The position numbers were made by a program, and so were the translations under genes. The notes beneath the pieces are model-generated. The model worked only from the letters and a program-made list of their open reading frames with translations. It searched no databases and was not told where the DNA came from. Below, piece after piece: positions 1 to 39,355 of a DNA stretch of 39,355 bases. The stretch is from Catajapyx aquilonaris (Eukaryota). Numbering within the stretch: the first letter of the stretch is position 1; every line of letters starts with the position of its first letter. The stretch is taken from assembly GCA_000934665.2 (NCBI GenBank), contig KZ538941.1:1-39355 (forward strand), in the 5' to 3' direction.

Positions 1-25
1 CCCCCCCCCCCTAGATCCGGCCCTG
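1..25. mobile_element. Terminal inverted repeat of a probable hAT-type MITE running off the window start
   Basis: Poly-C followed by CTAGATCCGGCCCTG, i.e. the reverse complement of CAGGGCCGGATCTAGGGGG, a CAG-starting TIR with a G-tract like the MITE at 38343-38572. The other end is outside the window. Confidence 0.4.
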
Positions 26-1429
26 ACGTCAGGTTAACCCTTGTATGGTGATGTGGGCACTTTTTTTGACCAACAACACTTTTTTTTGCTATAAATGGGA
101 AAATTGAGGATATTTTAGATTCATCTTTTTGAACATTTTCTTTCGACTACTTCTGTGATGAATGACGTTTAGTTTAAATTTTTCGAGCAAATAGCACGAC
201 CAGGAAAAAATAAATTAGGCAGCAATGAGTAGTTGGGGCCCGACCAAGATCTGGTCTGGCCGCTCCCTGTGGCATCCCAGGCCACCAAGGGGTGGAATCC
301 CCCTACCCGTGAGAGTTGGGCCCAACTGATTTTTTTTCCGACGGGCCCCGACTTCTCTTTTAATTTTTCTTTGGTACGTTTTGCATAATAACTAGCGATT
401 TGCGGCTATTCATGCGTCAGCGAAATAAATGCGGACTTTGGATTTCCCAGAATGGATTTATTTCATAGCACTCCAACACTTCATATTATCCCCTCTCCCA
501 ATCCTTACTCCGCTCCCACCCGCTCGGACCTTGCACCTCCCGCACACTAGTCAGTCTGCAGATTCATAGTACAGCACTGTCTTCTTGGCAGTCAATACAC
601 GTGATTTGTTTCCACACCACTTTGACCGGCAGTGTTGGCTTGTTCGTTCAAACTTTCCACCCCATTTTCCACCTCGTTGTCTCCTGTGCCACCTTCTTCA
701 GCACCTCCGCCACCCTCTTCATCACCTTCATCTTCTGACTGCGACTCTTCTCTAGCTCTGTTGTTGCACACCTTCGTCATCCCAATCGTTGATCAGGAGC
801 CTATAAGAATCTCAGCTTCGTACATGGCTGACCATAACCCGGAAATAAACTGAAGCCTCCTCTCCCTCATTTTGGCCTGATGGGTTGAAAAATTCTAGAC
901 TGCGTTATACAAGTATGATTTACATACTGCACTCAGGAGGGGGGCCTGAGCATTTGCCCTTGTCAATGAATCACTCCCGGTAAGCTGCTTATTGGTGGGG
1001 AAATCTGAAGCTATTTTAAAAGGACACCAGCATTCCGGAGACCTCGAAAAATAGGCAAACAGCCCTTGACTTGATATTATATTGCGGACTCTCGAAAGAA
1101 GCATTTTGGCCAAAACTACGCTTGGATGCATAAATTATTTTTTTCTGATCGCACTATTTGCTCAAAAAATGTATACTAAACGTTATTGATCGTAGAAGGA
1201 ATCACATTATGATTGTCTCAAAGGTGAAGCCCAAATGTGCTATATTTCGCCAGATATAACAAAAAAATATGGCATATTTCTTTGTATTTCTCTGTGGAAG
1301 TAAATGTTTTTATCTTTCAACTGGAGGTGGTCTGTTCCAAAGAAAAAATTTAAAAATCTTGTGCAACACTGATAATGCACAATTGACATCATGATAAAAA
1401 TTACCAACTCATTCCTTAAGTGGGGTTCA

Positions 1430-1625
1430 GTCGTGGCATGTAACTCTTGTGCATTGGAGTACTTTAGTGGGGGCTTAACGTCAGCCTATTTCTGCCGCTA
1501 GGCTCAACACCGACGCCAGGGGGTGGTCCTCCTCCTGGAAATTTGGCCACTCTGGAGATCTTTTAACATGCACTCGCGCAATGTCACAAGCACACGGGAC
1601 CGACGGCTTTACTTCCCCTCCAAAG
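1430..1625 (-). mobile_element. 5'-truncated SINE body fragment
   Basis: Minus strand reads GGAGGGGAAGTAAAGCCGTCGGTCCCGTGT...GCATGTTAAAAGATC, a motif I recall from tRNA-SINEs of hemimetabolous insects. The tRNA head is missing and the boundaries are approximate. Confidence 0.5.
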
Positions 1626-2274
1626 CAAATTAGAATTGACAAGAATTTTAATAGCATTTTAATTTCATTTAATTGTAAAGATCAATCATGTGGTTTGGAT
1701 ACTAAGTATCATTCATGCTACAGAGTGTCAATGTGCTCAGATTTCTTGGCTTATGTAAGTGCTAGTGTTTCATTTAAAAAATATATAACTTCCTATAGAT
1801 ATAAGTGTTTCACAGATCTTCAAAGTGTTATTTCTCAGTAGCCATGTCAAAGGAAAATCATCTAATCCGAGATATCTTAGAAATGGTGGTTCTAATCACT
1901 TTATAGTATATATGCCAAAATGTTAAAAGAAATTTCACTTCAATTTGCTTAAAGGTTGAATTGTGGGTAACTTTTTGTCTTTTCATCTGATAGATGTCTA
2001 GTGTATAATTTATGTTCCTGCAATTGCTCTTTTCCTAGGAAGCATTTTTCAACTGATTATATTCAGAGACAAAAGTACTTCCGTTTGCCTTTGAGTTTTT
2101 CTTTTACTGAAGTGATGTGATTATATTTCAACGCTCTTGACAATTTGTTACAATAAGAAGAATGTGAAACTCAGCAACTTTAAATTAATCTAAACATTGT
2201 TGGTGTAAGGTCACAATAAAAAAAAGGCTTTACATACTTGCGTACATCATTGTGCATGACTGTCGACGTTTCCA

Positions 2275-3779
2275 TTATGGCAGATTAGAGAGGAATCTGG
2301 TGTCCAGTATAGCATCCCTGAGGCAATAGTGGATGTATGCACACTGGGTCAAGTTGGACATCATGTAATTCCTACATTCCCTGAGTGCAAGGACAGTTTG
2401 GAAAATGTCTATTCTGTTCCCAAGCCATGCTTGCTGCAGGAGTATGTCCAGAGCAATATCATCAGAGTGCCGGTACGACCTCTACCAGCCCTATATATGA
2501 AGAAGTAATTAGGGAAGAGGTGATTGCATCAGATTTATAATCCTTAACACAATCCAGACTGAGATGATGAAGGCCCCTCACCTATTCAGTGGACTAGCGT
2601 GGGGACACCTGGATCTTTATGCATCCTGGCAAGCCTGACGAAATCCGACAGCGACTTAGTTGTTTCTGGGCCTCCATAGTCATTCCAAATGAGAAATTGC
2701 AGGTGTGTCACAAGTCTAGTTGCACCTTCCTTGGAAACCTGATAGATGAGAGGCTATGTTTAGACATGATCCACTTGGATGCACTTATATTATCTGTGCT
2801 GGTTTCTAATAATATCTGTCATTTTAACGTTACCTGTTATATGGTTGTTTATAACTGACATTAGAATATATTCTAAAAAAGAAAAATGTTGCTGCTTTAA
2901 CCTGCACACCTTCAGGGACTATTCCACAAAAACACCTAATTTGACCACACTTGTCAACTCCACCCCAATGCCCCCATAGGATCTAGCCTTAATCCCAAGC
3001 CAATATTTGTATCACTTATTCTGAAAATGATTAAATATGTATGCGTTATTAAGAGGCTGGTGCTCCTGGTCCACATTGTGTACCTTTCCCTCTTCCTGGC
3101 ACCTGGTCAGCATCAGGATCAACTTGACATTTTCCTGCCAAACCATCTGCCAGAAGTCATTACACATTTCTGCTGTGGGTCCTTGTGCTGCTATGTATTC
3201 CTTGTTGGAACTCTATCCCTGAGAAGGACGTGTGTCAGTGGAAATGAATACTAAGCAGCACGTATCACTTAGGGTAGTGAAGGCTACTGAATTTCAAAAT
3301 AATAGTTCTAGCAGCAGCTTATGATCTGGTTTCTTCTTGTTATACTCTAATGTACAGTACGTACTGAGCTAATCCTAACTGTGGGCAACCTGCAATGCAG
3401 TAGTGGTCTGGTGGAGTTTGACTCCTAGGATGGAGCCCTGCTGCTGCACTGCAATCTGCAATAAATCATACTCCCATACTCATGGTCCTACTTCTGTAGG
3501 CGTAAATGATGTGGTGAAACCTGTCCACAATGGACCTTATGTACAGAGGATTTTGGAAGATTTGCTCATGGCAAGGACTATATGAATGCATGAATTTGTC
3601 TCATGTAACTGAATCATGTTCAGAGGACGGAAAAATTCTAAGGAATGGACTGCTTCCGTTACACACGTTTCGCTGTAATAAGAAACGTAAATCCATAATC
3701 CATCGGATATAAGAAGCATTGATGTAATCGGAAAACGAGTCTCCAGGAAGTTTCTCCAGTTTAACCCAGGCGTGGTCGT
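2275..3779 (-). pseudogene. Unprocessed (intron-containing) classical protein tyrosine phosphatase pseudogene, single catalytic domain
   Basis: Four exon remnants in correct PTP motif order. ~3779-3703: DHAWVKLEKLPGDSFSDYINASYIR. 3218-3084 (135 nt, AG/GT): G*SSNKEYIAAQGPTAEMCNDFWQMVWQENVKLILMLTRCQEEGK. 2738-2582: ..RLVTHLQFLIWNDYGGPE..PTLVH*. 2490-2275: AGRGRTGTL/IALDILLQQ..IDIFQTVLALRECRNYMMSNLTQCAYIHYCLRDAI..*. Lesions: TAG at 3215-3213, an AA insertion in the catalytic Cys codon giving TGA (2588-2586), and a frameshifting insertion near 2458-2462. Confidence 0.9.
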
Positions 3780-3900
3780 TTTGAAAAGAGATAGTGAATC
3801 ACATCACGCAACTGTTTACATCACTATGATTGACACCCCCACCTCCTTGGGTAAGCAGGATGGACACAACTTTGACATTTACCTACTAACGGGCCACACT

Positions 3901-4257
3901 TTGGGGAGGCGGAGTGGTGCTGCGGTAACGTATGCGCCCACGGATGTTAAGGTCCCGGGTTCAATCCCAGCCCGGGGACACCCCCTTCATCTTGTGCAGA
4001 GTTGGGTCGTCTCTGGCTTCGTCTCGGGTGGCATTTCTGAAAGACTAAGCCACCCGGGAGTGTTCACAAAATGTACCACATGAGACATTGCACTTGCACT
4101 TTGCACATCCCCTCCTGTCATCCTGCCCGTGGGCCCGGGCGTTTCAATTAGTAGGTTCCAATGTATAATAGTACAATAAAGCATAAAGGTGCCGTGTGAT
4201 ATACCCCCACCGGGGGTGAAAGCACTTACCCAGGATTATTATTATTATTATTATTAT

Positions 4258-4298
<41 letters not shown>
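3901..4298 (+). mobile_element. Full-length tRNA-derived SINE (family A) with (ATT)n(ACT)n tail and 18-bp TSD
   Basis: A-box-like TGGTGCTGCGG and B-box GGTTCAATCCC, microsatellite tail at ~4235-4298, and identical flanks CTACTAACGGGCCACACT at 3883-3900 and 4299-4316. Confidence 0.9.
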
Positions 4299-4304
<6 letters not shown>

Positions 4305-4446
4305 ACGGGCCACACTGAGACAATGGACCTAATGGCATTTTCACTATCAGAGAACACAGATGATGTTTTGCTCATGTCCTCCATACTACTCTAGGCCTCC
4401 CTGGTTAATTTCCATTTTGTCAATCACAACCCTAAATTTAAAAAAT

Positions 4447-4556
4447 AGGGAGATGGAGTGGCGCTCCGGTAACGTATGCGCCCACGGATGTTAAGGTCCT
4501 GGGTTCGATCCCAGCCCGGGGTTCCCCCCTTCATCTCATGCAGAGTTGGGTCCTCT
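4447..4556 (+). mobile_element. 3'-truncated copy of SINE family A
   Basis: Near-identical to 3903-4010 (GGTAACGTATGCGCCCACGGATGTTAAGGTCCTGGGTTCGATCCCAGCCCGGGG). It ends at the TA run that precedes the TIR element at 4566. Confidence 0.85.
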
Positions 4557-4565
4557 ATATATATC

Positions 4566-5781
4566 TGTCGTGCGAAAGTACTGGCGGCGCCAGTAAATTA
4601 TAATTGTTAATTAATAGGGGAGGCGGAGTGGTGCTGCGGTAACGTATGCGCCCACGGATGTTAAGGTCCTGGGTTCGATCCCAACCCGGGGACACCCCCT
4701 TTATCTCGTGCAGAGTTCAGGGTCACCTCTGGCTTCGTCTCGGGTGGTATTTCCAACAGACTAAACCACCCGGGGGAGTTCACTAAAAATGGCCACGTTT
4801 AAGACATTGCACTGCACCTTGCACATCCCCTCCTGTCATCCTGCCCGTGGGCCCGGGCGCTACGTGTAAAGGCTCAAATGTACTTGACATAATAAATAAA
4901 GGTCCGTGCTGCATACCTCAGATGAGGTCAAGCACTACCCCAGATTATTATTATATTATTATTAATTGTTAATTAATAAATAATAATATAATGTAAATTA
5001 ATTAGGACATTACAACAAAACGACCGCTTCAATCACTCATTGCTTTACAGAACTGTGTCACCAACACCCAGCTGTTCCCTTAACGACAAAGGTCGTGATC
5101 CCCTCTTCAACAGAGACTATTTCTTCCACTACAGTGACGACCAAGGGGGAGTGTTATCTCACTTGCCTGTCGATGGCCACCCTCTCACAGTCTGTAATAC
5201 ATTGTTCCATGCACCGTCCTCTTTGCATGAGACTACCTTCTCACCCCTCACCTGGCCTGAGACGCAGGACCTCGGTTGGTTGAACCTAGATTTGGAATTG
5301 GCCCACTTCAAAGGTGCATGTGTAAATAATCACAATTTCCCACTTAAATTCCGGAATGTTATAGAATCACAATACATCATCATATCATGACGACAACTGA
5401 AGTGATTGTTTGAGTGTGGATGACCTATGCTCATGATGTCCTTGATGACATGCGTAATCGCAAGCAGTTATCTCTGCAACTGTTAGTGACATGAAGCAAG
5501 TTTTTCAGTTAATTTCACCTGCAGGATGACTGTGGTCCCATCTCTAATTTCACTCCTTGAACCCCACCACGCCACGGAGCCCTCACCCCCTCTCCCATCT
5601 CCAATTTCCAAATTTGTGTCCTCGACCTAATCGCGGAGTTGCCTGGGATGTTTGAATTTTGCGCGTCCCTGCCCTCCTGCTGTGACGTGGCCAGCGCGGT
5701 GTAGCCAGCTCATCCTGTCTCTCCGGGAGGGAAGATTGTGGCCGGCTGCCAATCGTGCGCCACCAGTACTTTCGCACGACA
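4566..5781. mobile_element. Non-autonomous TIR element with TGT...ACA termini in a (TA)n tract; superfamily uncertain (Ginger-like ends)
   Basis: TIRs TGTCGTGCGAAAGTACTGGCGGCGC (4566-4590) and GCGCCACCAGTACTTTCGCACGACA (5757-5781) match at 24 of 25 positions. TA repeats flank both sides. No transposase ORF recognised. Confidence 0.8.
4617..4962 (+). mobile_element. Full-length SINE family A copy nested in the TIR element, 16-bp TSD
   Basis: Same tRNA head and body as 3901-4298, an ATT tail, and TSD TAATTGTTAATTAATA at 4601-4616 and 4963-4978. Confidence 0.9.
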
Positions 5782-6319
5782 TATATATATATATATATAC
5801 AACCTAGAAATGCAGAAATGTATATACAGTAATTATATAAAAAATCAAATCAACAAGCAAAATTCAATTCCACCTAATAGATTTCACAAATAATAAAAAG
5901 GCAATGACTTAAAAAAAAAAAACTTGAAATGTCAAGTGAAATGTTCATCTTTGGAAATGTATTACTATGTAATAAATGTTCAATTAAGGTGTCAATGAAG
6001 AGCAACCAAGCTCCCCGCCAAATACAGCATATATACATTTATCACCTTGCATTCACTTACACTGTGATGTAATCAAGGGAAAAGTGTGTGTAGGATTTCA
6101 CCCGCCAAAGAGGGTTCGCTGCTCTTAGGGTACCGTACCACTCGAAATTATGCACATCCAAATGAAAATCCCAAGAAATCAGCCGCCGAGAACTTAATGA
6201 AGTTAAGGACTTGAACTAAAAGAAATAGTTTGGTTGATGGTCAGTCCTGCAGGGTCTATTTTGTTGTGTAAGTGCAAATTTATTAACATGGAAAAATACA
6301 TCTGTGTCATTATTGCTAT

Positions 6320-6381
6320 AGGCACCTCTCCCCTGTAAAGGGCTCCGCCCACGCAGGAATAAAATACTTGACTTGACTTGA
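6320..6381 (+). mobile_element. Probable 3' end of a non-LTR retrotransposon
   Basis: Short GC-rich segment followed by AATAAA and a tandem (ACTTG)3 tail, typical of L2/CR1-group 3' ends. The 5' boundary is not determined. Confidence 0.4.
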
Positions 6382-6421
6382 ACTAATAGGCCCAAAAAAT
6401 TACAAAATGTTTTTCATAATA

Positions 6422-7195
6422 CAGTGGTGCCTCGTACTTCTAATTCAAGTTGTTCCAGGAGGTCATTCTAATTCCGAATGGTTGGAAGTCCAAATCAATT
6501 TTTACCATAAGAAACAATGGAAAGGGAATTAATCAGATCCCAGACCCTACAAAATACGCATTTCGATAAACTTAACAGCAAATGCCCATAATTTACGGTA
6601 ACATAACAATTAAATGCTCTAAATCTTAAATCAAAATATTGTATTCTCTCTCCCCCATTTCTGCGAGTACCTGACCAGGCTACATAATATTTTTTTTAAT
6701 GGTCATGTGAGGGTAACGAGGACCTCCTCCTCATTATCCGCTGGCACCCTGGGAAAAGCAATGACGTATGATGATGAAAATATGAAAACAATTCATAAAT
6801 ACTGTCTAATAATAAGAGAATTGCAATTACTGTACAAGTGAAGAGTGGTGGTGGCTGGTGGAGAGGAAGAGAAAGGTTCCTGTTTATATAATTATATAGT
6901 ATAACCAAACTCACCAAACATTAAGCCATAAAAGCACTGAAAACACCCTAGCGCAACTCAAGAGATGCTTTCACAGTGAGAGCGAGAGACGACTTGGACG
7001 CACAGCAAATGGCATTGACGCAGCGAGCGCATTTTTTCACTGCAGGAGCATTTCAAATTTCGAACTTAGAAGCATCGTTCGAAGCATCTTTCGAACTCCA
7101 GATCGAATTTATCTCGAATTTTTCCGTCCAACTCTGGAACATTCGAAGTTAGGGGCATTCGAAGTTAGGGGCGTTCGAAGGACGAGGTTCCACTG
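6422..7195. mobile_element. pogo/Tigger-type (Tc1/mariner superfamily) MITE
   Basis: TA-CAGTGGTGCCTCGTACTTCTAA ... TTCGAAGGACGAGGTTCCACTG-TA, with TA TSD at 6420-6421 and 7196-7197 and many subterminal TTCGAA motifs. Confidence 0.85.
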
Positions 7196-7290
7196 TATAA
7201 CTTATTAATTTTAAAAAATTAAAATCTTCTATCATTGCAAAGACAAAAATATGTCTAAAAATAAAGAGTTTGTGGGGTAGCTTTGTTATA

Positions 7291-7400
7291 CAGGGTATTT
7301 CACTGGGTAGTCCCCCTCAAATACCCAGCTGTATATTTCTTCCCACTCAACCTAGAAACATGAGGTTTGGTTTCAAATGTACCCTAGTTCATTGGAATGT
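7291..7400 (+). mobile_element. Isolated left end of the mariner-type family seen at 10604-11240
   Basis: TA-CAGGGTATTTCACTGGGTAGTCCCC resembles the TIR at 10604. A lone right end of the same family lies at 30331-30357. Confidence 0.55.
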
Positions 7401-10400
7401 AGCACCATTCGCAATAAATGCTTAATTTACCTTCAGTGACTTCTATACACACTCGAACGCGAAAATCCCTTTATTAGTGTAGGTCCTCCCCAGCCTATCG
7501 ACATTAATAGTCCAGATTGCTGCACTGACTTGTGAGTGTTTTGGACCAATAGTGACATTATGACCTACTTTAGAGGAAGAAAAAAAGTGAAAAAGTGAAG
7601 CACAGGCTGCTGGAAGTTAGGTTTTGGAGAGTACCCAAGTTCAGGGGAAGCTTTGGGTTACTCAGATGCCAAATGTCAATAGCTATTGCCTGAAAATTCA
7701 GTAAAGTCCAGAGTAATATGTAGCATAACAGCAGCAGCTGAGGTATACACATCATTGCACAATAATTATTTTATTCATATCCTTTATACATGGTGAAGTT
7801 ACAGCAGCACAAAAAAGGTGACAACAGGGGGAGAGGTACGGCATAAGAAAAAAAAATTCAGAGTGACATTTTGTGCACCCCACTTTAACAAGAATGGGGA
7901 AGTCGACAATAGTATAACTTTTAAGAACTTCTTGCGCACCTGAATGTAACATAGCCAGGGTCATGGCTTCAATCTCATGTCACTCACAATCAGATTAAAG
8001 TGTGCCAAGTTATTTGATACAATTTTCTACAAAAGTATTCTGACCATTCCAAACATGGGATGTATGTCACAAAAACTACCAATGCAAGAACTTGGGATGT
8101 GCGCACTGATAAGCGCATACATAAGCCACATGTATGTGACAAGTCTGTCAGGTGATTCACCAGAGTACCAGTGTTCATTTACTTTTGTACCTGCAGTAGA
8201 ATGTTATTTGATAATACAGTACAAATTCACTTCATTGCAGCTATAAAAGTATTACATGTAATGTTTTGTCAATTACGTTTCCACTCCCCCGACAGGTACA
8301 ATGAGCCCAAAGGCCACACACACTCATACGCGCGCACACACACTCATAAAAACTACTCTATACGTCTCATGCCACCTCTATTCAGGTCATAATTCCTCAC
8401 ATTTTTTTGTTACACATTTCTTTAAAAAATTTATTCTACTACTCCACTCTAATGGGTCGCCTATTACTACATCTACGGTAAACTAAGGCTTTGGTAAAAT
8501 AAAACACTAAAGACAGCTTCACAAAGACACAAGCAGCGGGCTCCAACTCTGTGAAAACGTGCTACTAAGTCAAGTCCAGCTGAAAAGGTGTCTAGCAACT
8601 GGTACCAGTAAAGCAGCAAACAATGCAACATGTTTTCTTTCTCCCGTCCCGTGAGCCTGCTGCATGCCTCGTTGTGAAACAATCTTTCCTGCCTCTCAAT
8701 AACCAACAATTAAATACTGCTAGTTACATGATTTGACAAACAGAGGTGAGTGGTCATCATAATAAATACCAGCTGTCCTCTCAAATGAGAGTCCACAAAC
8801 AAAGAGATCAGTCACTTCCACTTTAGAAGCAATGCATTATTACCCCTGCTAAGCCTCCTGCCCAATCGGTTCATATCTTATTTTTGTTCTTTTTCATGTC
8901 AATCAGAAACAGTTTTGTTGGCACAAGAGTGGGCAGTAAATGCCAAATACAATCAATTATGCCCCACTGGGGTCCAATGTTGAAATCGTATTGTCCAATC
9001 ATTTTGCCTAATCACACTGTGGGGTGCCAACATATCATCTCCACTTTCTCACGCCAGTTTATGACAACATGGACTTGTGGCAGTGATGAGAACCCTGAAG
9101 TATGGGTTGGAAAGATTGAAATAGGAAAGTGGGGATGTGGTCAGGGGAGAGTGGGGAGGAAGGAGACGTCACAATAGTAAACAATACCTGAGTTGCATTC
9201 CTGCTTTCACAAAATTCCCCCTTTGTTCACAACTGAATCAGAAATTCAATTGGCAATACTGTTTTGCCACACATTCCTGTCACACCAATTTGGTCCCCAC
9301 CTCATGGCAACATGTTCATACTGCTAAATGAAACCATACAGTGGTTGCTCTGTCACGACGTCACCTTTAAGCAGTACACCAAGTTACTCACTTTCAGAAG
9401 AAACTTATGATTAGTGGTATTTTTAACACCTGCAATCCCCATGCTGCAGAATGGATGTCTCCCACAACTGACACATTTGGCAGCATACTGCGTATAGAAA
9501 CAGCAAATATTACAAGTGTAATTCACTCTTCTCACACCAAGTACCAAATGGTGCATGCTTTCCTTTTGCTATGGTTGCACCATGTTACACAAGTTACGCA
9601 CCCTTTCAAGGTAAGCTGTATCAACACAAAGACAGGAAATCTCAGAATTTGCATTGTGAAGACATACGCATAATCTGAGATTTCTGCTAATTTGCTTTGA
9701 TACAAATGGCTAAGTCTTTCAAGGTACCATTCCAGATGAAATTAGGCACCGTTATAATGACACATCACGGACAACAGGCAAAACCAATGATAGGAACAAG
9801 TCAAATTTGAATTGAATTTGCAAATTGTACCATATTGGAGAATTGTAAATAATAGGAAAATGTGAATCCATTCAAGAATGGGAAAGAAATTGTTTTATTT
9901 TTTTAATGGGGGGAGGGGCTTTTAGTACCTCCTGCACGTTGCTCAGCTGATTTGCCTTAACAATGCTTAAGGCAATTTATACTCAGATTACTCAGATTGT
10001 TCTACATTTCAGGTCTTCAAATAAGTTGGCCCAGTCTAGCAACTTCCTATGCCATTTAATTAATGATGCATGCATTGTGCAACATTGTTTCTCACAATCT
10101 CGTGTTCACATGATCAAGTGAGATTCAAAAAATCATGGTCAATGCAGTTCTTAAGAAAAGTCAGTAACTTGGTAACACTGCTCTTAACAGGTTTCCATTA
10201 TGTCAAGAGACCTGAGTGGCTACTAGGTGAAAATGTCCAAGCTGTTTTTTACCTTAGAAGCTCAAAAAACCTCATCTCATGATACTAGAGAATTCAATTA
10301 AGCTTACAGCCATCATTTACTAGCCTCATGCTCCCATGGGCCATAATTATGAGGCAATGTAATGTCCAGGAACAATGGTAGCAACTATGCAATAGTGTCA

Positions 10401-10603
10401 TCCATTGTGAACAGAAACTAAGGTAACATTGCCTAGTGCACGTGATCGCCATTCATTTGCTTCTAACCATGTCATAACGTCGCTTTTCAGCACTGGAACC
10501 TCTTCAATTTTCTCAAGATTATCATCACACACACCATGACTTTTCTTACAATTTCCTACACCCCAAGAACGTGATCAGATTGTGCACTTTCAGACCTCTG
10601 ATA

Positions 10604-11240
10604 CAGGGTGCTTCACTAGGTAGCTGACCCAGGTAAATGTCTGTAGTTTTCACAGTAATATACTGAAGCAGGTAGTGTCAAATCATACTTTCAACATTTC
10701 CATTGCCAGGAGGTGTTGTATCATGTGGCTCATTAGTCATCAGAAGTCATTGCCGAGATCATTGCATGAGGCTGGATATTCCTATCCAATGTGTCAAAGG
10801 GCGGCTAAGAAAGGGTGCATTCGTCGGGAACGTGTGATGATTTACACTTGTGGAGATATTTAAAGGGGATTGTGTACAAGACTAAGCCCCACACCTTTGC
10901 TTCATCACCAGTTGCAATGGCAATTTCGATGTTCCTCTCCAGGTCTGCAAGGTGTGGGGCTTAGTCTTGTACACAAACACCTTTAAACATCCCCACAAGT
11001 GTCAATCGTCACATGGCATGGAAGAACACCACCTTTCTTAGCCGCACTTCGACACATTGAATAGGAACATCCAGTCTCTGGCGATAACATGTGCCATGAC
11101 TTCTGATGACATGTGAGCAACATGATGCAAACACCTCCTGGCAATGGAAGTGTTGCAAGTACCATTTGACATGAAATCTGTTCATACGTTACTTGGAAAT
11201 CTGCACACATTTACTTGGGAATACCTAGTGAATCACCCTG
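10604..11240. mobile_element. Fold-back (near-palindromic) mariner-derived element
   Basis: TA-CAGGGTGCTTCACTAGGTA ... TACCTAGTGAATCACCCTG-TA. The arms are inverted copies over ~290 bp, and both carry the transposase C-terminal motif (LWRYLKGIVYKTKPHT on +, LWGCLKVFVYKTKPHT/LADLERNIEIAI on -). Confidence 0.85.
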
Positions 11241-11399
11241 TATATTGCTTAGGTCTAGGGCTATCCAAGTTTCTATGTTTTGCTACTGTATCTGCTTCCT
11301 CAAGGCCTACATCCATGGTCTAATTTACAGGAAGGGCTTGGATGAAGTAGTGCTCAGTCCACCTTTTAGTCCAAGACCTCAGGATTAACACTGAGACAA

Positions 11400-11560
11400 C
11401 TGTGAGGTGGTGCAGTGGTGAGCACCACAACCTTCCACCTCAATGGTCCCAAATTCGATTCCCAGATCAGGCAGTGGAATTTCATAACGTGGAAGGAGTT
11501 TTGTGGGGGTTTTCTATTCCAATCACAATCAATATCCATTAGCACCACAGCAATAGAATA
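11400..11560 (+). mobile_element. Degenerate tRNA-derived SINE
   Basis: A-box-like GGTGGTGCAGTGG and decayed B-box AATTCGATTCCC, followed by a GGGGTTTTCT body motif and an A-rich end. Confidence 0.5.
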
Positions 11561-13886
11561 AAAATTGATATTTTTAAAAGGAACCTCTAAGAGACCACAT
11601 GCCTATCAATGGGAAACCTACACGTCTAAAAACAATTTTGACCGCAGTCACTGCAGATGGCAGTCAATCCGAATCAGTTGCTCCCTACCTACCTAGGAAG
11701 ACGCTGGGAAGGACAGCTCCTAATTCTGCTGTCTAGCAGGAGTATAGGTGGTATAGGTGAAGTGGGAAAGCAGGTAGGATGGCAGCAGTAGCCAGCTGGC
11801 TGGGGAGGCAGGAGCTATCCAGGCCTAGTGATGTGCTACAGGCAGCAGACACCAATTATAACAAAGTTATTTGCCTCAGAGATCACTTGGTTATCAAGGA
11901 TACAAGTGGTTTTTCCAAGCCCTTGGCATAGACACACCCAAGTCCTGTAAATTTGACAATGGATGCAAAATTTCAACACTTGTGCATGTGCATTATGCAA
12001 AATTCTGCAAAATTGGTATAATGCTACCCAAGAATATCAGTTTAAGTAATGCGAGCCATGGCTCCACTGCTCCATTCCTTAAACAATGACATGATTTCAG
12101 TTTTCCAAAATTTTCTGATAGGCTCTAATAGGAAGCTTTAAAGTGGCTCCTACAACCCTGTCGTACCTCTGACTTGATCCTTAATCTGAGATAGAAGTAA
12201 CTTAAAAATGTTCCCCATTACGATACAAGAATGTAGTTAGTAGGCTATCATTGTGGGAAAACACTTAATTTATTCATGGAATAGACAAAGTTGACAAATT
12301 GGCCCACACAATTTTCTCTACATGCTGGCAGCCAATCACCTGCAAGCTTATGCAACAATTCCAGAACCCTAAGAGTGATCTGGTCATTGGGCAAGTTAGC
12401 GCAACAAGTAATCACAAAATAGTATGGGAGATACGCAGTAGAAGGGCTAGTAGCAGGACCAGATTATGGCTAAAACTTCATTAACAAAATCGAGCTTTGC
12501 ATTACTTTCAGAGCACATGTTGCACAGACTTGCACTACAACTGTTTCACACTCTGTAAACAGATCCTAAAGATGCCTTTCATGTTATGAAAGAAAGACTG
12601 ACCCAAGTTTATGTGAATGTACTGAAGAGCACAGCACACCCCATATGCAAAACTGCCTGGCTCAATCAAACATAGAACTCTGGTAGAGCACACTAAGGTT
12701 GGATTGTCATCTAGTTGGGCACTGAAGACATTCTCAGCTTATTTCTTTACAGGAAGGGCTAATGTTTCAGCAAGTTCAGCTCAAAAAATCTGGAAAAATA
12801 TGCTGATTTCAAATGTGCTGTCATTTTCGGCAACAAACTTAAGCAAAATGTTTCAAGCAAAGGAAGGTTTTCCTTTTTATACCTTGTTGCCCATCCCATA
12901 GCAGTGAGTAGATGAAACAGAACTGAGTGAGAAGAGACAGTGGCAATCGACAGTGTTATGCTACTAGAAAAAAGAGGCCAACATAATTCTTCCTTCCCAC
13001 CAAGCAGATCAGCCATTCCCACTGAGCTAACCAGGTCACCAGAGCTGCAGTGTGTTGATGGTGAGCCAATAACTGTGTTGCTAACTGCCAGGTACCACTT
13101 GCCAGGTATATTACAACTGAACATAATTTGCTTATGCCATCGACAATGTGACCACATATTTGGAATAAGCTTTTTCTTCTAACATTTCGAGCCCAACTTG
13201 CTGAGGTATCAAACCCTTCTTTTAACAGGAATTTCAGCTAATAGATGGAGCTTCCCAAGTTTCCAGGAAGAGGTCCCATTTCCTAATGACATTCAACATA
13301 AAGAACAACTGTTTCCGGCTGCTAACTGCACTATGCTTTGAAAACATTTATGGCCTATTCTCATACGTGCACAAGTCAACTTTTCATCTGTTCACATGCC
13401 TATTTGTACCCAGAAAACAACCTTTACAGGTAGAAAATCTCTCCACATATCTGGGTGACCCCAGTTGGTTCACCTCACCAATCTGTGCAGATGATCAGCA
13501 AAGTCTAGTTAATTTGATCTTTCCACGTAGAACAGTCATGCTCCCACTTCTTAATGGTATTTCTACCTCGATGCAGACTACTTGGTTGTTTTAACAAAAT
13601 AAAATATCTGCAATGTGCAATATGGTCAAGTGTTGCTTGTCTTGCTCCATTAGACTACTACAGCCTGGTCTGAACTCCAAAATGTAATAGTCTACAGGAG
13701 CCAGACAAGACACGCTCAATTTCTTGTTCCTTGCAGACACAGCTCTTTTGCTAAAAAAAAAAACTACTGGCATGTGGACATTTTCATGTCAGGCAGGAGC
13801 CAGGTGAGTCATCATCTTTCCTATTCTTCACCCTTGTTTTCTCCCTCCCCTCTTCTTACAGCATCGTGGCCTTAGTTTCATTGGAT

Positions 13887-13922
13887 TCTCTCTCTCTCTC
13901 TCTCCCTCTCTCTCTCTCTCTC
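13887..13922. repeat. (TC)n microsatellite
   Basis: Directly visible TC dinucleotide run with one interruption. Confidence 0.95.
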
Positions 13923-15418
13923 CCCCCCTCCCCCCATTTCCCTCCCTGGCCTTGGGCATTACGCCTAATCCACAAGCAGTGTAAAAATCACAGTCACATC
14001 AGTGATTTCTTACCATCCTGCCATTATGATGGTCATTGGAACATATCCCACCTCCCATATCACCTCCCCCCAAATGACTCACCACCTTCTCTGGGATAAG
14101 CATGCTTCTCCCCATTCCCTTCATCAACTGAAGGGCCCCCCAAATTTTTCCACACTATACAAGATAAAAGTTTATCCACCTTGACAGTGGCCTGCTACAC
14201 CCAAGGACTTACACAATCAGACCCTAAATGTGTGCAACAAGTGCTGGATCACTGGCCATTCCCTTACATGGGAAATAATTGTGGAGAGAGATGGATATGA
14301 TAAGTAACACATTTTCACTTTCTTCTTCCTGCATGTGCACCAAGGATTGGCTGGGAGGAAAATGATCCCCAAATCCCCCAATTGAAGCTGTAAATGCCAG
14401 AAAGTCATTTTGGTCAATGAAGGTGGCAAACCTGCCAGATATGTAGTCATTTTTCTTTACACTTATTATCACGATTATAACGCAAATTCATGCAATCACA
14501 AGGATCAGATCCTCTGTTACATATGACTTTCAATTCACCGCATATTTTGTCACTGGTATTCCACACAACAAAAAATTACTCCTACATAAGTCAATAGCAT
14601 TTTTTTCCACATAACCAAAGACTACGCATCCACTAAGCTCCTTATGGCCTAAATGGTTGTCATCTCACTTCCTCTTCATATGCATGTTGTTCGATATTGT
14701 CACTTAAATGTGGTGAACAAGACCCGAGTTGTGGAAGCTCAACGTTCAATACATGTAAATATTTTACCTGGCTTTCTTTCTCGGCCCACAATTGTCATTT
14801 ATGTCAGATTAAGTCAGAGGTACCAAATACACATCACATGTTGATAACCCACCCCAACTGAGATCGGCACCCTTTAGTTTAATCTATAAACTTGATGGTC
14901 AAGTGTGTGCCTTTGGAAGAGTGTAAAGAACTGAAATTAATTTAACTTTGGTTATAACAGCAGTCAACTATAGCATGATTCACCCAAAATCCACAGGACA
15001 CAAAACGATATGCACACATGCTCATCAGACCATGAGCCTAAATCAGCTAACATGATCTACTAATCGATTTTAAAATGCTTAACTTATCACAGAACTCCCA
15101 GTCACACAAACAGTAGGTAAAACATAAGTAAATGAATGGATGATAATTACCTTGTATTTGCACAATTGAAGCCATGTCAAAGTCTAGACCTATGCAATTA
15201 AAATGTGACGTGAAAACCAGTGCAAACATAATGTAAGACACAATAAATAAAACAAATTCGTAAACTGAGATGTACATCTTCGGTGGATAACATGGGCAGC
15301 ATTGTTTTCTTCTCATGATTCAATGGTTCCTGTAAGTGTCTCATTTCAAGTTCCCATTATCAAAAGTGCTACAAGTGGTGAAACAAGCATTCACCTTCTT
15401 TAGGTCAAAGCACCTCTT

Positions 15419-16543
15419 TCAACTCTGCTTCACTCTCTTACGCGGGGGTCCAATTGGGGGGATTTGTTGTGTTGCGAGTGCACGAAAAGCCTCAGCAATT
15501 AAGTGTGGGTGAGAATGGATCATAGACTTCCACCCTGTAGTGTCCATAACATCAGTTGCATGGGTGTTGATGAAGTCAATAGCTTGGGCTTTTAGTTGAT
15601 CAGCACTATGAAGGTCCGCCAGGATCAGAATGTCAGCAGCATTCTCAATGGACAAGTTGGTACACAGTGCCTCTTCACACATCACTTTTAGCCGCTCGAG
15701 AGCATACTTGTCAGCTGCCGCCAAGAGATCATCTGCCATTTTGTCCAAATTGACAGCCTTCCCTGTGTAAATGAATCGAAGCATCTCCCGCAGCACCTCA
15801 TGATCAACATCAGTAATCTCCACACGGTTGTGTTTGCGCTCCTCCATTTCATGTTCAAACATGGCAGCAAAAACCGGGCTGCGTGCTGCTAATATGGCCT
15901 TATGAGCTTGAAACTCCCTTCCAGAAACTGACAAAGTCACATCACTAAACTTCTGATTTTCAAAGAGCATGCCAAGATCATCCGACAGGCGGCATTCAGG
16001 CACCTTAAACTGTACTGCATTGGATTGACCTGAGATGTTTACACTGTCTGCTACAACACTCACTTCACAAAATATGGTCAACTTGTCATCTGGAAGAAGC
16101 CCATTAGCTTCATCAAATAAAAAGTCACGCCTAATGAACTTCTTGAATCCCCAATCTTTTCCCTGCACAAACCTGTAAGCTCTCTGGCTTTCCATAGCCT
16201 TTGTTTCCTCCCTCTTGGCATTAAGAATGGAGAACTTGAACTTGGCCCGCACTTCTGACTTGTTACAGGAGACTAGGAGTAAATATAATGACAGGTAGTC
16301 TTTGCTTTCTTCGTCTAATCCTTTGGGATTGACACGCAAGCACCACTTCAGTTTGTCATTGGCCCCCGCCGAAAATGTTGAGGACTTGAGAACCTCACCC
16401 ATTTCTTCTCTACAAAAACTGAAGTTATTGATGGTCCACATGTAGCTAAATTTCACTACCTTTACTTGTGTGTAACACCAATTCTCTGCCACTGGGGTGT
16501 TCACTTCAGGTGGCGGAGGGCTTGGCACTCGAGACACTGCCAT
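15419..16543 (-). CDS. rdx: Roadkill/SPOP, MATH-BTB Cullin-3 substrate adaptor, 374 aa, core CDS in one exon
   Basis: [28 protein letters not shown] start, MATH domain ([29 protein letters not shown]), BTB domain ([23 protein letters not shown]), BACK-like helices and C-terminal [12 protein letters not shown]. The exon extends in frame to a TTTCTTTCAG acceptor, exon start 16617. Confidence 0.98.
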
Positions 16544-17620
16544 GTTCGGGGTGTTGGTGCTAACTCGATCAGCTTGCCCTGCCAGGTTTACCGGATCTTT
16601 GACACCAGCAAAGAAAGCTGAAAGAAAGTAGATTAATGAATTTACACAGGTAAAACTTTCAATGACATGTTAACCTTCTGCTTCTTGGGTATGCCTTAAA
16701 ATGCACATATGGAAAAAATTCACATATTTGATTCACAGGTGAAATAAATCTTCTCAGTGGTGATATCACATGCAGAGTGCTAGGCTGCTTTGCCAAATCC
16801 ACTTTATGCTTGACAGTATACATGTGTAAATGTGGGCAAGATCATAACATGTATCACAATGATATTCAATGCTGACAGTGACTGGCAGAGCAAGCATTGC
16901 TGACAGGATTGGCTTGCGAGAGACTGCCAGTAGGTGGTTGTTTCTTCCCCAGAAATATCACACAAACCCGGTCATATGGAACACCCAGACAAGCATGCTC
17001 TTGATGGAGGTTGAAAATTTTTTTTTCCCAAGAGGAAAACTTGTTAAAATTCATAAAATAATTATTCTCATACTGCACCGGTTGTGAGAGAATCGTCTGC
17101 GACCTAACCTTCCATGGTCTTGCAGGGCATCCCTTGGCCAAACTTTTAAATGTAACCTTGTCTTTCACATGTCAATAATGAAACATCAGCAAGTGACTTT
17201 TGCTGACCCCTCCCCTGTAAAACAAATTAGCAAAAGGGGACCATCCAACAAGAGTTAAAACACCTAAGCCTCTACAGTGATAAACCCTGTCATTTTATAG
17301 CTCTACCTGAGTTACATATGCTATAGAAAAAAAAATATATCTCAACATAGCTAAGGATATCAAGACGGAAAAGAGGAATGACTCCCATCTTTATCCCCTT
17401 AAACCATAAGAAGAAGATACCGACAATAAATTGTTCCCATTCAACCTGAATATGGTCACCAAGGTTGTGAATAACCTTGCTTGACTGATGGGGAAGCCAT
17501 TGAATGCCATTCATTTTGCAACCAGGGTTGATATCAGCTATAAATAATGCAGCTGCCTGGTCCAGTTCAGTCATGTTTTGAAGTCCTTTTATGCATTTTA
17601 CTTGCACACAACCCCTTTTA

Positions 17621-18319
17621 TGAGGGTTGGATTTTAAATAGTGGCTACCCTGTTCCCCTTGTGCACGGAAACGCGGTTATGGCTTCTGCACAAGAAGGGA
17701 GATCCAGACAGATGTTGGGTTTGTTCGTGTCAGTTTGGACCCAATTGTGCTACTGGTGACGGTGACAGGGTAGATCAAAGGCGCCACATTCTCATGCACC
17801 ACCCTAAGACATGGCATCAAAGTTAGAACAGCACTTTTGGTTGAATATCGAGGTGGCGAGAGGCCATGACAATGCCCAGTACTACCACGACTTGGAACAC
17901 CATATGAGACCAGTGGTACGATGCAAGCGACCACACTTCCTGAACACCAGCCCTATCGGGTTTACATGTCGCAGCTGCAGTGAGAGTATTGCTTCGTTGG
18001 CAATGGGAAACACTGGAGCACCCTCCCTACGCTCCAGGCATGACCCTTGCGATTTTGATTATTTTGTTCACAAAAATTAAGGAATCAGTGCGAGGAAACG
18101 TATCCAGAGAATTGAAGCGATAGCACACGCTTTAGGGCGGGTGACTGCAGATATCAACAAACATCACTCTGCTGACGTCATCTAATGCCTCCCACATCTG
18201 GAAAGGGGTCATGGAGTGCAGGGACAACTACCTTGAAGGAATGTATATAACAAATTTGTCCATTAAAGCTTTCTTTTGAAACGGTCGCAATGTTGCCACT
18301 ATTTAAAATCCAACCCTCG
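17621..18319 (+). mobile_element. Internally deleted mariner element
   Basis: TIRs TA-TGAGGGTTGGATTTTAAATAGTGGC ... GCCACTATTTAAAATCCAACCCTCG-TA. Contains transposase N-terminal (EQHFWLNIEVARGH) and C-terminal (PCDFDYF...LPHIWKGVMECRDNYLEG) remnants with stops and frameshifts. Confidence 0.9.
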
Positions 18320-18445
18320 TAAATGCAAAGGAGCCTTCGTGCCCTAGAAGACTACGTCAGGGTCACCTGCCTGAATATTATCTTTAAAAAAACTAATATC
18401 ATGTACTTCAAAGAGGCTGGTAAGTGTCCTATAATATCCTTTTGT

Positions 18446-18721
18446 ACCGAAGCAGGTTGGCATAGTGGATAAGGCGTATGACTGCTAATCGGGAGGTCCT
18501 GGGTTCGAATCCCGGGGCCGGCAACTCTGACCGTGGTTTTCTGTGGTTTCCCACGATCCTTCCAGAAAAATTCCGGAGTTGCTTCCGTAATTAATAGGCC
18601 ACAGCCGCTTCCTTCCGTCCCTATCCTATCCCAAAGAGCGCAGTAAAATGAAAAGCAAAGTTCCAGACAAAACAAACTTCCCCCCTAAAGAGCCGATGGC
18701 TGATAACGGGGTATGAATTAT
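18446..18721 (+). mobile_element. tRNA-derived SINE (family B) with 16-bp TSD
   Basis: tRNA-like head (GCATAGTGGATAAGGCG...GACTGCTAATC...GGTTCGAATCCC), GGCCACAGCCGCTTCCTTCC body, and TSD TATAATATCCTTTTGT at 18430-18445 and 18722-18737. Confidence 0.9.
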
Positions 18722-19029
18722 TATAATATCCTTTTGTTGGGGTGAATCCCCATTGCTCTGAACCAGAGCTTACACTTATCTGGGGGTCCCTTTTACATCC
18801 ACCGAGAAATTCACACGGCTGGGCAACATTTCAGAACGAAAGCGTAAGTTGCCATCAACAGTTTATGGCAGGTGTTAATGAAGTTAAAGCTAACCGACAT
18901 CCATACAGCCATTAAATTTCCAAAGCTCAAACCATTCCTACCCTGTTCTATGGGTCCCAAGGTCAGGGCATCTCTCATATTAATGTTACCGATCAGGTTC
19001 ATTAAAAACAAAAGTGACGGTATAAAACG

Positions 19030-19255
19030 AGGTCGGCCAGCATGCCGGTATAACCTGGGGCTGGCCGGCATGCGGCAATAACCGAGGTAGATTTCCATAA
19101 TTTTGATCTTTGCCAAACTTTTTTGGAATGCTTCTGGTACCATACTAAAATGTTACAATGAAAATGTGTGTGTGTACAGGCTGTGAGAATATGTCAGTTC
19201 TGTTGCACAGTGCATTAAAACAATGTAGAGTGTATGACCAATCCCATCGTCAGCC
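19030..19255 (+). repeat. Dispersed repeat fragment with an inverted copy at ~29055-29260
   Basis: Shared blocks include GATTTCCAT(A/C)ATTTTGATC, GGTACCATACT, TGTTGCACAGTGCA and ATGACCAAT.CCATCGTC. Probably an old DNA transposon. Confidence 0.65.
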
Positions 19256-21440
19256 TGCTTTGACAGGGGAACCCCCTGCTCTGACATACTGTTTAACCCA
19301 GATATGCCTGGAAATGTTTTTGTTGAATTTTTGAACTTTTTTTGTTTCTATTAGTTCATGTCAGTTCCCAAAACACAAAAATCGAGATAAAACATTTTTC
19401 TGAATTCTTGTTTGTGAGAAAATGGCAGTTCCCTATAATTATGGGATGCTAGGAAAATGTAACCTAGTATGGCTGTAACAGTTGTTGATTACATTACCAT
19501 GGCAACAGTGACATTCAGCAATATCCATAGTTTCATAATATCACCAATGATTGATTGTTGTCGATTGCATTGCCACGGAAACAGGCCGTGCAAAGAAGGG
19601 GTTTGTGATTGAGTAACAATCAACAACAATCAAGGGTTGTTGCAAAGGTTGCCATGTTAATCAATTGCCATGTAATCTCGTTTTAATTGAATGGATTCAT
19701 TAAAATACAGTTCAACAAAGTGTACAAAATCCACACACATACTTCACTTGCCCAAATGTGGGTGCATTTGCCTCTTGCGTTCACCAGAAGGGACACCGGA
19801 TTTCAACACTACTCTCAGACAAGGAAAGTAAAAAATATGCCTATATTTCCACATCGACATCATCATTCATAAGTTTTCTAAGTATTACAAACAATAAAAA
19901 CTGATAACACTAATCAATATTCGAGAATTGGGGAGGCAAAGTGATGAAGCCCATTGCACAACAGCTAAAATAGCTATCTTGCTAATATTTAAATTTGGAC
20001 AGTAATCAGTCAAAGAATTGCTTGCCTCTGATGTCATATCACCAATGCATGAATGTGTCTAAAAAATTTGGCAAGCTTATAACACTAAAACCCTATACTT
20101 GTAATTCAAAATATGAATTACCTTATACTTACCATTAACTTGTGAATAACTCTGGGCTGATAGTGTTGCCCAGAAAACTGATTCTAGTGCTTGACATCCA
20201 TCTGGTAAATGTTGGCTTTGATGACGACAATCCAGAAATGTTCTTGAAAGAGTCTCTTGAAACCTGTAAAAGTCATTGCTGTAAGTTCAGAATTCAAAAA
20301 CCCTGCTTCCAAGTTCCAAATTCTAAACCCAGGTTTCATCGTAACATATGAAACTTTCACTTACACTTAAAAATCTTTTACTGCCATTCTCCTTGGCATT
20401 CCATATAACATGTTATGCTAGGGTACATTTTATTTTTGTACAACAATGTCCAGTGATGGGTAAATTGTTCATGTAAAACTGGCAATGTTTCAATTACCAT
20501 ACCATTGCACAAAATCAAACTACAACAGTAGCGCAGTGATATCCTAGTTTTACAGAGAAATTGGAGCTCCTTACCAAATTCATCTATGTCATTTTGCTCA
20601 TGACTGGATCGCTGCAGCCAAATAGACAATTTGAGTTACAAGGTACTGACCAGTTCACTGAAAACAGTTGTTGATGTTTCTGTTCCAACATAATTATGCT
20701 CTAGTGGACTTTAAGACTAGGTACAAAGCACATGTATGCTAATGTATATAGTCGACTCCAAAATAAGAGCCTCAGTTATAGCCAACTTGAAAGGCTGGAC
20801 ATGGCATACTTCCATGTATGGCCTGTGTATTTGGATATAGGAAACCTCGGTTATAGGATACTGATTTCTGTGGTCCCTTGAAGTCTCTTAGGCTGGCCAC
20901 AAACAGGTCACTTGGAGTGAGGCAACTTGGTGCTGATATCCAAGTATCATGTTTGCCCGCTAGAGGGCAGGCTTGTTGCGGCCATGTGTGTTCAAGATTT
21001 CCCCAAGTTTCTTGAATGCAAGAAACCAGTCAACTTGTGGGCAGAGTTTCCTGAAACATGCACTGTTTTCATCCCAGCAGTGTTGCTCATGCAACAAGTT
21101 CCTCCCGAATTCCCCATTTGCACCCAGCTTTATATTCTGAATCGACTGTATTAGGATTGGAGAAAAAACACCCTTGGTTTTTCAGCTAATTTGCAATAAT
21201 CTTGCAACATCCATCACCTTCAGCTTTTTGGCAATGATTATACCTTAAAGCACACAGTGAGTGCAAACCCAATCTCCACAAAGAAACCCAGTGCATATCT
21301 GGAAATACTGTCTATTTCTGAATATCATCCCTACACTATTTTAAAATTGCATTTGTGGATAAACTGGAATGCACCATTTTAAATGTCTGGTGACAAGTAT
21401 CAATATGCATTATGCAATCACTTTGTGTCCTCTCATGGAG

Positions 21441-21754
21441 GTGCTGCCCAAAACAAGGGAAGGCTGTGAAGAAGGCTGGCAAGGCACAGAAAAACATATC
21501 CAAGTGAGGCAAACAGAGGACGTGCAGGAGGACGGAGAGCTATGCTATCTACAAGGTACTGGAAGCTGGTCCACCCAGGCAAGAACATTTCCTCAAAGGC
21601 CACGGCCACCTTCAACAGCTTCGTCAACGACATCTTTGAGCCCATAGTTGCCGAGTCCTCCTACCTGGCCCATTACAACAAGAGGTTCACCATCACCAGC
21701 TGAGAGATCCCGATCACTATCCAACTCTTGCTGCCTGGAGAGCTGGCCAAGCAT
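21441..21754 (+). pseudogene. His2B: Histone H2B pseudogene
   Basis: Across frameshifts it translates to ..[30 protein letters not shown]...[51 protein letters not shown]. The start is mutated to GTG, there are internal stops and indels, and it is truncated before the C-terminal helix. Confidence 0.93.
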
Positions 21755-24644
21755 ATCTCATTGGGGACCTCCGTGCAAGCCTCTGCCAACCCCTTTCCCC
21801 ACCATGGAGATATCCATTGTTCTATTTGAGATTACCGTACACCATTGTATTAAGAAAAGTCCTGATCTCCTCATGAAGGAATGCAAGCATACTTGATTCA
21901 CACCTGTCAATATATTTAGCCACTCAATGCTTCTATTTCTGTGGGAAGAAACCAAAGCAAATCCGACTATCTGGCTCTTAAAAGTTACATGGGTGTGCCA
22001 GATGGAAGTAGAAAAGATGAGAAACAAGGGAGAGGAAAGACTGGTATCCCTATTTGATGGTCTCCTACCCCACAAAGACATTTCCAGCTTCGGTGACTGT
22101 GCCAGTGGAAACGCTACTGCTGATATAGCTCTCTTGGAGTCACCAGAGAAACACAAGCCTCCCACCCCAGTGGTCATGGGTATGTGTGTTTGATGGTGGT
22201 GGTTAACACACTTGGTGCAAGAATCTCCTTGGCACAATAATGATATACTCGTTCAAAAGATGCAATGATACACACAGCTTGCATTGCGATATGTGAATGT
22301 TTTGATGATAAAAAATGTTGACAATCATCGTCATGAAAATTAATTATTACAGCCCCTCCATCCATGAAAGAGGGTCCAGTTACCGTACTTTCAGCTAGAG
22401 AATAGCAATGATATCACAGAATTTTCGTGTCGTCGTGCACGTGAATCATAGTGCTGCTGTCTAAACCCATTGATAATTACATTATGGAAGCTGAGTGGCC
22501 TAGTCAGGATATTCCCTATTATTCATGTAGTACATGACCAAATCTAAAATCCTGCCGTCACACATTGCAATGACACATCCCAATCAAAAATAATGCAGAG
22601 GTCTGGAAAGTGCAACACTTGGAACTGAAAAATTAGGTTAGATGTGACTTCACACGTTCACATATCCTATTTACTCGAATCTAAGATGCCCTTTCGTTTC
22701 TTTTTTAAATACAGGAAAAAAGGACCATGTCATTGCTGACATTGTTGACATTCATTGTTGCCCATTGTGCCATAGCAGCATTATCTGATTACAGAATTAA
22801 TACTTGATCGCATATAAAAGCTAAAGAGAACTTTTATCAAGGTTGATTATTGTGCCAGTTCTTGCCTGTCTCAGACCTACCCTTTTGTTTGCAAATTTAA
22901 AAAATCAAAACATTATCACATCGTTGCAACACCGGAGTCCAAACCATGGTCCAAACACACTGTAGGCACGTCTTTTGTTTTCTGATATGCATTGTGTCAG
23001 GGTCCAGAGATATGTAAGTACAGGTAGGCCTCATTTTATGACCCTGTTTTGCTGAAACCTAACCCTGTCGTAAAATGGGGCTTACCGCAGAGTAGAATTA
23101 ACGCTGCATTAATGGCCATTTCACAAATTCGCCAACCAGGAAGTTGGGGAAAAATTGGCCATGAGGGACATGATGACGAGAAAAATTGTCCCAAGAAGAT
23201 GAAAATGTGATGCCACAGATTCAAGGGTGTAACTTTATTGATTTTGAGGCAACTTGCTAATGCGCTTAATTTCTTTTTCATAGTTGAGCATCGTCGGATT
23301 ACCCTGATATAGCCAAGTCTCGTTTATTACATAATTTTTGCGGATTGATTCCACTATGTACAGAATTTGTTACAGGCTGAATTTGCAATACACCTGCACA
23401 GTGAAGAAAACTGGCCTGAGAGTATTCCAGCAGACTTCTTAACTGTGCAGGCATACTCCTAATTCCCACTGCTAACTGTAGGTCCACCATAACATAGTAC
23501 GCCTACATGACCATGAACGAATGGGTCATAACACCACTCCCAAATCACTAACTACCCTGTGTAACTTGAAACATGGCTTAGAGTAGTGGTAAGCCTAGTT
23601 CACATCTCTTATGTATGAGGGGTATAAGTTGTTGTAAGTTACATCACAAAAGTCTTGAACAGTCCTAGCAAGGATCCAACCCGCAATTAGCGAAAACATT
23701 AAATGGCACGTTAATTAGGAACACCCAGTTTAATTCAGCTGTCGACATGATTACAAAGTCAGTGTAATTTCTAATGCAACTCTGACTCCGAAGATCGTAA
23801 CTGTTTTGTGGGGAGGGAAGAGATGTTTAAATGAAACCCCTGTTTTGACGAAGCACCCCTTCCTTGAAGGCCACAAGGCCAAAAATACTGGGCTGTTATT
23901 ATGTAAAATTTTTGATGTACCATTGACAGGCATCAACATGTCCTCACAGCCAACATCCAAATGACCAACTGCTCATTACACAACGGAGACAATAATATGC
24001 ATCACATGCACAAATCAGAATGCAAGGACAATACAACACCTTGCCCTCTCTTCGAAATGCTTTAGGCCTACTGGGCGATACGCACAACTCTTGTTACCAG
24101 CATGGGCCTGGCGCAACACAGCTGCGAACCATCACAAAACCTTTGTATCCACCACAACACTGTTGCTTCTGGCACGACACCATTACATAACGCACACTAC
24201 CTCATGCCCACTCCTGAACCTAGGCCTGGGCACAGCATATGCAACTGGTACACACCATACCCATGCCCCCAAAAACTCACCTATCAGCTCCAAGCCTGAG
24301 AGCCTCCTCTGGCCTGCACATTCACCACACTTCCCAATTTTCTCGCTCTCTTTCTCCTGTCTTGGACTGTGTCCTTATTTTGGGTACAGCCCACCACTGT
24401 AGGGGCCACGGGGAGTGGAGAAATTTGAAACCGAGCAACGACCTTGGCCGGAGTGGAATGGGAATAAAAGAGTGTGGATCGATGTGGCAGCAGCTCTCCC
24501 CACCACCTCCTCCTCCAGCTCCCCCCCCCCCCTCCCTATTCAACCTCCACACCTCCCCTCCCCTTTTCGCTCTATCTCACCACCCATTTTCACTGTTCTC
24601 AAAAACCTCCTTCTGATATAAATAACAATGCAAAAATTGCTTAC

Positions 24645-24985
24645 GTGAATAAGCCTATCCTGATTGCGCATGCAGGGTTGCTCCAACAGGGACACACGGG
24701 TTGGTTTTTTCACACGTCGACCTCTTTCGTTGACCTTTTGTGGCTGAGTCTTTCATGGCGATTGTTGCGAGTGGCTACAGAGGGCAGGACTGTGCGGAGG
24801 GAGAGAGTGATCCTTTCTCTGGAGGTGGTGGTGGTGGACTTGGTGGGTCGGTGGGGGTAGGGGGTAAACACAAACATGCCAGAGGAGGACGGCCAGAGCG
24901 GATTTTCTTTCTAGGTAGTGCGCTGGTTTGGTTCCTTTTTGATGCGGCGATGCGCAGGAGTATCATGTGATGTGCGCATGGTTGA
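24645..24985 (-). promoter_or_regulatory. Candidate promoter and first exon of rdx/SPOP
   Basis: CpG-richer unique segment with TGCGCA(TG) NRF1/Ewg-like motifs (~24665, ~24951, ~24973), ending on the minus strand in a strong donor CAC|GTAAGC (GT at 24644-24643). The link to rdx is inferred only from position and strand. Confidence 0.35.
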
Positions 24986-25066
24986 TTCAGGAAAACCCGC
25001 TCCTGTTTGAAAGAGAAACAAAATGTATTTTTTTCTGGTATTGAAAATGCTCAATTTCTCGACTTG

Positions 25067-25683
25067 TTTATTTATTTTACCCCATTGGGAGAATAGGCGC
25101 TCCATTAGGGGGGTGGAATACCGCCATATTTGGATGGGGCCAAGGATATCCAATTCTGCCGTCAGATGTGAGAGGACCGTAACTAGGACTGTGCGATATC
25201 CGAAATTGCATATCGACTTTCGATACTCAAAATATATCGCATCGAAGTCGATATATCGAAAATCGAAAAACCGCCATCGAAAACCGACATCGCAAAATAT
25301 CGCAAACCGACATCGCGATATTCGATACATCGCACATGCCAAGCGTCGGATATCGCAACTTCGATATTAGGAAAATATCGCATCGACACTCGATGTATCG
25401 AAATATCGCACAGCCCTAACCGTAACTCAATATCCACTTCCCTTGCGGCGAGAAAAGAAAGCAAGTGTTACCGAAAGCATCCAAGAGGTGGCGTTGGAGG
25501 AAGGGGGAAAAAGGAACGGGATCCCAACTCCACCTGTTGGGTGCTTTTGGTACCACTGCTTTTTTTCTCGCCGCAAGGGGAAGTGGACATTGAGTTACGG
25601 TCTTCTCATATCTGACGGCAGAATTGTGGTATTCCACCCCCCTAATGGAGCGCCTATTCTCCCAATGGGGTAAAATAAATAAA
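25067..25683. mobile_element. Fold-back MITE with long inverted arms, interrupted by a nested hAT MITE
   Basis: TTTATTTATTTTACCCCATTGGGAGAATAGGCGCTCCATTAGGGGGGTGGAATACC is mirrored at 25628-25683. Internal arm segments also pair (CAATTCTGCCGTCAGAT with ATCTGACGGCAGAATTG; TCCACTTCCCTTGCGGCGAGAAAA with TTTTCTCGCCGCAAGGGGAAGTGGA). Confidence 0.85.
25184..25418. mobile_element. hAT-type MITE with 8-bp TSD, rich in ATCG/CGAT motifs
   Basis: TIRs TAGGACTGTGCGATAT ... ATATCGCACAGCCCTA, with TSD ACCGTAAC at 25176-25183 and 25419-25426. Confidence 0.92.
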
Positions 25684-25862
25684 AATAAATAAATAAACTA
25701 TAGGGAATGAAGCGGCTGCGGCCTATTGTACAGAAACGACCCCTGAATTATCCTGGGGGGACCGTCGAAAGCCACGGTCAGGATCGCCGGCCCCGGGAAT
25801 CGAACCCAGGATCTCCCGATTAGCAGTCGGACTCCTTAACCACCACACCAACCTGCTTCGGT
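25684..25862 (-). mobile_element. Second copy of SINE family B
   Basis: Minus strand begins ACCGAAGCAGGTTGG...GACTGCTAATCGGGAGATCCTGGGTTCGATTCCCGGGGCCGGC like 18446, and ends in a TTTA-type tail. Confidence 0.85.
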
Positions 25863-26116
25863 CTTGAGTTGTTTAATGTTCACGAAAAGTTCATTAAAAT
25901 CTTGCAATCCTGTTTGCACTATTTGGCAACCCTTAAAATGGGACATGCAATGAGAAAGAAATAATTCACACACTCCATTGATATCAATTTTAGAGGAAAA
26001 TATATTTGGAACCCAAAAAATTGGCCATATTTTATTATATCAATGAAAAATTGAATGCTTCTAGCACCTTCTGTAGCCATTATTTTGTAGTTTGCAAAAA
26101 GTTTTCGTCCCTCTGA

Positions 26117-26178
26117 TAGTTACTGCTAACTTAGCAGTACCAGTGTTGGCAATGGTACTGCTAAGTTAGCAGTAACTA
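26117..26178. repeat. Perfect 26-bp inverted repeat with 10-nt loop
   Basis: TAGTTACTGCTAACTTAGCAGTACCA (26117-26142) and TGGTACTGCTAAGTTAGCAGTAACTA (26153-26178). Confidence 0.95.
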
Positions 26179-26332
26179 GCTGTGGGACGTAAATTCCACC
26201 CATACTTTTCAAATCAATTAGGGACCTAACCGAGGATCAAACAGTAGTAGGCAAACTTAATAATTTCGCTGTTTCAGCAAAATAGTCCCTAAGTGGAAAA
26301 TATGTGGCAATATCGGGAGGAGGGGGAGGGGG

Positions 26333-26383
26333 NNNNNNNNNNNNNNNNNNNNNNNNNNNNNNNNNNNNNNNNNNNNNNNNNNN
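26333..26383. other. Assembly gap (51 N) in a G-rich tract
   Basis: N run flanked by G homopolymer tracts. Confidence 0.99.
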
Positions 26384-27210
26384 TCTGGTGGGGGTGGGGG
26401 GGGGGTCCGACTGGAAATGAGCAGCCCAAATTTACTTCCATATGGGCTCAATGCGCAGGACCGTGGGAACTGCAAAGTAGACACATCTCCCAGGTGCAAA
26501 ACAACTGCGCACTTATTCCCAGATGTTAGTGATTAGTGCTCCTTCCTTTTGGAACTGCTCACTCGCTCAGTCGTCTTCTGAGTGTTGTTCACAGCAGTAG
26601 TAGTAGAAGTGTTTCGTCTTGGTTTCGTGTCATTGGTTATGTGGCTGCTGGGACAGTAATTCTACCATTGCGCTTTGCGACGCTGAGAAGTTACTAGTGG
26701 TCTTAGCAACGGAAGAAACAGTGAACGGTATGGATATTTGGCTCAAGACAGGAACGTTGAAAAAGAAGTGCAGTTGAACAGACATCTGGAAACAATGACG
26801 AAACTGTGCGTCAACCCAGTACAAGTTTCTGCAACGCGGAAGTTTGCGAATCTGTGGCACCGGAAGTGCGACAAGAATGGTTGATTATCTGGGCCTGGCA
26901 ACCTGTGCTTTGAAATACTTGATTCCATTTGCCACAACATATTTATGTGAAGCTGGTTTTTCAGCATTAACATCCATAAAAACAAAATACCAGCATCGAC
27001 TGTGTGTGGAAAACGACTTAAGACTCAAATTGACGCCACTTGTCCCAAACATTGACCACATGTGCGCAGGCAAGCAAGCACACCCATCACACTAACTGAT
27101 GGTAAGTGCTCACAATTACTATTATCAGGCAGAATGAGAATGGGGGTACAAATAACTGTCTTGACAAATTTTAAAAGGGGTACATGGCGAAAAAGGTTTG
27201 GGAACCACTG
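26384..27210 (+). mobile_element. Internally deleted hAT Buster/Charlie-family transposon
   Basis: Transposase N-terminus MDIWLKTGTLKRS at 26730 lies close to the C-terminus PFATTYLCEAGFSALTSIKTKYQHRLCVENDLRLKL..PNIDHMCAGKQAHPSH* (to 27095). The right TIR is AAAGGTTTGGGAACCACTG, followed by ATCTAGTA (nnnTAnnn, the Buster-type target). The left TIR is not seen and may lie in the gap. Confidence 0.88.
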
Positions 27211-27329
27211 ATCTAGTAAGTTGTTGGTATTGGCCCAGTTCACCCCACGTGAGTTTGCAAGAAAACAAAGAACCTTAAAGGGAGTGAGGATGTAAAAATC
27301 TACAAAGTACATACCGGTACAATAAATCG

Positions 27330-27475
27330 TCACTTTTTGGACAAATATGTCAAATAGTGGCAAGCAGTCCGTGCTGCCTCCACCTCTGCATCCTCATGTG
27401 ATGTGCCAGCAGTGCCATAGCACACTGCCAATGGGTCTTGCAGAGGACCCAGCCGGACCAGGCACCGGTATAAGC
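27330..27475 (-). CDS. Last coding exon: second half of dsRBD3-type domain
   Basis: Acceptor TTCACCTGCAG, phase 1. Encodes GLYRCLVRLGPLQDPLAVCYGTAGTSHEDAEVEAARTACHYLTYLSKK*, which aligns with the human TRBP C-terminus as I recall it (GLCRCLVELSTQPATVCHGSATTREAARGEAARRALQYLKIMAGSK). Confidence 0.9.
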
Positions 27476-30400
27476 CTGCAGGTGAATGCAAAGAAATCAG
27501 TCTTGCATGCTCTGTGAGAGAAACTATTTAAGGTGAGGTTAAAATGGCAGGCACTACTTCATCAAATTGCTAAAAATAATGGTTAGTTTCTTTGATAACA
27601 TGCAGAAAAAACCCAGATAAATGGGCAAATCACATCAATCAGTGATCTTGCTCCTTCATTCAATTGACTGATTGGTATACTCTACATGAACTACCAGTAA
27701 CTTCTCAATAGTCCATAACTATCGATAGGTTTTTAAAGAAGTATACAACAGCTCACCTGCTGTTGTTGTCGGCATTTGGATGAAAGCTACATCCCATTTC
27801 TCAGCGATCGCAATCTTTCTCAGGATTGTGGCAAAGTTAGGCGGTTTCTTCTCGGTGGCCTGAAAAAGATTTTTGAGTCGAAGAAATACATCACGGGAAA
27901 TGTTTAACATCAAGACCAGCACCAAATCACAACAGATATTTGCAAGTAAACAGGTGCCCTTTCAACAAATTCAAAGGCATCTCTCAAGAACATTGTGAAC
28001 AGGCTAACCATAACAGCTCTGATAGTAAAACATGAGAATAGGTGATATGACCTCAGAACATGAGCCAACAATGAATAAGCTTCATTCCCTGAAAAAATGG
28101 CCCAGTAGCCTACAGCTTCATAGTTTCAATCCCCCAAATAGAGAATCATCATTTACCCGCATCAAAGATGGTCCATCATTGACCTGCAGGGCCCACCCTT
28201 CCTTAATTTGTTCCTTATCCAACCAGTCATCTGCACTTCTATTTTTCAAGATATCCAGCAATAACTAGCATCAGCTAGCATGTAATCACGGCTAGCATCA
28301 ACCCTTTCCCCACTAGCATCAATTAATGCTGAGCTGTTAACATTGGGCCAGGCAGGTAGGGATTCTCCTCAATGATGGGCTTTGAGGTCTCACGTGGTAC
28401 AGTACCTTGGTTGGAACATTGGGATCTTGCACATACACCCCAGATGCCCGATGGGATGCAGACGTTGAAGTTGGGTCCCTTGGTTGTGAGCTTGGGATTG
28501 GCCCAAAATTTGTCTCTTTCCCGCATCTGCAAGAGTGCAGTTAAAAAATTAGCAAAATTGATCTCACAATACCGTATTACTTCATGCAAAGCAACATGCC
28601 GGTGTCGTCCATGGTTCATGTCCACCAGTTTAAAATTAAAAATTAAAATTAGAAATTATTCATGATCTGGTGGCAGCATACTAGGAATGCCAGTATGAGG
28701 CGAGGTTCTCACTTACATTAGCCTTTTATAACTTGATATTTGCTTGAAATCGAAATCCATGAATACAGGCTTGTATCGAAAAGGCACATCTTCAGAATCT
28801 AATACCGTATAGGCCTACAGTAGGCTATGTTCTTTTGAATCTTTTCAATTACAGTGTGTGACAATAATTTGTATGTGCAGTGCATTGTTGTGGAGTACAG
28901 CGATAACTTGATACTTTCACGATCCCCGCTTCGCTGAATTTCTTGGGAGATACAATTATTCGATATTAGCCATTTCATTTATAAATATTACCAATATTTG
29001 GATATTATTAGCTACCTAGCAGTGTGCCTGAAGTATAAAATCAATGAGACCTGCGACAGCAGACGATGGTATTGGTCATGCACTGTGCAACAGCCCTGTA
29101 CTCGCACATTTTTCACCATAACATTATTTCAGTATGGTACCACAAGAATGCAAAATTTTTTTGACTAGGATCAAAATGATGGAAATCTAGGGTTTATTGC
29201 AGCATGCCAGCTACCCCCGGGTTATACCAGCATACTGGTCAATCTTGTCTTATACCGGCATGCCGCTTTATGACAGGTAATACGGTAGGTGCGTAGGTGC
29301 ATTGTCAACCTCTAATTATGGCAAATCAATACATAGGTGCAAAGACTCCAAGTGGTTTGCCTTTCTTGTTCCCACAATTTTTAATCCTATGCAATAAGCA
29401 TAGGGTTTCATGTAAGTGACATCGAACTGCTGAATATGCTTTTGTGATTCATTTTGGTTCTTTCTACCCTGTGCAGCAGGATTGCTAGTTCTTACTCACA
29501 TAATCTGCTTTTGGTCAATTTCTACATATTTTCAGCAACACAGGTTGAAAATCTCATATCTGAAACCCTTATTGGGACAAGACAATTTCAGATTTTTCAA
29601 TAATTGTAATTTAAAAATGTCACAGCACATGTGGTGTGTATGAAAGGTTTGATGAATGTTTCAATAGAAGCAAGAAAACAGCAAACAGGAAACATAGGAA
29701 TTACCTTTATTGACTTTCAAAGTGCCCTCCATCAGACACGACACACTTTTGAAAACATTCGTAAAGCCTCTGAAAAATGTGAGAAAAATTTATCTTTAGA
29801 CCCCCCCCCCTCCCCCCTCCAGATCTGTTGTCACAAGAGCCTGAACCTCCACGACATCCACAAAACGCGATCCCTTCATGAATCCTTTAAGGCTCAGTAT
29901 ATGGTATCACTGTTTTGGATCAACCTCTGTACTACCCCAACCTTTCTCCTGTGGACTTCCTTTTGTTTCATTGTCTTTATGAACGGATCAAGCTTTGTGG
30001 ACATTCCGGCCTGTGCACAGCCATGTGACAAGAGATCTGGAGGGGTTTTTCTAACTGTTCTCAGAAGCTTCACGAAATATTTCAAAAGTGTGTTGTTTGA
30101 TAGCCTGGAGCACTTTGATGGTCAATAAAAGTCATTCCTATGTACCCCTTCTGTTTTGTTATTTTTATTGTAACATTCACCAAACTTTTTAGACACACCA
30201 CATGTGCTGTGACATATTTTAATTGCAAATAGTTCAATATTCCCATAAACTATTAAGGTAACTTTCAAACCAAACATCACATTTTAAGCAAAGTGGTAAG
30301 AAAAATACAGTGTACAGTAGTCGATTCTTTGGGGGAACTACCTAGTGAAACACCCTGTATTTCAAATATTTAAACTGTCTGGTTTTACCTAAAAAGGCAC

Positions 30401-33400
30401 AGTAGGAATGGGTCACCCTCAATAAAGGCAAGACAGCTTGCTTTTCCTTAAAAATAAACAATTCGAGTATTGCACAAAGAAGAAGGAACACTACCTCAAA
30501 ATCAAATAGGTGCATGGACAAGATCCCCCAGAATTATTTATGTTTGTCTTAGCTTCCAAGAAGAGAAACTCTCCTTTTTCACAACCTGTCACTCATGAAA
30601 CCCATGGGAAGGCTATAACCGCCCCTGTTTCATCTGCAACATTTGCACCATGTAAATCTAACACTGTGGGGCGCCTCTTTCCTTGACTCAAAACCAAGAG
30701 GACCAATTTTGCTTTGCTAAATCACCTCTATACACGTACACTCTCATGGAAGATCACACAAGAATGCATCACTTTTTTGGCCTATGACTTTATAGTTTAC
30801 AGTTGTATATTTTCTAATTTGTGCTTACTTTTTGCCTCAAACTTTATCATTATTATTTATTATTATTTTTCCACTTTGTCAATCCAAGGGGTGGGGGATG
30901 GGGCGCCCCCCAGTTGGCCAATATGTGAACTGTATATTTCCATGCACATTCCCACTTGCAACTTTTCTACTTACTTGTTAGTGAAACCCCCTGGAAGTGA
31001 GTTAATAGGATAACCCATTTGCATTTACTGGAGTAAGAACTGTCTGCATGGGAGGGCGCTCGATTTTCAATACGATATATCTTTCATTTTTTTAGACACG
31101 AAATTTTGCGCCGGGGCAGAGGGGCGGTCGCCCCCTCCACGCTACGCCACTGCTTCTCATCACTCTATGTCACCAGTCCCCACAGACCGCCTTCACCGCG
31201 GACCACAGCGGACCGCCTTCATGTACACACAGGCATGTTACCTTCAAAAATAGTTCACATAATCTAATAAGTAATCAGACTTACTTAAATGTCTTTTCCT
31301 TGAATTTTCCATCATCACTGTTCTGGTGACTCGCACCTGCTGGAGAATTATGGCTCACGCATGCTGTAGGGCTTGTAGCTGTTACACGTGCTGTAACAGC
31401 TACATTGCCTTGGCCATGGATACTTAAACTGGAAGAGCCATGTTTTTGCCTTATCATCTCATGCTGTAGGCACATAATCGGCCTATCTGGGGCTAGATCA
31501 CTGCGACCCTGACTTGGTTTCAACTCAAGCAGTATGATGACAGGTACCTCTTCCTTCATCCCCCAATTTTGCAAAGAAGGCTGCTGAAGATCTATGATGT
31601 TTGGGGACATCTTAACCATCCTCACAGCCGAACAATCTTTCAGTAGAGTAGCCACAAAATTTGTAGCTGCAGGTGACCAGTTGATACCCAGCCTGGAAAA
31701 GTCGTAGCAGTGAAGAACTGCATTATTATTTTCAGAAATGATACTATATGTTTTACCCATACATCAGAAAAACAATTAGAGGTTTTAACTACATTTTAAA
31801 AAATTGTGCTGCTCCTTTATAATGGCCACAATCATCATTGCCATCCCACAGAAGTACATGATTAGTGCAGTTAGCACTAACAGATTTTGTGTCTGCTAAA
31901 TTTTGTTAAGATTATCTCATCTGAGCCCGTCTCTTGGGTTTCATTACCACCACAATATGACTACAAATTTTTGAGAGTCCCTCAATACTCTTAAAAAGAC
32001 TAGATATCAGATTGTGTGGGAATGTACTGTTGAAGAATAATTAGGAGCTGGCCTGGCCGGAACGGCCCTGCAGCCCACCAATAATCCCATGGGAATGTAC
32101 TGTAGCATTGATCAACATTTTCTTGCATTTCATCTGCATAGCATAATAATATATTATAACCTCCAAAAGCTAAGTAAGACTGTGGAGAATACACATGCAC
32201 AATCCTGCCACCTGTCTATATACTACCGGGAAAAAACTGCTTGTACCCCTGCAAGAAGTGCCAATGCACGTGTTCCTGAATCAACTGGAAGTCGCAGCAG
32301 CTAGTTGCTAATGCTAGTTTGAGTAGTGCATGCTTCCACGTTCCACCTGCACAGCTATGGCACTGATTGGGGGATACAAGGCACTTTTTTCCAGCAGTGT
32401 ATCACCACAGTGAATCACTTTCTTTTGAATGAAGACCACCAGAGACTTCCCCTATATACTGAGTTCTCTGAAACACAAAAGGCTTTTCTTGCCAATCCCT
32501 GCCACAGTTTATAATCTACGTCGTACAAGCAAAATAAGTTGGTTGCACCTTACAAGAATCATTTTGTACTGTACATTCTTCATGTTTGTGGCATAAGGGC
32601 AACAGGACATGTTCATCATGTGACAAATTTCAATATAAAATCTTTCAATGTATTCCCAATTCAAGTACAATGCTGGGCAAAAAAAGCAAAATAAAAATAA
32701 AAAGCTAAGTTGTTAACCAAGCTAAAATTTTTCCTTTGCAGGTGTGATTGATAAGTAAAATGTACACTCACCCTGTACTCGTCTTTTGGGTGTGTAAGTC
32801 CACCATCTCATTCGTCGGTACCACACCAAAGAGCTTGACCACCATCACCTGGTAGGGCAAGCTCTTGGCCCAGTCAGGTAAACTCCTGATGTTGTAATCA
32901 GGAACTCTTATAGAGTAGCCTCTATCTACCAACATCACGGTGTACTCCATGGTATCATCCAGTTGATGCACCTCTTCCACAACAGCCCTCTGCCACTTTT
33001 TGCTGCTGCTGCCTGCATAAAATGCCGCAACCATCTGTTTAGAAGGAAAGGAGAGTGATATTAATCGCACCTCGGCAATAACAGGGGCACAAGTCCAAAA
33101 AGTCAATTTCACAGGAGAGCACTTTGAAAGTTGTATAGTGTTGGTATAGTGTTATCATAAATCAGGTATTGATGCAGCATTCGAATAATCAGAATTACTA
33201 ATTATTAATTTTTAGAAATCAGAATATGCATTCTGAATGTGCACACGGTCATGGACCCTGCTCTAGTAATAAGTCAAAATCGTCATTGTTGGACTTATGC
33301 CCCTGTTATTGCCGGGATGCGTTATAATAACCAGCTGTGATTTGACTGCTGATGAAGGAATATATGGCACCCACCTCTCTTTCTTCGGGCTCAATCTGGG

Positions 33401-35410
33401 CTGGTGGGTTCATCACATCCTTCTGGAGCTTTTCCTCCATCTCCTTCCGACTGTGGTCATCCTTCGTCTTTGTTCCCATCACTGATTTGGCCTCCTTTAT
33501 CCAAAATACACCTGCACTGCTGACACTCAGCACCTCTATGGGGCACCCATGATCCCACAGGGCTTTCTCACCATCTCCTACAGTTGGCAAAATCTTCTGT
33601 AAGATCTCTTCAGATAGCTGGAAGAATACAAACAATATGGCACATAAGATGCATTTTCCGTGCATTAACACAATCTCCCTGGCTTTTGATGATAAAAATT
33701 TTCTGTCAGCTGTATAATTTTATTTTATTTTTATTCATTTTATTTTATTTTATTTACCTCATGATACAACACTTGGTCGTTATACAGGGGGGTGGCAGAC
33801 CACCATACAGTTTTCTTAATGGTTTTTATCTTCAAACTCAGGTGCAAGGATTACTGGGAAATGGGGTAAGGGTTGGGGGGTTTGGGGAGGGGGCAGGGGA
33901 CACATGTGCAGGTGATTTGTCCAGCGGTGGGCCAGGTGCAGCTGTATAATAAGGATCACTGGATTGAACAACAACAGTGTGACCTTAATGTTACTCAGCG
34001 AGCCACATTACAAGGCACTTCCTAAGTATTACACTCCTTGCTCTGTCAAGGTGAAATACTTCCCAAATTTGGAACAATAAAATGACTAATTCTTCCTAGG
34101 ATATTGATTATGGAACAATAGCGGATGTTGGGGAATTGAAATGCATTATGGCATTTCGGTCTATTGTCTGCAAAATTAATGTCATGCACTCAGTCACTGC
34201 AAAGGTTCCAACATTCCAGGTGAAAGGACAAGGCACAAAATGTATGGGCGAGTGGCCTTCCGTTCGATATGCCTGAAAATGGGATATGTTGTAGCCCAGA
34301 CCGTCCTGATCAATGTTAGATAGGGTCATTTCGAGGTAGGACCTGGTAGGACCTACAGGGAGCGTGCTATGGACCTCTGAAGGTCATATGGGATATGATC
34401 TGGTTTTCCGCTCGATTTGCCTGAAAATGGGATATGTTGCAGCCCAGACCATCCTGATCAATGTGGATAGGGACATTTCGAGGTAGGACCTACAGGGAGC
34501 ATGCTAATTGCTATTCATCGAAGAGGCTACTCAATACCATAGAAGACTGCTGTGAGAGATACCTTCCTTACATTGACCCAATGAATGTTGAAGTGCAGCT
34601 GGAGGAAACTCCAGATGACAACCTTCAAGGAGTAGAATTTGAACCAGATGAATTTGTAATAAAGAATAATAGATAATTTAATGCAATAACCATTGAGTTC
34701 CTGGAGACAAGATTATTGTAGTCTATTACTCCCCCTATTACCTTCGGAGGTCATTAGCAGGCTCCCTGTAGGTCCCACCTGAAAATGTCCCTATGCAACA
34801 TTGATCAGGACGGTCTGGGCTGCAACATATCCAATTATCAGGCATATCGAACGGAAGGCCACTCGCCCATACATTTTGTGCCTTGTCCTTTCGTCATGCA
34901 TCAAAGGCAATTTTCCACTGGCAGCATGTAAAGGAGCAGGAATTAACTTTCCTTAGAAGCCAAATGTATACCTCAAAGTTCTCCATAACTTGAACCTCTG
35001 GCAACAATTTAGTGCAAAGTATATTGCGTGAACTGGAAATCGGAGCAAGTTTAGCTGGCCTGACTTGCACGCACCATCTTTACAACAGAGGTCAGTCGAC
35101 TGTTGCCAGTTGAAGTGAAGCTTTAAACATTAATCGGTCCCTGTCCGGTTAGGTACGGCACCATAGTTCCTGAACATTTCCTTGGGTTCCATAGTCCACA
35201 TAGTTCCATAGTCAGCCGGGACTGATGGAACGCTGTCTGCCCTATATACTGGCATGTCCCGGCTGCTATGGACTTTTCAACATTCACTGGACTGTTCCCC
35301 TCGCCCCATACAAGTCCCTGGAACATGGCACTTACCCGCATCCTCGTTTGCTCATCGCGTCTCTCCTCGTCCGCTCGTCCGAAGCCGTCAATGAAGGCCG
35401 CTTCCATCAT
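27330..35410 (-). CDS. Multi-exon gene: TDRD12-like extended Tudor domain + linker + TRBP/PACT/Loqs-type dsRBD3 (~452 aa, ~488 aa with an optional exon)
   Basis: Exons 35410-35336, 33617-33375, 33034-32772, 31692-31285, 28526-28406, [optional 28264-28157], 27859-27757 and 27475-27330. All introns are GT-AG with compatible phases (0,0,2,2,0,[0],1). The core model totals 1359 nt, ATG to TGA, with no internal stop. Confidence 0.75.
27757..27859 (-). CDS. Coding exon: first half of dsRBD3-type domain (alpha1-beta1)
   Basis: Acceptor ATCTTTTTCAG (phase 0) and donor G|GTGAGC (phase 1). Encodes ATEKKPPNFATILRKIAIAEKWDVAFIQMPTTTA, matching the (D/N)Y..LL.EIA.EQ.F.V.Y.DI pattern of Loqs/PACT dsRBD3. 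Confidence 0.85.
28406..28526 (-). CDS. Linker exon of the Tudor-dsRBD gene
   Basis: Acceptor TTTTTTAACTGCACTCTTGCAG, phase 2 as required by the upstream exon. Encodes CGKETNFGPIPSSQPRDPTSTSASHRASGVYVQDPNVPTK, then donor AAG|GTACTG (alternative CAC|GTGAGA, exon end 28394). Confidence 0.6.
29602..30230. mobile_element. Degenerate fold-back element in an intron
   Basis: Perfect 23-bp inverted pair ATGTCACAGCACATGTGGTGTGT (29617-29639 and 30193-30215), plus further inverted blocks (CACACTTTTGAAA with TTTCAAAAGTGTG; CCCCTCCAGATCT with AGATCTGGAGGGG). Confidence 0.8.
31285..31692 (-). CDS. Coding exon 4: C-terminal SN-like part of the extended Tudor domain plus start of linker
   Basis: Acceptor GACTTTTCCAG, phase 2, 408 nt open, donor AA|GTAAGT. 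Begins LGINWSPAATNFVATLLKD, the W..AA...F..LL signature of extended Tudor domains. Confidence 0.85.
32772..33034 (-). CDS. Coding exon 3: Tudor barrel
   Basis: Acceptor TTTCCTTCTAAACAG and donor GG|GTGAGT. Encodes MVAAFYAGSSSKKWQRAVVEEV..YTVMLVDRGYSIRVPDYNIRSLPDWAKSLPYQVMVVKLFGVVP, matching the Tudor pattern WxRA..V.xxD.G....V....IR.L......LP.QA....L.GV.P. Confidence 0.9.
33375..33617 (-). CDS. Coding exon 2: N-terminal SN-like strands and helix of the extended Tudor domain
   Basis: Acceptor GTATTCTTCCAG and donor GAG|GTGGGT, 243 nt open. IEVLSVSSAGVFWIKE matches the V.V..V.SP..FWV motif of extended Tudor domains. Confidence 0.85.
34222..34892. mobile_element. Non-autonomous DNA element with ~140-bp TIRs and an internal direct duplication
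   Basis: GAAAGGACAAGGCACAAAATGTATGGGCGAGTGGCCTTCCGTTCGATATGCCTGA at 34222 is mirrored ending at 34892. Segment ~34263-34362 is repeated directly at ~34413-34500. No clear TSD. Confidence 0.85.
35336..35410 (-). CDS. Probable first coding exon of the Tudor-dsRBD gene
   Basis: ACCATGATGG start context, MMEAAFIDGFGRADEERRDEQTRMR, and consensus donor CGG|GTAAGT in phase 0, matching exon 2. Confidence 0.7.
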
Positions 35411-35923
35411 GGTCCTGTATTATAATAATTATTTATATGACCTGAACAAAAACTGAAGGGAGGATGGAGTCGGGGGGCAAAGATTAACGCGGATTGAAGA
35501 CCCAGATGACACACAGACACCTATGGCCTCTTCACTGTTCCTTGGTCGGGGGTGGGGGTGGGAGCGAGGTGGGAGGAGAGGGGGGACGGATGACGTGGCC
35601 AGACAACACGGTTCGGCTCGTAGCCGCTAGTAGCTCTGCATCACTGGGCAATGGATGGCGTCTACTACATACGCTATGAATTTCAGCCAAATATTAAGGG
35701 ATATGTGCACAGGTACTTATTTTGTATGAAAATTTATAAGCACGATGTGTTCCAGTCTGAAATTTTATGGGATCGTATTAAAATAGAGAACTCATCCCAT
35801 GAATGCAGCGCCATCATCTTACTAACGAAATAGCGAGATCTGCCTGAGGATCTGCCCGACAAAGTAACACCACCCAACTAGCCGCAGCCCGGTACTTTCC
35901 AAATTTTGAAAATTGTAATGTCA

Positions 35924-38036
35924 TCTATACGTAGCCTACATAATGAGTTTGTTTGTGGAGTTGTTTGTGGCTTCGCTATAGAACTCCAGGGGAATGTCCC
36001 TACACTGCCTTAAACTAGCTCATTGGGGGTTACTTTTTTCGACGCATGTTTCAGCTTCCGACAATGAACCCATGACTCCGACAACACGCATAATTTCACA
36101 TTTCAAATATTCAATTATCACGTTTCTATGACATTTCAAATTCCCATGGAGATGCCCTCACTACACAGAAATTCGTCAGATTTTTAAGCAAGAATTGAGA
36201 CTTTTTACTACTATAGTATTGTTTGAGGGCATCTCCAAGGAAACAGCTAGTTCCAGAGGTGCATTGTCGGAGATATCGTGTGTCCCTCTTCTGTTTCACA
36301 ATGCCTCCAAAGAAGCGTTACACATTATTCCAATCTCCTTCTGCCAAACGCCAGAGAACTAAAAAGCAGCAAAAAACTGCAAAAGAGCGACATTCCCGTC
36401 TACAACTGAAAGTAGTAAGACAAGCTAAACATAGGAAAAAAGAAACTGCAGAAGAGCTCCTCTGCACCCTAAAGAGTCTCTCGATGTGCCATAAATATTT
36501 GGCCGTGATATGTTAAATGGGAGCCGAGATTTAATTCGGGCTTCGAACTTAATGACTGCACCTGAACTGAAATCAGCGAGACAAGCTGAACAGAGGCAGA
36601 AAAGAAACTTCCGAAGAGCTAGAGTCCCGTCTAACTGCAATCAGCCAGACAAGGCAAGGTAAGAACTAATGCATATCGACAGTGGAATCAACGGGCATTT
36701 ATATAACTATGACCCATAGCGACTATGCCATTGACGATTCCATTGCTATTGGTGCGATGATACAAGTATGTCACCGCTGCGGGGCTAAGAAATGGAGCAA
36801 CGAAACAGCAGGAATGTGCTGTTCTAATGGCAACATAAAGTTCCATTTGCTCCTGATCCGCCTGATGAGCCTCTAAGTTTACTCCTCACTGGCACAACTA
36901 AAGAATCCAGGCAATTTCTATCTAATGACAGAAAGTACTGTGCCTTTCAAATGACATCATTTGGGGCCAAGATTGTTACCCAGGTTGCATTTATACCTAC
37001 ATTTAACTACAGGTCCAAGGTCAGGTTTATCACCGGACTGGGACTCTACAGCCTCTTCCAAACGAACAGGCCCAATTTCTGCAGGTTTACTTTGTTGGAG
37101 ATCTACAAACAAGGAACACATGATCGAGTCTGAGAGGCTTTGTTACATTCGGACCCATCAAAAAGAGCTGAGATTAGATTCATATATTCACTTGCGCGAT
37201 GCCATCAGCAGCGATACCGCAGCAACAACTACGCATTCTTCCATCAAGACACTGGCGGCCCGAGATACGTATATGCATGGGCGTACACAAGATCCAATGA
37301 CATGTATGTCAGACACTATATGAAAGACCTGACTTATTCATTACCTTCACTTGCAACTCTAAGTGGAACGAAATTATTGTAGAAGAGCTTCTTCCAGGTC
37401 TAACACCTGAAGATAGACCTGATATTTCAACAGGGGTTTTCCATCTTAAATTACTTAAATTGATGGACCTTGTAAAGAAGGGTCAAGTTTTTGGACCTGT
37501 TCGATGTGACATGTACACTATTGAGTGGCAGAAGAGAGGACTACCACACGCCCATATTCTGATCTGGCTTTCTACTAAAATTCATTCCAATCAGATTGAC
37601 TCCATTATTTCAGCTGAACTGCCTGATCCCTCACTATAGACAAATACATTCTGAAGGCCACAATGGTATATCGTCCATGTGGCAAACTCAATTCCAACTC
37701 TCCTTGCATGGCAGGCGACAAGTGTACCAAAAGATATCCCAGGAAATTCCTAAACGAAACCCGGACAGGAGATGACGGATACCCTTCCTATAGATAGTAT
37801 AGAAGAAGCCCTCAGGATGGTGGATTCACGGCAAAGGTTGGTAGACATAATTATGTGGACAACCAATGGATAGTACCGTACTGTCCCTTGCTGACAAAAG
37901 CTTTTAATGCCCATCTTAATGTGGAATATTTCAACTCCGTTAAGTTCATAAAATATGTATGCAAATATGTAAATAAGGGCTCAGACGCTGCTGCTTTTGC
38001 TCTTCAACAACAAAATGTACACGATGAAGTCACGCT
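35924..38036 (+). mobile_element. 3'-truncated, decayed Helitron (5' end + Rep domain remnant)
   Basis: 5' end A|TCTATAC...GAGTTTGTTTG. Fragments in order: CHRCGAKKWSNETAGMCCSNG (Zn finger), FQMTSFGA, IESERLCYIRTHQKELRLDSYIHLRDAI, LFITFTCN, EWQKRGLPHAHILIWL (HUH motif), DGYPSYR, DNQWIVPYCPLL..AHLNVE..IKYVCKYVNKGSD (YxxKY). Many frameshifts; no helicase or CTAG 3' end seen. Confidence 0.93.
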
Positions 38037-38342
38037 GCAACATGTACCCATACTTGACTTCCCCATTGAACATGTTTCTTACACTAGTATTTGGTTATCT
38101 ATATTTTTTTGGTGGACTTACTGTTTTCCTCAGAAAAAATGTCAGTTGCCTCCTGTTGCCTCCGGTTCCACACGTCTTGTGTGACGGTCTCCATTTTCAT
38201 ACCCTGTTTTCCTCCATGCCATGGTTGGAGAAGGATGTTGTTCCACGACTGACGGAGTTTCATCATTGTTGGGTTCTAGTTGATGTGAGTGTACTTCAAA
38301 TCGGAGACAAGGATTGTGTGATGAGTATTGCATAAGCTATAG

Positions 38343-38572
38343 CATGGGCGTAGCCAGGGGGGGGGGCAGGGGGGNCTTGGCCCGATATTCCGCTGTGTCT
38401 CTGTCCCCATGGACATCATGGCTGAACATCGGCCATATTGGGCTATGTTGCGCCGGCTTCCCCAATGTTGCCCCAATGTTGCCCCCATATTGCTTGCTGC
38501 AGGGGGGAGGATGAGGACAGGTGGGGCCCTCCCCCCCCCCCCCCCCCAACCTAAATCCTGGCTACGCCCATG
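38343..38572. mobile_element. hAT-type MITE with 8-bp TSD
   Basis: TIRs CATGGGCGTAGCCAGG ... CCTGGCTACGCCCATG, with TSD AGCTATAG at 38335-38342 and 38573-38580. Confidence 0.92.
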
Positions 38573-39355
38573 AGCTATAGAAGTGTACTTCCTTCAAGTG
38601 TTGGCATCTTGCTTCTGCCACTTTGAGTTTGTTTCAATTGTTGAAGTGTTATTGGTTGATTATTATCTTTCCTCATTTGGTGAGAATTGGTTGATTTATG
38701 GTGATAGTGATCCTGTATAATTGCATTTATTACGATTTGGTACTTATGCATGTACCTTCCAGAATATGGTTCATTTGACTGCGGAAAGCTTGCCTGAGTT
38801 AGGATCCCGTAATCAGCATCCTGTCAGCTGTGTCCAAGGACTTTCACCATCACTGAAAGAAGATAGGATTTATCTGCCTCTTTTGAGTTCAATTTTATTG
38901 TAAATAATATTGATGTAAATAAATATATGCAGTATATGTATCAGCTGCTTGTCTTGCTGCATTGCTTGCTTCTCTGCTAATTACTTGCTTCCTAATTATT
39001 GTGACAAAAGCCTAACCAAACACATTCTGACCAATTTATTAGTCCTGACTTCCAAAGTGACTACCCTCCTGAATTTTGAAATTTTTTGGAGTTTCTAATT
39101 CTGCTTGGCCTATAGTGTTGAGAAAACATCACCTCCGCTGCTAATTTACACGTTAGCAGGGTGAAAATACAGCCAAAAGGCGATGTTCCAAAGCCACAAC
39201 ACTTGCACCCGGTCGCGAGTCGCAGGCCAGCGCCAACGAGGGATAAATAGGGTACAGGCAGGCCGTAAAGGTCCGCCATCTTTGATGGTTTTGCCATGGA
39301 ACTTCACGGCAAGAACACGTACGAATGTGAATATTTTTGCCGTGCATATTAAAGG

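Follow-up and report, generated by a model that had tools for sequence, protein, structure and literature searches.

A candidate gene combining a TDRD12-type Tudor domain with a TRBP/Loqs-type dsRBD3 in Catajapyx aquilonaris

Introduction

Proteins of the TDRD12 family and of the TRBP/Loqs family are considered parts of separate small-RNA pathways, and piRNA biogenesis is by definition independent of Dicer. On the TDRD12 side, BoYb and SoYb are described as the orthologues of TDRD12, and SoYb as having an additional N-terminal extended Tudor domain (PMC12526068). On the TRBP/Loqs side, the Loqs residues L426 in strand 2 and C437 in strand 3 of dsRBD3 are assigned to the surface that mediates dimerization and Dicer binding (PMC4748816).

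Tudor domains and either Dicer or dsRBDs meet in two described systems. ERI-5 of C. elegans is presented as a Tudor protein that lacks a discrete aromatic cage, binds the helicase domain of Dicer and tethers another small-RNA enzyme (PMC13284205). In the mouse, the dsRBD protein ADAD2 and the Tudor protein RNF17 are reported to cooperate in the piRNA pathway (PMC10040813).

Here, we analyse a contig of Catajapyx aquilonaris (KZ538941.1), referred to below as the window, which is the whole stretch of 39,355 nucleotides. The original prediction was that seven phase-compatible exons of this DNA join into a single open reading frame of 452 amino acids, in which an extended Tudor domain like the first one of TDRD12 is followed by a dsRBD3 of the TRBP/Loqs type.

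Results

On its minus strand, the locus carries an animal gene that has no annotation and encodes a Tudor domain like the first one of TDRD12. All seven exons were found at the predicted coordinates, and each of them is bordered by GT-AG (Table 1). Exon 1 offers a favourable start context for its ATG and a donor (CGG/GTAAGT) of 6.4 bits; no homology supports this exon. The acceptor of exon 2 scores 3.2 bits and its donor 4.6 bits. In exons 2, 3, 4, 6 and 7, codon usage is clearly better in the proposed frame than in the other two, in a comparison that had these exons themselves in its training set. Exon 1 sits at the edge of a stretch of raised CpG content, which is a possible promoter.

Table 1. 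Features of the locus, in positions of the window.
Feature	Position	Strand	Description
Exon 1, candidate first coding exon	35410-35336	-	25 codons; begins ATGATGG
Exon 2	33617-33375	-	First strands and helix, forming the N-terminal portion of the extended Tudor domain
Exon 3	33034-32772	-	Tudor core and beginning of the TDRD12-type insert
Exon 4	31692-31285	-	Ends with TAA/GTAAGT donor, phase 2, 3.9 bits
Bridging candidate A	28526-28406	-	121 nt; peptide rich in Pro/Ser/Thr in the required frame
Bridging candidate B	28238-28157	-	82 nt
Exon 6	27859-27757	-	Helix 1 of the dsRBD3-like domain
Exon 7	27511-27330	-	Remainder of the dsRBD3-like domain, with strands 1-3 and helix 2; stop codon 27332-27330
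CpG-richer stretch upstream of exon 1	35201..36800	.	CpG observed/expected 0.71-0.87 versus 0.46 in the whole window

The surroundings of the gene are rich in repeats. A fragment of a Helitron Rep gene is located 1.5 kb upstream, with the Helitron ORFs on the opposite strand and pointing away, and the introns are filled with MITE-like inverted repeats. Downstream, an intact SPOP-like gene follows on the same strand, and the downstream ORFs that were scanned show SPOP domains only.

Sequence comparison shows that exons 2-4 encode a single extended Tudor domain, of the subtype found at the N-terminus of TDRD12. Exon 3 matches Pfam PF00567 with an E-value of 6.1e-7. In the spliced model, residues 58-219 align as a single domain to a TDRD12 N-terminal Tudor (56.7 bits); the alignments to such Tudors begin at model residue 52-58, within exon 2, and cross the exon 3/4 junction to reach residue 219, so that exons 2, 3 and 4 are spliced to one another. 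Among single domains, the model matches best the N-terminal Tudors found in TDRD12-named proteins from Locusta (56.7 bits), Periplaneta (55.1 bits), Schistocerca (43.8 bits) and a fish (24.1 bits), and a crinoid protein of Tudor-DEAD architecture is matched in its N-terminal Tudor at 26.3 bits. Insect proteins that bear the name TDRD12 share 37-40% identity with exon 3 (39-40% for the best match), and tblastn with the query P0035 found this exon with an E-value of 2e-9; a sequence search of the PDB with exon 3 gave no meaningful match. The model has an insert of about 14 residues before the conserved Trp, which it shares with all four TDRD12-type N-terminal Tudors and with none of the seven other Tudor domains that were aligned. 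The assignment to the first-Tudor kind, including the insert, was thus borne out in a comparison based on database proteins, and not on the human TDRD12 string given with the prediction.

The canonical methyl-arginine-binding cage appears to be missing from this domain. This cage consists of four aromatic residues and an Asn. Where the canonical domains among those aligned have WYRA and F.DYGN, the model carries WQRA and LVDRGYS. The aromatic cage is also incomplete in the TDRD12-type N-terminal Tudors.

Exons 6 and 7 encode a third dsRBD of the TRBP/Loqs type, as had been proposed. With exon 7 alone as the query, phmmer against the PDB returned the dsRBD3 of TRBP with an E-value of 1.6e-4 and that of Loqs with 1.9e-3, and the six best rows were all chains that bear the dsRBD3 of TRBP or Loqs. 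Exon 7 and human TRBP are identical in 22 of 44 aligned pairs. Loqs L426 is retained as Leu and C437 as Cys; F423 is changed to Tyr, F419 to Pro, K460 to Thr and I461 to Tyr. In view of the changes at F419 and K460, Dicer binding is not assured. Helix 2 has an acidic start, and the stop codon coincides in position with that of Loqs-PB, where TRBP also ends.

The secondary structure is that of a dsRBD, with a helix, three strands and a second helix. AlphaFold2 builds exon 7 as strand-strand-strand-helix with a mean pLDDT of 79, and exon 6 folded alone forms a helix at residues 9-26 (mean pLDDT 68.5). The ESM features of exon 7 are nearest to dsrm clusters (score 0.90). Exon 6 is flanked by the acceptor TTTTTCAG/G and by a donor (CAG/GTGAGC) of 6.8 bits. 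Other searches with these exons were less telling. Exon 6 alone has no PDB sequence match, and the Pfam Dicer_dimer row for exon 7 has an E-value of 0.14, below any threshold. Fold searches used a model of exon 7 and hence no helix 1; Foldseek found nothing in the PDB at E <= 0.001, and in the wide VIA-align search the top-scoring chains were unrelated, with Z at most 5.5. A complex prediction with exons 6 and 7 as two chains scored 0.10, with a mark of 0.34.

In the stretches of the window that were scanned, the domains that accompany these two modules in known proteins did not turn up, in keeping with the original prediction. Neither DEAD nor Helicase_C was matched by the minus-strand ORFs, 141 upstream and 150 downstream; the latter are 150 of 179, the other 29 being small ORFs below coordinate 4558. 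In tblastn searches of the whole window, three TDRD12-type proteins matched Tudor exon 3 only, and with this single Tudor match the window yields no second Tudor and no C-terminal CS domain. Pfam dsrm, as a sign of dsRBD1-2, was matched by none of the 141 upstream ORFs at E <= 0.05, a search that small split exons could escape.

The combination of the two domains, for which no precedent had been known, was not encountered among relatives either. A dsRBD3-like tail is absent from all 95 Tudor proteins that were retrieved and Pfam dsrm from all 41 related proteins, and the literature that was searched names no such protein. Word-based orthologue searches with exon 3 and exon 7, among longer proteins only, gave no match in either case, and a library of 1.8 billion proteins contains neither exon 3 itself nor a relative that is more than 40% identical. 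The one metagenome match to exon 7 (L001) was rejected, since it lies on a bacterial contig and fits an 8-residue pattern by chance.

The Tudor and dsRBD3 blocks are located on the same strand and separated by 3.4 kb, a distance similar to the other introns, which elsewhere in the locus span 0.2-2.8 kb. Direct splicing of exon 4 to exon 6 is excluded by a phase mismatch. As the blocks are in different phases, a bridging exon of 3n+1 bases is required, and 130 stop-free AG...GT exons of such length could bridge exon 4 to exon 6. The prediction therefore holds for the positions, the GT-AG borders and the open frame, but the phase compatibility that it invoked carries no weight at the bridge. Its length of 452 amino acids fits candidate B, with which the exons sum to 1356 nt or 452 codons, stop counted; with candidate A, joining by coordinates gives 1395 nt and an open frame of 464 amino acids.

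Neither bridging candidate has homology, strong splice sites or decisive codon usage in its favour. Candidate A ranks second of the 130 by a crude splice score and has a weak donor of 0.87 bits, when the other donors score 3.9-6.8. Its codon-usage score does not exceed that of the other two frames and lies within the highest 10% of intron controls, and the candidate matches no family and no PDB entry. In candidate B, the acceptor is purine-rich and poor, and the donor scores 2.9 bits. Its codon-usage score of 0.30 is in the top 1% of intron controls, yet only third best among the windows in the gap, and the ORF around it gave a single chance-level row against the PDB (E 0.37). The link from exon 4 to exon 6 does not rise above chance, and the claim of a single spliced protein that serves as a piRNA-Dicer bridge rests on a bridging exon that lacks support.

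Discussion

We consider it possible, with a probability of roughly 40%, that a single gene yields a Tudor-dsRBD3 protein. Four features point in this direction. The blocks share a strand, at a distance similar to the other introns. The end of exon 4 coincides with a GTAAGT donor, an argument for its being internal. Exon 6 begins at a good acceptor and hence needs upstream exons, and among the 141 ORFs scanned up to 12 kb upstream of it, the Tudor exons are the only recognisable coding exons on the same strand. Finally, neither AATAAA nor ATTAAA is present between 28340 and 27000, so that a transcript that reached the bridging exon would continue through exons 6 and 7.

The lack of support for the link above chance is also what could be expected if the blocks were two separate units, an alternative that we regard as rather doubtful. 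The Tudor exons would then form a short TDRD12 paralogue that contains only the Tudor domain and finishes after exon 4 or within an extended exon 5. Exons 6 and 7, further downstream, would be an incomplete copy of the species' own TRBP/Loqs gene, taken from its 3' end, and this copy could be a young non-functional relic or give rise to a small, separately expressed dsRBD3-only product. Mammalian TDRD12 has a short Tudor-only isoform too, and the fused architecture is absent from the retrieved proteins. If the intron after exon 4 is retained, a stop follows one codon later, and the AATAAA 420 nt beyond this in-frame stop makes a Tudor-only transcript possible. Read-through of exon 5 meets a stop after 22 codons, and exon 5 could thus be terminal. 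The open frame of exon 6 extends upstream to include an in-frame Met at 17 codons' distance, which could start a separate dsRBD3 product. However, a relic would be expected to decay, yet the 94 codons remain intact together with two acceptors, one donor and the stop, and the residues of the interface have been retained. Separate units also sit poorly with the exact start of exon 6 at its acceptor, and with the lack of a poly(A) signal from the stop of the extended exon 5 to the dsRBD3 exons. A further alternative, in which both blocks are untranscribed gene fragments, such as pieces moved by transposons in this repeat-rich region, is improbable. The nearby Helitron fragment, the inverted repeats throughout the introns, and the absence of exon 3 and its closer relatives from the large protein library would suit it, but all frames and splice sites are intact, the codon usage favours the proposed frames (with the proviso on the training set), and the Helitron ORFs are directed away on the opposite strand.

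Either block could alternatively belong to an ordinary gene that extends beyond the exons described here. Exons 6 and 7 may be the end of a normal TRBP/Loqs gene with dsRBD1-2 beyond the right end of the window, the Tudor gene being nested in a long intron. The identity with human TRBP is as expected of cross-phylum orthologues, and the end point is shared with TRBP/Loqs. Such an arrangement is nevertheless very unlikely, as it needs an intron longer than 11.5 kb with both a same-strand gene and a Helitron inside it, in a locus with otherwise far shorter introns, and as no upstream ORF matches dsrm. Conversely, the Tudor exons may be the 5' end of a full-length TDRD12 gene, with helicase exons on the far side of the SPOP-like gene, over 31 kb downstream, and with the dsRBD3 exons as an alternative 3' end or an intronic bystander. 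The N-terminal kind of the Tudor, the donor at the end of exon 4, and the roughly 500 poorly conserved residues that separate the first Tudor from the helicase in TDRD12 proteins are consistent with this reading. It is equally hard to credit, because the TDRD12-type queries match only the Tudor exon in the window, the 150 scanned downstream ORFs show nothing but SPOP domains, and an intact same-strand gene intervenes.

Under the single-gene reading, a short first exon, the Tudor exons 2-4 and a small linker exon would be followed by the two terminal dsRBD3 exons, and the product would have about 450-465 residues, without a helicase and without an RNA-binding dsRBD. Its dsRBD3 would be of the kind that does not bind RNA, and the conserved surface of strands 2 and 3 may dock on the helicase domain of Dicer or pair with the dsRBD3 of cellular TRBP, Loqs or PACT. 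The Tudor domain, in the absence of a methyl-arginine cage, may hold a partner from the piRNA pathway via another surface, as other non-canonical extended Tudors do. In this way the protein could serve as an adaptor, or as a decoy that competes with the usual cofactor of Dicer. That the seven exons form one expressed gene with such a role, either bringing Dicer or its cofactor to the TDRD12-type piRNA machinery in the nuage or occupying the cofactor site of Dicer as a germline decoy, is a tentative proposal, and on present evidence an unlikely one.

If the proposal is correct, the domain combination would be new relative to all retrieved proteins and would connect the piRNA pathway physically and directly to that of Dicer. 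A natural protein consisting solely of a TDRD12 docking Tudor and a Dicer-docking dsRBD3 would offer a ready-made test of cross-talk between them. It would also be a clear case of exon shuffling, with an adaptor made from two protein-binding modules once the enzymatic and RNA-binding portions had been stripped away. Should the blocks prove separate, a helicase-less gene for a TDRD12-type Tudor and an isolated intact dsRBD3 would still each be unusual.

Among known proteins, TDRD12 and SoYb are closest to the Tudor block, which they match best over the whole 160-residue domain and with which they share the insert before the Trp, the incomplete aromatic cage and the N-terminal placement. In contrast to TDRD12 and SoYb, the window has not yielded a DEAD-box core, a second Tudor or a CS domain, and the predicted protein, with about 460 residues, is much shorter than the 1400-2200 residues of TDRD12/Yb-family proteins. 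The second block is most similar to TRBP (TARBP2), PACT and Loquacious-PB, since exon 7 matches only TRBP/Loqs dsRBD3 chains among PDB structures and has L426, C437, the acidic start of helix 2 and the end point in common with this group. The differences are that dsRBD1 and dsRBD2 were not found in the ORFs scanned, that F419 and K460 are replaced, and that nothing equivalent to the Dicer-binding linker helix of Loqs-PB was identified. With respect to function, the tandem Tudor protein ERI-5, which belongs to the ERI complex, operates as the proposed adaptor would. No relation in sequence was seen, and ERI-5 contacts Dicer via its Tudor domains, without a dsRBD, and belongs to the endo-siRNA and not to the piRNA pathway. 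ADAD2 and RNF17, likened here by description only, bring a dsRBD and a Tudor together as two separate proteins, and the dsRBD of ADAD2 is not a TRBP-type dsRBD3; the Catajapyx gene may combine the two kinds of module in a single chain.

Gene model and domain types

The window is animal DNA: it shows spliced genes, MITE-like repeats and a Helitron, and its CpG observed/expected ratio is 0.46. The seven exons of the original prediction were all found on the minus strand, from 35410 to 27330, and all are bordered by GT-AG. Joined by coordinates, with candidate A as the bridging exon 5, they give 1395 nt and an open frame of 464 residues (the model). The predicted length of 452 amino acids is instead reached with candidate B in this place (1356 nt, or 452 codons including the stop).

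Features of the candidate gene and its surroundings
Feature	Position	Strand	Remarks
Exon 1	35410-35336	-	GT-AG borders
Exon 2	33617-33375	-	GT-AG borders
Exon 3	33034-32772	-	GT-AG borders
Exon 4	31692-31285	-	GT-AG borders
Exon 5 (candidate A)	28526-28406	-	GT-AG borders
Exon 5, alternative (candidate B)	28238-28157	-	
Exon 6	27859-27757	-	GT-AG borders
Exon 7	27511-27330	-	GT-AG borders
Open frame	28323-28655	-	110 codons
SPOP-like protein, complete	15422-16669	-	single uninterrupted 416-codon frame
Assembly gap	26333-26383		51 N, ~1 kb downstream of dsRBD3 stop
MITE-like inverted repeat, intron 4	29592-30240		arms 90 nt, 81% complementary
CpG-richer 400-nt bin, intron 4	30801-31200		observed/expected 0.71
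MITE-like inverted repeat, intron 1	34222-34892		arms 123 nt, 93% complementary
Helitron Rep fragments	36955-38335	+	shifted frames; Helitron_like_N at 37301-37639 (E 6.4e-28), weaker at 36955-37323 (E 0.0025)
Lone N	38375		

Exon 3 alone matched Pfam Tudor (PF00567, E 6.1e-7). Among 1.84 billion representative proteins scanned with HMMER, it matched 52 (E <= 0.001), all at 39% identity or less and in the majority long multi-Tudor proteins. The best single domain for the model among these 52 was the N-terminal Tudor of P0035, a Locusta 'RNA helicase' of Tudor-DEAD-Tudor architecture (56.7 bits), to which residues 58-219 align unbroken across the exon 2/3 and 3/4 junctions. A search with a profile started from N-terminal Tudors of this kind retrieved 41 proteins, the top four of which include, besides P0035, Periplaneta and Schistocerca proteins named 'putative ATP-dependent RNA helicase TDRD12' in the source records. 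When the model was compared with 95 retrieved proteins, TDRD12 N-terminal Tudors were the three strongest of the top four single-domain matches (56.7, 55.1 and 43.8 bits); a crinoid protein (26.3 bits) and a fish TDRD12 (24.1 bits) came after them. In a MAFFT alignment, an insert of about 14 residues separates the 'GVVPT' strand of the model from the conserved Trp. The fragment P0028 and the N-terminal Tudors of P0035, P0029 and P0034 share this insert, but all seven other aligned Tudor domains lack it, among them the second Tudors of these proteins. The insert straddles the exon 3/4 junction, and homology therefore backs this splice. The original prediction of a TDRD12-like extended Tudor with insert is thus borne out by database sequences, which identify the block as a genuine Tudor of the specific TDRD12 N-terminal type. 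At the positions that we take to be those of the methyl-arginine cage, the model has WQRA and LVDRGYS in place of the WYRA and F.DYGN of the canonical domains in this alignment, and so it lacks the canonical cage, like its TDRD12-type relatives.

The dsRBD3 block is likewise genuine, and of the specific type of the third dsRBD in TRBP and Loqs. A search of all PDB sequences with exon 7 alone (59 residues) gave six chains at E <= 0.01, all bearing the third dsRBD of either TRBP (four chains, best E 1.6e-4, 4wyq_B) or Loquacious-PB (two chains, best E 1.9e-3, 4x8w_A), followed by unrelated rows at E ~0.9. Identity is 22 of 44 aligned pairs with TRBP and 18 of 42 with Loqs, and the exon 7 frame ends at the same point as Loqs-PB. 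In Loqs-PB numbering, L426 and C437 are kept, F423 is replaced by Tyr, F419 by Pro, K460 by Thr and I461 by Tyr. PMC4748816 reports that neither dimerisation nor Dicer-1 binding occurs without L426, that C437 belongs to the same surface, and that F419 contributes to Dicer-1 binding, K460/I461 modestly so. Helix 2 has an acidic start, whereas RNA-binding dsRBDs have lysines there. AlphaFold2 folds exon 7 alone as strand-strand-strand-helix (pLDDT 79), and a helix is predicted for exon 6 alone (residues 9-26, pLDDT 68.5), so that the two exons together have the predicted dsRBD order of helix, three strands and helix. Fold searches with the exon 7 part of the domain gave no Foldseek match in the PDB at E <= 0.001, and unrelated chains as the best hits of VIA-align (Z up to 5.5). 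In ESM features, exon 7 adjoins dsrm clusters (score 0.90).

The proposed link between the two blocks

The phase 2 end of exon 4 does not fit the phase 0 start of exon 6, and so the join takes a bridging exon that is 3n+1 bases long. That the seven exons are phase-compatible, as had been claimed, is true, but uninformative for this join, because 130 stop-free AG...GT exons of suitable length fit between exons 4 and 6 and neither candidate is decisively supported. Candidate A (121 nt) comes second by a crude splice score, but with a weak donor (0.87 bits versus 3.9-6.8 for the others), and in codon usage the frame that the join needs scores no higher than the two others. The 110-codon open frame overlaps it in a different frame, has its Met exactly at the acceptor and matches no family. 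The codon usage of candidate B (82 nt) looks like that of coding DNA, with a score within the top 1% of intron controls, but two other windows in the gap score higher and its acceptor is poor. No family or structure match was found for A or B.

We tentatively read the locus as one spliced gene that joins a TDRD12-type Tudor to a dsRBD3 (probability about 0.4). For the join speak the end of exon 4, which is exactly GTAAGT and would be rare for a mere terminal ORF end, the good acceptor of exon 6, upstream of which the Tudor exons are the only recognisable same-strand exons, and the absence of a canonical poly(A) signal from 28340 to 27000. Against it stand an AATAAA 420 nt beyond the in-frame stop that follows exon 4, a stop after 22 codons on read-through of exon 5, and the fused architecture being found in none of the retrieved proteins (dsrm in 0 of the 41 profile-search relatives, the model tail matched by 0 of 95). 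These latter points would suit two separate units, a Tudor-only gene and a relic or stand-alone dsRBD3, which we consider rather unlikely. The CpG-richer bin in intron 4 might act as an internal promoter, giving a transcript with the dsRBD3 alone.

That a Tudor gene is nested inside an ordinary TRBP/Loqs gene is improbable: a Pfam scan covering the 141 minus-strand ORFs that reach 28 aa or more (27000-39355) gave one Tudor and four sub-threshold unrelated rows, with no dsrm and no helicase. A long TDRD12 gene extending past the window would agree with the Tudor type, and is similarly doubtful, as the Tudor exon was the sole match of three TDRD12-type proteins in tblastn on the window. Below 27000, where 150 of the 179 ORFs that reach 40 aa or more were scanned (the 29 below coordinate 4558 being omitted), only the SPOP-like ORF was found. 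Just as little probability goes to untranscribed fragments. No orthologue or close relative of the gene was found in the protein collections searched, and a metagenome scan gave one bacterial match, by chance.

The SPOP-like ORF (MATH E 9.5e-36, BTB E 7.4e-33, SPOP BACK E 3e-10) lies on the strand of the dsRBD3 exons, 10.7 kb downstream of their stop. A SPOP without introns is unusual, and the ORF may be a retrogene. The Helitron fragments lie 1.5 kb upstream of exon 1 on the opposite strand.

Possible role and precedents

Each domain is of a known kind, and the combination, if real, would be new. Full-text literature searches, screened mainly as result lists, yielded no protein with both a Tudor domain and a dsRBD of the TRBP type, which does not disprove its existence in print. 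If the blocks are fused, the protein would most likely work as an adaptor or decoy. Its dsRBD3 surface would bind Dicer or a resident cofactor; in TRBP and Loqs, one such surface serves both dimerisation and docking on the Dicer helicase (PMC4748816). The cage-less Tudor would hold a piRNA-pathway partner via a non-canonical surface, and partner-binding surfaces of this kind are described for other cage-less eTudors (PMC12526068). A functional precedent is C. elegans ERI-5, a Tudor protein reported to tether factors to the Dicer helicase (PMC13284205), although it does so without a dsRBD.

Follow-up and report, generated by a model that had tools for sequence, protein, structure and literature searches.

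What is a single double-stranded RNA-binding domain doing in this window, a stretch of 39,355 nucleotides from Catajapyx aquilonaris, and what, if anything, does it belong to? The domain has the form of a third dsRBD (dsRBD3) of 82 codons, spread over two minus-strand exons (exons 6 and 7, table 1). The RNA-binding motifs GPxH and KKxAK are both absent across all 82 residues, as the first-pass annotation had it, and SHEDAEVEAA stands at 27401–27372. With neither motif present, dsRNA binding would be unexpected, as first proposed. The Loqs protein of this genome lacks the RNA-binding motifs too, having DKDAQSDAA at the KKxAK site, and the dsRBD3 of Loqs itself is described without GPxH and KKxAK (PMC4748816; PMC5716075). 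Since the absence of both is normal for the Loqs/TRBP dsRBD3 class, their loss here is unremarkable.

To what class does the domain belong? In a HMMER comparison of exon 7 (50 residues) with solved structures eight chains matched, the best at E 4.4e-4 and the range extending to 0.033; seven of the eight are TRBP, Loqs or PACT and none is Staufen. The alignment was read from the TRBP chains 4wyq_B and 5zak_B and the Loqs chains 4x8w_A and 8dfv_K. It places L (27461–27459), V (27425–27423) and Y (27356–27354) at the equivalents of TRBP L326, V336 and Y358, the three positions that had earlier been aligned by eye and are thus retained; the equivalent of H338 is Y, likewise in the genome's own Loqs. 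The identification of these residues is reportedly due to Wilson et al. 2015, as cited by a later paper. L326, V336 and Y358, together with H338, are indeed given as Dicer contacts of TRBP (PMC7055394). By its sequence the window dsRBD3 is a member of the Loqs/TRBP/PACT type B dsRBD3 class. A Pfam search detected neither of its exons, while the last exon of the own Loqs matches dsrm weakly.

From where did these exons come? The last intron in the window is 71–76% identical to the last intron of both loqs copies in the genome, and upstream of exon 6 lie relics of two more loqs introns, at 77% and 73% identity; the deletion that joins them removed the linker exon. At the protein level, 32 of 79 residues are identical to the own Loqs, with 26 of 45 in exon 7 and 5 of the 27 aligned in exon 6. 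On this homology the two exons are copies of the 3' end of this genome's loqs. The homology of the introns makes the domain a partial loqs duplicate, and the alternative of a Staufen dsRBD5 fails: it was rejected because the flanking introns are loqs introns and no Staufen structure was matched, a verdict that rests on introns and structures rather than on a Staufen tree. No counterpart of loqs exons 1–5 was found anywhere in the window, nor does any of the 20 genome matches to PF00035 place a dsRBD1 or dsRBD2 on its contig.

The last loqs exon has eight matches in the genome. One contig (C1732) carries a complete loqs with three dsRBDs. The likeness of the Loqs sequence suggests an arthropod. 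A second intact three-dsRBD frame is split over two contigs (L010 on C4616 and L017 on C8967) and is interrupted in its last intron by an inverted-repeat element. Between the two, 14 of 619 non-degenerate sites and 8 of 169 four-fold sites differ, and the second may be either an allele or a paralogue of the first. Several loose 3' fragments of loqs are also present. Near-identical copies of the last exon plus 3' UTR (L006 on C5243 and L007 on C6013) suggest element-mediated transduction; by eye, the C6013 copy sits behind SUMO-like exons. Extra loqs copies are reported to be rare across 300+ Drosophilid genomes (PMC12697358).

Table 1. Features of the candidate chimeric gene and its surroundings (window coordinates).
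Feature	Position	Strand	Remarks
Upstream segment, possibly borrowed promoter	35554..35813	-	73% like the 5' flank of another gene (C2846, C15441)
Exon 1 with start codon	35336..35410	-	homologue on contig C10032, same ATG and donor
Exon 2, start of eTudor domain	33375..33617	-	colinear with C732
Exon 3, Tudor core, no aromatic cage	32772..33034	-	Pfam TUDOR E 6.1e-7
Exon 4, end of eTudor	31285..31692	-	parental exon 564 nt longer; difference in frame
Repeat insertions, intron 4	28650..31160		further ones at 33064–33326 (intron 2) and 34222–34892 (intron 1)
Exon 5, linker	28406..28526	-	ends at proposed donor 28406 or alternative in-frame donor 28394; splice use predicted
Decayed 3' part of TDRD12-derived exon 5 (helicase start)	28147..28405	-	chimeric breakpoint near 28147
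loqs intron relics	27860..28146	-	intron after dsRBD2 exon and intron before dsRBD3 exon, deletion-joined
Exon 6	27757..27859	-	alpha1-beta1 of dsRBD3; strong divergence, conservative changes
Intron between exons 6 and 7	27476..27756	-	GT-AG; copy of last loqs intron
Exon 7	27330..27475	-	beta2-beta3-alpha2 of Loqs-derived dsRBD3; stop TGA 27332–27330

Is the domain an orphan, as it had first been called? Probably not. It closes a seven-exon open frame of 1359 nt without a stop, coding for 452 (or 456) amino acids, in which all introns are GT-AG and five of the six stand at parental positions. From 33703 down to 28147 the window is colinear with a gene on contig C732 whose layout is Tudor-DEAD-Tudor-Tudor, and the best whole-domain relative of that gene, P0036, is a Tudor plus DEAD protein (domain E 3e-18); this is the layout given for TDRD12 (PMC4712191). 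Homology to the C732 parent stops at the breakpoint, before helicase motif I, and loqs intron DNA follows. With the parental homology ending there, the DEAD-like helicase, the later Tudor domains and the CS domain are absent from the chimera. In alignment the eTudor of exon 3 has WQR and DRG where the canonical domain has WYR and DYG, so that the cage of four aromatic residues is absent; the N-terminal eTudor of the C732 parent is likewise without it. Taken together, the sequences indicate that the window dsRBD3 probably ends a young eTudor–dsRBD3 chimeric gene.

Misassembly of the TDRD12–loqs junction was rejected: contig C5636 independently joins TDRD12 intron DNA to loqs DNA, from which it follows that the fusion is real and predates the C5636 copy. 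A further candidate exon, at about 28800–28716, was also rejected, as it has an in-frame stop and lies within a repeat shared with C967. The N-terminal Tudor exons of the TDRD12-like kind occur a third time, in a frameshifted copy, on another contig (L025, C11038).

The promoter of the chimera may derive from a third donor gene, to judge from the segment upstream of exon 1. This segment resembles positions 5111–5352 of L036 (C2846), and L035; the gene concerned lies downstream of an alpha-COP-like gene. Farther upstream, broken remnants of a Helitron-like Rep/helicase are visible by eye at 36800–38200 (+), and could bear on how the gene pieces moved. At the other end, directly beyond the stop codon, are an end fragment resembling a hAT transposase and a terminal repeat present in multiple copies (26799–27216, +).

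If exons 5 and 6 are spliced together, which donor is used? Nine GT sites with at least 5/9 U1 matches lie between the two exons. Just two of them yield an open fusion, 28406 (5/9) and 28394 (6/9), both at the low end of the 17 donors from these genes (5–8 matches). Beyond 28406 the relic of exon 5 carries a +5 insertion near 28400, a +19 insertion near 28280 and stops at 28339–28337 in the shifted frame and 28325–28323 in the old one. Splicing from the in-frame donors would remove 260 nt, and all three disabling lesions fall there, with none in the other 1359 coding nucleotides. The +5 insertion is also what put the 28394 donor into phase. Two stronger donors, 28184 and 28157 (7/9 each), are new relative to the parent and are in phase with the dsRBD3 exons under the old frame; a stop at codon 392 now precedes them. 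It seems probable from this arrangement that the fusion began with 28184/28157 and then either shifted upstream or died.

Death of the gene is the first alternative to be weighed: a chimera once spliced through 28184/28157, killed recently by the exon 5 frameshift and stop, with the remaining frame as yet undecayed. That the stronger pair of donors is new, lies close to the breakpoint and fits the old frame speaks for it, as do the broken sister copies on C5636, C4107 and C4191. The confinement of the lesions to so short a segment argues the other way. So do the repeat insertions, one of them about 97% like other copies, which were seen in introns only and in none of the seven exons, and the retention of the ATG and of every splice site. 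We consider a recently dead chimera unlikely.

A second alternative makes exon 5 long, ends the protein at codon 392 and leaves the dsRBD3 exons as relics in the 3' UTR, so that an eTudor alone is produced. It is this form that the stronger donors yield. It sits poorly, however, with the intact frame and the two intact splice sites of the dsRBD3, with 3 nt that were inserted in frame into exon 7 here and are absent from C5636, and with the fact that the insertion breaking the long form itself created an in-frame donor. Although selection is clearer on the eTudor, as set out below, we judge an eTudor-only product improbable.

Could the dsRBD3 instead be made alone? An in-frame ATG at 27910, within the loqs intron relic and present also in both loqs copies, opens a stand-alone frame of 99 codons, which under its own promoter might supply a decoy or heterodimer partner of Loqs. 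It stands 17 codons ahead of exon 6 (16 in both loqs copies), and selection on the dsRBD3 fold would suit such a product. Against this, the ATG stands in parental intron sequence, before an intact acceptor; the 490 nt upstream of it hold no TATA, Inr or DRE-like motif; and the phase match and the intact upstream Tudor exons would go unexplained. We judge a stand-alone dsRBD3 very unlikely.

Has the chimeric frame been under selection? The exon length changes relative to the parents (−9, +3, −3, −564, −45, −9 and +9) are all non-zero multiples of three, not all of them assignable to the chimera lineage, as some may be parental. Among non-coding indels 10 of 38 are multiples of three, in a count made without the decayed relic and without the second loqs, whose comparison would be redundant. 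Were exons 2–7 neutral, the chance of meeting no stop would be 0.015 at 0.09 substitutions per site and 1e-4 at 0.2. For the eTudor, dN/dS is 0.31 (0.21–0.45), and outgroup-informative sites have changed at 13 of 70 in the chimera as against 17 of 74 in the parent.

Neutral simulation of the dsRBD3 gave a mixed picture. Large hydrophobic positions are still hydrophobic in 27 of 29 cases (P 0.001–0.004), the substitutions are conservative (BLOSUM sum, P 0.0003–0.008) and the frame is free of stops (P 0.016–0.028), whereas identity to Loqs at the amino-acid level is about what neutrality would give (P 0.10–0.57). The dN/dS comparison proposed at the outset was made, and its pairwise value of 0.58 (0.32–0.97) is one that a copy evolving neutrally away from a constrained parent would also give. 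On the internal branch dN/dS is 0.73, indistinguishable from 1 (p 0.37) or from 0.5, and branch-model values for terminal branches are unstable. The frame and the dsRBD3 fold look to be under selection, and selection is clearer on the eTudor than on the dsRBD3.

A dead chimera would be compatible with these dN/dS values, and the dsRBD3 taken alone stays stop-free with P 0.15–0.43 at 0.09–0.2 neutral substitutions per site. Most derived dsRBD3 residues are common to the broken copy C5636, and the signal on the fold may therefore be an old one. At non-degenerate sites the decayed relic (29/150) is as diverged as the kept exons 2–4 (110/507).

One feature of the family complicates such comparisons. 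Across window 27330–33617 and its relatives on C732, C1732, C5636, C4107 and C4191, the divergence of exons, four-fold sites included, is two to six times that of the introns beside them; against C4107, for example, the figures are 9/66 and 6/256 (p 7e-4). Four-fold sites alone exceed introns at 49/110 against 110/640 and at 16/38 against 80/399. The control pair of loqs copies has no exon excess (8/169 four-fold, 41/1019 intronic). As four-fold sites also exceed intron divergence, the introns are no clean yardstick, and positive selection is not claimed.

Does the dsRBD3 keep the face with which Loqs and TRBP meet Dicer? It had been proposed that the protein-interaction face is still under selection. 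For the fold this stands, on the strength of the hydrophobic positions. For the Dicer face specifically it does not. The L326/V336/Y358 trio survives in 7–10% of neutral runs from the parent sequence (P 0.07–0.10). Of 22 exon 7 positions, counted by hand, on which human TRBP, fly Loqs and the own Loqs agree, 15 are kept and 7 changed, against 11 of 23 kept elsewhere in the exon (Fisher p 0.23). Two residues that serve both the Loqs dimer and the Dicer-1 interface, and whose double mutation is reported to impair Dicer-1 binding, K460 and I461 (PMC4748816), are changed to T and Y. The lost linker matters as well, for in the account of PMC4748816 the linker before dsRBD3 raises affinity about 10-fold; the isolated Loqs dsRBD3 still binds Dicer-1, with a Ki of 43.6 nM. 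With retention of neither the trio nor the 22 positions significant, K460 and I461 replaced and the linker exon absent, the fold is conserved and special conservation of the Dicer face is unsupported.

Other residues of the interface vary. R354, described as important in TRBP (PMC8887487), is N in Loqs and T in the window dsRBD3. F419 is not kept even in the own Loqs. L426, which Loqs needs for dimerisation and Dicer binding alike (PMC4748816), has its equivalent kept. As for the partner, the search for the partner-binding domain of Dicer gave one weak exon match in the genome, the domain being split over exons.

The explanation we prefer, with modest confidence and on the sequences compared here, is a live, fast-evolving gene for a candidate RNA-blind eTudor–dsRBD3 protein-interaction adaptor. 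A partial duplicate of a TDRD12-like gene (exons 1–5) lies joined to a partial duplicate of loqs (its last two exons), from which dsRBD1, dsRBD2 and the linker exon have been lost. The gene would be transcribed and spliced from the cryptic donor 28406 or 28394, and its product would consist of two modules without RNA binding, a cage-less eTudor and a type B dsRBD. The latter would most likely act through the beta-sheet/alpha2 face around the kept L426 equivalent, the one surface that in Loqs, TRBP and PACT serves both dimerisation and binding to the helicase insert of Dicer. Given the loss of the linker and the drift of this surface, the domain would be expected to dimerise, homotypically or with the dsRBD3 of Loqs, or to bind one of the Dicers weakly; Dicer-1 activation of the Loqs-PB kind would not be expected. 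If the protein is made, the odds that some Dicer or Loqs binding survives are about even.

What might the eTudor contribute? Cage-less eTudor domains are described as binding partners by unusual surfaces (PMC12526068). A germline eTudor–dsRBD3 protein might dock on the Dicer helicase or on Loqs, and either couple Dicer/Loqs to a piRNA partner of the TDRD12 Tudor or uncouple the two by competition, a reading that we regard as doubtful, if worth entertaining. The second Tudor, the helicase and the CS domain of TDRD12, which are reported to bind PIWI, Exd1 and nuage respectively (PMC4712191), are all absent from the chimera, which makes a bridge between piRNA factors and Dicer a further step.

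How does the candidate adaptor compare with known proteins? With the dsRBD3 of Loqs-PB, TRBP and PACT (4X8W, 4WYQ, 8DFV) it shares L426/V436/Y458, the hydrophobic core and the position at the end of the protein. In contrast to them it lacks dsRBD1/2 and the linker helix exon, and an eTudor precedes the dsRBD3. From the own Loqs it differs also by N454T and by insertions of 2 and 1 residues. With TDRD12, BoYb, SoYb and Yb it shares the origin of exons 1–5 and an N-terminal eTudor without aromatic cage; the helicase, later Tudors and CS domain of that group, with their interactions with Exd1, PIWI, Vreteno and nuage, are missing. The predicted chimeric protein can be called neither Loqs nor TDRD12.

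Jingwei, sphinx and Sdic are young chimeric genes that arose by partial duplication and exon shuffling. The present gene resembles this type in its two parents, its predicted new splice junction at a cryptic site, its fast early protein change and its broken sister copies. It is unlike the type in being a fusion at the DNA level that keeps introns, and in uniting a gene of the piRNA pathway with one of the miRNA pathway. The loqs2 gene of Aedes is, as described in PMC10809485, likewise a lineage-specific partial duplication of loqs that evolves faster than loqs; it comprises two dsRBD1 copies and no dsRBD3, whereas the chimera has dsRBD3 only, fused to another gene. A functional analogy, carrying no claim of homology, may be drawn with ERI-5 of C. 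elegans, a Tudor protein that is reported to have no clear aromatic cage and to connect partners with Dicer, which it binds through its Tudor domains; it has no dsRBD (PMC13284205).

Has such an architecture been met before? We found no paper on an eTudor–dsRBD3 combination, and papers on loqs duplicates, by their titles and the opening of their abstracts, supplied none. Against a protein collection, exon 7 gave 43 candidates and the Tudor exon 26; none of the former reached E ≤ 0.1 and none of the latter E ≤ 0.01, both being weak evidence. In a library of 1.84 billion proteins 52 Tudor proteins matched, with identity no higher than 39%, and a dsRBD3 query matched none of the 52. An atlas search with exon 4 returned low-recognition, unrelated matches only. 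The domain type and its lack of RNA-binding motifs are textbook; the novelty lies in the setting, where an eTudor of the piRNA pathway and the Dicer-binding domain of Loqs are joined in a lineage-specific fusion.

If it is expressed, the gene offers a natural test of whether a dsRBD3 can serve as decoy or adaptor when RNA-binding domains are missing, and of the role of the cage-less first Tudor domain of TDRD12. Should docking on Dicer or Loqs prove true, it would be a naturally evolved cross-pathway adaptor or decoy, and would reveal a partner of that first Tudor domain. If it is not expressed, it is one further decaying patchwork duplicate.

Elsewhere in the window an intronless open frame of 416 codons occupies 15419–16669 (−). 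We take it to encode a MATH-BTB protein of the SPOP/roadkill type; it is possibly a retrocopy or a naturally intron-free gene. Frameshifted fragments resembling histone H2B were recognised by eye at 21363–21876 (+).
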